Positions 1 through 64,000 of a DNA stretch of 64,000 nt are shown in pieces (position 1 is the stretch's first letter; each line of letters starts with the position of its first letter). Both the position numbers and the translations under genes were made by a program. The notes below the pieces were generated by a model. That model ran no database searches and had not been told where the DNA came from. It saw nothing but the letters and a program-made list of their open reading frames with translations. The stretch lies in NCBI GenBank assembly GCA_963723515.1, contig CAVRQT010000002.1, positions 576,001 through 640,000 on the forward strand, read 5' to 3'. The DNA comes from Vulcanimicrobiota bacterium (lineage in GTDB: Bacteria > Vulcanimicrobiota > Vulcanimicrobiia > Vulcanimicrobiales > Vulcanimicrobiaceae).

Positions 1-58
1 TGCGTCGCGCTGCGCGCAACGCCTGGCGCTCCAGCCAAACTAAGCCAAGCTGGCCCCG

Positions 59-1306
59 CTACGGTACGTCAAAGCGCGCCGTCAGCTCGCGGACGCGACC
101 GCGCAGAGCCTGAACCTTTGTCCCCGTTTCGATGTCGGAAAGCCCTTCGATAATGATGCGCGCCACTTCACGCGACTCTTCGATGCCGAAGCCGCGGGTG
201 GTGATGGCCGGCGTGCCGATCCGGATGCCGCTTGCGACCATCGGCTTCTGTTGATCGTATGGGATTGCGTTCTTGTTTACCGTGATGCTGATGCGGTCCA
301 GATACTCCTCGACGGCTTTACCCGTCAGATTTTTCACCGACAGATCGACCAGCAACAGATGCGTGTCCGTGCCGCCGCCGACCAAACGCAGGCCGCCGCG
401 CATGAATTCTTCGCCGATGGTGCGCGCGTTGTCGACGACAGCTTGCTGATATGCCTTAAAATCCGGCTGCATCGCCTCGCCGAATGCGACCGCTTTGGCA
501 GCAATCATATGCATGAACGGCCCACCCTGAATTCCGGGAAAGACACTCTTGTCGATCGCCTGCGCCCACTTTTGCGTGCACAGAATCAGACCGCCGCGCG
601 GTCCACGCAGCGTTTTGTGCGTTGTGGACGTGACGAAATCCGCGAACGGAACTGGCGAAGGATGCAGTCCAACGGCAACAAGGCCGGCGATGTGTGCCAT
701 ATCGACCATGAGCGTCGCGCCGATCTCATCGGCGATCTGACGGAAGGGGGCATACTCCATAGTTCGCGGATAGGCGCTCGCACCGGCGATAATCATCTTC
801 GGCTTGTGCTCGCGCGCGAGCTTGCGAACTTCATCGAAGTCGATCAGCTCGTTGTCGCGTCGAACGCCGTATGCAATCGCGTGGTAGAGCTTGCCGCTGA
901 AACTGACTTTTGTGCCGTGCGTTAAATGGCCGCCATGCGCGAGCGACATGCCGAGCACCGTATCGCCGGGCTGTAGATGCGCCATGAAGACCGCCATGTT
1001 GGCTTGCGCGCCGGCGTGCGGCTGAACGTTTGCGTGTTCAGCTGCGAAGATTTCTTTGAGGCGTTCGATCGCCAAGCGCTCGGCGACGTCAACGTATTCG
1101 CAACCACCGTAATAGCGCCGACCGGGATAGCCCTCGGCGTATTTGTCGGTCATGACGGAGCCCATCGCTTCACGCACCGCGCGACTCGAGTAGTTTTCGG
1201 AAGCGATCAACTCAAGGTTCTCACGTTGCCGCCGCTGCTCGCCTACGATCGCGGCGTAAACATCAGGATCGCTGCTTTCTAAGTCGGTGCGCTCAAGAGT
1301 TTCCAT
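59..1306 (-). CDS. glyA: Serine hydroxymethyltransferase
   Basis: [20 protein letters not shown] and [13 protein letters not shown] (PLP lysine) motifs; 415 aa. Confidence 0.98.
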
Positions 1307-1312
1307 GAGATG

Positions 1313-1667
1313 TTAGCTCCTTGGCGACAAGCTCCGTTGCGGCTGGCTCAAAAACGTTACGGCGAGTCCGAACCAGCCGAGGTCCAGAGCACCGAACCGC
1401 CATGAGTAATCCTTGAACATGGCAATCATCGCAGCAATTAAAATCATCATGTTTACTGTCATGATAGTGCCGAGCAGCGCGCCGGGCATCCTAATGAATG
1501 GCGCTCCGTTTTGGCGCCACTGAACGAATCTAAATGCGGTGGCACCGAACAAACCGATTACAGCGCAAAACCGGCCCGCATCGAACCAGGGCTCAGGGAT
1601 GAACGACAAAATGGCGCCAGCAGAGTGCGAAAACCAGCGTAAACCATCCGAGAGCTTCGATTATCAC
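1313..1667 (-). CDS. Small membrane protein of unknown function. Probable start is a GTG overlapping the rpiB stop, with one frameshift near 1622.
   Basis: ORF 1313..1609 is hydrophobic (3-4 TM-like segments); the adjacent frame upstream reads MIIEALGWFTLVFAL. Confidence 0.55.
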
Positions 1668-2182
1668 GTCGGCAAGAGATCTTTCGGAGTTTCGGCGCCC
1701 GTCACTTTGCCCGTTTCAAGTGCCTTCAGCGTGCGGTTTTTCCACGTTTGCGTGTACTCGAAAAGTTTGTCGACGCGTTCGCGATGCCGTCCCTCGTCGA
1801 ACGGCGTTTCAAGAAAGATCTGCAAGAGCCGCTCGACCATCTCCCAACCCGTCAACCGTTCCGAAAGCGCCAGCACGTTCGCGTCATTGTGCCGGCGCGC
1901 AAGTTCTGCGGAATACGGTTCGGTAACCGGCGCGCACCGCACGCCCGGCACTTTGTTCGCCGCCATCGCGATTCCGAGACTCGAGCCGCAAACAACGATT
2001 CCACGATCCGCTTGTCCGCTGGCGACCGCTTCACCGACCGCATAGCCGTAGTCCGGATAATCAACCGGCGTGGAATCCCACGTTCCAAAATCGGTAATCG
2101 TGTGCCCTTGATCGCGCAGAATTTTGACGATGCTATCCTTATATTCATATCCGGCGTGATCGGCGGCGAGTGCAATTCTCAA
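1664..2182 (-). CDS. rpiB: Ribose-5-phosphate isomerase B
   Basis: DHAG, DYPD, CGSSLG, ANKVPGVR, HNDAN and GRHRERV motifs. Confidence 0.95.
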   Translation of the reverse strand: MRIALAADHAGYEYKDSIVKILRDQGHTITDFGTWDSTPVDYPDYGYAVGEAVASGQADRGIVVCGSSLGIAMAANKVPGVRCAPVTEPYSAELARRHNDANVLALSERLTGWEMVERLLQIFLETPFDEGRHRERVDKLFEYTQTWKNRTLKALETGKVTGAETPKDLLPT

Positions 2183-2223
2183 GCGAAGGGCTCTCCTTTG
2201 AGCGGTCGAAACCCGGTGCGCCT

Positions 2224-2967
2224 ATGAAGCTGGCTTGCGCAAGCACGTCGTTCGCTCGAGCGTTTCAAAACGGTGACTTGACGCAACTCGAATGGCTCGA
2301 TTGGTGTTCGCGCGAGCTCGTTGACGGCGTGGTTTGCGATATAGAGCATTTTCCCCGATTCGATAGTGACTACCTCGCCCAAGTCAAGAAGGTGGCCGCC
2401 GACTGCGGGCTGACGGTTGCGGCGGTATGGTCACGTGATTTCTTTTCACGCGATGCAAGCGCAATGCAATCGGCGCTGCAGTTGGCCGATACGATCGGCG
2501 CGCCGCTGCTGAGCGCGCCAATGCAAAGTGAGGTGCAAACGTCGTGGCCGCAAGCAATGCAGCGCGTTAGCGTCGCGGTGCGTCTTGCAAAAACAACGAA
2601 CATCACGCTTGCAGCGCGTAATCAAGCGAATACGCTCGTCGCAGGCGGTCACGAGCTCAAGCGTCTCTCGAAGGAAGCCGACAGTGCATGGCTTCGCTAC
2701 GCCCTCGAAGTTGATGCGTTGGATGTGGCAAGCGAGCCGCGCGATTTGTTGGAAAAGACCGTGATGCTCTGGCACGTCCATGAGGCCGCGGAAATCGACA
2801 GCGACGAGTTTCCGAAAACAAGACGCACCCTCGATCTCGCCGATCGTTTCCACGGCTTTCTCACGATCGACATTGCAGGCGGCGCCGCGGATGCCGCGAC
2901 GATGCGTAATGCGCTGCGCAAATGGCGGACGCTGATCGCCGAAGATCTCTTAGGGGAAGGTCTCTAA
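2224..2967 (+). CDS. Xylose-isomerase-like TIM-barrel protein (sugar phosphate isomerase/epimerase family), divergent
   Basis: MKLACASTSF start, Y-L-x-x-V-K-K-x-A-x-x-x-G-L pattern, NITLAARN; metal ligands look degenerate. Confidence 0.65.
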   Translation: MKLACASTSFARAFQNGDLTQLEWLDWCSRELVDGVVCDIEHFPRFDSDYLAQVKKVAADCGLTVAAVWSRDFFSRDASAMQSALQLADTIGAPLLSAPMQSEVQTSWPQAMQRVSVAVRLAKTTNITLAARNQANTLVAGGHELKRLSKEADSAWLRYALEVDALDVASEPRDLLEKTVMLWHVHEAAEIDSDEFPKTRRTLDLADRFHGFLTIDIAGGAADAATMRNALRKWRTLIAEDLLGEGL

Positions 2968-2989
2968 GAGACCCCATCTGGGGTTCTTA
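2966..2989. terminator. Hairpin between the convergent TIM-barrel gene and 6S RNA
   Basis: AGAGACCCCA-TC-TGGGGTTCTT inverted repeat next to an A/T run. Confidence 0.5.
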
Positions 2990-2994
2990 ATAAA

Positions 2995-3172
2995 AAGCAC
3001 CGACCGCACGTAGCGTCTGCCGTGCTTGGTTTGAACCTGCTTTCTCGCAGGTGGGTGCGGCCCGGGCGCCAGGTTGCGCAATGCACTCCTGTCGTTACCG
3101 GAGCTGATGCTCCCTAAGGGTCTCTCTGGGTCCAAGACCGTGCACGGTGCGCGCTATGCGCAGTCGATGCTT
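2995..3172 (-). ncRNA. ssrS: 6S RNA
   Basis: About 178-nt rod. The 5' end AAGCATCGACTGCGCATAGCG pairs with the 3' end CGCTACGTGCGGTCGGTGCTT. Contains CACCCACCTGCGAGAAAGCAGGTTCAAA, typical of Terrabacteria 6S. TGgTACCTT extended -10 lies just upstream and a T-run downstream. Confidence 0.85.
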
Positions 3173-3257
3173 CCAAGGTACCACCTCAGTCAAGCCGTTC
3201 GCACCGCCAGCGCGACTGTGCCGTTGCCCAGAAGCGCTTACGACGTGAAAGGCGTTC

Positions 3258-3716
3258 GTGCGCATCTTTCATGGAACGCTCGACGTTAGCGCTCGCGGCA
3301 ACGCCGCTTACGTTGAGGCACGGCGCTATCTGTGCCGCGATCCGCTCGCACGGTCGCTCTTTTCAAAACTCGAGCATGCACCGCATCACCTGCATCTGCG
3401 GCTGAACTCCCGCGACGACGATTCCTACGATGCGAATACGCGCACGATCCATTGGGATCCGCACAGCGCGCTGCGTACGACGAGCGGTGGCCGACAATCG
3501 CCGGCGCTTGGATTGGGACATGAAGCGGATCACGCGACCGTTGCAACCGCGATTCGAGACGCCGATGTCGTGCGGCGTCTTCCCGCGTACGACAATCTAG
3601 AAGAGCGGCGCGTCATTTTGGGCAGCGAGCGTCACGCCGCGCATACGCTGCATGAAGCCGTACGATATGACCATCGTGGACGCTGTTATCGCGTAGCAAC
3701 GCCGACGAGCCGTTAA
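3258..3716 (+). CDS. Small HExxH zinc metallopeptidase, M91-like
   Basis: PALGLGHEADH zinc motif followed by NLEERRVI and an R-Y-x-H tail. Confidence 0.65.
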   Translation: MRIFHGTLDVSARGNAAYVEARRYLCRDPLARSLFSKLEHAPHHLHLRLNSRDDDSYDANTRTIHWDPHSALRTTSGGRQSPALGLGHEADHATVATAIRDADVVRRLPAYDNLEERRVILGSERHAAHTLHEAVRYDHRGRCYRVATPTSR

Positions 3717-3751
3717 AGCCGAGGAGCAAACCGAGTCGCCTGGAAACCGCG

Positions 3752-3915
3752 AGTGTGCCGTCCCGTGAGTCTGTTGCCCTTATCCGCTCCCGATTTTTTT
3801 GCGAATCGAGGCGCGAGGAAGGCGCAACGCCGAAGCGTTGTGACTGAGGAGCAACGATGAAGCGCGACAAAAGCGGGGCGGAGAAGGGTGACGTGACTCA
3901 CGGGGCGGCGCACTA
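3752..3915. mobile_element. MITE-like element with long imperfect terminal inverted repeats
   Basis: AGTGTGCCGTCCCGTGAGTC... pairs with ...GACTCACGGGGCGGCGCACT; arms extend about 55-60 nt; right end CACTAG; no coding capacity. Confidence 0.7.
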
Positions 3916-4930
3916 GTGCTGGCGCTGCGGTTAAACGAACTCGAATTGCCTCTCGTCCATCCCTTTAAGATCGCGCGAAGCGAAGAATCGGTCGCGCGCA
4001 CCGTTGTCTTCCGGGTGAACTGGCACGGTACCGAAGGCCTCGGTGAATCGGCCCCGACGCAGCGGTATGCAGAATCGTTTGCGTCGATCTCACTGTGGTA
4101 CGAAAAAAATGCGCTTCGCGCCGACACTCCGTACCGGCTCGAGACGCTGCTCGCTGGGATTCCGCCGGCGGCGCGCTGCGGCCTCGACATCGCCCTGCAC
4201 GATCTGATCGGAAGAGACACCGGCAAGCCGCTCTACGAGTTATTAGGACTGGATCCTGAAAATACGCCGGTGACATCGTTCACCGTCGGAATTGCTGATA
4301 AAGAAGTTACACTTCTAAAGGTCGCGCGAGATCGGCAACCATCCCGTTATGAAGCTCAAACTCGGTCTTGGAACGGCGCAAGAGCAAATCGAGACCGTCG
4401 AGTTGGTACGCTCGCGCTACAACGGAACGATGCGCATCGACGCAAACGAGGCATGGACGCCGGAGAGCGCCGTAGCGATTCTTAAAGCGCTGGAACGATT
4501 CGAGATCGAGTTTTGCGAGCAGCCCATCCCCGCCGGCAGTCCCGAAAAATTGCGCTACATCAAAGAGCGTGTACGAATTCCGATCGTTACGGATGAGGAT
4601 TCGAAAGACGCTTCGGATTTGCCGGCGCTCTATCGCTGCGTTGACGGCATCAACGTCAAGCTCGTCAAGTGCGGGGGCATTCGCGCCGGTCTGGCAATGA
4701 TTCATACAGCGCGCGCGATGGGATTCAAAATCATGCTCGGATGCATGGTCGAAAGCGCGATTCTCTCCACCGCGGCGGCGCATCTTTCGCCGCTCGTCGA
4801 TTGGGCCGACATCGATGGGCCGTTCTTGACCGCGCACGATCCATTCGCCGGCGTCACCTATGACAACGGAAAGTTGGTGTTGCCCAACGGTCCGGGGCTC
4901 GGAGTCCATGAACTTAGCCCCGTCGCCTGA
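3916..4930 (+). CDS. Dipeptide epimerase / DgcA-like enolase-superfamily racemase (frameshift near 4325)
   Basis: PFKIAR, GLGES, KLKLG, RIDANEAW, EQP, DE, NVKLVKCGG, GCMVES and DIDG motifs over two ORFs. Confidence 0.9.
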
Positions 4931-5988
4931 GAAGCGGCGCTACTTAATTCTAGCCCCGGGCGAGTTCGCGACGAGCGCAAAAACCGCGCACGGCATCATT
5001 CGCTACGGCCATGATGAAACGGTCGCGGTCGTCGATCCCGACAACGCCGGGAAAACCGTGCGGGAGGTGCTGCCGTATCTGAACAGCGACGCACCGATCG
5101 TTGCAGATGTAGAAAGCGGCCTCAGATACAATCCGACATCGCTCTTAATCGGCGTCGCTCCCGTCGGCGGTGCGCTTCCACAGACGTGGCGCAGCGAAAT
5201 CCTCAAGGCGCTCGACGGCAAAGCTCGAAATCGTCAGCGGTTTGCACGAACTGCTGGGCGAGGATCCGGAATTTTCCGCCGCCGCAAAAATAAGCGGCAG
5301 CCGCATCTGGGACGTGCGAGTGCCGCCGCCGGTACCGCTTTTCTCCGGTGCGGCATACGACGTCGCTCCGCCGATCCTGCTCACGGTCGGCAGCGATTGC
5401 GCCGTCGGCAAGCTCACTGTTTCGCTTGAAATCGTGCGCGCGGCTTGCGAGCATGGCGTGCGCGCGACGCTCGCACCAACGGGACAAACCGGAATCATGA
5501 TTGCCGGCTGGGGCATCTGCATCGATCGCGTCATTTCGGACTTTGCTCCGGGGGCTGCGGAAATGCTCGTTTTAGAAGCGGCCAAAGCAGAGCGAGCTTA
5601 TCGTCGTGGAAGGCCAGGGCGGCATCAACCATCCGGCGTATGCGCCGGTCACCTTGGCGTTGCTCTACGGCGCGGCACCGGACGCGCTGCTCTTGGTCGA
5701 TGATCCGATGCGTAAAACGCTCGAAGGCGGCTTTCCCGACGCCGCGGCTTCCTTGGGACAACTTGATCGAACTGTACGAATCATTGACCGCGGCGGTTAA
5801 GCCGGCCAAAGTCGTCGGCATCGCGCTCAATACCTTTCGCATGTCATCGCACGAAGCGCGCAAAGAAATCGAGCGCGCGCGGGCGGAAACGTCGCTGCCT
5901 GTCGACGACGTCGTTCGCAACGGGCCACACGCGCCTTTACGAAGCAATCGCACCTCACCTCAAAAAGCAGCGGCGATTGGTCGCGTGA
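4908..5988 (+). CDS. DUF1611 family protein (DgcN-like N-acetyltransferase), several frameshifts
   Basis: KTAHGIIRY, GVAPVGG, SGLH, TVGSDCAVGK, TGQTGIMI and EGQG motifs across frames. Confidence 0.88.
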
Positions 5989-7648
5989 CTTCACGCAGTC
6001 TGCGCATGCTTGCAGTTTGCGCCGTTCTGGCGCTTGGTCGCGCCTGCACGAAAGCATACACGCCGCAAAAGAACGGCGCCGGATTGAATCCCTGGACACT
6101 TCCTGGAACGTTGCGCATCGGGATTCCGGACGAGCCCGACAACCTCAATCCGATGTTCGCACATACGGCCGAGACCGATGAAGTCGATCAGCTGATCTTT
6201 GCGCCGCTCTTTCGCTATGACGATCGCGGCGAGTTCTATCCTGAACTGGCGATCGTCGTGCCAAGTTACCGCAACGGCGGCATCAGTGCGGATGGACGCG
6301 ACGATAACGATCCACATCCGGCATGGCGTGAAGTGGGCGGACGGCGCGCCGTTGACGGCGCGCGACTTTCGCTTCATGTATCGTGCCGTCATGAACAACG
6401 CGAACAATACGAAGCTTCGCTTCGGATGGGACAACGTCGCCTCGCTAAGGTTGCCGGACGACTACACGATCGTCGTGCGTCTCAAAGCGCCGAATGCCGA
6501 TTTTCTCGGCAATCTCGCAAGCGGTGGAGCGGCGTATCCGCCGCTGCCCGAGCATCTACTGGCGAAGCTGGCGGACCTTAACCATGCGGCCTTCAACAGC
6601 TCGCCGCTTTCGAGCGGGCCGTGGATCCTGCAGACGTGGAATCACGGCAGCTCGCTCGAGTTCGTTCCAAATCGCAACTACTGGCGTGGGCCGCCGAAAC
6701 TCACCCACCTAACGTTGCGAGTGCTTCCGAATGCCGATACGCAACTCGCGCAACTTCAGACCCACGAAATCGACGTGTATCCCGGCGTCAACGAAGATCA
6801 GATCGATCGCGTCAAGAGTATTCCGGGCATCATCGCGCAGCAGCGTCTGGTCGCAAACTGGCGGCACGTCGCTTTCAATACGCGCCGGCCGCAGCTCTCA
6901 GATGCTCGCGTGCGCTTAGCGATCGCCGAGGCGGTCGATTGGGACCGCATTCTCTCGACGATTTACCACGGCGTCAATATCCGCGCCCACTCGGATGTCT
7001 ATCCGAAAGTCATGGGCCGCACCGACGATTCGCGCTCTACAAATACGATCCGAACGATGCGCGCCAGCTCTTGAGCGCGGCCGGTTGGAAGATGGGCAGC
7101 GACGGCGTCTTGCATAAAGGTCCCGTCGCGATGCGCGTAACGCTTTCCGCAACAACCGCAACGCATGCCAACGAACAGACCGAAGTGCAAATTCAGCAGG
7201 ATCTCAAGCCGCTCGGCATCGCGATCGAAATCAAGAATTATCCGACGAGTCTGATGTTCGCGCAAAGCGGTCCACTCTATACCGGCAATTACGATATGGA
7301 GTGGTCGATCGATACGAATGGACCGGATCCCGACAACGAAGGACTATGGAGCGGCCGCTTCATTCCACCGAAAGGCGCGAACACGAGCTGGATCAACGAT
7401 CCGGTGATCAACGAAGCGTCGCATGCGGCGATTTTGACCTACGACCGCGCCAAGCGCAAAGCGCTCTATCAAAAGGAAGAAGATCGTATTCACGAGCTCG
7501 TCCCCGCAATCTTCATCTATTGGGAGAACCAGTACAACGCTTGGAACAGCGATCTGCGCAACTACAAACCGGCGCCGTTCATCGCGAACAACTGGAACTC
7601 GTGGCAGTGGCAACTGGGGCCTCGGCACCGCTCAGGACAAGCGCTAGA
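5985..7648 (+). CDS. Peptide ABC transporter substrate-binding protein (family 5), frameshifted; end approximate
   Basis: Signal/lipobox-like N-terminus; PDNLNP, GVKWADGAPLTARD, SGPW, NYWRG and DARVRLAIAEAVD motifs. Confidence 0.88.
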
Positions 7649-8509
7649 TCGCACTAACGGTCGCCGGCGCGTCGTCCGAAGGCGCAACGCTCTATTGCGA
7701 GCCAGCCCGCGAAGCGATCGTCAGTTGGAATACGCGCACGCCAAACGGTGAACTGTACGTGCAACTGTTGCGGGCGCATCAGCCCGACGGCTCATGGCTG
7801 CCGCATGCGCATTGGTCGCCAAGCGGCCGTCACTCCTTTAGCGCGAAAGACGGCGACACCGTCATTGAGACAGACGTCTTACGCACGCAACGTCCGTTCG
7901 ACGGCGTGCGCGTTCAGGCAAAGGACGTACAATTCGACCGCATCGCGCTCGCGACGCCGGCGCGTAACACGCGATCGGCGCAAACGAACCCGAGCCGCAA
8001 TCGAGCTCGATGTGCCGCCCCGCACGCAGTACGTCAACGAAGAGCGCGGCTGGTGCAGTCCCGCAAGCCTCTCGATGGTGCACGCCTTTTTCGGCCACGA
8101 TTTCGACGTTGCAAGCACGGCACGCGCGATTTTCGATTACGCCTACAACGGCACGGGCAACTGGGCATTCAACGTCGCCTTCAGCGGCGAGCTCGGCTTG
8201 CAAGCGGTCGTGGCATATCTGGACGATCTCGACCATGCACGGCGCTTCTTGGAACGCGGCGTGCCGGTCATTATGTCATACAGTTGGCGCGCGGGTGAAT
8301 TGCCGGGCGCGCCGATCGAACACTCTGACGGGCACATCGCCGTCTTACGCGGCTTCGACACTGAAGGAAATTGCTTGATCAACGATCCTGCGCATCCCAA
8401 AGTGCGCGTGACCTATCCGCGCGAAGCGATCGAACGGATTTGGCAGCGCAACAAGGGCGTCTCGTACATCGTCGCACCGCCGGCGACTTCTCTCGTATCC
8501 CTCTTCTAA
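7606..8509 (+). CDS. Peptidase C39-like family protein, frameshifted in the 5' half; start approximate
   Basis: Q...GWCSPASLSMV (Cys), GNWAFN, DGHIAVLRGF (His) and INDP motifs. Confidence 0.8.
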
Positions 8510-8512
8510 GCC

Positions 8513-8988
8513 GTGACGGCGCCGCTGCACATCGTCCTTGTCGAGCCGCAAATTCCGCCCAATACCGGCAACGTCGCCCGGCTCTGCGCGGCGACCGGCT
8601 GCGCGCTGCACCTGGTTGAACCGCTTGGGTTTCGCATTGACGATCGAGAACTCAAGCGCGCCGGATTGGACTATTGGGAAAGCGTGGACCTGCGATTGCA
8701 TGCATCGCTTGAAGAATTCATGAGCATCACGCGATCAAGATCGGCGCTGGTTCTTCTCAACGCGCGGCAAGCGGCGTTACGACAACGCGCGAGTACGGCG
8801 TCGGCGACTTCCTGATCTTCGGAAAGGAGACGACGGGGCTGCCGCAAGAGCTCTTGGTGCGCAACGATGCGCATGCGATGCGCATTCCGATGCGCGGTAG
8901 GGCGGTGCGCAGCTTGAATCTCTCGACGGCAGTCGGAATCGTCGCCTATGCTGCGCTTGCGCAACTGGAATTTCCAAATCTGACCTGA
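8513..8988 (+). CDS. trmL: tRNA (cytidine/uridine-34 2'-O)-methyltransferase, frameshifted
   Basis: PQIPPNTGN, LKRAGLDYW, FGKETTGLP, IPM and RSLNLS SPOUT motifs. Confidence 0.92.
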
Positions 8989-9681
8989 TGCTCGAGCAGA
9001 TCAACAAGCGCGTCATTCGCTGCACGACGCTGCCCCGAGTTGCGAACGTACTGCGCCGAGATCGCGCGCGAGAAGAAACTCGCATTTCGCGATTGGACGT
9101 ACTGGGGCAAACCGGTACCGTCGTTCGGTGATGCCCGCGCGCGGCTGCTGCTCGTCGGCCTTGCGCCGGGCGCCCATGGGTCAAACCGAACAGGGCGGCC
9201 GTTTACCGGCGACGGCTCGGGCGGTTTTCTTTATCCAGCGCTTTTCCGCGCCGGCTTTGCAAATCAGCCGCTGGCGACTTCGCGCGACGACGACTTGGAG
9301 CTCTTGGATTGCGTGATCACGGCGGCGGTGCGTTGTGCGCCGCCGGGCAACAAGCCGACGCCGCAGCAGCTGCGCAACTGCGCCCCATATTTACGGTCGG
9401 AATTTGAAGCGCTCGAGCGCTTGCGGGTGATCGTCGCGCTTGGCGCGATTGCATTGCGAGCGACGATTGCGATGCTTCGGGACGCTTCTTTTACAATCGC
9501 ACCGCAGCACCCGCGATTCGCTCACGGCTCGGAATGCGTCGCGACACGCGACGGATCGAGCATTACCGTCATTGCCTCATTTCACCCGAGCCGCCAAAAC
9601 ACGAATACCGGAAAACTGACCGTTAAGATGTTCGACGACGTCTTCGCGCGCGCTAACGCTCTTTTGGCGCGTCGAGCTTAA
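8988..9681 (+). CDS. Uracil-DNA glycosylase family 5 (UdgB-like), frameshift near 9027
   Basis: GLAPGAHGSNRTGRPFTGD, RCAPPGNKP and HPSRQN motifs; N-terminal Cys pair. Confidence 0.9.
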
Positions 9682-11417
9682 TTCCAAGCTCCTTCAGCAT
9701 CTCCGGCGGCACCGGCGACGGCGTGTTCATCATCACGTCGCGCGCCGCTTGATTCTTCGGAAAGGCTGTTACTTCACGCAAATCTGCTTCGCCGGCTGCG
9801 ATCATCGCGAGCCGGTCGATGCCGAGCGCGATGCCGCCGTGCGGCGGTGTACCGTAGTCAAGCGCACGTAAGAAGAAGCCGAAGCGGTCTTCGATCTGCT
9901 CTTCGCTCATGCCAAGCATACGAAAGATCTTCTTTTGAAACTCCGGCTTGTGAATGCGGATCGATCCACTGCCGAGCTCCCATCCATTAAGCACGAGATC
10001 ATAGTGTTGCGCCCGCATCGAGAGCGGACTGCTCTCGAGCAGACCCCATTGATCGTCGCGCGGCGCAGTGAACGGATGGTGCGCCGGCATTGGCTTTCCC
10101 GTTTGCGGATCAGGTTCGAACAGCGGAAAATCGGTAACCCAGGCAAATCGGAATTGCGATGCGTCGCGCAAGCCGCAACGGTCGCCGACGATGTTGCGCA
10201 TCCTGCCTGCAACATCTAACGTTTTCGTCTTCTCGCCCGCAAACATCAAGACGGCATCGCCCGTCGTGGCTGATACCGCATCGGTAACGGCGGCCGTCGT
10301 TTCGTCGTTCAAGAAGCGGGCAATCGGACTGCGCACACCGCTAGGGTCGAGCGCAATCCAGACGAGACCTTGCGCGCCTTGCTGCTTTGCATCTTCGGTT
10401 AACGCGTCGAACTCACGTCGCGAAAGCCCCGCGCCCGCGGGATAACGCAATCCAATGATGGCGCCGCCTTGCGAACTCGCCTGATCGCGAAAAACTTTGA
10501 ACTCGGAAGTTTGCGAAAGCGGATGAAACATCGCGCAACTCGAGATCGAAGCGCAGGTCAGGCTTATCGGTTCCATAGCGCGCGAGCACTTCGGCATGGC
10601 GAAACCGCGGAAACGGTAGCGGCAGCGCGATGCCTAGAGCGTCTTGCCAAATGTGCGCCATGCCCGCTTCCATGACTTTCAGAACGTCATCTTCACTCAC
10701 AAACGACATCTCGACGTCGATTTGCGTAAACTCCGGTTGCCGATCGGCCCGCAAATCCTCGTCGCGCATACAGCGCGCGATTTGCAAGTACTTGCCGAAG
10801 CCCGCGATCATCAGCAACTGCTTGAGGATCTGCGGCGACTGCGGCAACGCGTAGAAGGAGCCGTGATGCAGGCGGCTCGGCACAAGATAGTCGCGCGCGC
10901 CTTCGGGCGTCGACTTGATCAGCATCGGCGTTTCGATTTCGACGAAATCCCGTGAATCGAAAAAGTCGCGCGTTGCTTTGACGATCCGATGGCGTAACCG
11001 AATGTTCCGCTGCATCCGATGCCTGCGCAGATCGAGGTAGCGATACTCCATGCGCAAATTCTCATCCACGTCCTCATCGCTCCAGATCGGAAACGGTGGA
11101 ACGAGCGCACGGCTATAAATGAGAAGCTCGCCGGCGACGACCTCGATTTCTCCGGTCGGTAGTTTTGCGTTCTCCGTGCCGGCTGGGCGGCGCTGAACGG
11201 CGCCACTGACCCGGACAACATCTTCGTGGCGCAACGATTCAGCCGTTTCGAACGCCGTATTTTCGGGATGAAAGACGACTTGCGTGATACCGGAGTGATC
11301 GCGCAAATCGATGAAGATCAGGCCGCCGTGGTCACGCCGCCGATTGACCCAACCGTCGAGCTCGACCGTCGCGCTATCATCTTCAGCGCGCAACTCGCCG
11401 CATAGCCGCCTACTCAC
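9653..11417 (-). CDS. aspS: Aspartate--tRNA ligase (non-discriminating signature), frameshifted around 10490-10560
   Basis: [43 protein letters not shown] and [12 protein letters not shown] motifs. Confidence 0.97.
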
Positions 11418-12319
11418 CGGTCGCCGCCATTCGCGCGCAGCGCCGATTTGATTCCCGAAACATAGTGATATTGCTGCACCAAGTTGCGCGCAAATGCGGA
11501 AGTCTCCGCCCGGCGGTCGAGGTATTGCAAGAATCGCGGCATCTTTTCGACGAGCGAATGGAGGCCGAGCGAAAGCGGCGTCATGCCGAGATTCGCCATG
11601 ACCGCGAAATCGGGGTGCTTGCGGTAAAAGCGTACCGTCGATCGGCCGGCGAGCTCCATCTTTTGCTTTTGATCCTCGTGAGGCACATCTTGAAGATGGT
11701 AGTTGACCGCGCGCGGCTCATAGACAATGACTATGCCGGCACGCCGGAGACGATAGCCAAGCTCGAGATCCTCATGACCGTAGCCGGTGAAATTTTCATC
11801 GAAGCATCCGACGCGCAACAGGTCGGCGCGACGCACGGATGCATTCCCAGTCAGGAAGTAAAGCCAAGATAAGCGTTTTCGACGCTCGGGATGCAGCGGG
11901 TCCCGCGATTGCGGATCGTCGCGCTTCCTTCGATACTCATCGCGCGTGCGCGCCTGAACTTCTTGTCCGACGACCGCGATGTTTTCTTGCTGCCGATGGC
12001 GCTCGAGATGTCGCGAGAGCAGATCGCGGGACGCAATGATGTCCGCGTCGTTAAAGACGACGATCTCGCCGGCGGCTGCGCCAATACCGGCATTTCGCGC
12101 GGCGGCGCGTCCGGAATACGCTCCGGGCAAGTGGCGAACGTTGCGGGCGACCGGCGCGATCGCTGCAAAGAATTCCGCAGTTCCGTCATTCGAGAGTGAA
12201 TCCGCCACGATGATCTCGTATCGGCTCCGCTCGAGATCCTGATCGAGCAGCGACGGGAGCACGTACTCGAGCGTTTCGAGCCGGTTGTACGTCGGAATGA
12301 CGACCGACGCTTCGATCAT
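11414..12319 (-). CDS. Glycosyltransferase family 2
   Basis: [12 protein letters not shown] and GHEDLELG motifs. Confidence 0.9.
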
Positions 12320-13302
12320 GCTTCAATCAACGTCGCGACTCCGGCAACGACGTCGGAGCGCAATTTTTGGAGCTCATTTGCGCTTTCCCCGGATGGTTTG
12401 CGCACGATGGCGTGGGGAACGCGATACGGCGCCCACTCCCGGGAGCTCAGCGAGAAGAACCGGTGCTCAAACGCGACGACCGAGGGTTTGTGCATGGCGC
12501 TTGCAACGTGCGTGGCTCCGGTATCGACCGTCACGATGCAGCGCGCGCGCTCGAACGCCGCCGCCCACTCATGAAACGCTAAGTCGCCGGCGACGGCATC
12601 GACGACATTAGCGCGGGAAATCAGCATCGCTTGCGCTCGATGCTCAGGGGCATGCGTTAGAACGATCGGCAGGTTGAATCTGCGCAGCGCTCGCAGCAGC
12701 GCGATCGTATTTTCGAGCGTGCTTCCCGACCGAAGCCAATGCTCCGCCAGATGAAAGGTCAGCGAATTCATCGGCAGATGCGCAACCGCGTTCCGATCGC
12801 GATCGGTGACGTCAATGCGCAACTCTTCAACGCGGCGCGTTGCGCCTGCCCGAGCAACGAGATCGAGCAGCTCGTCAACTTCGTGCCGAACCGGATGCTC
12901 CGGATGGCGATCGATCAACCAAGGATCGGCATTCGAAAGCGCGAGATCCGTTAAGTATAGGCGGCCGGTCAAACGCGCGAAGTAGCGTCGCACGTATGTG
13001 TAGCCGATCCGCTTCGGCGCGCGCGTTGCTGCAACGATCGCATAGTCCGCCGCGCGCGGCGCCAACGCGATCGCGACATCGACGCGTCCCCGAAACGCAG
13101 AAGCGAATCTCGATGGACGTTGGCCACGCGGAACCTCGAGGACGGCATCGAGGTTCGGATCACGCTCGACAGCAACGCGATTGTACGGACTCGTAACGAT
13201 CGTGATGCGCGCATTTGGAAAAGATGCGCGTACCGTTGCAATCGCCGGCGTGCTCAAGATCAGATCGCCGATGCGATCCGTTCGCGAAAGGAAGATGTGC
13301 AC
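12316..13302 (-). CDS. Glycosyltransferase family 9 (heptosyltransferase-like)
   Basis: RTDRIGDLIL and VDTGATHVASA motifs. Confidence 0.88.
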   Translation of the reverse strand: MHIFLSRTDRIGDLILSTPAIATVRASFPNARITIVTSPYNRVAVERDPNLDAVLEVPRGQRPSRFASAFRGRVDVAIALAPRAADYAIVAATRAPKRIGYTYVRRYFARLTGRLYLTDLALSNADPWLIDRHPEHPVRHEVDELLDLVARAGATRRVEELRIDVTDRDRNAVAHLPMNSLTFHLAEHWLRSGSTLENTIALLRALRRFNLPIVLTHAPEHRAQAMLISRANVVDAVAGDLAFHEWAAAFERARCIVTVDTGATHVASAMHKPSVVAFEHRFFSLSSREWAPYRVPHAIVRKPSGESANELQKLRSDVVAGVATLIEA

Positions 13303-14214
13303 TAACGCTCAGCGGACCCACGTTGGGCGCGCTCGAGTTCATCGAAGTATGCGTCTGCCGCGAGCCGTCTCGCCGCCCAATGCTCGGTGCCGCTTCAACG
13401 GGCGGTCCGCTGCAAGCTCGCCGAGCATACGTTGGAAATAGCGCGTCGCTCCAACACCTCGGATCCACTTGTGGAGCAATCGTTGCGCCACGGTGTTTCC
13501 CGTGGCTAAGCGCGCTCGCCACACCGGATGGATCTGCTCGAGCTGCACCGCGGTCCGCGCCTGCGCCCGCGCTTGGCGAAGCATGCGCGGCACGTCGTCC
13601 TTGCGCGGCGACGGTTTGTAGTGAAATGCGATTGCGTCACGGTTGAGAATCGATCGCAGACCGTGCGCTCGCAGGCGCAAACCAACATCGATGTCTTCCC
13701 AGCCGTATTCCGAGAACTCTTCGTTGAAAGCGCCGATTTCACGGAGGCTCTCGAGCGGCACGGAGACATTGCTCGTCCAGAAAAAGTTTCCGCTGTAGTT
13801 GCGCCACGTATAGATCGGCGGGGGAAGCTCATCGAAGCTCTGCGTGTTGATTACAGCTCCCCGGATGATGTCGTGCGGGTGCTGCGCATGCAGACGGAGA
13901 TGCTCCGCGACGAAGGTCGGCACCGGCAGCACATCGTCGTCGATGAAGATGATTCGGCTTCCACGCGCCGCGGCGATGCCTGCGTTGCGTCCCCGTGCCA
14001 AACCCGAATTCTCTTGATTGATGACCGTGAACGGCACGCCGGCGTCTTCTCGCGCCCGTTCGATTACATCGAGCGTTTCGTCCGTCGATCCGTCGTTCAC
14101 GAGCACGACCTCATACACGTCTGGAGCAACGGTTTGTTCGAAACATCCTTGAAGCACGCGCTCGAGCAGCGCGGCACGGTTATAGGTACAAAGTTGAATC
14201 GTTGCCTGCGTCAT
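13302..14214 (-). CDS. Glycosyltransferase family 2, frameshift near the 3' end
   Basis: LCTYNR, NDGSTD, IDDD and YGWEDID motifs. Confidence 0.88.
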
Positions 14215-15217
14215 GCAGCGTTTCGCAGCAAACCGTCGAGCGCCGCCGCAACCCGCGGGACGTCGAGGTGAGCAATGCATGCATAGTCCGGACACGTTTC
14301 AATTCGCTCGCGCGCCCGGCAGCGGAAGCTTGCGCGCACGACCGAAACGTGCGATCCCAGCGGCGCCCAGCGATCCGGAAAATCACATTGCAGCGGAAAG
14401 ATGCCGACCGTTGGTGTGCCGACCGCAGCGGCGACGTGCATCGGACCGCTATGCATGACGACGAGAAACGAGCTGCGCTTGGCTATCGCCGCGAAGGCGC
14501 CGATCGACGTTTGACCCGCAATCGAAACGCTGCCGGTGCCCTCCGCCAAAGCGGTCGCAATCGCCGCATCGGATGCTGAACCACTGATCACGATCCGTGG
14601 CGCAAAGCGTGCTTGTAGCGTCCGGACCAATGCCTTCCAACCTTCAAGCGGCCAATGCGGCCGCCTCGCCGTCACGGCACACGTTGCATGGAGCAGCCCA
14701 AACGGCGCGCTCGATTCGGTTGCGTCCAAGCACAGTCTCGGCCGCGGTCTGATCCTGCGGCGGTGAGATTGAAACGCGGGTACTCCTCGTCGGTATCACA
14801 GCCGATCGCGCGCGCATAATCCAGCAAGATCTGCGACCAATGTGATGTCACATCCCCGCGTTCGCTTCGGACGACGACTCGATGGGTGAACAATCTGGAA
14901 TACAACCTGCGCGCTTGGCCGACTCTGATTGGAATGCGCGCCAAAAATGGGATTTCCGCAGTTCGTCGCGTCGCCCACGTCACAACTGCTGCACGATAGT
15001 TGCGTTCGCGCAGCCGCTCGGCGATTGCCGCCGCAGCAGCGCCATCGTCGACCAGCACGTGATCGATGTCCGGCACGTGTTCGAGCGTCTCGCGATGTCC
15101 CGGCAGCGTCAGCGCATCGACGGGCGCAAACCTTCGACGCAATGCGCGTGCGCACAGTGAGGCGAGCAGCGAATCACCGATCCCGCCGCCCGCGCAAACG
15201 AGAAGCGCGCTGTTCAA
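14211..15217 (-). CDS. Glycosyltransferase family 9, split by frameshift(s) near 14700-14760
   Basis: GGIGDSLL N-terminus; HSGPMHVAAAVGTP and RWAP C-terminus. Confidence 0.85.
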
Positions 15218-16179
15218 CTGCTGCGCCAGTCGCTAACCAGCTGCTGTGCGAAGCCCTCGATGCCCGCGCGATCGGTAGGGAAGGGCCGCACGATATGCGG
15301 CGCGGCCCACGGCGACCAGCGCGCCGCTTGGACGTTGAAGTTCGCGGGTCCAAAGATGTCCGTACATCGGATTCCGAGCATGCCCGCGAGATGCGCCGCA
15401 CCGGTATCCGGGGTGATCACGAAAGGCGCTGACGCTACTGCCGTCTTCCATTCCGCAACCGTGGCGAAGTAGCGCATTCGCAAGCCGGCACTCTCGCCGA
15501 TCCGTTCACCGAGCGCTCGTTCTTCGACGGAGCAAAACCCCTCAAACGGCTCGTGCGCGCAGAGCGCGGCAAACCATCTGCTCACGTCGTCCTCGTTATG
15601 CGATCCGGAAAGCCATTTACGCGTCACTTGAATCACCGGAACATCTTGTTGCGGCGCCGGCGATTCGAGCAGAAGGCCTCGAAAGCGCTGCGGATCCTTC
15701 GGCGGCTGTGATTCCGCCGTAAGCGAACGCCCGAGGTCATACATTACTTCGACCTCATGCCGCGGATGTGAAGGATGCGCCGGACGGTACATCGCGCTTG
15801 TCAACTGACGGCGGACCCAAAACGACTTGAACGGTTTCTGGAAGCCGTTGTGAAAGCCGCGCCGATCCGGAACCTCGGCCCGGCGCGCAAAGATGTAGGC
15901 GGCGGGCAGCTCGGAGGCGATCAACGCAATGTCGTATCGCTGTCGGCGGGCTTGCGGCAGCGCGCGATCCCATGTTTCCTTTGTGTAGTCGTGCTTCGGC
16001 CATGGGATTCGCTCGACAACGTGCACGTGCTCGAAGGTGCCGGGCGCAAATATCTCCGCGTTGCGCGTCGTCAATAGGGCGCTAAGCGAATGGCCGGCCG
16101 CGCGTAACGATGCGATCAGCGGCACACATGCCAGCGCATCCCCAATGCCGTCAACCCGAATCAACAGGATTCGGCTTAT
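15214..16179 (-). CDS. Glycosyltransferase family 9; probable ATA start
   Basis: RILLIRVDGIGD, PDTGAAHLAG and RWSP motifs. Confidence 0.85.
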   Translation of the reverse strand: MSRILLIRVDGIGDALACVPLIASLRAAGHSLSALLTTRNAEIFAPGTFEHVHVVERIPWPKHDYTKETWDRALPQARRQRYDIALIASELPAAYIFARRAEVPDRRGFHNGFQKPFKSFWVRRQLTSAMYRPAHPSHPRHEVEVMYDLGRSLTAESQPPKDPQRFRGLLLESPAPQQDVPVIQVTRKWLSGSHNEDDVSRWFAALCAHEPFEGFCSVEERALGERIGESAGLRMRYFATVAEWKTAVASAPFVITPDTGAAHLAGMLGIRCTDIFGPANFNVQAARWSPWAAPHIVRPFPTDRAGIEGFAQQLVSDWRSS

Positions 16180-17052
16180 TGGTGCAACCCGCGCTGCAGC
16201 TCATGCACGTACATCCCATCCAGCAATTGATGCCGCGCGACGGCTCGGATCATCGGCGGCACTCGCTCGTCGGCGGCAAAGCCCGCGTACAACGGCAAGA
16301 GCCACTTTGGCGCCAGCGCTCGAGCACGCCAAAAATTCCACGCGTGCGCTCCAGTCGCTAAACGCGCACGACGCGATTGATTTTTTCGAATGAAACGAGC
16401 CGCCATCTGAGCCTTCTCTAACGTGCGTACGAGCGTCGCATCGAGCGTTTGTTCTGCCGGCGGCTTGATGTGATAGAGGTAAGCATCCCAGCAGAATTTG
16501 GCACGGACGCCGCGTTCACGCAGTCGCACGCCCAGCTCCGTATCTTCCCACCCGTAAAGATAAAATTGCTCGTCGAAGCCGCGGACCTCGCGCAGTGCGC
16601 TCAATCGCACCGAGACGTTGCACGTGCAGAAGAACGCTCGCGAAAAGTTGGCCAGCGTCGGCTTCGGCCGATCGTGGTAGGTCGGTACGTTGATAATCGG
16701 CCCCGAAACCGCCGTCGCCTTACGGCCGCTGTGCGCTCGCGCGTGCGCTGCGAGAAATGCCGGCCGGAAGCCAGACATCGTCATCAAGAAAGAGAGCGAT
16801 ATCGCCCTGGGCCACGGAGATCCCGCGGTTGCGCGCCGCAGCACGGTTTGGGCGCTCTTCATAGACGTACGAGATCTCAAAGCCGTAGGCGTCCCGTGCT
16901 CGTTCCACGATCTGCGGCGTGGCATCGGTCGAGCCGTTATCCACGACGATCACCTCAAATGATGGAGCACCGATCTGCTCGCAAAGCGATCGCAAAGCCT
17001 GATCGAGATACTCCGCGCGATCCTTGCTTGCGATGATCAGCGTGAGCTGCAC
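16176..17052 (-). CDS. Glycosyltransferase family 2, frameshift near 16765
   Basis: VVDNGSTD, AARNRG, LDDD and YGWEDTELG motifs. Confidence 0.85.
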
Positions 17053-18305
17053 TAGTTGAGGGCCGCGGCCGGTAGCAAGCACTCCAAGATACCGCTCGCC
17101 ATTCGCTCGGAAGCGCCGACGTGTTCCTCGTAGAGCCCTCTCAACCGCGTCCGGCTCTCGCGCAGCCAAGCTGCGTCGTCGTAGTACCGCAAAGCGACGC
17201 GAGCGACTTGGCCGGGCGTCAAGGTGCCGCGCAACTCCGGCACGAGCGGAGATTGCACGTCGATGTTCGGTTGCGCCAGAAACGGAAACCGTTTTCCCGC
17301 CGCAAGCACCGCGGCTCGTTTGAGCGAGATGCCGACAATTGGAATGCGATCGAGATAGGTCAGCGGCCCGTTGATCGCAATCATTTCGGGCGCATTTGCC
17401 GTCGCGCAGGAAACCATTGGCGTGCCGAGCGCGGCCAGCTCGATCGTCTTGGTTCCCGGAATCGTCAGCGCAAGCCGTGCCGATTTGGCGGCCGCAAGCG
17501 CGTTTTGCACGATCGGAAAACGCGACCGCTCCTCAACGTCGCAGAGAAACGCCGCGCCGCCGCTTTGAATCAGATCGCCTTTGAAGGCGAAGAATCTCGG
17601 ATCGCCGCCGGATCGAACCGCTTCGCGCACTTCTTCGAGCGCAGTGAACGGGGAAATTCCAAAAGTGATCGGCAGATCCGGCCGTTTCTCGCGAATGCGC
17701 AGCGCGACGGTTAAGAAGAACGGATACAGCTGCGCGACCTGCGCGCGATGCGAGCCCGGCATGATGAGGATACCGTCGGGCGCAGCGGCTTGCGCGCCGT
17801 TCATCTCCGCTTCAAGAAGCGCGCCGTCGATCGCAAGGTTGCCGGCCAGCACGATGCGGTCGCGATGAACGCGCCAGCGCACCAGCTGCTGAACGTTGGC
17901 CATGTCAACGGCAAACGCGCGCACGAACAAGTCGCGGTAACGCGGGCGCGAAAATTTGTAGGTTAACGCGCGGGCCGAAAAACGTCTTGCCAGGCGCGCC
18001 GCGTGCATCAGATCTCCGCCCAGATACTGCACGACGTCAAAGGCGGCCGGCAGGCCCGCCACTTTTCGACCGAGCGCGATTCGAACGTACGCTCTCGCGT
18101 CATACACAGCGGCCTGCGGAAACATCGCCCGTGCAACATCCGGCTCTCTACCCGTCGCATAGTCGTCAGGAACAAAGAAGAGATGGACGTTTAGGTCGGG
18201 CGCTTGTTCGAAGAGCCGAACGAGCAACGGACGAGCCCATCCCGCAAATTCGCCCGGACCATTGCACGTGATCGCAAGAGTCGGCGCTCGATTTTCAGCC
18301 GCCAT
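17052..18305 (-). CDS. Lipid-A-disaccharide synthase (LpxB)-related glycosyltransferase
   Basis: NGPGE, MPGS, PGTKTIELAALGTP and PNI...VPEL motifs. Confidence 0.7.
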   Translation of the reverse strand: MAAENRAPTLAITCNGPGEFAGWARPLLVRLFEQAPDLNVHLFFVPDDYATGREPDVARAMFPQAAVYDARAYVRIALGRKVAGLPAAFDVVQYLGGDLMHAARLARRFSARALTYKFSRPRYRDLFVRAFAVDMANVQQLVRWRVHRDRIVLAGNLAIDGALLEAEMNGAQAAAPDGILIMPGSHRAQVAQLYPFFLTVALRIREKRPDLPITFGISPFTALEEVREAVRSGGDPRFFAFKGDLIQSGGAAFLCDVEERSRFPIVQNALAAAKSARLALTIPGTKTIELAALGTPMVSCATANAPEMIAINGPLTYLDRIPIVGISLKRAAVLAAGKRFPFLAQPNIDVQSPLVPELRGTLTPGQVARVALRYYDDAAWLRESRTRLRGLYEEHVGASERMASGILECLLPAAALN

Positions 18306-18804
18306 CGGCGTAGCGCTTGAGGATCGTTGCAATCAGGGACGTCGTGCTGACGCCGCTCACATGGGGCGCCAGCGCAATCGTTCCGCCGTGAGCGAGGACC
18401 ACGGTGCGTTCCGGCAGCTCATCCTCACGATATTGTGCGCTCTTGACGTGGACATCCGGTTCAATGCGATTGAGAATGACCTCGGGAGTCACTTCCGAGA
18501 AGCCGACCACCGCATCGACGCTACGCAAAGCACAGAGAATCCGAGCACGCTCTTCAAAGGGCATCAGCGGACGGCGTTCACCCTTGAGCTTGCGCACCGA
18601 TGCATCGGTATTTAAGCCGACGATCAATGCATCGCCCTGACTGCGCGCCCACGCCAGATATTCGACGTGACCCGCGTGAAGCAGATCGAAGCAGCCGTTG
18701 GTAAAGACAACGCGCTGGTGCGCTGCGCGCCGCGATTGACGCCATGCTACGGCGCCGTCTACGTCAAGAAGAGGAGCGAAGAGGTCAGCCGGCTTGGAAA
18801 CCAT
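18295..18804 (-). CDS. rfaE2: D-glycero-beta-D-manno-heptose 1-phosphate adenylyltransferase
   Basis: FTNGCFDLLHAGH, GLNTDASV and STT motifs. Confidence 0.92.
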   Translation of the reverse strand: MVSKPADLFAPLLDVDGAVAWRQSRRAAHQRVVFTNGCFDLLHAGHVEYLAWARSQGDALIVGLNTDASVRKLKGERRPLMPFEERARILCALRSVDAVVGFSEVTPEVILNRIEPDVHVKSAQYREDELPERTVVLAHGGTIALAPHVSGVSTTSLIATILKRYADGG

Positions 18805-19781
18805 GGTCGATCAGCGCTAGAATTTCATCGGCTGATGCGGTCGCCGTGCCAAGCTTCTCGACGACGGCACCAGCCGCAAAATTGGCAAGCTGCAGCGCAA
18901 GTTCCGCAGTTGCTCCAGCCGCAAATGCGAGCGTGAGCACCGCCACAGCGGTATCGCCTGCGCCGCTGACGTCATAGACGGTTCGCGCGACCGCGGGCAC
19001 ATGCAACTGCGAGGTCATCCCTCGAGAAGAGCGCCATCCCGCGTTCACCGCGCGTGATGACGACATACCGGCAGCGCAAGCGCGTAAGCAGCGTTTGGGC
19101 AACGCGTTCCAACGACGCATCGTCGGTAATGCGAAGACCGGTCGCGATCTCCGCTTCATGCATGTTGGGCGCGACGCACGATACGCCCTCAAAGAGTGCC
19201 ATGTTCTGCGGTTTCGGATCGACGACGACGAGCGGCGCGGCGAGCGCTGCTTCGACGACCTCGCGCGAAACGAGTCCCTTGCCGTAATCGCTAATGACGA
19301 CCGCATCAACGTCTCGTGCATGCGTTCGCACGAGCCCAGCGATACGCTCGCTATCACCCCGCGACAGTGCAGTCGTCGACTCCCAATCCGCGCGAACGAC
19401 TTGCTGGCTGTGTGCGACGATCCGCGTCTTTCGCGTGGTCGGACGATCGTTCACGGTGACAATCCCGTCGCGCCGAACGCCGATGCCGTCAAGCAGAGCC
19501 GTCATACGTTGCGCAAGCTCGTCGTCCCCAGCGGCGCCGACGAGTTGCACGCTGGCGCCGAGCGCGCGCAAATTGTTCGCAACATTGCCGGCGCCGCCGA
19601 GAGTGAACGAGTGATCGTCCACATTGACGACAGGGACCGGCGCCTCAGGAGAGATGCGCGTCACGGTGCCCCAAATCCACTCATCGACCATCGCATCTCC
19701 GATTACCATGATGTTTCGGTTCCGCATGCGATCGAAAAGCATCCGCGCATCGGGCGGCGCGAGCAGCGGCGCGGTGCTCAC
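18785..19781 (-). CDS. rfaE1: D-glycero-beta-D-manno-heptose-7-phosphate kinase, frameshifted near 19015-19050
   Basis: RISPEAPVPVV, GGAGNVA, SDYGKG and DVSGAGDT motifs. Confidence 0.92.
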
Positions 19782-20371
19782 GGCGAAGCGATCAACTGCT
19801 GTTCGACGAGGTCGCAGATGATGTGACCCATCGCGATGTGCACCTCTTGCACGAGGGCGGCATAGCCTTCAGGACCGATCAAGGCGAGATCCGCCGATTG
19901 CGCCGCCGGGCCGCCGCCGTTTCCGCTGAAGGCTACCGTCACGGCGCCTCGCTTCCGCGCTTCCTCGAGCCCGGCGAGAATATTTTTCGACTTCCCGCTC
20001 GTTGTAATGCCGATCACGACGTCGCCGGGTTGGACGAACGCTTCAATCTGTCGCGCGAAGACGCGATCGTAGCCGTAATCGTTGCTGATCGCCGTGACGG
20101 CTGACGGATTGACCGAGAGTGACTCCGATGGATACGCGCGACGCTCACGCAAAAATCGTCCGCTGAATTCCGCAGCCAGATGCTGCGCATCGGCGGCGCT
20201 GCCGCCGTTTCCCATCCAGAGCACTTTTCGTCCCGAACGAAATGCGGCTACCAATGCGTCGACGATCGCCGCCACTTGGTTGCGATAGTGTGGCGCTTCC
20301 AAGAGGCCCTTGCGCTCCGAAAGCAACTGGTCAAAGCCACGCTGTTCGATCACGCTGACGGCTCGATCCAA
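19778..20371 (-). CDS. gmhA: Phosphoheptose isomerase
   Basis: GNGGSAADAQH, NDYGY, TSGKS and QEVHI motifs. Confidence 0.95.
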   Translation of the reverse strand: MDRAVSVIEQRGFDQLLSERKGLLEAPHYRNQVAAIVDALVAAFRSGRKVLWMGNGGSAADAQHLAAEFSGRFLRERRAYPSESLSVNPSAVTAISNDYGYDRVFARQIEAFVQPGDVVIGITTSGKSKNILAGLEEARKRGAVTVAFSGNGGGPAAQSADLALIGPEGYAALVQEVHIAMGHIICDLVEQQLIASP

Positions 20372-20784
20372 ATCATATCCTCGCCCAGTGAGACGAGCTC
20401 TCCGTTTTCCGGAATGATGCGTGTGACGACGCCCGCATAGTCAGAAGTGATTTCGTTCATCAACTTCATCGCTTCGATGATGCAAACGACTTGGCCAACC
20501 GTCACGCGATCGCCGGCCTTGACGAACGGTTCGGCCCCCGGAGAGGCCGCGGTGTAAAAGACGCCGACAAGCGGCGCGGTGATCCGTTGCACGTTCGCGG
20601 GAGGCTGTGCCGCGGACTGGGTTGCCGTAACCGGCTGCGGAACTTTGGCTGGAACCTCCGCATCAGCGGACGGACTGCGCCGCACGAGTTCAAAGATCTG
20701 GTCGCCGAGCTTGACCTTCAGCGCATCCAGGTCGTGCTCGTGCATGATCGCCAGCAACTCTTTGATCTTCTCCTGCTCGTTCAA
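20350..20784 (-). CDS. accB: Acetyl-CoA carboxylase biotin carboxyl carrier protein. Probable TTG start at 20784; the frame is also open upstream into the repeat element.
   Basis: APLVGVFY and IIEAMKLMNEI biotinylation motif. Confidence 0.93.
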   Translation of the reverse strand: MNEQEKIKELLAIMHEHDLDALKVKLGDQIFELVRRSPSADAEVPAKVPQPVTATQSAAQPPANVQRITAPLVGVFYTAASPGAEPFVKAGDRVTVGQVVCIIEAMKLMNEITSDYAGVVTRIIPENGELVSLGEDMIWIEPSA

Positions 20785-20788
20785 TTCC

Positions 20789-20896
20789 AAGGCGCTCCGT
20801 TCTAAACTCCGCGCCCCCCAGCCGAGCTGGGGCCCCCAAACCATCGCTCCCTCACAATCATTGTTGAGTCCTAATTCCCCGTGGGGTCGCGTAAAA
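20789..20896 (-). repeat. Dispersed fixed-spacer leader element, copy 1 (between hisS and accB)
   Basis: TTACGCGACCCCACGGGGAAT-19 nt-TGAGGGAGCGA...CCCCAGCTCGGCTGGGGGGCGC...AGAACGGAGCGCCTT; same modules at 55437-55630 and 60728-60923. Confidence 0.92.
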
Positions 20897-20901
20897 GCGC
20901 A

Positions 20902-22171
20902 TCACAGCATCTTCACAATGGCGGTCGCGGTGTCTTTTTCGTACTTAAACGGGATGTGGTGATCTTCACGCGTCGTCAGATCACGCAGAACCAGCTGGCC
21001 GCGAGTCAGTTCATCGTCTCCGGCAATGAGCGCATAACGCGCGTTATTGCGGTCAGCGATCTTCAATTGCGCTAAAAGCTTTCGATCATCGTAATCCATA
21101 AAGGCCGGCAAGCCGCCAAACTGCCGCAGATACCCAAGCAAATGCACGAGACGCTCGCGCGCCTGCGCTCCGAGCGCAACTAACTGAATGCCTGAACGCT
21201 GCACATCGCGCGAACGCTTCGCCTCATCAAGAACCATCAAAAAGCGCTCGAGGCCGAGCGCGAATCCAACGGCGGGCTCATCGGGGCCGCCCAGCGATTT
21301 GACGAGATCGTCATACCGGCCGCCGGCGCAGACCGTGTTTTGCGCCCCGAGCGCGTCGGACATCAGTTCAAACACCGTGCGCGTGTAGTAATCCAAACCG
21401 CGCACGATTTTCGGATTGACAGTAAACGGAATCTCCGCTTCTTCGAGATAGTGTTTGACCATATCGAAGTGCGCGCGGCAATCTTCGCACAGCATCGTTT
21501 CGAACGCCGGAGCGGCGGCGATGAGCGGCGCATCCTCGGGCGCCTTACTATCGAGAATTCGCAGCGGATTGCGCTCGAGACGGCGCTGTGAGTCTTCGCT
21601 CAGGTCGGAGCGATGCGCACCGAAATGCGCTTTGAGCGCCTCGCGATAGAGCGGGCCGGCATGGCCCGTCACCAATCGAGTTGACATGCAGCTTGAGCCC
21701 GCTGATTCGATATTGTCGCGCCAGCTCCCAGGCGAGTTGAATGACTTCGAAATCCGCTTCCGGTCCGCATAGCCCAAACATTCGATTCCGAATTGGTGCG
21801 ATTGCCGGAAACGTCCACGCTGCGGGCGTTCGTACCGAAAGATCGACCCGAGATAATAGAGTCGCGCCGGGCCGCCGAGAGCAGATTATTTTGCAGCGGC
21901 GGCGCGTACGACCGGAGCGGTAAACTCCGGCCGCAGCGTCAGACTGCGTCCGCCGCGATCGGTGAACGTGTACATCTCTTTTTCGACGATATCGGTGAGT
22001 CTCACCAACTCCGCGCACGAAGAGTTCCGTCGCTTCAAAGAGCGGCGTGCGAATCTCTCCGTAGCCAAAGCCATGCGCCAGTTCGTGAATGCGCGCCTCA
22101 AGCTCTTGCCAGCGTCCGCTCAGCGGGGGAATGACGTCCTGCGTCCCGCGCGGTGCAGTCAAATTCGGCAT
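20902..22171 (-). CDS. hisS: Histidine--tRNA ligase, several frameshifts
   Basis: [43 protein letters not shown] and GFALGLER motifs. Confidence 0.95.
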
Positions 22172-23296
22172 GAATGCTTTCTTTATCGTCTGTGCCATCG
22201 CCGCGCTCGCGACGGTTCCGAGCGGCTGAGCATGCAGCCGTCATCGCCGCCGCTGCCAGCACCCTGTTCGAAAGCGTGCCGTTTATCCTTGCCGGAACAT
22301 TCGCGCGACGGCTCGTTACCGAAATGCGGCGAGACGCTTTCCGCGCTGCTCAATTGCGGTTGCATGCAGCGGTCCGGGCGCCCGTTCGTTGCCGGTCGCC
22401 GCGCTCACAATGTTGACGTTCGGGCCGCTGATTGCGGTCGTGCGGTTCATTGCGGCGTGGCTCATCGCGCCGGCGGCAACGACCGGTTTGCCGCGTGCCG
22501 CACATCTTCGGCGCTCTCTGAAGTCGCGACACTGCTTGCCGTATGCCGCGATCGGCAGCGTCTTAGCCGCTCACTGCGATTGTCGCTTCAGCGCACTGGT
22601 GCCAATTAGGCGGCGTCGCGATTGGCGCGGCGCTCGGCTTCTTTGCACCATGCACGCTCGGAGCGGTGGCATTCGCTGCGACGCTGCGTCATTTTTCGCT
22701 GCCCGCAGCGGCTCGCGATGCTCTGCGTCAGCGGAATTTGCGATTTTCGCTCGTTGAAACGAGAGCCGGCGGCCCTCGAGAAGCATGATGCCTTCGCCTA
22801 TGTGATTGCCGCGTTCGCTTGCGCTGCAATCGCTTCGGCGCACGGCGCTACGCTGTTGAACCCGCGTTTTACAATCGCGCTATGGGCATCGTCGGCGGCC
22901 TTGGTCGCGCTCGCGTACGTTCATCGCCACGCAAGAACGATGCATCTGCGCTGGGCGCCGATCGTCATGACGCTTGGAGCGCTCTTCAGCCACAGCGCGC
23001 CCTCATACACCATCACCGAAACGACCTTGAACGACGCCGCGCCCGGTGACGCAATCGTCTTTCGCGGCATCCTCGCGCGAGACGGCAACCACGACGCGCT
23101 CGTACGCTACGCCATTACATGCTGCCGGGCCGACGCGCAACCGGTTGTCGTGCGGCTCGAACATCCTTTACGAGAGCGGAGCGGCGATTGGTTCTCAGCG
23201 CGCGGAACGCTCGTCGGTGCTTCAACAGGCATCGCACTGCGAATCCGCCAGTATGAAAAAATTAACGCACCAAGCGACCCGTTCATCTACCGCTAA
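22170..23296 (+). CDS. Putative fusion of a DUF318-like permease with a DUF1980/TIGR03943-like domain, frameshifted
   Basis: Hydrophobic segments with ESVPFILAG and CGC; C-terminal RYAITCCRADA and PSDPFIY. Confidence 0.6.
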
Positions 23297-23307
23297 GGCG
23301 AGAGGAT

Positions 23308-23709
23308 CTATGCGGCTGCGCCGGCGCCTTTCGGCTCGAGAAGCTCCACCGAGATACCGTTCGGATCCTCGACAAATGCGATCGATCGACCGCCGCCCGG
23401 GGATTTCTTGACGTCTTGCAACACTTTGACGCCCTTCGATTTGAGTTCATCCATTACGCGCGGCAGATCGCCTTCCACTTCGATCGCGAGGTGTTCGTAG
23501 CGATTGCCGTGCTCGTACGGCGGATGATCTTCTAAATCGTAGACGAGCTCGATATACGAGGTCCAATCGTTACCCACAAACGCCATGTCGGCGTTGCCGG
23601 GATAATGAAATGGACCATCGAGCAATTTGAGTCCGAGTTTCCGTGTGTAGAAGTCGATCGACTCGTCCATGTTGTTGACGAAGATCGACGTATGTAAATA
23701 ACGAGGCAT
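23308..23709 (-). CDS. VOC family protein (lactoylglutathione lyase-like)
   Basis: YLHT, SIDFY, IEL, EHLAI and FVEDPNG-VEL metal-ligand pattern. Confidence 0.85.
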   Translation of the reverse strand: MPRYLHTSIFVNNMDESIDFYTRKLGLKLLDGPFHYPGNADMAFVGNDWTSYIELVYDLEDHPPYEHGNRYEHLAIEVEGDLPRVMDELKSKGVKVLQDVKKSPGGGRSIAFVEDPNGISVELLEPKGAGAAA

Positions 23710-23736
23710 CTCCTATCTCCTATCTTTTCGAGCACA

Positions 23737-25326
23737 CTAATGCAAGAAGTAGCGGCGGTTCGAGAAGACGAGCGCGATGCCGCCGCGATCGGCCGCCGCG
23801 ATCACTTCTTCGTCGCGGATCGAGCCTTCCGGAGCGATCACCGCTGCGCAAGACGCGCGCACCGCTTCCTCTAGCCCGTCTGCGAACGGAAAGAAACCAT
23901 CGCTTGCGCATGATGCGCCCTGCGCGAATTGACCGGCGCGTGTTGCTGCGATGCGCATCGCGCTAACTCGGTTCGTTTGTCCTGCGCAGATCCCGCGCGT
24001 CACGCCGTCGCGCACGACGACGACGCCGTTACTCTTCACATGTCGTACGACGTCCCAAGCGAACGCTAGATCGTGCCATTGTTCCGTCGTGGGCTGAACT
24101 TTTGAAACAACGCGCCACTGCTCCGGAGCGCTGTGCGGCTCGGCCTCCTCGGCGAGGACGCCGCCAAGCGCGCTACGCACGTGCAGTTCCTGCTGCAGAA
24201 CCGACGGCATCGCGCGACCGTACTGCATGATACGTAAGCTTTTCTTTTTTCGTAACAGAGCAAGCGCATCGTCGTCGAAGTCGGGCGCGGCGACGATCTC
24301 CAAGAAGAATTTCGCTGCCTCTTCGGCCGCCAGCCGATTGAACGGCTCATCCGCTGCGAGAATCCCACCGTAGGCAGAAATGGCGTCCGCCGAAAGCGCT
24401 TCATGAACGGCCTCACTAATTGAAACACGTTGCGCGACGCCGCAAGGCACCGTATGCTTCACGATGGCGACGCGCGCGAGCCGCTCCGGCGGACTTTCAA
24501 TCTCCGTGCCGAGCGGTGCGCGTGAAAGCATTCGCAGCGTTGCATCAAGATCGAGCAAGTTATTATACGAAAGCGCCTTCCCCCACAACTGTTCGGGCAA
24601 ATGGTGCGTCCGCGCGAGATAGAAGGCCGCGCGCGACCACGGATTTTCGCCGTAGCGTAACCGCTTGGCAAGCGGTAGGGTCAATTCCAGCGCGCCCGGC
24701 AACTCGCTCGGTAAGATTTCGCCGCGTCCGGACAGATAGTGCGCAATTGTCGCATCATACTCAGCGGTGCGCTCGAACGCGGCGATCGCAAAACGACGCC
24801 GCGCTTCAAGATCCGGACCTTCAGGAAGTGCTGCCGTAAACGCTCGATATTGCGCCGGGTCGCTCAGAACGGTAACGTCCGCAAAATTCTTCGCCGCGGC
24901 GCGCAAGAGCGCAACGCCGCCGATGTCGATCTGTTCGATCGCCTCGCTCAACGTTGCGCCGGCTCTGGCAATCGTCGCTTCGAACGGATAGAGATTGACC
25001 GCAATCACGGAAAAGAACGGTATATCGTGGACTTGCGCTTCATGCTGGTGCGCCTCTGATGTATGCTCGCCGAGAATGCCGCCGAAAATTTTTGGATGCA
25101 GCGTCTTCACGCGGCCGCCAAAGAGCGGCGGAAAGCCGGTAATTTCCTCGACTGTCGATGCCGGCACGCCGGCCTTGCTCAATTCTGCACGCGTGCCGCC
25201 GGTAGCATAGATTGCATATCCATTTTGCGATAGCGCCGTACCCAATTCGGCCGCATCGCGCTTGTCCGAAAGGGAGAGCAGCGCTGCTTTTCGCGCGCGC
25301 TCAGGCAATGGCGGCTTCGCGCTCAC
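23737..25326 (-). CDS. purH: Bifunctional AICAR formyltransferase/IMP cyclohydrolase
   Basis: GRVKTLHP, IDIGG, LRYGENP, HVKSN and ASDGFFPF motifs. Confidence 0.97.
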   Translation of the reverse strand: MSAKPPLPERARKAALLSLSDKRDAAELGTALSQNGYAIYATGGTRAELSKAGVPASTVEEITGFPPLFGGRVKTLHPKIFGGILGEHTSEAHQHEAQVHDIPFFSVIAVNLYPFEATIARAGATLSEAIEQIDIGGVALLRAAAKNFADVTVLSDPAQYRAFTAALPEGPDLEARRRFAIAAFERTAEYDATIAHYLSGRGEILPSELPGALELTLPLAKRLRYGENPWSRAAFYLARTHHLPEQLWGKALSYNNLLDLDATLRMLSRAPLGTEIESPPERLARVAIVKHTVPCGVAQRVSISEAVHEALSADAISAYGGILAADEPFNRLAAEEAAKFFLEIVAAPDFDDDALALLRKKKSLRIMQYGRAMPSVLQQELHVRSALGGVLAEEAEPHSAPEQWRVVSKVQPTTEQWHDLAFAWDVVRHVKSNGVVVVRDGVTRGICAGQTNRVSAMRIAATRAGQFAQGASCASDGFFPFADGLEEAVRASCAAVIAPEGSIRDEEVIAAADRGGIALVFSNRRYFLH

Positions 25327-28300
25327 GATCGAACTCGACCGAAACGATCGTGCTGACGCCTGGTTCTCCCATCGTCACGCCGTAGAGCCGATCCGCAAGC
25401 TCCATCGTTTTCTTGTTATGCGTCACCAAGATGATCTGCGAATCGCCCGCGAGCTCGCGAACCATGGTCGAAAAGCGGTCGATGTTCATGTCATCCAACG
25501 CCGCGTCAACCTCATCGAGCAGATAGAAGGGCGCGGGCCGCACTTGGATCAAGGCGAATATCAGCGCTGCCGAAACCATCGCGCGTTCTCCGCCGGAGAG
25601 TGCGGAAAGCGGCATCATCTTCTTGCCCGGCGGCTGAACAGAGAGCTCCACGCCCGTTTCCGAAAGATTCTCCGGATTCGTTTGCCACATCGTAGCCTGG
25701 CCGCCGGGGAAGAGACGGCGATAGACCTCCGAAAATGCCCGCGCAACCGCTTCGAACGTCTCGTTGAACTGCGCTTGCGTCGACGCTTCGATTTCTCGAA
25801 TCACTTCGAGCAGCGTTTCGCGCGCCTGTCGTAAGTCGTCAAGCTGGGTCCCGAGGAATTTTTCGCGTTCGCCCACCTCCTCACGCTCCGTTTCCGCGTT
25901 GAGGTTGACGTTGCTGGAGAGTCGCGCGAGCTCATCGCGCAGCCGCGGCACTTCAGCGGTGAAATCGCCTTCCTGATCGCGATACCGTTGCGCAACTTCG
26001 GCACACTCATCTTCGGTCGCCGGATTCTGCGCGAATTGAGAAACAAGCATGCCGAGCTCGGCTTCGATTTCGGCCATGCGCGTACGCTGCGCTTCGCCGC
26101 CTTGCTGAACTTCACGCTCCTCGAGCTCTGCGCTGCGCAGATCGCTCTCCAATCGGAGCGTTCGTGCCGATGCTGCCTCGCGTTCTTTGCGGCTCGACTC
26201 GAACGCGGCGTCGTCCTTACGAACGCCGGCGCGCAGATCGAAAAGCGAGCGTTCGAATTGCTCCGCTTTGGCGCGCAGCGACGCAATTTCCGCAGAAAGC
26301 GTCGCGCGCGCCGCCTGCGATCGATCCCGATCGGCGTCCAGCAAGCCCAGCCGCGCAATGCTTGCGTCACGCTCCGTCGTCGAAGCGGCGTAGCGCTCGC
26401 GTAAATTCGCGAGTTCCGCAACGACCGTAGAGTGCGATCCTTCAGCCGCTCTGAGAACGCTGCGCGCTTGCGTCAGCGCGCGCTCCAAATCTTCGGGCGG
26501 CCGGCGCTCAGTTTCGCCTGGCCTGACTTGCAGTTCGTGCTCGCGCGCGTAGAGCGCCTCGAGTTCCGCATGCAAGGCGGTTACTCGATCTTTGGCCGCT
26601 GCAAAATCTTCATGCAGCCGATCGGCGTTGACCGACAACGCAGCAACCTCCGCACGCAGTTCGGCCACAGCACGTTCGTTTGCGCCCATGCGCTGGAGCG
26701 AGGCATCGCGCTCAGCGGCTGCATTTTCGTTCCGTTCACGGGCGCGCCGAACCGCAAGCTCCCGCTCTTGCAGCTCCGCCTGCATCTGCGGCAAGCGCTC
26801 GCGCAACGCGTTTGCGTGCACGCGCCGCGAGAGAATGTGGCGCTCACGCTTATGCCGGCCACCTGTAATTGCGCCGCCGCCGAAGATTTGCTCTCCGGAG
26901 AGCGTGACGATCGTGTCGCGCACGCCATCCTTGCGTGTTAAGCGAATACCCGTCCGCAAACCGTCGACGATTAAGACCGCTCCCACCAAGAAGGCAATGA
27001 TACCGCCATATTGCGGTTTCGAGCGTACGAGCGTATGCGCGTAACCGATCACTCCGTCGATTGCGCGCAGCTGCGGCGTCAACGTCTTGCCGGTTCGCTC
27101 GCCGAGCGTGTCGAGCGGCAAGAACGTCGCTCGACCCGCCTCATGACGCATCAAGTGTTCGATCCCGCGCTCCGCATCTTCGGACGTGCGCGTAACGATA
27201 TTCGAAAGACGCGGTCCAAGTGCGACGTCGAGCGCACGCGCATACGGTTCATCAACCGAGATCAGATCCGAAATGATGCCTTCAATCCCGCGCAATGCGC
27301 CCTGCTGCCACGCTTCGACGATGGCGCGAGCGCCAGGGACATGACCTTCGAGCGCCGCTTCCAACTCCTCGAGCGTATGCAGTCGTGACGTCATCGACGC
27401 GACTTCACTTTGAAATTCCCGATGCGCCGTTTGCGCACTGAAGAGCTCCTCCGATGCGGCTCCCGACGTACGATCCGCGTCTTCAGCGCGCCCACGCAAA
27501 TCGAGTTGTTGCATCTCGAGCGCATCGAGCTTCGCGCGGCGCTCGGACAGCCGGTGCTTTTCTGCGCCTGCGGCGATCTCTAACGCCTCGCGACGCTCCA
27601 GCGCCGCTCGAATCTCCGCATTTAAGCGTTCCGCCTGTTCGCGAATGTTTTGCATGAGAACGCGGCGCTCGGCCGTGCGCGCCGCCACATCCGCCGCGGA
27701 CGCGCCTTGTTCTCGCAGCGCCTCCAAGATACGGTCCAGATCGCTGCGCGCTTCTCTCACTGCGGCTTGCGCAGTCGTTTCGCGCTCGCGCGCGCGTTCG
27801 AGCTCCGCTTCGAGCGGCGCATGGCGCGCCTCGAGCTCCTTAATCGTGGCCTCTAATTGTTCACGATCCGCGGCCGCACGGTTCACATCTTGCGAGGTCG
27901 CGCTGCTCTGGCTCTCGAGCGCATCCCGCCGTGCGACTGCGGCAGCCAACTCTGCTTCGAGTTTGGCAATTTCGTCACGCTGCGAGGCAAGTCGCGCGCG
28001 CTGTTCCTCGAGCGTGAGTTCACCCTGATAACTCAAGCGCCGCTGCTCGGCGAGCTGCGCGCTCAGCGTCGCGATTCTTGTAGCCGCTCCGCTACGCAGC
28101 TCGTCATGGCGCTCGAGCTCATGGCGCAGCCGCTCGCGTTCCTCGCGGCGCGAGGCGCTGGCGCGAAGATATGAGACGATCTCGAGGTCGCGCAGTCGCG
28201 CGCTGACTTTACGATAGCGCTTCGCGCGGCGCACTTGCGTGTCGAGTTCGGGAATGCGGCGCTCCAATTCGGCGATTAAATCGGAGACGCGAATGGCGTT

Positions 28301-28858
28301 GACTTCCGTCTGCTCGAGGCGCCGCAGCGATTCGTTCTTGCGCGCCAGAAACTTGTTGATCCCCGATGTCTCTTCAAAGAGCGTGCGCCGATCTTGCGGT
28401 TTGCTCGTCAAAATCGCATCGACCTGACCTTGCGAAACGATCGCATAGGAGCCGGGGCCAAGGCCGGTCCCCATCAGAAGATCGTGGATGTCTCGCAATC
28501 GAACGTGGTTGCGATTGATGTAGTATTCGATCTCGCCGGCGCGATACGCGCGGCGTGTGATTTGCACTTCCCGATATTCCGTCGGTAAGCGGCCATCCGT
28601 ATTATCGAAGGTAACCGACACTTCCGCCAGGCCGAGCGGCTTGCGTTTGTCGTTCCCGGCAAAGATCACATCTTCCATCTTGCCGGAACGCAGGCTCTTC
28701 GAGGATTGCTCGCCGAGCGCCCACCGAAACGCGTCGACGAGATTCGATTTGCCGGAGCCGTTGGGGCCGACGATTGCCGTCACGCCGCCGCCAAAATCAA
28801 GCGACGTCGGCTCGGCAAATGTCTTAAAGCCGAAGGCCTTGACGTTGCGCAGTTTCAA
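25301..28858 (-). CDS. smc: Chromosome segregation protein SMC
   Basis: GPNGSGKSN Walker A, coiled coils, GRATFLPL hinge, LSGGE and LDEVDAALD; 1185 aa. Confidence 0.98.
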   Translation of the reverse strand: MKLRNVKAFGFKTFAEPTSLDFGGGVTAIVGPNGSGKSNLVDAFRWALGEQSSKSLRSGKMEDVIFAGNDKRKPLGLAEVSVTFDNTDGRLPTEYREVQITRRAYRAGEIEYYINRNHVRLRDIHDLLMGTGLGPGSYAIVSQGQVDAILTSKPQDRRTLFEETSGINKFLARKNESLRRLEQTEVNAIRVSDLIAELERRIPELDTQVRRAKRYRKVSARLRDLEIVSYLRASASRREERERLRHELERHDELRSGAATRIATLSAQLAEQRRLSYQGELTLEEQRARLASQRDEIAKLEAELAAAVARRDALESQSSATSQDVNRAAADREQLEATIKELEARHAPLEAELERARERETTAQAAVREARSDLDRILEALREQGASAADVAARTAERRVLMQNIREQAERLNAEIRAALERREALEIAAGAEKHRLSERRAKLDALEMQQLDLRGRAEDADRTSGAASEELFSAQTAHREFQSEVASMTSRLHTLEELEAALEGHVPGARAIVEAWQQGALRGIEGIISDLISVDEPYARALDVALGPRLSNIVTRTSEDAERGIEHLMRHEAGRATFLPLDTLGERTGKTLTPQLRAIDGVIGYAHTLVRSKPQYGGIIAFLVGAVLIVDGLRTGIRLTRKDGVRDTIVTLSGEQIFGGGAITGGRHKRERHILSRRVHANALRERLPQMQAELQERELAVRRARERNENAAAERDASLQRMGANERAVAELRAEVAALSVNADRLHEDFAAAKDRVTALHAELEALYAREHELQVRPGETERRPPEDLERALTQARSVLRAAEGSHSTVVAELANLRERYAASTTERDASIARLGLLDADRDRSQAARATLSAEIASLRAKAEQFERSLFDLRAGVRKDDAAFESSRKEREAASARTLRLESDLRSAELEEREVQQGGEAQRTRMAEIEAELGMLVSQFAQNPATEDECAEVAQRYRDQEGDFTAEVPRLRDELARLSSNVNLNAETEREEVGEREKFLGTQLDDLRQARETLLEVIREIEASTQAQFNETFEAVARAFSEVYRRLFPGGQATMWQTNPENLSETGVELSVQPPGKKMMPLSALSGGERAMVSAALIFALIQVRPAPFYLLDEVDAALDDMNIDRFSTMVRELAGDSQIILVTHNKKTMELADRLYGVTMGEPGVSTIVSVEFDREREAAIA

Positions 28859-29544
28859 GCTTGGATGAGCACCCTGCGCAGTGCAGCCGCCGCAGCTTCT
28901 TGCTGCGCTGCGCGTTTCGAGTGTCCGACGCCGGTGCCGAGCAACTGCCCTTTCACGCTGACAAAGGACGTGAAGCGGCGCGCGTGTGGCGGTCCTTCGG
29001 CATCTTCACGGTAGCTTGGCGTGCAGGCGTAGTGCTGTTGCGTAAACTCTTGTAGCACGGTCTTCGGATCTTCCAAAGCCGCGGGGTCCACGTGCGCAAT
29101 GTGTTCGCTTTCAACGAACCGTTGCGCGACGTCGAATCCAAAACGCAAGCACAGTGCGGCGATAAACGCTTCGAAGGTGCTGCCGAGAACCGAAACGCGT
29201 TCCGCGACGCCGGCGGCGCGCGCCGGCGCATCAACCTGAATCACCTCGCTGAATCGAAGACGCTGCGCCGTTTGCGCGAGAACACGGTCGTTCACGATTG
29301 CGGCTTTGCGGCGTGAGAGCTCCCCTTCGCGATCTTGCGGATAGCGTTCGTACAGCCAGCGCGAGACGATGAATCCGAGAATCGCATCGCCCAAAAACTC
29401 AAGGCGTTCGTTTGAAAGTGCACCGACCGCACGCGCCGCGCTTTCATGAAGAAACGCTTCCTCTACAAGCTCGATTGCTTTCGGATCGACTTCGGCGCGT
29501 TTGAGCAAGGCGCGCAGGCGTCGCCGGCGTGCTTCCCCCGGCAA
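28855..29544 (-). CDS. rnc: Ribonuclease III
   Basis: NERLEFLGDA, and a dsRBD with DPKTVLQE, GPPH and SKRAAQQ. Confidence 0.96.
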   Translation of the reverse strand: MPGEARRRRLRALLKRAEVDPKAIELVEEAFLHESAARAVGALSNERLEFLGDAILGFIVSRWLYERYPQDREGELSRRKAAIVNDRVLAQTAQRLRFSEVIQVDAPARAAGVAERVSVLGSTFEAFIAALCLRFGFDVAQRFVESEHIAHVDPAALEDPKTVLQEFTQQHYACTPSYREDAEGPPHARRFTSFVSVKGQLLGTGVGHSKRAAQQEAAAAALRRVLIQA

Positions 29545-29547
29545 GAA

Positions 29548-30814
29548 CTAAGCGGCAGCCTTTCGGAACGCGAGAACGCTATTGTGACCGCCGAAACCGA
29601 ACGAGTTTGAAAGCGCGACGTTGACGGTTGCGCGGCGCGCCATATTTGGGACGTAGTCGAGCGTGCACTCGGGGTCGGGATATTCGTAGTTGATCGTCGG
29701 AGGCAGCGTGTCGTTGTAAATTGCGAGCACGGTTGCCACCGCTTCGACCGCCGCAGCCGCGCCGAGCGCGTGTCCGATCATCGATTTGTTTGAACTGACG
29801 GCTACCCGATTGCCGAACACGCGTTCGATCGCTTGCGATTCCGCAACATCACCCTGCGGCGTCGACGTGCCGTGCGCGTTGATGTAGTCGACCTCAGCGG
29901 CATCGAGCCCCGCATTGCGCAGCGCACGGCGGAGCGCAAGCTCCGCGCCGTAGCTCTCGGGATCCGGTGCGACGATGTTGTAGGCGTCGGACGATTGCCC
30001 CGAAGCCAGGACTTCAGCATACATCCTCGCGCCCCGCGAGCGCGCCGCTTCATACTCCTCGAGCACGAGGACGGCAGCGCCTTCCCCGAGCACAAAGCCG
30101 TCACGCTCGCGATCCCATGGCCGGCTGGCTCGCGTCGGATCATCGTTGCGTGTCGAGAGCGCCTTCATCGAACAAAATCCGCCGAGCGCTAGCGGCGAGA
30201 CAGTCGCTTCGGCGCCGCCTGCGAGCATCGCGCGCGCATCGCCGCGTGCAATCATGTTGTACGCCATCGCGAGACTGTCGTTCGAGCTGGCGCACGCACT
30301 CGCGGTCGTGAAGGAGGGGCCGCGAAAACCGTAATGCATCGAGATGTGCGCGGGCGCTGCGTTTCCCATCAGCATCGGGATGAAAAACGGTGTGATCTTG
30401 CTCCAGGTGCCTTCTTTGTGCGCCTTATTCGAAGCCGCTTCGAAGCTCAGAATGCCGCCGATCCCGGTTCCCATCAGGACGCCGACCTCTTCGCGAAATT
30501 CGCGATCTTCCGGAAACCGTGCATCCTGCACGGCCTCCTGCGCCGCAATCAGCGCGAGCTGCGCGAAGCGGTCCATACGGCGGGCTTCGCGGCGTCCGAG
30601 GAGACTCTCGGCATTGAAATCTTTGACTTCCGCTGCAAAGCGCGTTGGGAAATCGCTCGCATCAAATGCCGTGATGGGGCGCGACACCGCTTTCGCCGGC
30701 GACCAAGCGCCTCCAGTATTCGTCATGCGTGTTTCCGAGCGGGGTGATGGCGCCTAAACCGGTGACGACGACGCGGTTGACCGCTGATGCATTTCGGGAG
30801 ACCGGACGGTCCAA
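29548..30814 (-). CDS. fabF: Beta-ketoacyl-ACP synthase II, frameshift near 30680
   Basis: RVVVTGLGAITPLG in the upstream frame; ACASS, NAHGTST, KSMIGH and NSFGFGG motifs. Confidence 0.96.
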
Positions 30815-30918
30815 AACCCCTCGAAGTTACGGCCGTGCCAACCCGGCCCCTGCCCACTGCGATCGTGCGAACATGCTCGCGCTGCAATCCGTTTATTTGG
30901 TAGTTCGGAGGAAAATGT

Positions 30919-31299
30919 ATGCGCAGGATGCTTTCAGTGACGGTGGCGGCCGTAACGCTCGCAACGCTGACTTCTCTCGGCCTGCCATCAATCCGGCCCG
31001 CGCTCGCACGAGATCATGATGATTACGCAAGCGCTTCGAATTGCGTCAATCCGGCCGGACACATCCGCGGCCGGTGCCGACACGCGAATCCGCAGGGTGC
31101 CGCCCTTGCCGGCCGAGTCGTTTCAATCGGCGGTCCGCTCGTGCAGTTCCGACGCAACAGCGGACGGCTCATCACACTCGACCAGCAACCATTGCTTGCC
31201 GCTGGAGTCCCGCTGCTTTTAGGTCGGTACTACTCGCTGCGCGGCTATTGGTCGAACGGACTCTTCTATGCGACGACGATCCGAAGCTGGACGTATTAG
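30919..31299 (+). CDS. Hypothetical secreted protein
   Basis: GGAGG RBS, signal-peptide-like N-terminus ending ALA, CVNPAGH motif, OB-like beta-rich C-terminus. Confidence 0.6.
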   Translation: MRRMLSVTVAAVTLATLTSLGLPSIRPALARDHDDYASASNCVNPAGHIRGRCRHANPQGAALAGRVVSIGGPLVQFRRNSGRLITLDQQPLLAAGVPLLLGRYYSLRGYWSNGLFYATTIRSWTY

Positions 31300-31313
31300 G
31301 ACGGCCCGAAGGG

Positions 31314-31343
31314 TTGCCAATAGCGCCGCGCATCTGCTAAACT
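31314..31343 (+). promoter_or_regulatory. Sigma70-type promoter of rpmA (nearly leaderless)
   Basis: TTGCCA-18 nt-TAAACT with TG extension, 9 nt before the ATG; no SD. Confidence 0.65.
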
Positions 31344-31352
31344 CGGCGGGCT

Positions 31353-31628
31353 ATGTTCCGCTTTGATCTGCAGCTCTTCGCCTCAAAGAAGGGCGCGGGC
31401 TCGACCCGCAACGGACGCGACTCGAACGCCCAGCGTTTGGGCGTCAAGCGTTTCGGCGGCGAGCGTGTGAGAGCGGGCAACATTATCGTCCGCCAGCGCG
31501 GCACGCATTTCTCCGCCGGCGACGGCGTCGGGATCGGAAAAGATCACACGCTCTTCGCCTTAGTTGACGGAACGGTCGAGTTCGCCGACCAACGCAATCG
31601 TAAGCACGTTCACGTTCGGGCCGCGTAG
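31353..31628 (+). CDS. rpmA: 50S ribosomal protein L27 with N-terminal extension
   Basis: [29 protein letters not shown] and GKDHTLFAL motifs. Confidence 0.98.
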
Positions 31629-31631
31629 TAG

Positions 31632-33557
<1,926 letters not shown>

Positions 33558-33571
<14 letters not shown>

Positions 33572-33956
33572 AACGATCTTGCTTTCGGTCGCAATGGCCC
33601 TTTCAGGCTGCCAAGCCGCCTCATCAACACTCGCCGACGCCCAACGCGTTTGCGCGAGCGGCGCCTCGCATACCGAGGTGCACATTTCCGGAACGGTTGC
33701 GCGCTATCTGGGAACGCGTTCCTCCGAAAGCGGCGAGCACGAGGGTTTCTTAGTGCGAGCAGCCGGCTCAACGACGAACGTGCTCATCGAAGACAACGTC
33801 GACATCACCGGCTTCATTCCGATGCGCCGCGGCGATCTCGTGGAGTTGCAAGGGCAATATGAATGCAACGACGGTGTCATCCATTGGACGCATCACGATC
33901 CGTCGGGCCGCCACGCCACTGGTTACCTTGTTATCAATGGGCGTCGATTTCAGTGA
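33558..33956 (+). CDS. DUF3465-like lipoprotein
   Basis: LSGC lipobox; GQYE..GVIHWTHHDP.GRH.GYL. Confidence 0.8.
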
Positions 33957-34552
33957 AAAGAGAAATCGTTTTGGCAAGCGCATCGCCGCGTCGCTTGGAA
34001 TTGCTGCGCTCTATTGGATTTGAGGTGCGTGTCGTGCCGAGCCGTTACGATGAACCGGCACGCGATGATCTCACGCCGCGCGAGCTTGCGATCGTGCATG
34101 CGCGGGAGAAGGCGCGCGACGTTGCGCTACGTTTGCCCAAAGCACTGATCGTTGCTGCCGACACCGTCGTGGACCTCGACGGGAAAGCGCTCGGGAAACC
34201 GAAGGACGCCGCCGATGCGCGGCGGATGCTGCGCGCGCTCTCCGGTCGCGCCCACGACGTCCATACCGCCTTCACCGTGATCGATCCGACATCGACGATG
34301 CCGCAACATGGGATCGAAACGACGCGGGTTTGGTTCTACGATCTGAGCGCTGAAGAGATCGAGACCTATGTCGCTACCGGTGACCCGCTTGACAAAGCAG
34401 GCGCCTACGGCATCCAAGGAACCGGCGCAACACTCGTCCGGCGAGTGGAAGGCGATTTTTACACCGTGATGGGCTTCCCGCTCGGACGTTTCACGCGCAT
34501 GCTCTCGGGGTTGGGTTTGTCACCGAACGGAGCGAAACAGACTAGTTCTTAA
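33953..34552 (+). CDS. maf: Maf nucleotide pyrophosphatase
   Basis: LASASPRR, ADTVV, GKP and DKAGAYGIQ motifs. Confidence 0.96.
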   Translation: MKREIVLASASPRRLELLRSIGFEVRVVPSRYDEPARDDLTPRELAIVHAREKARDVALRLPKALIVAADTVVDLDGKALGKPKDAADARRMLRALSGRAHDVHTAFTVIDPTSTMPQHGIETTRVWFYDLSAEEIETYVATGDPLDKAGAYGIQGTGATLVRRVEGDFYTVMGFPLGRFTRMLSGLGLSPNGAKQTSS

Positions 34553-34573
34553 CCAGCGACTTTAGCGAGGCTG

Positions 34574-35380
34574 ATGTTTACCTACCGGGAAGAACGCCGT
34601 CTCTTTGCGATCCTGAGCCTGATCATCGTCGCGGCGTTGGTCGCATTGATTCAGGTTGGTGCGGCCCGCAACGGCACGGTCAGCCCCCTTTCCGCAGTCG
34701 TCGATTCAGTTGGCGCGCTCTTTGAGGCGACGATCGGTTCTGCGGCGATCGCAGCGCGTGGTGGTATGGAAACGCTCGCGCGAACGCCGCACCTGCTGCG
34801 AGAAAACACGCAGCTAAGAGCCCAAAACGCCCATCTGAACCGCGAGAATGCGCAACTGCACGAAGCGCTGGCCGCGGCGGTTCAACAACAGAAAATGGCG
34901 CCGCTTCTCTCTGCTGAACCACATGCGATCTCCGCGCGCGTTATCGGCTTTCCCCCTGAAAACGAGGTACAAAGCGTCACGATCAACCGCGGCGCGCGCG
35001 ACGGTGTCCATCGCGACGACGGCGTCGTCAATGGAGACGGCGTCGTCGGCAGAGTTGCAGAAGCCACGCCGTTCGTCAGCAAGATTGTCTTGATCAGCGA
35101 TTATACGAGCAGCGTGCCTGCGATGATTGAAGGCGGCCGTTGGTGGGGCATTGCCAAAGGAAACATCTCGAGCGTGCGCATGGAGTACATCGCGCAAGAC
35201 GCACCGATTCAGGTCGGCGACCGCGTCGTCACCGGAGAAGCGCGATCGTTTCACTCCGGTCAACTGATTGGAACGATCGAGCGGATCGAACGCAGCCCGA
35301 CCGGACTCTATCAAACGGCGATCGTTCGTCCGGCCGCAGACTTAAATAGTCTTGACCGTCTTGCAGTTATCCCGAAGTAA
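34574..35380 (+). CDS. mreC: Rod shape-determining protein MreC
   Basis: N-terminal TM, coiled coil, INRGARDGV, GVVGRV and GDRVVT; synteny. Confidence 0.92.
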   Translation: MFTYREERRLFAILSLIIVAALVALIQVGAARNGTVSPLSAVVDSVGALFEATIGSAAIAARGGMETLARTPHLLRENTQLRAQNAHLNRENAQLHEALAAAVQQQKMAPLLSAEPHAISARVIGFPPENEVQSVTINRGARDGVHRDDGVVNGDGVVGRVAEATPFVSKIVLISDYTSSVPAMIEGGRWWGIAKGNISSVRMEYIAQDAPIQVGDRVVTGEARSFHSGQLIGTIERIERSPTGLYQTAIVRPAADLNSLDRLAVIPK

Positions 35381-35897
35381 GTCGAACGCATCTGCGTACG
35401 ACGGCCCTTCGTGGCAGCGGGCGGCGCTCTATCTCGCCCTTGCGCTCGTCGCGCAAGTCACGCTCTTGCATTTTTTCACGTTTCGCGGGGCGTCCGTCAG
35501 CGTCGTGCTCATCGCGGTCATCTGGTTTGCGATCTTGGCAGACGCGCGGCGCGCGACTATTTACGGCTTTTCCGCCGGCTTCTGTGAAGACATGCTGTCG
35601 TGGGGAACCGGGGGAGCGTGGACGATCTCAACAACGATCACCGCCCTTGTCGCCGCCACGCTTTCGCGCGCATTCTTCGCGGACTCGATTCCCCTCGTCA
35701 CCGGAATCGTCGTCGTCTCAACGCTCGTGCGCGAGCTGATTTTCTGGACCGTGATGAAGTTGCAGGGATTTCCGTCAGGTCTCGGAGTGCTGCATTTTCA
35801 TCAAGCCCTTTGGCAAGCGATGCTCAACGCAATCTTCGTCATCGCCGCCATGCTCATCTATCGCTATAAGGAGCATCTCAAGCTCCGAACTGCATGA
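35352..35897 (+). CDS. mreD: Rod shape-determining protein MreD
   Basis: Multi-TM protein with GF.AG..ED between mreC and mrdA. Confidence 0.85.
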   Translation: MTVLQLSRSKSNASAYDGPSWQRAALYLALALVAQVTLLHFFTFRGASVSVVLIAVIWFAILADARRATIYGFSAGFCEDMLSWGTGGAWTISTTITALVAATLSRAFFADSIPLVTGIVVVSTLVRELIFWTVMKLQGFPSGLGVLHFHQALWQAMLNAIFVIAAMLIYRYKEHLKLRTA

Positions 35898-37729
35898 TAA
35901 ATCAGCCCGCGTACGATGCGCCATGGCGCGCCGTCGCCTTCATCATCGTGGTTATCGTTATCGTCTTTGCTTTGATCGGCCGGCTGATTGCGGTGCAGAT
36001 CGTTCAAGGCGAAGAGTTCCATCGGCTGGCGACGCTCAACCAGATCCGGCTCATTCCCGTGCCTGCGCCGCGCGGCATCATCTTCGATCGTAACCATCAC
36101 GTACTCGTGCGCAATCGCCCATCCTTCGTCGTTGGCCTGATCCCATCAGAGGTGACGGACGCGGACCGCGAGTTAAACGCGATTGCGGCATCGCTCGGCG
36201 TTCCGGCGATGCGGTTATGGGCTCACGTATTGCATCATCGCGGCGTAAATTATCGGACGTTCGCCGAGGTCGCGGCGTACGAGCCGTATGGCCCCGTGAT
36301 TCTGGCGTCGGATCTCTCTGTTGCGCAAGCCGCCAAGATCGCTGAGTTGCAAAACGACTTGCCGGGCGTTGATCTCGAGGCGCAAGCGGTGCGTTCCTAT
36401 CCAATGGGAACGCTCGGTTCGCACCTCTTCGGCTTCGTTGGGCAAATTGCCGAAAGTGAGTACCGCGAGTTGCGCGCGGAAGGCTACTCACCGAACGACG
36501 TGATCGGCAAAGACGGGCTTGAAGCGAAGTACGATCGGTATCTGCGCGGCTCGCCGGGCGGAGAGCAGATCGAGGTCGATGCTTCGGGGCAAGTATTCAA
36601 ACATCTCGCGCGGCGGCCGTACGTACCGGGCGATAGCCTTATCCTTTCAATCGATTGGCGCTTGCAAAACATCGCCGAACACGCGCTTGCGAACGGCCTT
36701 CGTTCGTGGGGCGGTGGGCGGCGTTTGGGAGGCGCCGTCGTTGTCGAAGATCCCTGGAACGGCGGAATCTTGGCGCTTGCGAGCTTTCCGAATTTCGACC
36801 CGAATGATTTTGCCGTTTCCATTTCGCCGATCAAGTTTCAGCACTACATCAGCGATCCGAAACGGCCGCTCTACAACCGCGCGATCGGTGCGGCGACGCC
36901 GACTGGTTCGACATTCAAGATGGTGACCGGGTCGGCGGCGCTTTCGGCACACGTCGTGCGCGTCAACGAGGTCGTGTATGACAGCGGCGCATGGAATTGC
37001 GGCGGTGCGCTGTTTCAAGATCTCGCCGCCGGCGGTCTCGGCAGCACGACGTTCATTCCGGCGCTGGCCGCTTCAAGCGATGGCTACTTCTATCAGATGT
37101 CATGGCGCTTGGGCAACGCGCGGCTGCGAAAATACGCGCTCGAATACGGCCTGAACAAACTTTCCGGTGTTGACCTGCCGGGTGAGTATGAGGGAAACTG
37201 GCCGACGGATGCGTGGTCGCGCAAAGCGTTCGGGGTTCCCATGGAGCCCAGCGACGTCTGCAGTTTAGGGATCGGACAAGGCGCGATGCAAGCCACACCG
37301 CTGCAGATGGCCGACATCGTCTCGACCGTGGTCAACGGCGGAACCTTGTTCCGGCCGCATGTCGTCAACGAGATTCGCGATGCTGCCGGACATCTTGTGA
37401 AGAAGATCGAGCCAGTCGTCAACAATCATGTCCCAGTCACCGCAGAAGCGCTAAGCGCGGTTCGCGCCGGCATGGCAAAGGTGACCGACCCCGGCGGAAC
37501 AGCGTACGGATTAGCGATCGATGGGCTGCCCTTCGGCGGAAAGACGGGAACGGTCGAAACCGACAACGGCCGCGGTCCGAACACAACGTGGTTCGTTGCG
37601 TACGCGCCTGCGGCGCATCCCAAAGTGGCCCTCGCGGTCTTCGTTGAGCGCAGCGGCGGGTACGGCGCACAAGTCGCGGCGCCGATCGCACGCGAGATCA
37701 TGGTGGAATACTTCGGAAAGAAAGGCTAG
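35894..37729 (+). CDS. mrdA: Penicillin-binding protein 2
   Basis: APRGIIFDRN, GKDGLE, GSTFK (SxxK), SSD and KTGT motifs. Confidence 0.95.
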   Translation: MINQPAYDAPWRAVAFIIVVIVIVFALIGRLIAVQIVQGEEFHRLATLNQIRLIPVPAPRGIIFDRNHHVLVRNRPSFVVGLIPSEVTDADRELNAIAASLGVPAMRLWAHVLHHRGVNYRTFAEVAAYEPYGPVILASDLSVAQAAKIAELQNDLPGVDLEAQAVRSYPMGTLGSHLFGFVGQIAESEYRELRAEGYSPNDVIGKDGLEAKYDRYLRGSPGGEQIEVDASGQVFKHLARRPYVPGDSLILSIDWRLQNIAEHALANGLRSWGGGRRLGGAVVVEDPWNGGILALASFPNFDPNDFAVSISPIKFQHYISDPKRPLYNRAIGAATPTGSTFKMVTGSAALSAHVVRVNEVVYDSGAWNCGGALFQDLAAGGLGSTTFIPALAASSDGYFYQMSWRLGNARLRKYALEYGLNKLSGVDLPGEYEGNWPTDAWSRKAFGVPMEPSDVCSLGIGQGAMQATPLQMADIVSTVVNGGTLFRPHVVNEIRDAAGHLVKKIEPVVNNHVPVTAEALSAVRAGMAKVTDPGGTAYGLAIDGLPFGGKTGTVETDNGRGPNTTWFVAYAPAAHPKVALAVFVERSGGYGAQVAAPIAREIMVEYFGKKG

Positions 37730-38127
37730 TCGATCAGTGAGAGGAGTTCCAGCAACTCCTTAGAGCGCTCGGCATCGGCGGCCGATGCCGCATAAGACTG
37801 AACATCGGCAATGTGGCCGGATCGCGCGAGTGCATGCGCGGCGGCGAGCGAGACGGTTGCCGAGGGATCCGCTAGCGCATTCACGAGCAGGCGGCGCGAA
37901 CGTTCGTCGCCGAGCTGCCCTGCGGCGAAGATCAGATCGCAGCGCGCCGGTTCGTTCAGATGACCGAAATCGTCGCCGGCTTCTTTGATCCAATCGACGC
38001 TGACCCCAGGCGAACGATCCAAGAGGCCGCCGCACGCAGGGGTTTGCGGACGACGACGGACCATCATGAAAAGGTAGAGGCACGCAAGCACGGCGATCAG
38101 CAAAATGAGCGCCGTGAGCTCGAACAT
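37726..38127 (-). CDS. Membrane-anchored HEAT-repeat-like hypothetical protein
   Basis: N-terminal TM; LVNALADPSATVSLAAAHALA. Confidence 0.55.
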   Translation of the reverse strand: MFELTALILLIAVLACLYLFMMVRRRPQTPACGGLLDRSPGVSVDWIKEAGDDFGHLNEPARCDLIFAAGQLGDERSRRLLVNALADPSATVSLAAAHALARSGHIADVQSYAASAADAERSKELLELLSLID

Positions 38128-38138
38128 CAGTTAGCTTC

Positions 38139-41100
38139 TTAGACGGCGGCGGTAAGACCGGCTATCGCATCTTCGAAGGCGGCGTCCAGACGGGCATCCG
38201 TTTGAGTGAGCGCCTGACGGAAGCTTTCCGGCGAGAGCGACGCAAGACGCTCAAACTCTTCGACCAACGCCGACCGGTAGGCGCGCAGAGACGGTGGCCC
38301 TTCCGGCATCATGAAGGCGAGTAATTGCCAGGGTGGCGCCGTGCACAGCTGCGCTTCGCGAACCTGCGCTGCGATTTGCCGTGCACCGCCAACATCAATC
38401 GTGCCGGAGAGCACGACCTCGCCCTCCGCCGGCGGTGCGCCGGATGAGCCATCGTGAAATTGGTCGACTAACTCGAGCAAGGCGCGGCGCATAGGCATTG
38501 CCTCGATGTCACGCGCTGCCACGCTATAGAGCGGCAGCCGCAACTTGATGAACAATCGATCGAGCGTATCGCGTAACTGGATGCGTTGATCCTCGAGTGC
38601 GTTGCGCAGCAGTTCTCCGCCGGAGATCACAGTCGGAAAGAACGCTCGAATCGCAAAGAGATGCGAGAGGAGGCTACCGAAGCGCGCCTCTTTCAGAAAA
38701 CGGAGCGTCTTTTCGAAGCGCTCGGCACGAAAGACACAGGCACTCGCGAGCTCCTCTTGTTCGCCGTGCGACTCCGTCGTAACGCTGCCGTTGGGCCGCA
38801 ATTGCACCTCGTGCGTTTGCGTCGCCGAGCCGTCTTCTAGACTGTGCTGCGCGGCGGTCAGCCAATAGGTTTGCTCGGAGACCGGCATCGCGGGCGGAAG
38901 TTGAACGAAACCTTCGCCGCCATCCGGCAGCGCACGCACGCCGCCGCTCGCGGTCGGGCCCAAGATGCCGGTCAAGCCGAAGGGCAGCCCCGAGATATTG
39001 TCGGCAAAGACCGCGGTTGCTCGCACCTTGAGTTCGCCGGAGGAAAATTCATCATGCCGTCCGTTGTCGTAACGAACGTGGGCGATCCGCACAATCGACT
39101 CGCCAGCCGGCAACCCGTTGTGGACGACCTCGCGCCAGGTAATGTGCGCCTCGACGCCCGGCTCCGCCTCATTGAGAACGATGCCGTCATCGCTCACCAA
39201 CGGCGATACACTGCCCACATCGCGCACCGGAACCCCGCTGACGGCGGTACTGTTCGGCACGTAAATCAATGCGTCCGACGGCTCGACACTAACTTGGACG
39301 CGTCGGGCTGTTCCATCGCCGCCGTTATGGACATGCAGCACATATTCGACTGTCTCACCAACGTCGGCCAGGTCCGAAGGCACGGAGCGCAGGACGCCGA
39401 CACTAAAGTCAGGCTCGGACGCCGTGGCGATCTGCACGGTTTGCAACTGCACCGGCAAGATGCCCGCGGCGGACAGTACCGCATCCAAACGCATGCGATC
39501 TTCGCGCGCAAAGGTGCGCAAGAGACGCAAGCTCAGCCGCGCCTCAACGGATCGCCCAGCAGCAATCTCGCCGAAAAACAGTACATTCTTTTTCCGCGTT
39601 GCGCCGTCGACGCTATCGATTCGTAACTCCGGCGACATGACGAGGCGCAAGCGAACGTCGTGAGCGGTATCGGTTCCTTCATTTGCGATCCGTACGTATG
39701 CATCGGCGATCTGATTTGGCCGCAAGACCTCGTCATTCACTAATGCGATCGTCGAGCGCTGATTGCTGAACCGCGGATGTGAATCAACGCGGAATGCCGC
39801 CGTGCCGAGCGATGTTTCACCGAGTTCGAGGGTGTGCAACGTCGCCGAGAGTTCAATCGGCACGCCATCCGCATATGGTGCACGAACGCGTCCTCGCACA
39901 CCAAAGCGACGGCTCGCGTACGCCTCGACGCGCTCGATCTCAAGCATGTTGTTCTCAAGCGCGAGATTTTCGCTCTTCTCTGAAAGCTCGATCCCCTCCA
40001 ATGCCGGATCGACCTGCAACTCTAAAACGCAGTCGGTGGCGGCGGCCGGTCCATCGTTTTGCAGATCGATGAGCGCTTCGATTTCCTGTGCGGGCTGAAC
40101 GCTTGGTGAACCAACGCGCTTTATATTGGCGCGCCGGGGATCGAAATAGGGTTGTGAGCGCACGGTGAGTATCCGCTCGAAACTTCGCTCGCCGCCGTCC
40201 CAAGCGAGCGTTACGCGAACCGGAAGCGGCTTCGCGTTCTCCTGCGGGGACACGACGGTCACTTCGGCCATAAAATCGACCGCCGCTTCGGGTTCGACCG
40301 GCCCCAGTTCGTAGGAGCCAAGCTCTTTACGGCGGTCCCGGAGGGGCCGGCCGTCCAGCCGCCCGGAGCCTCGAACCAACAACAGACCTTCCGGCAGCTC
40401 AAGCGTAATTTTCGCCCATCGCGTTCCCGTCGTGCCGCAGTTGGCAGCGTGCATGTGAACGCCGACCCGTTGTCCGGGCTGAACTTCCGTAGGCGGTTCG
40501 ATTGTGAGTTGTGTTTGGTCGTCGTCGAACCGCGGCGCCGAAACGACTTGGAGCGATGCGGCCTCGAGATCGAAGCCAGGCGTCTCTTGCGATGCGACTG
40601 AGGCACGCGCGACGATCATCGTACCGTTTTGCAAATGTTCGTCCATGCGCACGCGATAGGTCAGCGTTGAAGTCGCGCTCGCTTGCAGAAGCGGTGCAAT
40701 GACCGGAGCGTGAATGCGATCGAACGGCACGCGCAAGTCGGGCTCGATTTCATGACCGTTGAGGCGTGCAGAATTTGGAACGTACGTCGCGTGCGCGGGA
40801 ATCGGGGCTACGACAACGACATCATGCGCGCTCGATTCGCCTGCGTTATGCAAACGTAAGGTGACAACGGCTTCCGCGCCCGGACGCGGTTCGTGTCGCG
40901 GCTCGATCGCGATCTTCGTCGTCGGGTTGTCGAGCACCGGACGAGACCGGACGAGGAGGCGCACGATGTTGGACCCGACCGGCGGAATCTCAAATGCGGC
41001 CACCGCGGCTTGCAAGTCGATGGCCGTGCCGTTTTCAATTGCACCGGTGATAATATAAGAGAGATCCACGCGCCGCTCTTCACCGGGCGCAACGTCGCCG

Positions 41101-41381
41101 ACATGTGCACCGTTGCGTGATAGTAACGGACAACTGGCCTGCTCTTCGGGCAACTGCTGTCCATCGATTCGAGCGCTACCCACCAGATAGACCAGTCCGT
41201 CAGGAGCATTCATGCGCACGCGCACGCCGCTGGCAACTGCGCCGCCTTGATTGCGGAACGTGAAGGTTGCGCGTACTGTCGTTCCAGGTTCAACTTCGCG
41301 TTCAGGAGAAACGACGAGCGTCCGAATACCTTCAGGAAGAGTCGGTGCTCCGGGCGTGAAAATTTCCGTCAGCGTTCGCAT
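38139..41381 (-). CDS. About 1080-aa protein with six DUF11-like Ig repeats and a helical C-terminal domain
   Basis: Repeated x-PG-x(8-10)-N-x-G...P-x-x-L-x-Y-x-x-S units; start taken at MRTLTEIF. Confidence 0.75.
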   Translation of the reverse strand: MRTLTEIFTPGAPTLPEGIRTLVVSPEREVEPGTTVRATFTFRNQGGAVASGVRVRMNAPDGLVYLVGSARIDGQQLPEEQASCPLLSRNGAHVGDVAPGEERRVDLSYIITGAIENGTAIDLQAAVAAFEIPPVGSNIVRLLVRSRPVLDNPTTKIAIEPRHEPRPGAEAVVTLRLHNAGESSAHDVVVVAPIPAHATYVPNSARLNGHEIEPDLRVPFDRIHAPVIAPLLQASATSTLTYRVRMDEHLQNGTMIVARASVASQETPGFDLEAASLQVVSAPRFDDDQTQLTIEPPTEVQPGQRVGVHMHAANCGTTGTRWAKITLELPEGLLLVRGSGRLDGRPLRDRRKELGSYELGPVEPEAAVDFMAEVTVVSPQENAKPLPVRVTLAWDGGERSFERILTVRSQPYFDPRRANIKRVGSPSVQPAQEIEALIDLQNDGPAAATDCVLELQVDPALEGIELSEKSENLALENNMLEIERVEAYASRRFGVRGRVRAPYADGVPIELSATLHTLELGETSLGTAAFRVDSHPRFSNQRSTIALVNDEVLRPNQIADAYVRIANEGTDTAHDVRLRLVMSPELRIDSVDGATRKKNVLFFGEIAAGRSVEARLSLRLLRTFAREDRMRLDAVLSAAGILPVQLQTVQIATASEPDFSVGVLRSVPSDLADVGETVEYVLHVHNGGDGTARRVQVSVEPSDALIYVPNSTAVSGVPVRDVGSVSPLVSDDGIVLNEAEPGVEAHITWREVVHNGLPAGESIVRIAHVRYDNGRHDEFSSGELKVRATAVFADNISGLPFGLTGILGPTASGGVRALPDGGEGFVQLPPAMPVSEQTYWLTAAQHSLEDGSATQTHEVQLRPNGSVTTESHGEQEELASACVFRAERFEKTLRFLKEARFGSLLSHLFAIRAFFPTVISGGELLRNALEDQRIQLRDTLDRLFIKLRLPLYSVAARDIEAMPMRRALLELVDQFHDGSSGAPPAEGEVVLSGTIDVGGARQIAAQVREAQLCTAPPWQLLAFMMPEGPPSLRAYRSALVEEFERLASLSPESFRQALTQTDARLDAAFEDAIAGLTAAV

Positions 41382-41466
41382 AGAATAAGGGTCCACAAAA
41401 TTCGCCGGAGAGGATGCCCTACCTTGACGCCCGGCGGTCTCTCTTGACGGTACATAAAGGAAGATT

Positions 41467-42665
41467 ATGGCAGCCATCGCCCCCTCCGCCGACCGGATTT
41501 GCGAAGCCGTATCACGCCTCGGAAGCGAAACGGCGTTCGAAGTACTCGCTCGGGCTCGTTCACTCGAAGCGCTTGGCCGCACGATCGTGCACATGGAAAT
41601 CGGTGAACCCGACTTCGATACGCCCGAACATATCAAGGAAGCCGGCGTCGCTGCGATCCGCGAAAACTACTCCCACTACACGCCTTCGGCGGGCATTCCT
41701 GAGCTGCGCGATGTGATCGCCGGATACGCATCACGCTTTCGCAAAATGCCTGGCGCGTTCAAGCGCGAGAACGTCGTTGTTGGCCCCGGCGCAAAGCCGC
41801 TGATTTGGAACACGCTGTGCGCGCTCTTAAGTCCGGGCGACCAACTGGTGTACGCTGATCCGGCGTATCCCGCATATGCCTCATGTGCCAGCTACTTGCA
41901 AGCCGAGCGTGGCGCCGGTTCCGCTCCTCGAGAGCACGAACTTCCGCCTCGATCTCGACGAACTCGAGCGCAAAGTTTCCGATCGTACGAAAGTGCTCGT
42001 CGTCAATACACCGCACAATCCGACGGGCGGCGTGCTTTTGCGTTCAGACCTTGAACGAATTGCCGCCCTCGCGAAGCGCCATGATTTTCTCGTCCTCTCA
42101 GACGAGATTTACAGCCGCAATTTCTATCAAGGCGAATTTCTTTCGATCTCCGAGCTTCCCGGAATGCGCGACCGAACCGTGATCGTCGATGGATTTTCGA
42201 AAGCATACGCGATGACGGGGTGGCGTCTTGGTTACGCGATCATGCCGGAGAACTTGGCGCCGGTCGTGACGCTCTTCAACAACAACACGTTTTCGTGCGT
42301 CGCGACGTTCGTGCAGATGGCCGGCATTGCGGCGTTGCAAGGCCCCGACGATCCGGTGCAACGGATGAATGAGACGTTCCGCGAACGGCGCGATCGCTTG
42401 GTAAACGGGCTGAATCGGATTCCCGGTGTTTCGTGCAAGATGCCCGAGGGCGCTTTTTACGCCTTCCCAAACATCAGCGAAGTAAGCCGCGACGATAAGC
42501 GCCTCGCGCGCTACATGCTCGAGGAGGCCGGGCGTCGCCTGTTTAGGCGGCTCTTCGTTCGGGAAGGCCGGTGAAGGTTATCTGCGGTTCAGCTACGCTA
42601 CCTCGATCGAGCAGATCGACCTCGCGCTGGAGCGCATCGCCGAACACCTCCCCCGCTTTGAATAA
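41467..42665 (+). CDS. PLP-dependent class I/II aminotransferase (aspartate aminotransferase-like), frameshifts near 41905 and 42530
   Basis: IGEPDFDTP, PHNPTG, SDEIY and GFSKAYAMTGWRLG motifs. Confidence 0.93.
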
Positions 42666-42693
42666 CTCAACGCTTCATGAGATAAGGTTACAT

Positions 42694-43044
42694 ATGCAAG
42701 TTCGCGGAATCGACGCCACCTATTACACGGTCAAGAACCTGGATCGAGCAACAGACTTCTACAAGAAGCTCTTGGGTACCGAGCCCACAATGCACCAGCC
42801 GAACTTCGTCAGTGAATGGACGTTCGGCGGTGGAGAGACGTTCGGACTCTATCAAACGACGGCGGAAAATTTCGCGCCTGGCGGCAGCGCGATGTTTGCG
42901 GTCGACGATGTTGCGGCAGCAGTGAAAGATGCGCAAGCGCACGGCTTCAACGTGAACAGCGAAGTCACCGATACGCCCGGCTGCCACATGGCCTTCGGCG
43001 AAGATCCCGAAGGCAATCAGTTCATCTTACACAAGCGCAAATAG
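42694..43044 (+). CDS. VOC/glyoxalase family protein
   Basis: RATDFYKKLLG, FAVDDV and EDPEGNQFILH motifs. Confidence 0.85.
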   Translation: MQVRGIDATYYTVKNLDRATDFYKKLLGTEPTMHQPNFVSEWTFGGGETFGLYQTTAENFAPGGSAMFAVDDVAAAVKDAQAHGFNVNSEVTDTPGCHMAFGEDPEGNQFILHKRK

Positions 43045-43102
43045 GGAATAGGTTCAGGCGGTAGTCCCCGCTCTCACACTGGGACGGTCGCAAATTTCTA
43101 GA

Positions 43103-44107
43103 TCACGTTAGCTTCATGGCGCGTTTCACGTCGCGCAGTGTGTCAAGCGCGACCGCCCGCGCTTTTTGCGAGCCTTCGTCGATGATCCGTTCAACGTACC
43201 GCGGATCGTTTGCGATCTCCGTACGGCGCGCGCGAATCGGGCCTAAGAACTCGTTGAGAGAGGCGGCAAAGTCCGTCTTGTCTTGCACGCACCCAAGCTC
43301 TCCCGAACGGCAGTTTCGATCGACCCATGCAACGTGATCCGGGTTCGCGATTCTCCACAGCGCGAAGACGGGACAAATCTCCGGCCGCCCCGGATCGTGC
43401 CGCCGAATCTTTAAGGGATCGGTCACCATCGATCGCACTTTTTTCACCGTCGTTGCTTCATCGTCGGCGATGAGGATCGCGTTGTCGTACGATTTCGACA
43501 TCTTGCGGCCATCGGTGCCGGGAATCTCCGGAAAATCCGAGAGCGTCGCCTCCGGTTCGATTAAGATTTCTTTACCGTCGCCGTAGAGGAAGTTGAACCG
43601 CCGCACGACTTCTCGGCCAAACTCCAAGTGCGCGAGTTGATCTTTGCCGACCGGTACGCGTTGACCGCGAAAGATCGCAATGTCGCACAACTGCAAGAGC
43701 GGGTAGCCCAAAAATCCGTATGTCGCAATGTGCTGGCCCAGCTCACCGATCTGACTCTTCCATGTCGGGACTCGTTCAAGCCACGACAGCGGCGTGATCA
43801 TTGCTAACAAGACGTGCAACTCGGAAATCTCGGGAACCGCGGATTGCAAGTAGATCGTGCAGCGCTCCGGATCGATGCCGGCCGCAAGCCAGTCGATCAC
43901 CATGTCGTTGCGCGCATCTCGGATCGTTTGCGGATCGCTGAAGCTGGTCGTATATGCGTGCAAATCGGCGATCTCGAAATACGGATCGGCGGTTTCGCAA
44001 TATCGCACCCATTGTTGCAGCGCGCCAACCAGGTGGCCGAGATGAATTCTGCCGGTCGGCCGCATCCCCGACATCACGCGTGGACGCTTTTTTTCTAGAA
44101 CTTGCAT
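43103..44107 (-). CDS. trpS: Tryptophan--tRNA ligase
   Basis: SGMRPTGRIHLGH, GYPLLQ, VPVGKDQ and KMSKS motifs. Confidence 0.97.
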   Translation of the reverse strand: MQVLEKKRPRVMSGMRPTGRIHLGHLVGALQQWVRYCETADPYFEIADLHAYTTSFSDPQTIRDARNDMVIDWLAAGIDPERCTIYLQSAVPEISELHVLLAMITPLSWLERVPTWKSQIGELGQHIATYGFLGYPLLQLCDIAIFRGQRVPVGKDQLAHLEFGREVVRRFNFLYGDGKEILIEPEATLSDFPEIPGTDGRKMSKSYDNAILIADDEATTVKKVRSMVTDPLKIRRHDPGRPEICPVFALWRIANPDHVAWVDRNCRSGELGCVQDKTDFAASLNEFLGPIRARRTEIANDPRYVERIIDEGSQKARAVALDTLRDVKRAMKLT

Positions 44108-44170
44108 GCGTTAATCGTGCCGTGCTATAAGGAACCTCTGATGAAGTCCAGCGCGTAAGGAGTCACGGCT

Positions 44171-44482
44171 TTGTACACGGATGAAACGCTGACCTGCACC
44201 GATTGCAGCAACACATTCACCTTTAGTGCAGGCGAACAAGAGTTCTTTGCCAGCAAGGGTTTTGCAAACAAACCGAACCGCTGCCCTGATTGTCGAGTCG
44301 CTCGCAGAGCGGGGCGCAGCTCCGGCAATCGCAGCTCAAACGTCAGCGGCACGCGCGAAATGCATCAGGTCGTCTGTTCTGAGTGCGGACGTGAAACCGA
44401 GGTGCCGTTCATGCCGCGCGGCGATCGCCCGGTCTACTGCCGCGAGTGCTTTGAGAAAGTCCGGCAAGCGCCACTGCGATAG
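44171..44482 (+). CDS. Zinc-ribbon protein (zf-trcl plus CxxC-x17-CxxC)
   Basis: LTCTDC..FTFSAGEQEFF..KGF.N.PNRCPDC; CSECG..VPF.P..DRPVYCREC. Confidence 0.9.
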   Translation: MYTDETLTCTDCSNTFTFSAGEQEFFASKGFANKPNRCPDCRVARRAGRSSGNRSSNVSGTREMHQVVCSECGRETEVPFMPRGDRPVYCRECFEKVRQAPLR

Positions 44483-44486
44483 CACA

Positions 44487-45242
44487 TTAGGGCTTGGCTT
44501 CTTCCAAAGATAACGTAATTTTGCGGCGGACATAATGGCGCGCCGCGATGACCCCTTCGAGGAGCGATCTGCCGGTGGCCAATTCGCATGCGAGCGCAGC
44601 AGCCAGCGTGTCGCCGGTGCCCCGCAGGTCGTTTTGCAACCGGTCGTCGCTGAAGATTTCCACCGATTCGTTCGTGGCCAGAACGTCGACCGGGTCACCG
44701 GCACGATGACCGCCTTTTAAGAGCACGGCAACCGGTCCGCGTGATTGCAATTCGCGCGCCGCATCAACCATCGCTTCTACCGTGGGAATGTCGCGCTCGA
44801 GCAGACGCCTTGCTTCCGGCAAATTGGGCGTGAGCACGCTGCGCAGCGGCAAGATAATGTCGCGGAACGACTCAATCGTGCGAGCGTCGGCAAAATCCGA
44901 GCCGAAGGTGTCTGAGAACACCGGATCGATAACGAGCGGCGCATTGCGATCGCGTTGCAGGAACCGAGACACTTCGGCGATATTTGCGGCGTCGAAAAGC
45001 GCGCCGATGCGTATCGCAGCCGGATTCGGCGGCAGAGTTTGCAGCTGCGCCCGCACCGCATTGGGCGGCAGCGCAAAAGCGCCACGCAAGCCCCGCTCGT
45101 CTTGAGCCGTTACGCCGACGAGCGCAATCGCCTGACGCAATCCATACTCGTAAGCAACTCCGGCGTCGATACCGATTCCGGCGATGTTCCATGGGTGCAT
45201 CGCGCCAATTGAGATCAAGAACGTTCCGCTCACCGTTTCCAC
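44487..45242 (-). CDS. thiD: Hydroxymethylpyrimidine/phosphomethylpyrimidine kinase
   Basis: VIDPV, TPNLPEA, LLKGGH and GTGDTL motifs; adjacent to thiE. Confidence 0.85.
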   Translation of the reverse strand: METVSGTFLISIGAMHPWNIAGIGIDAGVAYEYGLRQAIALVGVTAQDERGLRGAFALPPNAVRAQLQTLPPNPAAIRIGALFDAANIAEVSRFLQRDRNAPLVIDPVFSDTFGSDFADARTIESFRDIILPLRSVLTPNLPEARRLLERDIPTVEAMVDAARELQSRGPVAVLLKGGHRAGDPVDVLATNESVEIFSDDRLQNDLRGTGDTLAAALACELATGRSLLEGVIAARHYVRRKITLSLEEAKP

Positions 45243-45862
45243 CGCGCGATCAGTTCACTCGCCACGCCACGCGGATCGGCACTAAGGGCGACCGCCGAAA
45301 GCACCGCAGCCATCGCGACTCCGCTTTCGGCGACTTGCGCGATGTTGCTCAAGTTGATGCCACCGATCGCCGCGACAGGCAGCGACGTAGCCGCCGCAAT
45401 GCGCCGTAAGCCGGTTATTCCAATCGGCTCGCCGGCATCGCTCTTGGAGGTTGTCGGGAAGATGCACCCGACGCCGATGTAATCAGCGCCCGCCTCTTCC
45501 GCGGCGCGCGCTTCCGTCAGGGTCCCGCAAGAGAGGCCGAGAATTCGCCCGCGCACCGATTGGCGAATTTTCGGTAGGTCCTTCGGCTGCGCATCATCCG
45601 GACCCAAGTGCACGCCGTCCGCATCGAAGATGTCTACGGCACGCCAATCGTCATTCAGAATGAAGAGCGCATCGCGCTCATTGGTCAGCTCACGCAGTTC
45701 ATGCGCATGGCTTTCATTTATGCCGCTTTTGGCCCGATACTGAACGATCCGGATTCCGCCGTCTAAGAGCTGCCGCGTCAACTCGACCGGATTTGCCACA
45801 GCTGCATCGACGATCGTATAGATACCGCGCAAGCGGTGCGCCGCGGCGCTTACGCGCGCCAT
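45230..45862 (-). CDS. thiE: Thiamine-phosphate synthase
   Basis: VQYRAK, ILNDD, GVHLGPDD, FPTTSK and AIGGI motifs. Confidence 0.95.
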   Translation of the reverse strand: MARVSAAAHRLRGIYTIVDAAVANPVELTRQLLDGGIRIVQYRAKSGINESHAHELRELTNERDALFILNDDWRAVDIFDADGVHLGPDDAQPKDLPKIRQSVRGRILGLSCGTLTEARAAEEAGADYIGVGCIFPTTSKSDAGEPIGITGLRRIAAATSLPVAAIGGINLSNIAQVAESGVAMAAVLSAVALSADPRGVASELIARWKR

Positions 45863-45866
45863 GCGC

Positions 45867-46730
45867 TCATGTATTAGTCGAGCCGTCTCCTAACAGAATG
45901 TCGGCCACGCGCATCAAGTCTTTATCGTTTGAAAATTTGATTTCGATCTTGCCGCCGTCGCCGGCGCGGCGCAACGCAACGTGGGTGCCGAGTCGAAATC
46001 GCAACCGCGATTCAAAATCTTGTTCGTCCGCCGTCAGCACCGCGCCATCGCTTGCGGCAGCCTTGCTCTTTTTCATCGACGTAGCGCCGGCGAGCCGCTC
46101 GAGCTGCCGAACGGAGAGTCCTTCGTCGATCGCGCGCTGCGCTAGGGCAAAACGCTCGCGTTCGGGTGCTGACAATAACGCCCGCGCCGCTCCCGCGCTC
46201 AATCTCCCATCTGCGACGAGCGCCTTGATGGCGTCGGCCAAGGTCAAGAGTCGAAGCGCGTTAGCGATTGCCGGACGGCTCTTTGCGAGACGCTCCGCCA
46301 GTTGCTCTTGCGTATAGCCGTACATCTCAATCAACTGTGCAAAGCCTGCCGCTTCTTCGAGCGCGCCGAGATCTTCACGCTGCAGATTCTCAACGATCGC
46401 CACTTCTAAGCTTTCACGGTCGTCCGACGACCGGACGATCGCGGGAATCGTCGTCAGGTTGAGCGCGGCGGCGGCGCGCCATCGCCGTTCGCCGGCGATC
46501 AGTTCGTAGCTCTCGCCTCGTTCGCGTACGATGATTGGGATCAACACACCGTATTTTGCGATCGAGTTTCGCAACTCGCGCATCGTCGAATCGTCGAAGC
46601 GCTTGCGCGGCTGAAACGGATTGGGACGGATGCGATCGACCGGGATCGCGTCGAGGTCACGTTCGGTGCGTTTCGGTTCACCGAACAACGCGTCGAGACC
46701 GCGCCCGAGTCCTCGCCTCTGCGGACTCAT
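45867..46730 (-). CDS. parB: Chromosome partitioning protein ParB/Spo0J
   Basis: GLGRGLDAL, NPFQPR, AGERRWRA and ENLQREDL motifs. Confidence 0.97.
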   Translation of the reverse strand: MSPQRRGLGRGLDALFGEPKRTERDLDAIPVDRIRPNPFQPRKRFDDSTMRELRNSIAKYGVLIPIIVRERGESYELIAGERRWRAAAALNLTTIPAIVRSSDDRESLEVAIVENLQREDLGALEEAAGFAQLIEMYGYTQEQLAERLAKSRPAIANALRLLTLADAIKALVADGRLSAGAARALLSAPERERFALAQRAIDEGLSVRQLERLAGATSMKKSKAAASDGAVLTADEQDFESRLRFRLGTHVALRRAGDGGKIEIKFSNDKDLMRVADILLGDGSTNT

Positions 46731-47521
46731 GCGACGCGGACCGTCGCGTCAAGCAACTCTTTCGCCAGTGAAAGATATGCCTGAGCGCCGCGGCTCTTCA
46801 CGTCAAAGAGAATGATCGGTTTGCCGAACGATGGCGCCTCGGAAAGGCGAATGTTCCGAGGGATTTGCGTCTTGAACATTTGGCGCGGAAAGTAGGCATT
46901 GAGTTCTTCCAACACTTCCACCGCCAATTTCGTGCGGCCATCAAACATCGTAACGAGAACACCGGAGATTAACAACTCCGGATTGAGCGCTTCTTTGACC
47001 CGCCGAATGATCGTCGTCAATTGCGAGAGGCCTTCTAAGGCATAGTATTCCGCCTGCACCGGGATGATCAGTTCTTTGGCGGCCGTCATCGCATTAACGG
47101 TCAAGAGACCGAGCGACGGCGGACAGTCGATCAACGTGAAGTCGTAGCCACCGGCAATCGACGCAAGGACACCCTTCAGGCGATTCTCGCGTGAAAGCGC
47201 CGTCACAAGTTCGATCTCCGCGCCCGCGAGATTGATTGTGGCCGGAATGACGAAAAGCCCAGGCACCTCGGTTTGCCGCAGCACATCCTCAATCGGCGAG
47301 TGATGCAAGAGCAAATCGTAAATATCGCGTTTCAACTCGCTTCGATCGATGCCGACGCCGGTCGTCGTGTTCCCCTGCGGATCGATGTCAACGAGCAAAA
47401 CTTGCTTGCCTAAAACCGCTAAGGCGGCGGCGAGATTGACCGCCGTTGTGCTCTTGCCGACGCCGCCTTTTTGATTGACGACCGCGATCGTGCGCGCCGT
47501 GCCGTTATGCGAGTTGTGCAT
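46727..47521 (-). CDS. parA: Chromosome partitioning ATPase ParA/Soj
   Basis: NQKGGVGKST, DPQGN, DCPPSLG and EYYALEG motifs. Confidence 0.97.
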   Translation of the reverse strand: MHNSHNGTARTIAVVNQKGGVGKSTTAVNLAAALAVLGKQVLLVDIDPQGNTTTGVGIDRSELKRDIYDLLLHHSPIEDVLRQTEVPGLFVIPATINLAGAEIELVTALSRENRLKGVLASIAGGYDFTLIDCPPSLGLLTVNAMTAAKELIIPVQAEYYALEGLSQLTTIIRRVKEALNPELLISGVLVTMFDGRTKLAVEVLEELNAYFPRQMFKTQIPRNIRLSEAPSFGKPIILFDVKSRGAQAYLSLAKELLDATVRVA

Positions 47522-48899
47522 CGAAATACTCGTCGAGAAGCGCCAGCAAACGCGAGCGCTCGTTATGTTCGGGTCGATCGGTCACCTGTTCGAAAAGCCA
47601 CTGCAGCGCTTCCCCGACGCGCGCGTCACCGCGAAAGCCGTGCGGCGCCAAGCCTTTGCGAACCATGACCTCCATGACGTCGCTGCCACTCACCGCCACG
47701 TCGCGCAAACTAAACGCCGGCTTACGCGCGATCTCACTCCACACGCGGGCTTCAAATTCTGCATTGCCGCCTTCGCGCCGCGGCAATCCGCTGCCGATGG
47801 CATCGGCAAGCCGCAATGCAAATTGGCGTTGCAGATGCTCCGTACCGATGCGCCGGATGAAGCGCCGTATACCGGCATCCGTGATGTCGGGATCCGCACT
47901 GTACATGTGCTGGCGAACAAGATGCGCAACATCATCGATGATCTGATTCGCAAACCTCAGCCGGAAGAGCATCGATCGAACGAGCTCTTCGCCGACGGCC
48001 TCATGCCCGTAAAAGCGCGGCCCTTCCTTCGTGCGCGGCTTGCCGATGTCGTGAAAGAGCCCCGCGAGGCGCAAAACGAGATCACCGGGCGGCACCGCAT
48101 CGACCGTTGCCAGCGCGTGGTGGTAGACGTCGTAGGCGTGCCACTCGTTCTGCTCGACGCCGTAGCCCTCAAGCAACTCGGGCCACAGCGCTCCCAACAA
48201 TCCCGTCTCCCGCATTAACTCGAGTCCAATCGACGGGCGCCGTGAAAGCGTCAACATCTTCGAAAGCTCTTCGGCGATGCGCTCCGCAGAAACGGTCTTG
48301 ATTTCCGGCGCCATCGTTTTCATCGCCCTGAGCGTCGGCTCCGTTGGCGAGTATTCAAAGCGCGCCGCAAACTGCGCTGCGCGCAGCATGCGCAGCGGAT
48401 CCTCCGCGAAGGCCTCCTCGCGCAAAATATCGATGCGCCGCGCGCGTACGTCGTCTTCTCCACGGAACGGGTCGACGAGTGTGGCACTTGGCAATGCGCG
48501 CGCGATCATGTTCATCCGAAAGTCGCGACGCCGCAAATCCTCTTCTAATGGAACGTGCGCGCCTGCCTCAACGTCAAATGCACGATGACCGATGCCCGTC
48601 GATCGCTCCCGCCGCGGCAACGCAACGTCAACCGTCGTGCCGTCAAAGGTCACCTTCAGCACCGAAAAAGATGCGCCGACCAAATCAACGCGCGTAGCAT
48701 TTTTGAGGCGCTGCTGCAACGCATCCAACGTGATTCCGGTGACAACGTAATCCAGATCTTTGGTCGGCAATTCGATTCGCTCCGCGTGGGCGCGCAGCTC
48801 GTCACGAACTCTTCCGCCGACTGCGAAAAGCGAGTCGCGCGGCAACAGCGCGGCTAGCTGCGCATCTACCGGGTGCGGTCGATACCTGCGATCGCTCAT
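47505..48899 (-). CDS. cca: CCA-adding/poly(A) polymerase-family nucleotidyltransferase with HD domain
   Basis: VGGRVRD, DLD, RRDFRMN, EDPLRMLRA and HDIGKP motifs. Confidence 0.88.
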   Translation of the reverse strand: MSDRRYRPHPVDAQLAALLPRDSLFAVGGRVRDELRAHAERIELPTKDLDYVVTGITLDALQQRLKNATRVDLVGASFSVLKVTFDGTTVDVALPRRERSTGIGHRAFDVEAGAHVPLEEDLRRRDFRMNMIARALPSATLVDPFRGEDDVRARRIDILREEAFAEDPLRMLRAAQFAARFEYSPTEPTLRAMKTMAPEIKTVSAERIAEELSKMLTLSRRPSIGLELMRETGLLGALWPELLEGYGVEQNEWHAYDVYHHALATVDAVPPGDLVLRLAGLFHDIGKPRTKEGPRFYGHEAVGEELVRSMLFRLRFANQIIDDVAHLVRQHMYSADPDITDAGIRRFIRRIGTEHLQRQFALRLADAIGSGLPRREGGNAEFEARVWSEIARKPAFSLRDVAVSGSDVMEVMVRKGLAPHGFRGDARVGEALQWLFEQVTDRPEHNERSRLLALLDEYFDAQLA

Positions 48900-49288
48900 C
48901 GGATGCCGTACCGCTCTTTCATGGCGCGATAACGGTCGTAGGAATAGCGATCGATTCGTTCCCACGGCAACGCATCGAGCAGCGGAATCAAATCCCGTCG
49001 CAAAGCGTCGCCGCGAATCATCAATTGAAAATACCGGCGTCCGCCGTGAAAATATGGCCCATACAAACGTGCATTGTGAATCGCGGAGAGCAAATGCCGC
49101 AGCAGCGGCTCATGGCGCACGTGCAGCTTGAGCGTGATTTGCGGCTGTCGCCCGTCTCCGCCAAAATGGGCGCCGGAAATGAGAACGCCCAAGAGCAGCC
49201 CGCGCTCGAAGTCAGGCAATCGACGCGCCGTCGTTGTTTCACCGAGAGATTCAGGGTAGATTGCCACTGCCGCGTTCTTCTGTTTCAC
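48896..49288 (-). CDS. Single-domain LAGLIDADG-fold-like protein with degenerate motif
   Basis: FERGLLLGVLISGAHF helix, then PQITLKL, LLRHL, RLY, YFQLMIRG and LIPLL pattern; stop overlaps the cca start (ATGA). Confidence 0.6.
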   Translation of the reverse strand: MKQKNAAVAIYPESLGETTTARRLPDFERGLLLGVLISGAHFGGDGRQPQITLKLHVRHEPLLRHLLSAIHNARLYGPYFHGGRRYFQLMIRGDALRRDLIPLLDALPWERIDRYSYDRYRAMKERYGIR

Positions 49289-49998
49289 CGGGAAGTTTCC
49301 CGTGAAACGGTCGCCAGCCGAGCGGCCGCTTTTCCGGGATCCCAGCCCTGCGCGGGAAGCGCCCGGGCGTCATGGCGACCTTCTCCGCCACGATAATCTG
49401 CCGCCCCGCGCCAGCCTGGCGCTCCTCCGCAATTCGACCGCCTAAAACCAGCAGCGCATCTTGGAGCGCCTCACGCTCCTGCCCGCTGACTTCGCCGCGC
49501 TGCAGAATCGCCCGGCCGCCCAACTTTAGGAACGGGAACATGAGTTCCGCGACGACGCGAGGAGTTGGCAACGGCGCGCGCCGTCGCCGTCGAAAATGCT
49601 TCTCGATACGTCGGATCTCGCCCGACGTTTTCCGCGCGCTCTGCCACAACGTTCAGTCGCAGGCCGAGTTCGCGTGAAAGATCGCGCAGAAAAGCCGCCT
49701 TCTTCGCCCGAGACTCGATCAGCGTCATACCGGGCGCCGAGATGATCGCCGCGGGAATCGCCGGCAGACCTCCGCCGGACCCGACGTCCACGTGCTTCTC
49801 TCCAATCAACGGTACGATCGTTAAGGAATCAAGCAGTTGCGGCAGGAGCGCCTCGGGCGTCTTGGCACCAGTCAAATTGAGTCGTTGGTTACGCTCTAGC
49901 AAGATGTCCGCGTAGCGCGCTATCAGCTCGGCTTCCGCCGGCGCCACTCCCCGCGCGACTAAGGCGTCGGCGAGATTTCCGTTACCGAAGTTGTCTAT
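49251..49998 (-). CDS. rsmG: 16S rRNA m7G527 methyltransferase, frameshift near 49560; possible ATA start
   Basis: NLTG, DVGSGGGLP, KKAAFL, TARAV and TPGRFPRRAGIPEKRPL motifs. Confidence 0.92.
49294..49309. promoter_or_regulatory. parS centromere-like site
   Basis: aGTTTCCCGTGAAACg versus consensus TGTTTCACGTGAAACA; extra TGTTTCAC half-sites at 49235 and 49281. Confidence 0.75.
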
Positions 49999-51832
49999 GC
50001 CGAGCGTTGTTGAGGATGGCGCAGATGAACCGAGAGGACCGCAACGTCTGCTGCGCTCACGCCCGGTATCCGGGAGGCGGCGCCGAGCGTGCGGGGCCTT
50101 TGCCGGCTCAGTTTTTCGCGCCCCTCGCGCGAGAGCGCCCTCAGGCTCGTGAATTCCAGGTGCTCTGGGATCTCAAGATGTTCTTCACGGGCGGTGCGTT
50201 CGATCTCTCGTTCTTGTCGGCGGACGTAGCCTGCATACTTGATTTCAATCGCTGCTCGCTCGCCTATTTCGGGCTCTACCGGCGGCAGAAATGACGCCAC
50301 GTCCGGAAATCGCACTTCGGGCCTTCGCAGCGCCTGCCCAACAGTCGTGCCGGCCGAGATTCTCTGTGCGCCAAGTTCGCATTCGGCCAATCGGCGTCTT
50401 CGCGCTGCTCTCGATCGTCCGGTTAAGTGCGCGCTGCCGCTCTTCGAAGGCCTCAAAATCGTCGTCGCCGATGAGACCGATGCCGACGGCCGACGGGCGT
50501 CAATCGCGTGTCCGCATTATCGTGGCGCAGGAGCACGCGGTGCTCGGCGCGCGAGGTCAGCATCCGGTACGGCTCGTCGACGCCCTTGGTGATCAAGTCG
50601 TCGATCATCGTGCCGATGTACGCTTGGTCGCGCGTAAGAGAGAGCTGCGGCTGCCCCTTCGCCCTCAAGGCGGCGTTGATGCCCGCGATCAGACCCTGCG
50701 CAGCCGCCTCTTCGTAGCCTGATGTTCCATTCAACTGGCCGCAGTGATACAAGCCGGCGATGCGACGCGTCTCCAGCGTCTCTCGGAGCTCGGTCGGCGG
50801 CACCATATCATACTCGACGGCATAACCTGCGCGCAGCATCACGCAGTCCTCAAGCCCCGCCAGGGTATGCAGCATCTCAAGTTGGACTTCCGCCGGAAGC
50901 GACGTCGAGAAGCCACCGACATAGAGCGTCGGTTCATCCCAACCTTCAGGCTCGATAAAAATTTGGTGGGTTGGGTTGTGCGCGAACTTGACGACCTTAT
51001 CTTCGATCGAGGGGCAGTACCGCGGGCCGATCCCCTTAATCAAATCGAGTCCGTAAAGCGGCGAGAGATGCAAATTCTCCCGCACGAGTTGATGGGTCCG
51101 AGCGTTCGTGAGCGTGATGAAGCAGGGCAACTGAGGACCGGCAAATCGCGGGGCGTTCCGATACGAAAACGAAAGGGGGACGGGACTGGGCGGCTGCATC
51201 TGCATGCGCGTCGTATCAGCGGTCGCTCTGTCGATCCGGGGCGGCGTACCGGTCTTCAGCCGCCGCGTCCCAAAGCCAAGGCGGCGCAGTGCCGCGGATA
51301 ACCCGATCGCCGGCGGCTCGCCGTGACGCCCTTCGGCTTGGACCGTCGCGCCCCGAAAGGTCTTTCCGCCCAGGAAGGTACCCGTCGCCAACACCACTTG
51401 CCGGGCGCGATATACGGAACCGTCCGCGCAGATGACGCCACGCGCTTCGCCGGCGTCCACAATTACGTCCTCGACCAAGCCCCGCTGGATCGCAACGCCG
51501 GGCTGAACGCGTAATGCTCGGGTCGCGCAATGCATATAGGTGGGTTTATCCGCTTGGGCCCGCAAGGCACGCACGGCCGGTCCTTTTGACTCGTTGAGCA
51601 TCCGCACGTGCAGCTCCGACGCATCGATCAAGCGCCCCATCTCGCCGCCGAGCGCATCGATCTCGCGCACGAGTTGACCTTTTGCGCTGCCGCCGATGGA
51701 CGGATTGCATGGCAGCGTGCAAATGCGCGCCGGGTCGCCGGTCACTAAAAGCGCTTCGACACCCAGCCGCGCCGCGGCTAACGCCGCCTCAAGGCCGGCA
51801 TGTCCGCCGCCAACGATAATGACGCGCGGCAT
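49995..51832 (-). CDS. mnmG: tRNA uridine-5-carboxymethylaminomethyl modification enzyme, frameshifted near 50380-50490
   Basis: [33 protein letters not shown] and IKYAGY motifs. Confidence 0.97.
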
Positions 51833-51886
51833 CGTCCTCGCGCATAACACGAGTCATGCGGTTATCTTACCAGACGATGTTGCGCT

Positions 51887-53242
51887 CTATTTTCCGATGC
51901 AGAAGCGGGAGAAAATTTCGCCGAGCAACTCCTCGGTAACCGTATCGCCGGTCAGCTTGCCGAGAGATGCAAATGCGCTCTGCAAGCCGGGCGCGATCAG
52001 ATCGAGCGGCATCCTTTGCCCTACCGTCTCCCTCGCATGGCGCAAAGCATCGCGCGCACCCGATACCGCATCAAGCTCGTACAGCGCTCCGAGCGTCGGG
52101 CGTTGCAGATCCGGTTCGCTCGCATCCCAGCCATGCTTTGCGATTGCCTTCCGTATCGCAGAGAGCGTTTCAGCATTGTAGACGCTTCCGGGAATCGCGT
52201 CGTTCAGCTCGTCTGCACGCTCGTCGTAGGCGGTCGTGCCAACATCCGCCTTGTTGAAGTAGACGATGCGATCGATTTCGCGCGTTCTCGCGAGAATATC
52301 TGCTGCAGCTGCGCTTAACGGAACCGATGCATCGATCACCACGATCGCTAACCGCGCCGCGGCGAGCACGCGCCGTGTGCGCTGGATTCCAGCAGCTTCT
52401 ACCGTTTGCGCCGCTTCACGAAGACCGGCTGTATCCGTCAGCCGCACCATCACGCTGCCGATCGTAATTGCTTCCTCAATGGTATCGCGCGTTGTCCCGG
52501 GCAGTTCGGAAACGATCGCGCGATCTTCACCTAAGAGCGCATTCAGCAGCGAAGATTTCCCGGCGTTGGGCGGACCGACGATCGCTACGTCGAGGCCTTC
52601 GCGCACGAGCCGCCCCACTTCGGCGTTTGCAAGCAACTCGTCGAGACGGCTTTCGATTCGAGCAAGCGTTGTTGTTACGCGGAAAGGATCGGGTTCGGCA
52701 ACTTCATCGGAGAAGTCGATTGAAGCGGCAAGTTCTGCGAGCATCTCGGAGAGTACGGCCCGAATCTCGCGGACTTCATTAGCAAGGGCGCTTCCCATGT
52801 TGGCCACGGCTGCACGCGCTGCGGAGCGATGCTCCGCGTTAATCAAATCTGCGACCGACTGCGCCGCATGCAAATCCAGTTTACCGTTGAGGAAAGCCCG
52901 TTTTGTGAATTCGCCCGCGGCGGCGAGTCGTGCACCACTTGCAATCAGAGCGCGCAAGACCTCACGGGTAACGACCGGGGAGCCATGGACCTGCAGTTCA
53001 AGGGTGTCTTCACCCGTGTAGCTGTGCGGCGCATGCGCCAAAATCGCGACACCGTGGTCGACGACGTCACCGCGCTCGTCTAGAAGTTCTCCGTACGTCG
53101 CACGATGCGGTTCCAATGGACGGCCACGAAAATGTTGGCGCGCCAGCGCAATTGTTTTCGGGCCGCTGAGGCGCACGATCGCAATTGCGCCAAATCCCGG
53201 CGGCGTTGCAATCGCCGCGATCGTATCGGCAGTATTGTTCAA
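51887..53242 (-). CDS. mnmE: tRNA modification GTPase
   Basis: [29 protein letters not shown] and FCIGK motifs. Confidence 0.98.
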
Positions 53243-53263
53243 GCTCGCCGCCCGGGAGAGCCG

Positions 53264-53860
53264 CTATGAAACCGGCGGCCCCTCATTGGAAACGGGGAAC
53301 ACCACCACGCGCCGTTCCGGCTCGATGCCTTCGGATTCCGTTCGAACGTACGGGCTTTCCGCCAGCGCCAAGTGGATGATTTTGCGCTCCGAAGGCAACA
53401 TTGGATCGAGCGCCTGCGGCTTTTTTTCGCGAATGCAGCGCTCCAGCGACACGAGCGCGATGTTCTTTAACTGATCCGCGCGACGCGCGCGATACCCCTC
53501 GGCGTCGATCGTGTAGTATTTGCGGTTATTGCGAACGCCCAAGTTCAAAATGTTGTTAAAGACCAGATTGAGCGCTTCCAGCGTATTGCCGTGGCGACCG
53601 ATTAACGTCGCTAAGTCCGGACCCGTGATTTCGAAGTATTCGCCTTCGCTGCGCGGCAAATACGCAACCTCAACGTGCGTCAAGCCCATCTTTTCAAGGA
53701 TCTGTTCCAGCAGATCGCGCGCCGGTTTGACGGATTCCGGTTCTTTGGTTGTGGTGCGCGTTGTCTGCACTCGCGGCTCGGGCCGCCGCCGTCGTTGCGC
53801 GCGAGAGGTCGCGCGGTCGCGAATGCTGTGCGGCTGGTCGAGCGGAAACTCTTCGTCCAT
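53264..53860 (-). CDS. jag: Jag/KhpB RNA-binding protein (KH plus R3H, no N-terminal Jag domain)
   Basis: LIGRHGNTLEAL, ERKIIH and TESEGIEPERRVV motifs; synteny. Confidence 0.9.
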   Translation of the reverse strand: MDEEFPLDQPHSIRDRATSRAQRRRRPEPRVQTTRTTTKEPESVKPARDLLEQILEKMGLTHVEVAYLPRSEGEYFEITGPDLATLIGRHGNTLEALNLVFNNILNLGVRNNRKYYTIDAEGYRARRADQLKNIALVSLERCIREKKPQALDPMLPSERKIIHLALAESPYVRTESEGIEPERRVVVFPVSNEGPPVS

Positions 53861-53872
53861 AACTTCCTTCGT

Positions 53873-54730
53873 CTAGCGGCGGGAACGTCTGCGCCGGCGA
53901 TTGCGCCGCGAGCTCGAGCCGTTCGGACTCGGCTTCAATTTGACCGGCGTTTCAGGTTCTGCGGTGACGCCTTCAGTGATCGCATGCTCGGAATCCAAGA
54001 CCGAAAGCGGCTGATGGTATTTTCGCAAGAGATAGAGCTGCTGCGCCATCGTGAAAACGTTTAATGCGGTCCAGTAAAGGATCATCGCGGACGGCCAGCG
54101 CGCGCGAAATCCGAAATACGCAATCATCGCGGGCGAGAGAATCGCCATCATTTTCTGTGTGCGCGCCTGCGCCGGATCCGTCGCTGGCATAGTCGTGTAG
54201 CGCATGCTAAGGTACATCGTTACGATATAGACTAGCAGCAATATGAGGTCGGACTCTTTGAGGCTCGTGGCCATAATCGGCCAGTGGGCATGCGCATTGA
54301 TCGCATACGAGAGTGTCGACCCGATCCAAGCCCACGTCGCCGCAGCATACGCGCCAATGTGATCCTTATTTGTGACTGCGTAGTAGACGCTGATGATGAT
54401 CGGCATCTGTATAAGCAGCGGCAGACAACCCGCCATCGGATTGACGCCGGCTTCTTTATAGAGCGCCATCTGTTCGCGTTGCATCGCTTGCGGATCCGGC
54501 TTGCTCTTGTACTTCGCCTGAAGCGCTTTGATACGGGGCGCGATCTTCTGCATGCCGACCATCGTCTTGAATTGCGATGTGTTCAGCGGCCAAAATGCGA
54601 GCCGCACGAGCAGTGCAAAGATAATCAGGCTCCAACCGAGGTTGTGAACCGGGATGTTGATCGCGTTGATGATGTTGCCAACGAGCGTGATAAGCGGGAC
54701 GAGCGGGTTGGCGAACAACAAGATGTGCAA
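53873..54730 (-). CDS. yidC: Membrane protein insertase YidC (short form)
   Basis: LYKEAGVNPMAGCLPLLIQMP and LYW motifs. Confidence 0.95.
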   Translation of the reverse strand: MHILLFANPLVPLITLVGNIINAINIPVHNLGWSLIIFALLVRLAFWPLNTSQFKTMVGMQKIAPRIKALQAKYKSKPDPQAMQREQMALYKEAGVNPMAGCLPLLIQMPIIISVYYAVTNKDHIGAYAAATWAWIGSTLSYAINAHAHWPIMATSLKESDLILLLVYIVTMYLSMRYTTMPATDPAQARTQKMMAILSPAMIAYFGFRARWPSAMILYWTALNVFTMAQQLYLLRKYHQPLSVLDSEHAITEGVTAEPETPVKLKPSPNGSSSRRNRRRRRSRR

Positions 54731-54764
54731 GTAAGAGATTCCTTAGCGTAGGCGGCGCAACAGG

Positions 54765-54974
54765 TTAGGGCACGGGGTCAAAACCGCTCGGACCCCACGG
54801 GTGACACCGAAGCAGTCGCCCGGCGGCAAGCGATACTCCGCGAATTGCACCGTGTTTCGCGATTGCCTGGGCGGCGTACTGCGAACACGTGGGCTCGAAG
54901 CGGCAGGCGCTGGGCAAGAGTGGTGAGATCAGCAGCTTGTATCCACGCAGAATTGCCATAAGCAAAGATCTCAT
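54765..54974 (-). CDS. yidD: Membrane protein insertion efficiency factor
   Basis: [10 protein letters not shown] and RCHPW..GFDPVP motifs. Confidence 0.95.
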
Positions 54975-55297
54975 CGCATGCCCTGCACAGCATGCATCAA
55001 TTCAATTTTCAGTTGCTCGAACTGCGCCCCGGCCGCCGCAGGCCGGGCCTCGATCAGAAGGCGCTGCGGCAAGCTCCCTTGGCGCGAGATTTCATCGAGG
55101 ATCGCTAAGAGACGGCGGCGCACGCGATTGCGGGTCACGGCATTCCCGACGGAGCGGGCCGTCGAGATTCCGACCAGCGCCTGGCCCAGGGGAGAGTCGG
55201 CACGATAGACCGTGAGTGCGCCGGTTGCCGTTCGCCGGCCAGCGCGGCGCAGTCGCGAGAAGTCGCCGCGGCGCCGCAGGCTGGCAAACGTTCGCAT
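54971..55297 (-). CDS. rnpA: Ribonuclease P protein component
   Basis: [13 protein letters not shown] motif; synteny. Confidence 0.92.
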
Positions 55298-55431
55298 CAG
55301 ACCGCTAGGCGCTTGCGCCCTTTTCGCCGGCGTGCCGAAATCACGCGTCGTCCGTTCTTCGTCGCCATCCGCTTCAAGAAGCCGTGCACCCGTTTGCGGC
55401 GGCGGTTGTGCGGCTGAAAAGTGCGCTTCAT
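55297..55431 (-). CDS. rpmH: 50S ribosomal protein L34 (not in the ORF track)
   Basis: Manual translation [44 protein letters not shown]. Confidence 0.97.
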
Positions 55432-55432
55432 G

Positions 55433-55630
55433 CTAGAAGGCGCTCCGCTCTAAGCGCAGCTTGTCCTGAGCGCCGTCGAAGGACGCCCCCCAGCCGAGCT
55501 GGGGCCCCCCGGCCATAGCTCCCTCACGCGTGACGACCCGCCACGATTCCCCGCGGGGTCGCTTAACTAACATCATAAACCTCCACAGCTCCCGCACGAT
55601 CATCGGCACGCCAACCTCGCGAGGTCGCAT
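55433..55630 (-). repeat. Dispersed fixed-spacer leader element, copy 2 (one degenerate plus one full unit), open as a 65-codon ORF
   Basis: GCGACCCCGCGGGGAAT-19 nt-TGAGGGAGC...CCCCAGCTCGGCTGGGGGGCGT-CCTTCGACGGCGCTCAGGACAAGC...AGAGCGGAGCGCCTT; stop lies 1 nt before the rpmH ATG. Confidence 0.92.
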
Positions 55631-55724
55631 AAACTAGCATACACTAATGGAAAGAGGCGGCCGCTTCGCGCGGCCGCATACAGCCACCTAGTATAGGGGT
55701 CCGCGTCAGCAAGCGTCAAGGCCG

Positions 55725-55900
55725 CTTTCCACACGTGTGGACAACGCTGTGGACAACGGTCGGTTTGGTGCGTGACATACGGTGTCGGAAGGCGCATGAA
55801 CAGTACGTTATCGCGCATGTCAAGAGGCAAAAGCGGCCTGCGAAAAATGTTTGTTTCGGGCGATAAAACCGTCATTTTCGGGCTGTGGATAAGTGGATAA
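55725..55900. promoter_or_regulatory. DnaA-box cluster upstream of dnaA (oriC part 1)
   Basis: TGTGGATAA at 55884 (perfect), AGTGGATAA at 55892, TGTGGACAA at 55736 and 55748. Confidence 0.85.
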
Positions 55901-56030
55901 ATCCGTGCAAAAAACCCGCAGGATACGCCCCTGAAAGCGCAAACGTTTGCGCTCCGCTGCGACGGTTCATTAACGTCAAAGCCTTAAGAACTCGGCGCGC
56001 AAATACTTTCAAAGGACGGTACCTCCGGCT

Positions 56031-57393
56031 ATGGCGCTTGCGTTCAGCAACTCCGACATTTCGAATGAGCTGTGGCAATCTGCGCTCGTCGCATTAGAGC
56101 AGCGCTTTTCCAAACCGGTCTACGAGATGTGGATCAAGCCGATCAGATTCGTCAGTCTGTCGGGCAGCGAACTTACACTCGCCGTTCAATCAAACTTCGC
56201 CCGCGATTGGGTCGAGAACCGTCTAAAGCCACAGATTCGTGACATCCTTACCGAGGTGTTAGGGGCAGAACTCGAACTGCACTTCACGGTCGCCCCGGAC
56301 GCCCCCGACGCTGCGGCTGAGGCGCCGGCCCCGGAGCCCCAGCCCAAGGCCCCGGACGAGTACCGGCCCGGCAATCTGAACTCTCGCTACACCTTCGAAG
56401 AGTTTGTCGTCGGAAACAGCAACCGCTTTGCCCACGCGGCCGCGCAGGCAGTGGCCGTTACCCCGGCACGCGCCTACAACCCGCTCTTTATCTATGGCGG
56501 CGTCGGCCTCGGGAAGACGCATTTGATGCATGCGATCGGCCATCGTGTCATGCAAGAGAATCGGAGCGCGAACGTCGTCTATGTTTCAAGCGAGAAGTTT
56601 ACCAACGAATTCATCATCGCGATCAAAAACAACCAGACGCCGGAGTTTCGCAACAAGTACCGCCATGTCGACGTGCTGCTGATCGACGACATCCAATTCC
56701 TCGAAGGCAAAGAGCAGACGCAAGAAGAGTTCTTTCATACCTTCAACTCGCTGCACGAGTCCGGGCGGCAGCTCGTGATCTCGAGCGACCGTCCACCCAA
56801 AGAAATCCAAACGCTCGAGAATCGTTTGCGCTCGCGATTCGAATGGGGTTTGCTGACCGATATTCAATCGCCGGACTTAGAGACACGCGAAGCGATCTTG
56901 CGCAAGAAAGCGGAATCAGAAAAGGTTCCGGTTCCCGACGAAATCACAACGTTCATCGCCCGCGTTATTCCTTCGAACATTCGCGAACTTGAAGGCGCAT
57001 TGATTCGCGTCGTTGCCTTCGCATCGCTGACCAAATCCGCGATCACGTTGGAGCTTGCAACCGAAGTGCTCAAGAGTGCCGTGGCACAAGTTCCGTTGCG
57101 TCGCGTTACGATTCTGCTTGATTAAAGAGCGCGTCTCTCGCGCCCACGGCCTGACCGTAAAAGAGATGGATTACCAGCGCCGCGATCAGCGATTAGCAGC
57201 GCCGCGCCAGATCGCCATGTACATCGCGCGCGAGCTCACCGACTGCTCTTTGCCGCAGATTGCCCGCGAGTTCGGTAAGAAAGATCATACGACGGTGATG
57301 TACGCCTATAACAAAGTTAAGGATCAGATGCAACGCGACGAGGCGTACCGCAACAAGGTTCGCTCGCTGATCACGCTGTGCCAAAACGAGTGA
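56031..57393 (+). CDS. dnaA: Chromosomal replication initiator, frameshift near 57115
   Basis: [36 protein letters not shown] and KDHTTV motifs. Confidence 0.98.
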
Positions 57394-57635
57394 TCATCGC
57401 CCTCCACAATTTCGGTTACAAGGCCTATACGAAAACTGCGGATAACGGCGCCTTGGACGCCGGGCGGGTAAAAGTGCAGAGCTCACCGCGACATCTGCAC
57501 AGTTTGTCCGAACCGAAAGTCCAGCGGCGGCGCGGTATCGGGCACTTGTACGCAGAATACACCGCCTTACTACTATAGACCGTTACTCATTTATTTATAT
57601 CTGGAAAAACGGCGCAGTTTAAAAACGGTGGATGA
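57394..57635. promoter_or_regulatory. dnaA-dnaN intergenic origin segment with putative unwinding element (oriC part 2)
   Basis: Degenerate DnaA boxes (TGCGGATAA), then TTGTACGCA-GAATACACC-GCC-TTACTACTATA trio-like repeats and an AT-rich tract. Confidence 0.75.
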
Positions 57636-58751
57636 ATGAAGTTCACGTGTAACACTAAGGACATCTCGGCCGCCGTCGGCGCGGCAAGCAAGGTCGTCAA
57701 CGCGCACACGACGGTTCCGATCCTCTCAAACGTGCTGTTGACGGCCAATGGTGAGCGCATATCGGTGCGCGCGACGGATCTCGAACTGACGCTCGAGCAC
57801 GCTTTTCCGGCGGAAATATCGGAGCCGGGCAGCGTGACGGTGCCGGCGCGGCTTTTCTCCGGCTATCTCGGAAATCTGCCGCCGGGACTGCTCGAGCTCA
57901 AAGGCACGCCGACACGCGCGACCGTCAAATGCGAGCGTTCGAACTACGATTTTCACGCGTTGCCGGCCGACGAATACCCGCCGCTTCCCTCCGCGCAAAA
58001 GGGCCAGACATTTACGATCTCCGCGAAGCGCTTTCGTGCCGGCGTCGCCGGCACGATCTTTGCCGCCTCCAGCGAGGAAGCGCGCGGCGCCGTCTTGATG
58101 GGGACGCTGCTTGAAGTCGATGGCGACTCACTGACGATGGTCGCCACCGACGGCTACCGCCTTGCGAAGTTTCAAACGAATTTGGAGAGCGGCATCTCCG
58201 GTGCCGAAAAATACATCATCCCCTCGCGCGCTCTCGCTGAGGCGGCACGCAACCTTGGCGCAACCGACACGATAACGATCAGCGCGCTCGGTGCACAGAA
58301 CAATCAGCTGGCGGTCGCAGCGGGAGACACGTCGATCATCGTGCGGCTCGTCGACGGGCAGTATCCGAATTACGGGCAGGTTATTCCCGAAAAATTCGAT
58401 CGCTCGTGCGCCGTCAATACGGCGCAATTGATTGCCGGACTCAAACGCGCGGAGTTAGTGGCCGGCGATCGCGCTTCGATGGTCAAGCTCGCGATCTCGA
58501 ATCAGACACTGATTCTCACGGCGTCATCCGACATCGCCGGCAACGCCTACGAGGAACTGGAAGTCGAGCAAACCGGTGAGGACTTAACGATCGCCTTTAA
58601 CGCGCGCTATCTCGTCGAGATTCTCAACCACATCGAAAGCCCGCAGACCGTCATGGAGTTCTTGGGTCCGCTCTCGCCGACGGCGATCAAACCGCAAGAA
58701 CAATCGGAGGATGGCACGCAGCTGTATGTCTTGATGCCGCTGCGGCAGTAA
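57636..58751 (+). CDS. dnaN: DNA polymerase III beta clamp
   Basis: PILSNVLL, ATDLE, VATDGYRL, GQYPNY and VLMPLR motifs. Confidence 0.98.
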   Translation: MKFTCNTKDISAAVGAASKVVNAHTTVPILSNVLLTANGERISVRATDLELTLEHAFPAEISEPGSVTVPARLFSGYLGNLPPGLLELKGTPTRATVKCERSNYDFHALPADEYPPLPSAQKGQTFTISAKRFRAGVAGTIFAASSEEARGAVLMGTLLEVDGDSLTMVATDGYRLAKFQTNLESGISGAEKYIIPSRALAEAARNLGATDTITISALGAQNNQLAVAAGDTSIIVRLVDGQYPNYGQVIPEKFDRSCAVNTAQLIAGLKRAELVAGDRASMVKLAISNQTLILTASSDIAGNAYEELEVEQTGEDLTIAFNARYLVEILNHIESPQTVMEFLGPLSPTAIKPQEQSEDGTQLYVLMPLRQ

Positions 58752-58767
58752 AGCGTCCGAAGCGATC

Positions 58768-59871
58768 CTGCGCCTGAACCACGTCGCGCTTTCGAATTTA
58801 CGAAACTACTCGAATTTGGAGCTCGAGCCGCAGCCGGGCTTAAATGTCTTTATCGGTGAGAACGCGCAAGGCAAGAGTAATCTGCTCGAAGCGATCGCGC
58901 TGCTCGGCACCGGAAAATCGTTTCGCACGAGCCGGGAAGCGGATCTGATCAAGCACGGGTTGTCGATCGCGTCCATTTCGGGGGAAGCGCAGATGCGAGC
59001 CGGTACGGTTCGCTTGAGTTGCACGATTGCGAACACCGGTCGTGGCATTCGCAAAACCTATACACTAAACGGCGAGCCGGTCCGCTACGCGCGGTTCCTC
59101 GGCTCGGCAAAAATCGTGACCTTCACACCCTGGGATCTCCAACTCGTTACCGGCGCGCCGAGCCTGCGACGCGCGATGCTGAACGGTGCTCTCTCGCAAG
59201 CTCAGCCGATGTACTACAGCCATCTTTTGCGTTATCAAAAGGCACTCGCGCAAAAGGCGGCATTGCTGCGTGGCGCGATCGAACCCGACGCGGAACTCAT
59301 ACGCGTATATAACCAAACGCTCGTCGATCACGGTGCCGGATTGATGGCGGCGCGAGCGCAGTTTGTCGAAGCGCTCAATACGCCTGCGCACAATGTCTAT
59401 CGCAAGTGGACGGGCGGCGACGAGCGCTTAACGCTATCCTACGAGCCGAACGTGCCCTTTGAGGCTCGCACCCAAGACGCGATCGAGGCGGCGTTACATG
59501 CGCGCTTGGCGGCGGTCGCGCAATTGGAAGCACAGCGGAAGATGTGCATCGCGGGGCCGCATCGCGATGACGTTACGCTCTTACTGGACGGCATGTCGCT
59601 GGCCGCGTTTGGTTCGCAAGGGCAGCATCGGATGGCGGTACTCGCACTCAAAGTTGCCGAATACATCGTCATGCAAGAGCGCGGCGCGGAAGCGCCATTG
59701 CTATTTCTCGACGACGTGCTTTCCGAATTGGATCATCGCCGCGCCGCGGCGTTCCTGAGCGGCATCGGCAATTACGAGCAGGCGTTCATGACGGCAACGA
59801 GCGTTCCAAACGGTATTCCGGCCGCGGCGCAATATCGGATCACGCAAGCGGCGCTGGAGCGCATCGCATGA
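58768..59871 (+). CDS. recF: DNA replication/repair protein RecF; apparent CTG start
   Basis: NLRNY, GENAQGKSNLLEAI, GPHRDD, GSQGQ and LDDVLSELD motifs. Confidence 0.96.
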   Translation: MRLNHVALSNLRNYSNLELEPQPGLNVFIGENAQGKSNLLEAIALLGTGKSFRTSREADLIKHGLSIASISGEAQMRAGTVRLSCTIANTGRGIRKTYTLNGEPVRYARFLGSAKIVTFTPWDLQLVTGAPSLRRAMLNGALSQAQPMYYSHLLRYQKALAQKAALLRGAIEPDAELIRVYNQTLVDHGAGLMAARAQFVEALNTPAHNVYRKWTGGDERLTLSYEPNVPFEARTQDAIEAALHARLAAVAQLEAQRKMCIAGPHRDDVTLLLDGMSLAAFGSQGQHRMAVLALKVAEYIVMQERGAEAPLLFLDDVLSELDHRRAAAFLSGIGNYEQAFMTATSVPNGIPAAAQYRITQAALERIA

Positions 59872-60710
59872 GCTTGCTGCGGCTTTCAGATGCTTGCCGT
59901 AATTGGGCACCGCTGCAGGATACGCATGTCCAGCCGCTGGTCGCGATTGCTGCGGCGTGGCCGGCGATCGTAGGAACGCAGGTCGCCGCAAATTCACAGC
60001 CTCTTGAAATACGCGGTGATACGCTGATCATCGCAACGCGCTCGCATTCATGGACGCACCAGCTCAGTTTCATGACCGAACAGGTCATCGCCGCCATTAC
60101 GCGAGATGCGCCCGTCGCAAAAATCGAACGCGTGCGTTTCCGTGTCGGGCGCGTTACGCCGGCGCGTGCGACTGCCGTGCGCCATACCCAAAGACGTCCT
60201 CAGCCAAAGGGGCTTCCCGAAGATCGGCCACCGGTAAAGTCGCTAAACGACGTGCTGACGCGCTTTCGTGAAGACGTTCGATCCGCGCGCGAAGCGCGGA
60301 TCGCAAGTGGGGCGCGGCTATGCCGTGGTTGCGGCATTGCGATGGCGCAAGGGCGGCCCGCATGCTGTGCGCCATGTTTGCAAGCCGAAACCGACCAACG
60401 GCATCGAGCGGTCGCGCGGCTGCTCTTTGAGGCGCCGTGGCTTGGCTTTGCCGGCATCTCAGCACTGGTCGACGGCCTGACCGAACGTGATTACGGAGTC
60501 GTACGCCTGAAGTTGTTGCGCCGGTGGTGGGAGACGCTTTTGAAAGCGCAGCGGGCCGGGCGGCTTTCACCGGATCGTCGCGAGAGATTGATCGCCAGTT
60601 CTTACGTTATCTTAAGGAGCGGGCTCGATCCCGAGCACATCGTTCCGCCGGTCGTGCGCAATTTGCTCGGTGACGAACTGCACGACTTAATCTACGGAAT
60701 CTCGAACTAA
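59868..60710 (+). CDS. dciA: DUF721/DciA-family protein with C-terminal Cys4 motif and helical extension
   Basis: WPAIVG.QVA..S.P, WTHQLSF; located between recF and gyrB. Confidence 0.8.
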   Translation: MSLLRLSDACRNWAPLQDTHVQPLVAIAAAWPAIVGTQVAANSQPLEIRGDTLIIATRSHSWTHQLSFMTEQVIAAITRDAPVAKIERVRFRVGRVTPARATAVRHTQRRPQPKGLPEDRPPVKSLNDVLTRFREDVRSAREARIASGARLCRGCGIAMAQGRPACCAPCLQAETDQRHRAVARLLFEAPWLGFAGISALVDGLTERDYGVVRLKLLRRWWETLLKAQRAGRLSPDRRERLIASSYVILRSGLDPEHIVPPVVRNLLGDELHDLIYGISN

Positions 60711-60720
60711 AAAAGAAGAT

Positions 60721-60926
60721 ATGTCACTTACGCGACCCCACGGGGAATGCTGCTTCGCGAATTATCGTGAGGGAGCGAAGAATAGAATTGTTGTTACGCG
60801 ACCCCGCGGGGAATCGAGGCGCTTCAAAAATGGTGATGGAGCGATAGTCTTGGGCGCCCCAGCTCGGCTGGGGGGCGCCCTTCGACGCGCTCAGGACAAG
60901 CTGCGCTTGGAGCGGAGCGCCTTGTA

Positions 60927-60927
<1 letters not shown>
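60721..60927 (+). repeat. Dispersed fixed-spacer leader element, copy 3 (two tandem units, 66-nt period), open as a 68-codon ORF
   Basis: Units start at 60730 and 60796, each with a 19-nt spacer; hairpin 60857-60873; TAA overlaps the gyrB ATG. Confidence 0.93.
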
Positions 60928-62826
<1,899 letters not shown>

Positions 62827-62903
62827 TGGAGTCGCGGAACGCCGCTGCCACCAGAGCCGTTTTCAAGGGTACAAGAGAGCCGCGTAGGCTAGGCCGCGGT
62901 TTA

Positions 62904-63166
62904 GGGACCCGCGCGCGATAGTTTGCGCGGAGGCGTATGAGGCGAGTTTCTGCCGCATCGTGGCGAAGATGAACGCAACGTTGCGCGAAGTGCAACGCGT
63001 ATCGGGACCCGCTGCGCGAAGTTTGCGCGGGGGCGTGTCGAGTTGGGGACCCGCGCGCGATAGTTTGCGCGGGGGCGTGTGAGGCGAGTTTCTGCCGCAT
63101 CGTGGCAGAAGGGAGCCGAAACGCCGAACGTTGCGCGAAGTGCAACGCTGTCTAAAGGAGAGCGCT
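62904..63166 (+). repeat. Modular tandem hairpin repeat array upstream of the next gene
   Basis: GGGACCCGC...GTTTGCGCGG(A/G)GGCGT at 62904, 63004 and 63046; GAGGCGAGTTTCTGCCGCATCGTGGC and AACGTTGCGCGAAGTGCAACGC each occur twice. Confidence 0.9.
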
Positions 63167-64000
63167 TTGCGACCAAAACGTCTGTGGGTTGTGATCGGGA
63201 CGCTCGTAGTGGCCGCAGGCCTGATCTTTGCCGGCCGCCACGCTATCGCGCGCGTTTTGACCGAGCAGATCCTTAGCGTCGCGAGCGGTTACCACGTTCG
63301 CATCGGCGAGATGCATTTGCAGTCGGATCACGGCGCCTTTCTTGATGTTCATGTTTCTAAGGACGCCGATCCGGTGCTTGGATGCGGATCGGATTGACCT
63401 CTACTACAACTTGCGCGACCTGCTCCCGGGAAGCAAGCATCGCTTCGGCTTTCGCGGCGTGACAATCGCTCGGCCGCAGCTCACGATCGTCCACCATAAA
63501 GACGGCTCCTACAACATCAGCCGCGGACGGCCAAGCGGCAACGTTGCACCTGGTCAGACCCGCACCGCCGGCACGCCGCTCGACTACTTCGCGCGCATGC
63601 GCGACGGCAGCGCGAAGCTGATCGACCAATACACCTATTATAAGGAAGCGCGGGTTCAGACGGTCCGCCATATCAATGCCGTCTTGTCGGTCAAGTCCGA
63701 CGAAAGCACGCACTACGTCGTCGCAGGCGACTTCGTTGAGCAGACCGATCAGCCGCTCGAAGCGGTCGGGACGATCGACTACATCCGTGGCTTCGCAATG
63801 CATCACGTCACGGCAAAAGCCGTGCCAATCCGTACGATCGCGAATTATTTCATCAACTCGCCGGCGGCACGATTCCTCGGCGGCAACGCACGTAACTTCG
63901 AGGCGCGAATGTATGCGCTCGACGTTCGTCCCGGTATGCCGATTGCATACCACATCGGTGGGCGAGCCGATCTCACCGACGGCGCCATTTCAATTAAAGG
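63167..64000 (+). CDS. AsmA/TamB-like envelope protein N-terminus (partial, frameshift near 63385)
   Basis: AGGAG RBS with TTG start, N-terminal TM anchor, beta-rich sequence with PQLTIVHHKDGSYN. Confidence 0.55.

Follow-up and report, generated by a model that had tools for sequence, protein, structure and literature searches.

The window, the whole 64-kb stretch of DNA analysed here (64,000 nucleotides), covers positions 576001-640000 of contig 2 in a Vulcanimicrobiota genome (G000) of 2.11 Mb, which is assembled into 4 contigs and has a GC content of ~60%. Within the window, copies of one short element precede the genes accB, rpmH and gyrB. The four units of the original prediction, with their 19-nt stretches, right boxes and hairpin, can be read exactly where they had been reported, and their occurrence lies far above chance. 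When the window was searched for the 17-nt left box GCGACCCC(A/G)CGGGGAAT with up to three mismatches allowed, four occurrences with 0 mismatches were found; 0.92 matches are expected by chance at ≤3 mismatches, and four were reached in 1 of 100 shuffles. The 17-nt hairpin CCCCAGCTCGGCTGGGG, termed P2 below, occurs three times, compared with 0.00 expected. The GGAG tails were also located as described, 9-11 nt before the start codons TTG 20784, ATG 55431 and ATG 60927. The segment 60721-60927, which had been singled out as a leader element, is exactly a 68-codon ORF running through the element. The features of the three loci are listed below, with scores in bits from the covariance model and left boxes from the motif search of the window.

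gyrB locus
60721..60927, plus strand: mini-ORF of 68 codons; its ATG lies 10 nt past the TAA of the upstream gene, and it reads unit a and the complete element b
60731..60777, plus strand: unit a, an extra tandem 5′ unit; P1 60731-60737 with 60771-60777; the loop consists of CCACGGGGAAT, the 19-nt variable stretch 60749-60767 and TGA
60732..60748, plus strand: left box of unit a
60795..60921, plus strand: element b, complete, long variant, upstream of gyrB, 138.6 bits
60797..60803 with 60837..60843, plus strand: P1 of element b
60798..60814, plus strand: left box of element b
60815..60833, plus strand: variable stretch of element b
60857..60873, plus strand: P2 hairpin of element b
60874..60878 with 60917..60921, plus strand: P3 of element b, GGCGC with GCGCC
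60879..60904, plus strand: 26-nt insert of element b
60905..60907 with 60911..60913, plus strand: P3b of element b
60914..60917, plus strand: Shine-Dalgarno GGAG of element b

rpmH locus
55584..55630, minus strand: degenerate extra tandem 5′ unit upstream of the rpmH element; contains the mini-ORF ATG
55433..55630, minus strand: mini-ORF of 65 codons through both units
55439..55565, minus strand: element upstream of rpmH, complete, long variant, 134.8 bits
55546..55562, minus strand: left box
55527..55545, minus strand: variable stretch
55488..55504, minus strand: P2

accB locus
20791..20893, minus strand: element, complete, short variant, 115.2 bits; the upstream gene ends at TGA
20874..20890, minus strand: left box
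20855..20873, minus strand: variable stretch
20816..20832, minus strand: P2

The TAA of the gyrB mini-ORF (60925-60927) overlaps the gyrB ATG (60927-60929), and the TAG of the rpmH mini-ORF (55433-55435) lies 1 nt before the rpmH ATG (55429-55431). The accB copy contains no complete mini-ORF, and its ATG frame stops within the loop. The usual frame has no stop here and continues in frame into accB (TTG start 20782-20784), because this copy lacks the 5′ start and has lost the stop. Upstream of the rpmH tandem units, at window position ~55700-55740 on the minus strand, there is a sigma-70-like motif TTGACG-N18-TATACT; the rpmH copy is therefore likely to lie in a 5′ leader and not intergenically between two genes.

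Secondary structure of the element

The alignment of 104 copies from 18 genomes to the model defines an element of approximately 100-130 bases with four helices, P1, P2, P3 and P3b. P1 comprises 7 bp and connects the left and the right box of the original prediction. P2 corresponds to the hairpin that had been described as invariant. This holds within the present genome, whereas across the family the P2 sequence varies and is found as CCCCATGC...GCATGGGG, as CCCCACGC...GCGTGGGG and in longer forms. P3 pairs GGCGC with GCGCC and has variants including GGTGC/GCACC. P3b is a 3-bp mini-hairpin within P3 and is flanked by two GGA/GGAG motifs. In the 5′ to 3′ direction, the element starts with an ATG on or just past the upstream stop codon. 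This is followed by one or two 5′ units, in which P1 closes a loop of 31-36 nt with the ends CC-N-CGGGGAAT ... TGA and a free middle, then by the conserved G-run, P2, and P3 enclosing P3b, and finally by a stop codon and the start codon of the next gene within ~12 nt.

Paired cells of the alignment amount to 96.5%, compared with 78.3% in shuffles (none of 500 as high) and at most 52% for slid partners. Changes on both sides were observed at 15 of the 20 pairs, among them all seven pairs of P1. RNAalifold returned the same four helices, with five pairs in a lengthened P3 and compensatory changes at 15 of 19 pairs, in a run on the same model-fitted alignment (A3), and it is therefore not an independent check. 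G.U pairs outnumber A.C pairs by 19 to 7 (p=0.03), an imbalance more readily explained by base pairing in RNA of the sense strand than by a feature that is symmetric in DNA. The middle of P1 is occupied by a tandem G.A/A.G in 21 of 103 distinct copies, including those of the window that had been taken as canonical, and by G-C/C-G in 67. The data show that the four helices are under selection, and the strong covariation supports the suggestion that the element is a structured RNA. The unpaired motifs CCNCGGGGAAT and the G-run have remained nearly invariant (1.7-2.0 bits) although the stem sequences have changed. Such motifs would not be required by a passive hitch-hiker and hint at a specific partner. 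A pseudoknot between the CC-N-C of the loop and the G-run was also considered; its middle position frequently holds A or G, neither of which can form a pair with G, the G-run is invariant, and no support was obtained either way.

Several observations concern the composition of individual copies. The loci L112-L123 of one genome (G110) carry an alternative 5′ unit, GCGAGGCC ... GGCCGAGC, on the same 3′ module, again with the tandem G.A or its Watson-Crick replacement. The family is therefore modular. The P3 insert of the long variants, CCTTCGAC-N4-GCTCAGGACAAGCTGC (60879-60904, and 55456-55482 on the minus strand), is part of a second, commoner dispersed repeat with the sequence TTCGAC....CTCAGGACA.GC, and the long variants thus look nested or composite. 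This second repeat has 38 matches at ≤2 substitutions in the genome of the window, among them four near-tandem copies on contig 3 (examples are C3:373707-374267 and C2:583621, the latter at ~7621 of the window). Another genus has a different hairpin at this position of P3. At the atpA locus, which lies just beyond the window (C2:570106-570200, minus strand), an additional short degenerate 5′ unit with a GAGGC...GCCTC stem is found, and one open frame extends from the atpH TAAATG through both units to the ATGA at atpA.

The variable stretch of the P1 loop

The stretch of 19 nt enclosed by the two boxes is the low-information middle of the P1 hairpin loop. Its length had been given as exactly 19 nt. 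This is correct for 8 of the 10 intact 5′ units of this genome, but two units have 18 nt, and in the family the P1 loop varies between 31 and 36 nt (104 copies, 18 genomes), with 33 or 34 nt in 78 of the 104 copies. In this genome, the loop is 33 nt long in seven copies and 32 nt long in two. The ~17 central columns of the loop contain 0.1-0.4 bits, and its ends (CC-N-CGGGGAAT ... TGA) are highly conserved. In many copies the variable stretch opens with ATCGTG and closes with AATCGTGA, and the variable stretches of one genome resemble one another. The 19-nt stretch does exist, but its length is not strictly constant and its sequence is not entirely unconstrained.

The best non-self matches of the 10 variable stretches in their own genome cover 14-16 of 18-19 bases, and those of shuffled sequences have means of 14.5-15.8 and a maximum of 18. 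Complementarity of the variable stretches to their own flanks does not exceed that to the flanks of other loci (differences of -0.02 and -0.16 kcal/mol, p=0.46 and 0.98). For this comparison the paired differences and p values are given, the absolute means being distorted by an outlier of ~1e5 that is probably a copy without a defined window. The folding energies of the loop itself are not below those of shuffles (mean z +0.42).

Copy number and distribution

Motif scans and a covariance model built from seven copies of this genome identified nine loci in its 2.11 Mb at E≤2e-8; two further covariance-model matches at E ~0.4 are noise-like. Three of the nine loci are situated inside the window, and the extrapolation to many more copies genome-wide therefore fails for this genome. 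Eight loci are located directly upstream of a NifU-like gene, atpA, accB, rpmH, gyrB, pheT, rbfA and rplW, respectively. The ninth is a decayed copy downstream of a putative succinyl-CoA synthetase alpha-like gene, named from its translation.

In public genomes, with one genome per species, the exact P2 hairpin plus four bases was found at 30 loci. The whole element is present at nine of them, all in records titled Vulcanimicrobiota or Candidatus Baltobacteraceae. The other 21 loci, which belong to other phyla and to archaea, have 19 specified bases in common with the element and nothing more. In the family of the window's genome, model matches were obtained in 64 of 151 sampled genomes and 35 of 78 genera (58 of 145 genomes when six unpublished ones are left aside); the best 23 candidates per genome were scored, and the per-genome counts of this search are to be read as "at least". 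A phylum-wide sample gave matches in 22 of 72 genomes of this family, the window's genome counted, versus 0 of 79 genomes from 20 other families. Three fully searched genomes of other genera contain 30, 52 and 71 copies. In the searches made, the matches are confined to one family of soil bacteria in the Vulcanimicrobiota/Eremiobacterota.

The comparison with Rfam suggested in the original prediction matched no family. No Rfam 15 family reached its gathering score in the window, and at E≤10 the matches were at chance level, the best of them having 21.5 bits against a cut-off of 52 bits. An index-level search of the literature on Eremiobacterota, WPS-2 and Baltobacter found no description of the element, and in the literature on repeats with translationally coupled small ORFs a review citing work on MIRUs was alone relevant. 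The sequence family appears to be undescribed so far. At the archaeal loci L026, L027, L038, L045 and L052, a conserved block of ~150 nt surrounds the same 17-nt palindrome. The hosts are five marine records (Poseidoniales/Thalassarchaeaceae and one with a Methanobacteriota title), and the block, which is unrelated to the element, may be an RNA gene of these archaea.

Gene context and the mini-ORF

The prediction that every copy lies in the sense orientation was correct for the genome of the window (nine of nine) and did not hold for the family. Among 100 copies with enough flanking sequence, a codon-usage score placed 69 in sense and 11 in antisense to the downstream gene and left 20 unclear. 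By the same score, 45 of these copies lie between two sense genes, 10 between divergent genes, 10 between two antisense genes and one between convergent genes. Ten of the 11 antisense copies are found between two genes of the opposite strand. The GC skew places the origin at ~635 kb of contig 2, in the stretch around the rpmH leader, and eight of the nine copies of the genome are on the leading strand. Replication direction was considered as the cause of orientation and rejected on the single discriminating case, the pheT copy, which is on the lagging strand and still follows its gene.

The start codon of an ORF of ≥60 codons is located within 12 nt of the element end in 59 of the 100 copies, and this is not so in 41. 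Of 79 downstream ORFs, 71 match Pfam. Their functions are very mixed and include ribosomal proteins, ATP synthase, gyrase, flagellar genes, transporters and assorted enzymes. Junctions were regarded as tight if the upstream stop is ≤40 nt from the element start and the downstream start is ≤12 nt from its end. A complete mini-ORF is present at 31 of 36 tight junctions, compared with 19 of 64 copies in other contexts; the accB copy of the window is among the five tight junctions without one. Overall, 50 of the 100 copies have no complete ORF. Of 77 frames that carry an ATG on the 5′ side, 40 terminate at the 3′ boundary, compared with 31 of 223 other frames. These ORF statistics are moderately strong, because open frames of ~35 codons are common by chance in GC-rich DNA and the conserved 3′ flank contains a stop in two of the three frames; the counts also include copies from the same genome, which are not independent.

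In the genome of the window, the mini-ORF is coupled to both the upstream stop and the downstream start at seven of the nine loci. Its ATG overlaps or adjoins the upstream stop (TAATG, TGATG), and its own stop overlaps or adjoins the next start (TAAATG, TAAGTG, TAATTG, TAATG, ATGA). At the atpA and rbfA loci, the same conserved DNA is read in a different frame. The iscU and gyrB copies contain compensating indels (-1/+4 and +1/-1) by which the frame stays open. The 31 junction ORFs are distributed, by hand count, over all three frames of the conserved 3′ module (8, 12 and 11), so it is openness that is conserved and not a peptide. This shows that the element sits at stop/start junctions and that an open frame is kept there in any of the three frames.

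Empty sites and relationships among copies

The one other genome of the same genus (G001), with ~75-85% identity in the flanking DNA and a completeness of 77%, has no model match at E≤0.001. The comparison of orthologous loci that had been recommended found all three checked junctions, which are filled in the genome of the window, to be bare in this relative and to show the classical coupled arrangement of overlapping genes: pheS-pheT with GTGA, atpH-atpA with ATGA and rplD-rplW with an 11-nt overlap. The element is thereby shown to be an insertion/deletion polymorphism within one genus. The empty sites could be precise losses and not the ancestral state. At another site, the same relative contains a relic consisting of the 3′ module.

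Several junctions are occupied in more than one genus: atpA in four (G000, G017, G110, G090) and rplW, rplF, rbfA, gyrB and nifU in two each. The copies found at the same junction in different genera have identities of 0.47-0.69 and are no closer to each other than unrelated copies. The nearest neighbour of a copy is in its own genome in 61 of 104 cases, compared with 22 expected. Taken together, these observations suggest either that the element has been gained repeatedly, lineage by lineage, at preferred sites, or that its copies evolve in concert and are lost precisely. They do not agree with a single leader conserved since ancient times.

The original prediction had also proposed looking for a co-occurring transposase, and the result speaks against one of the Y1 type. 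A Y1 transposase (PF01797) was detected in six of 151 genomes of the family (five of 150 when one unpublished genome is left aside), and in one of them together with the element. The domain was not found in the genome of the window or in the genomes with 30, 52 and 71 copies; in this search the controls were matched in 6 of 14 known genomes. A reverse transcriptase (PF00078) was found in none of five genomes, including those with 30, 52 and 71 copies, which are 77-94% complete. Terminal inverted repeats were not seen by inspection, the ends AATGTTGT-TAC ... GCGCC-TTTAAA-ATG not being inverted copies of each other. A target-site duplication is not evident either, as the start-codon types at the two ends are uncorrelated across copies. 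A composite master element was sought in a single-contig genome; it contains three orphan 3′ modules and four orphan 5′ modules, none of them paired within kilobases. Since the ends of the element contain (A)ATG strings, gain by microhomology and precise loss at start codons are conceivable, which is speculation.

Proposed explanation and alternatives

We propose that the element is a MIRU-like, probably mobile, translational-coupling cassette, i.e. a lineage-specific modular intergenic repeat that acts as RNA in the transcript of the host operon, and we consider this explanation likely. A MIRU-like repeat was one of the readings offered by the original prediction, and it is supported by the position of the copies inside operons, their mostly sense orientation, the ribosome-binding site with a coupled mini-ORF, and presence or absence within a genus. 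According to the proposal, the element would be cotranscribed with the operon, and ribosomes that end the upstream gene would reinitiate on the mini-ORF. While translating it they would melt P1-P3, which otherwise bury the GGAG (half of it lies within P3, 9-11 nt before the start), and, by terminating right on the next start codon, they would pass translation on. Operon coupling would thus survive the insertion, and the mini-ORF peptide itself would be irrelevant. The element would spread, or would have spread in the past, without a Y1 transposase or a reverse transcriptase and would persist where coupling stays intact. The same reasoning has been put forward for the MIRUs of mycobacteria. We infer that the mini-ORF is translated, that the GGAG is unmasked and that the element is mobile.

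A cis-regulatory RNA leader would account for part of the same evidence. In such a leader, a lineage-specific protein or small molecule would bind the loop and the G-run and gate the GGAG and the start codon; the leader would have been duplicated, and the mini-ORF would be secondary. The covarying stems, the near-invariance of the unpaired motifs across genera, the conserved loop length of 31-36 nt, the recurrence of junctions in several genera and the copies abutting a start codon are all in agreement with this possibility. However, the downstream genes have no common theme, genera differ in copy number (0 to 71), and all of the checked junctions are empty in a genome of the same genus. Furthermore, same-locus copies across genera are no more alike than unrelated ones, the nearest relative lies in the own genome far more often than expected, and 11 of the 80 copies whose orientation could be called run antisense to the gene that follows. 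We therefore regard the leader as rather unlikely. It and the coupling cassette are not mutually exclusive. The compensatory changes at all seven P1 pairs and the excess of G.U over A.C argue against the proposal of a site acting at the DNA level, either a two-part promoter of the ECF type (GGAAT-N18-GTG) or a protein-binding palindrome. GGAAT and GTG/GTGA do occur at a roughly fixed spacing and the copies do lie upstream of genes, but GTG is replaced in several copies (e.g. by AGA, GCG or TCA), and many copies are located inside an operon between genes that are tightly coupled, which makes such a site very improbable.

The start-to-stop open frames running through many copies, 60721-60927 among them, could be taken as a family of small protein genes with a conserved product of ~35-68 residues. 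This reading has a very slight chance of being correct: the junction ORFs use all three frames of the 3′ module, two different peptide types are encoded by the same DNA in the genome of the window alone, and a complete ORF is missing in half of the copies. The programmable guide or scaffold RNA of the original prediction, whose 19-nt stretch would pair with a target like a spacer, was suggested by the conserved flanks around a variable stretch of near-fixed length. The middle of the loop is unconstrained, and pairing with the own genome and the own flanks is at control level. The partly conserved ends of the stretch, the likeness of copies within one genome and the inferred embedding in a translated mRNA also stand against a guide, the probability of which we consider close to negligible.

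The coupling cassette can be extended to a bolder model, which is tentative and on the whole doubtful. The element would then be an enzyme-free mobile structured-RNA cassette that homes to coupled stop/start junctions and to the fronts of start codons. A putative family-restricted factor would read CC-N-CGGGGAAT and the G-run, and host operons would have adopted the cassette as a portable, possibly regulatable translational coupler.

Comparison with known systems

The closest parallel is found in the MIRUs of Mycobacterium, which are described as mobile, as inserting at start codons and as having a coupled internal ORF in a review (PMC12548453, citing Supply et al. 1997). The present element resembles them as a short repeat between co-oriented operon genes and in their orientation, with a small ORF inside it that is coupled at either end to the adjacent gene, and it is apparently mobile without a transposase of its own. 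Tandem copies occur in it as well: there are tandem 5′ units at gyrB, rpmH and atpA, and doublets of the whole element in other genomes, in one genus with the two elements 18 nt apart. In contrast to MIRUs, it is modular, with alternative 5′ units and P3 inserts, its stop/start spacings vary (TAATG, TAAATG, ATGA and others) without a single rule, and it has four strongly covarying helices and conserved loop motifs. To our knowledge, a covarying four-helix structure with conserved loop motifs has not been reported for MIRUs. Because the host belongs to the Vulcanimicrobiota, a phylum other than that of Mycobacterium, and the likeness is one of description and not of sequence comparison, the element is to be seen as an analogue of MIRUs and not as a demonstrated relative.

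REP/BIME sequences with their RAYT proteins and IS200/IS605-derived repeats are likewise short, GC-rich, hairpin-forming and dispersed. TTAC or TAC precedes many copies of the element, and TTAC is the target of one member of the IS200/IS605 group. The element differs from these repeats in the near absence of co-occurring Y1 genes, in having only one of 100 copies between convergent genes, and in stems that covary rather than being fixed. Structured cis-regulatory leaders with many copies per genome, such as T-box leaders, share covarying stems, conserved loops, a variable stretch in a scaffold and a position next to start codons. However, the genes downstream of the element have no functional theme, its presence varies within one genus, and no Rfam family was matched even at E≤10.

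The phylum was barely cultured until recently, and a 2022 paper reports its first cultivated representative. The element provides a natural example of an insertion on the overlapping stop and start codons of essential operons (ribosomal protein, ATP synthase, gyrase, tRNA synthetase) that would survive by bringing its own start, open frame, ribosome-binding site and stop. Its spread is not accounted for by known transposases. Approximately 1000 natural variants of a compact "bicistronic coupler" may be used for the study and engineering of translational coupling. Genome annotation is concerned as well, since the mini-ORFs and N-terminal extensions such as the one possible at accB are liable to be mis-called as genes. 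The gyrB gene of the window (60927-62826, plus strand) itself appears as two ORFs, 60927-61652 and 61543-62826. The alignment with the GyrB of a relative runs in frame 2 as far as ~61529 and continues in frame 3 from ~61564, which indicates a +1 frameshift or an assembly error between these two positions.
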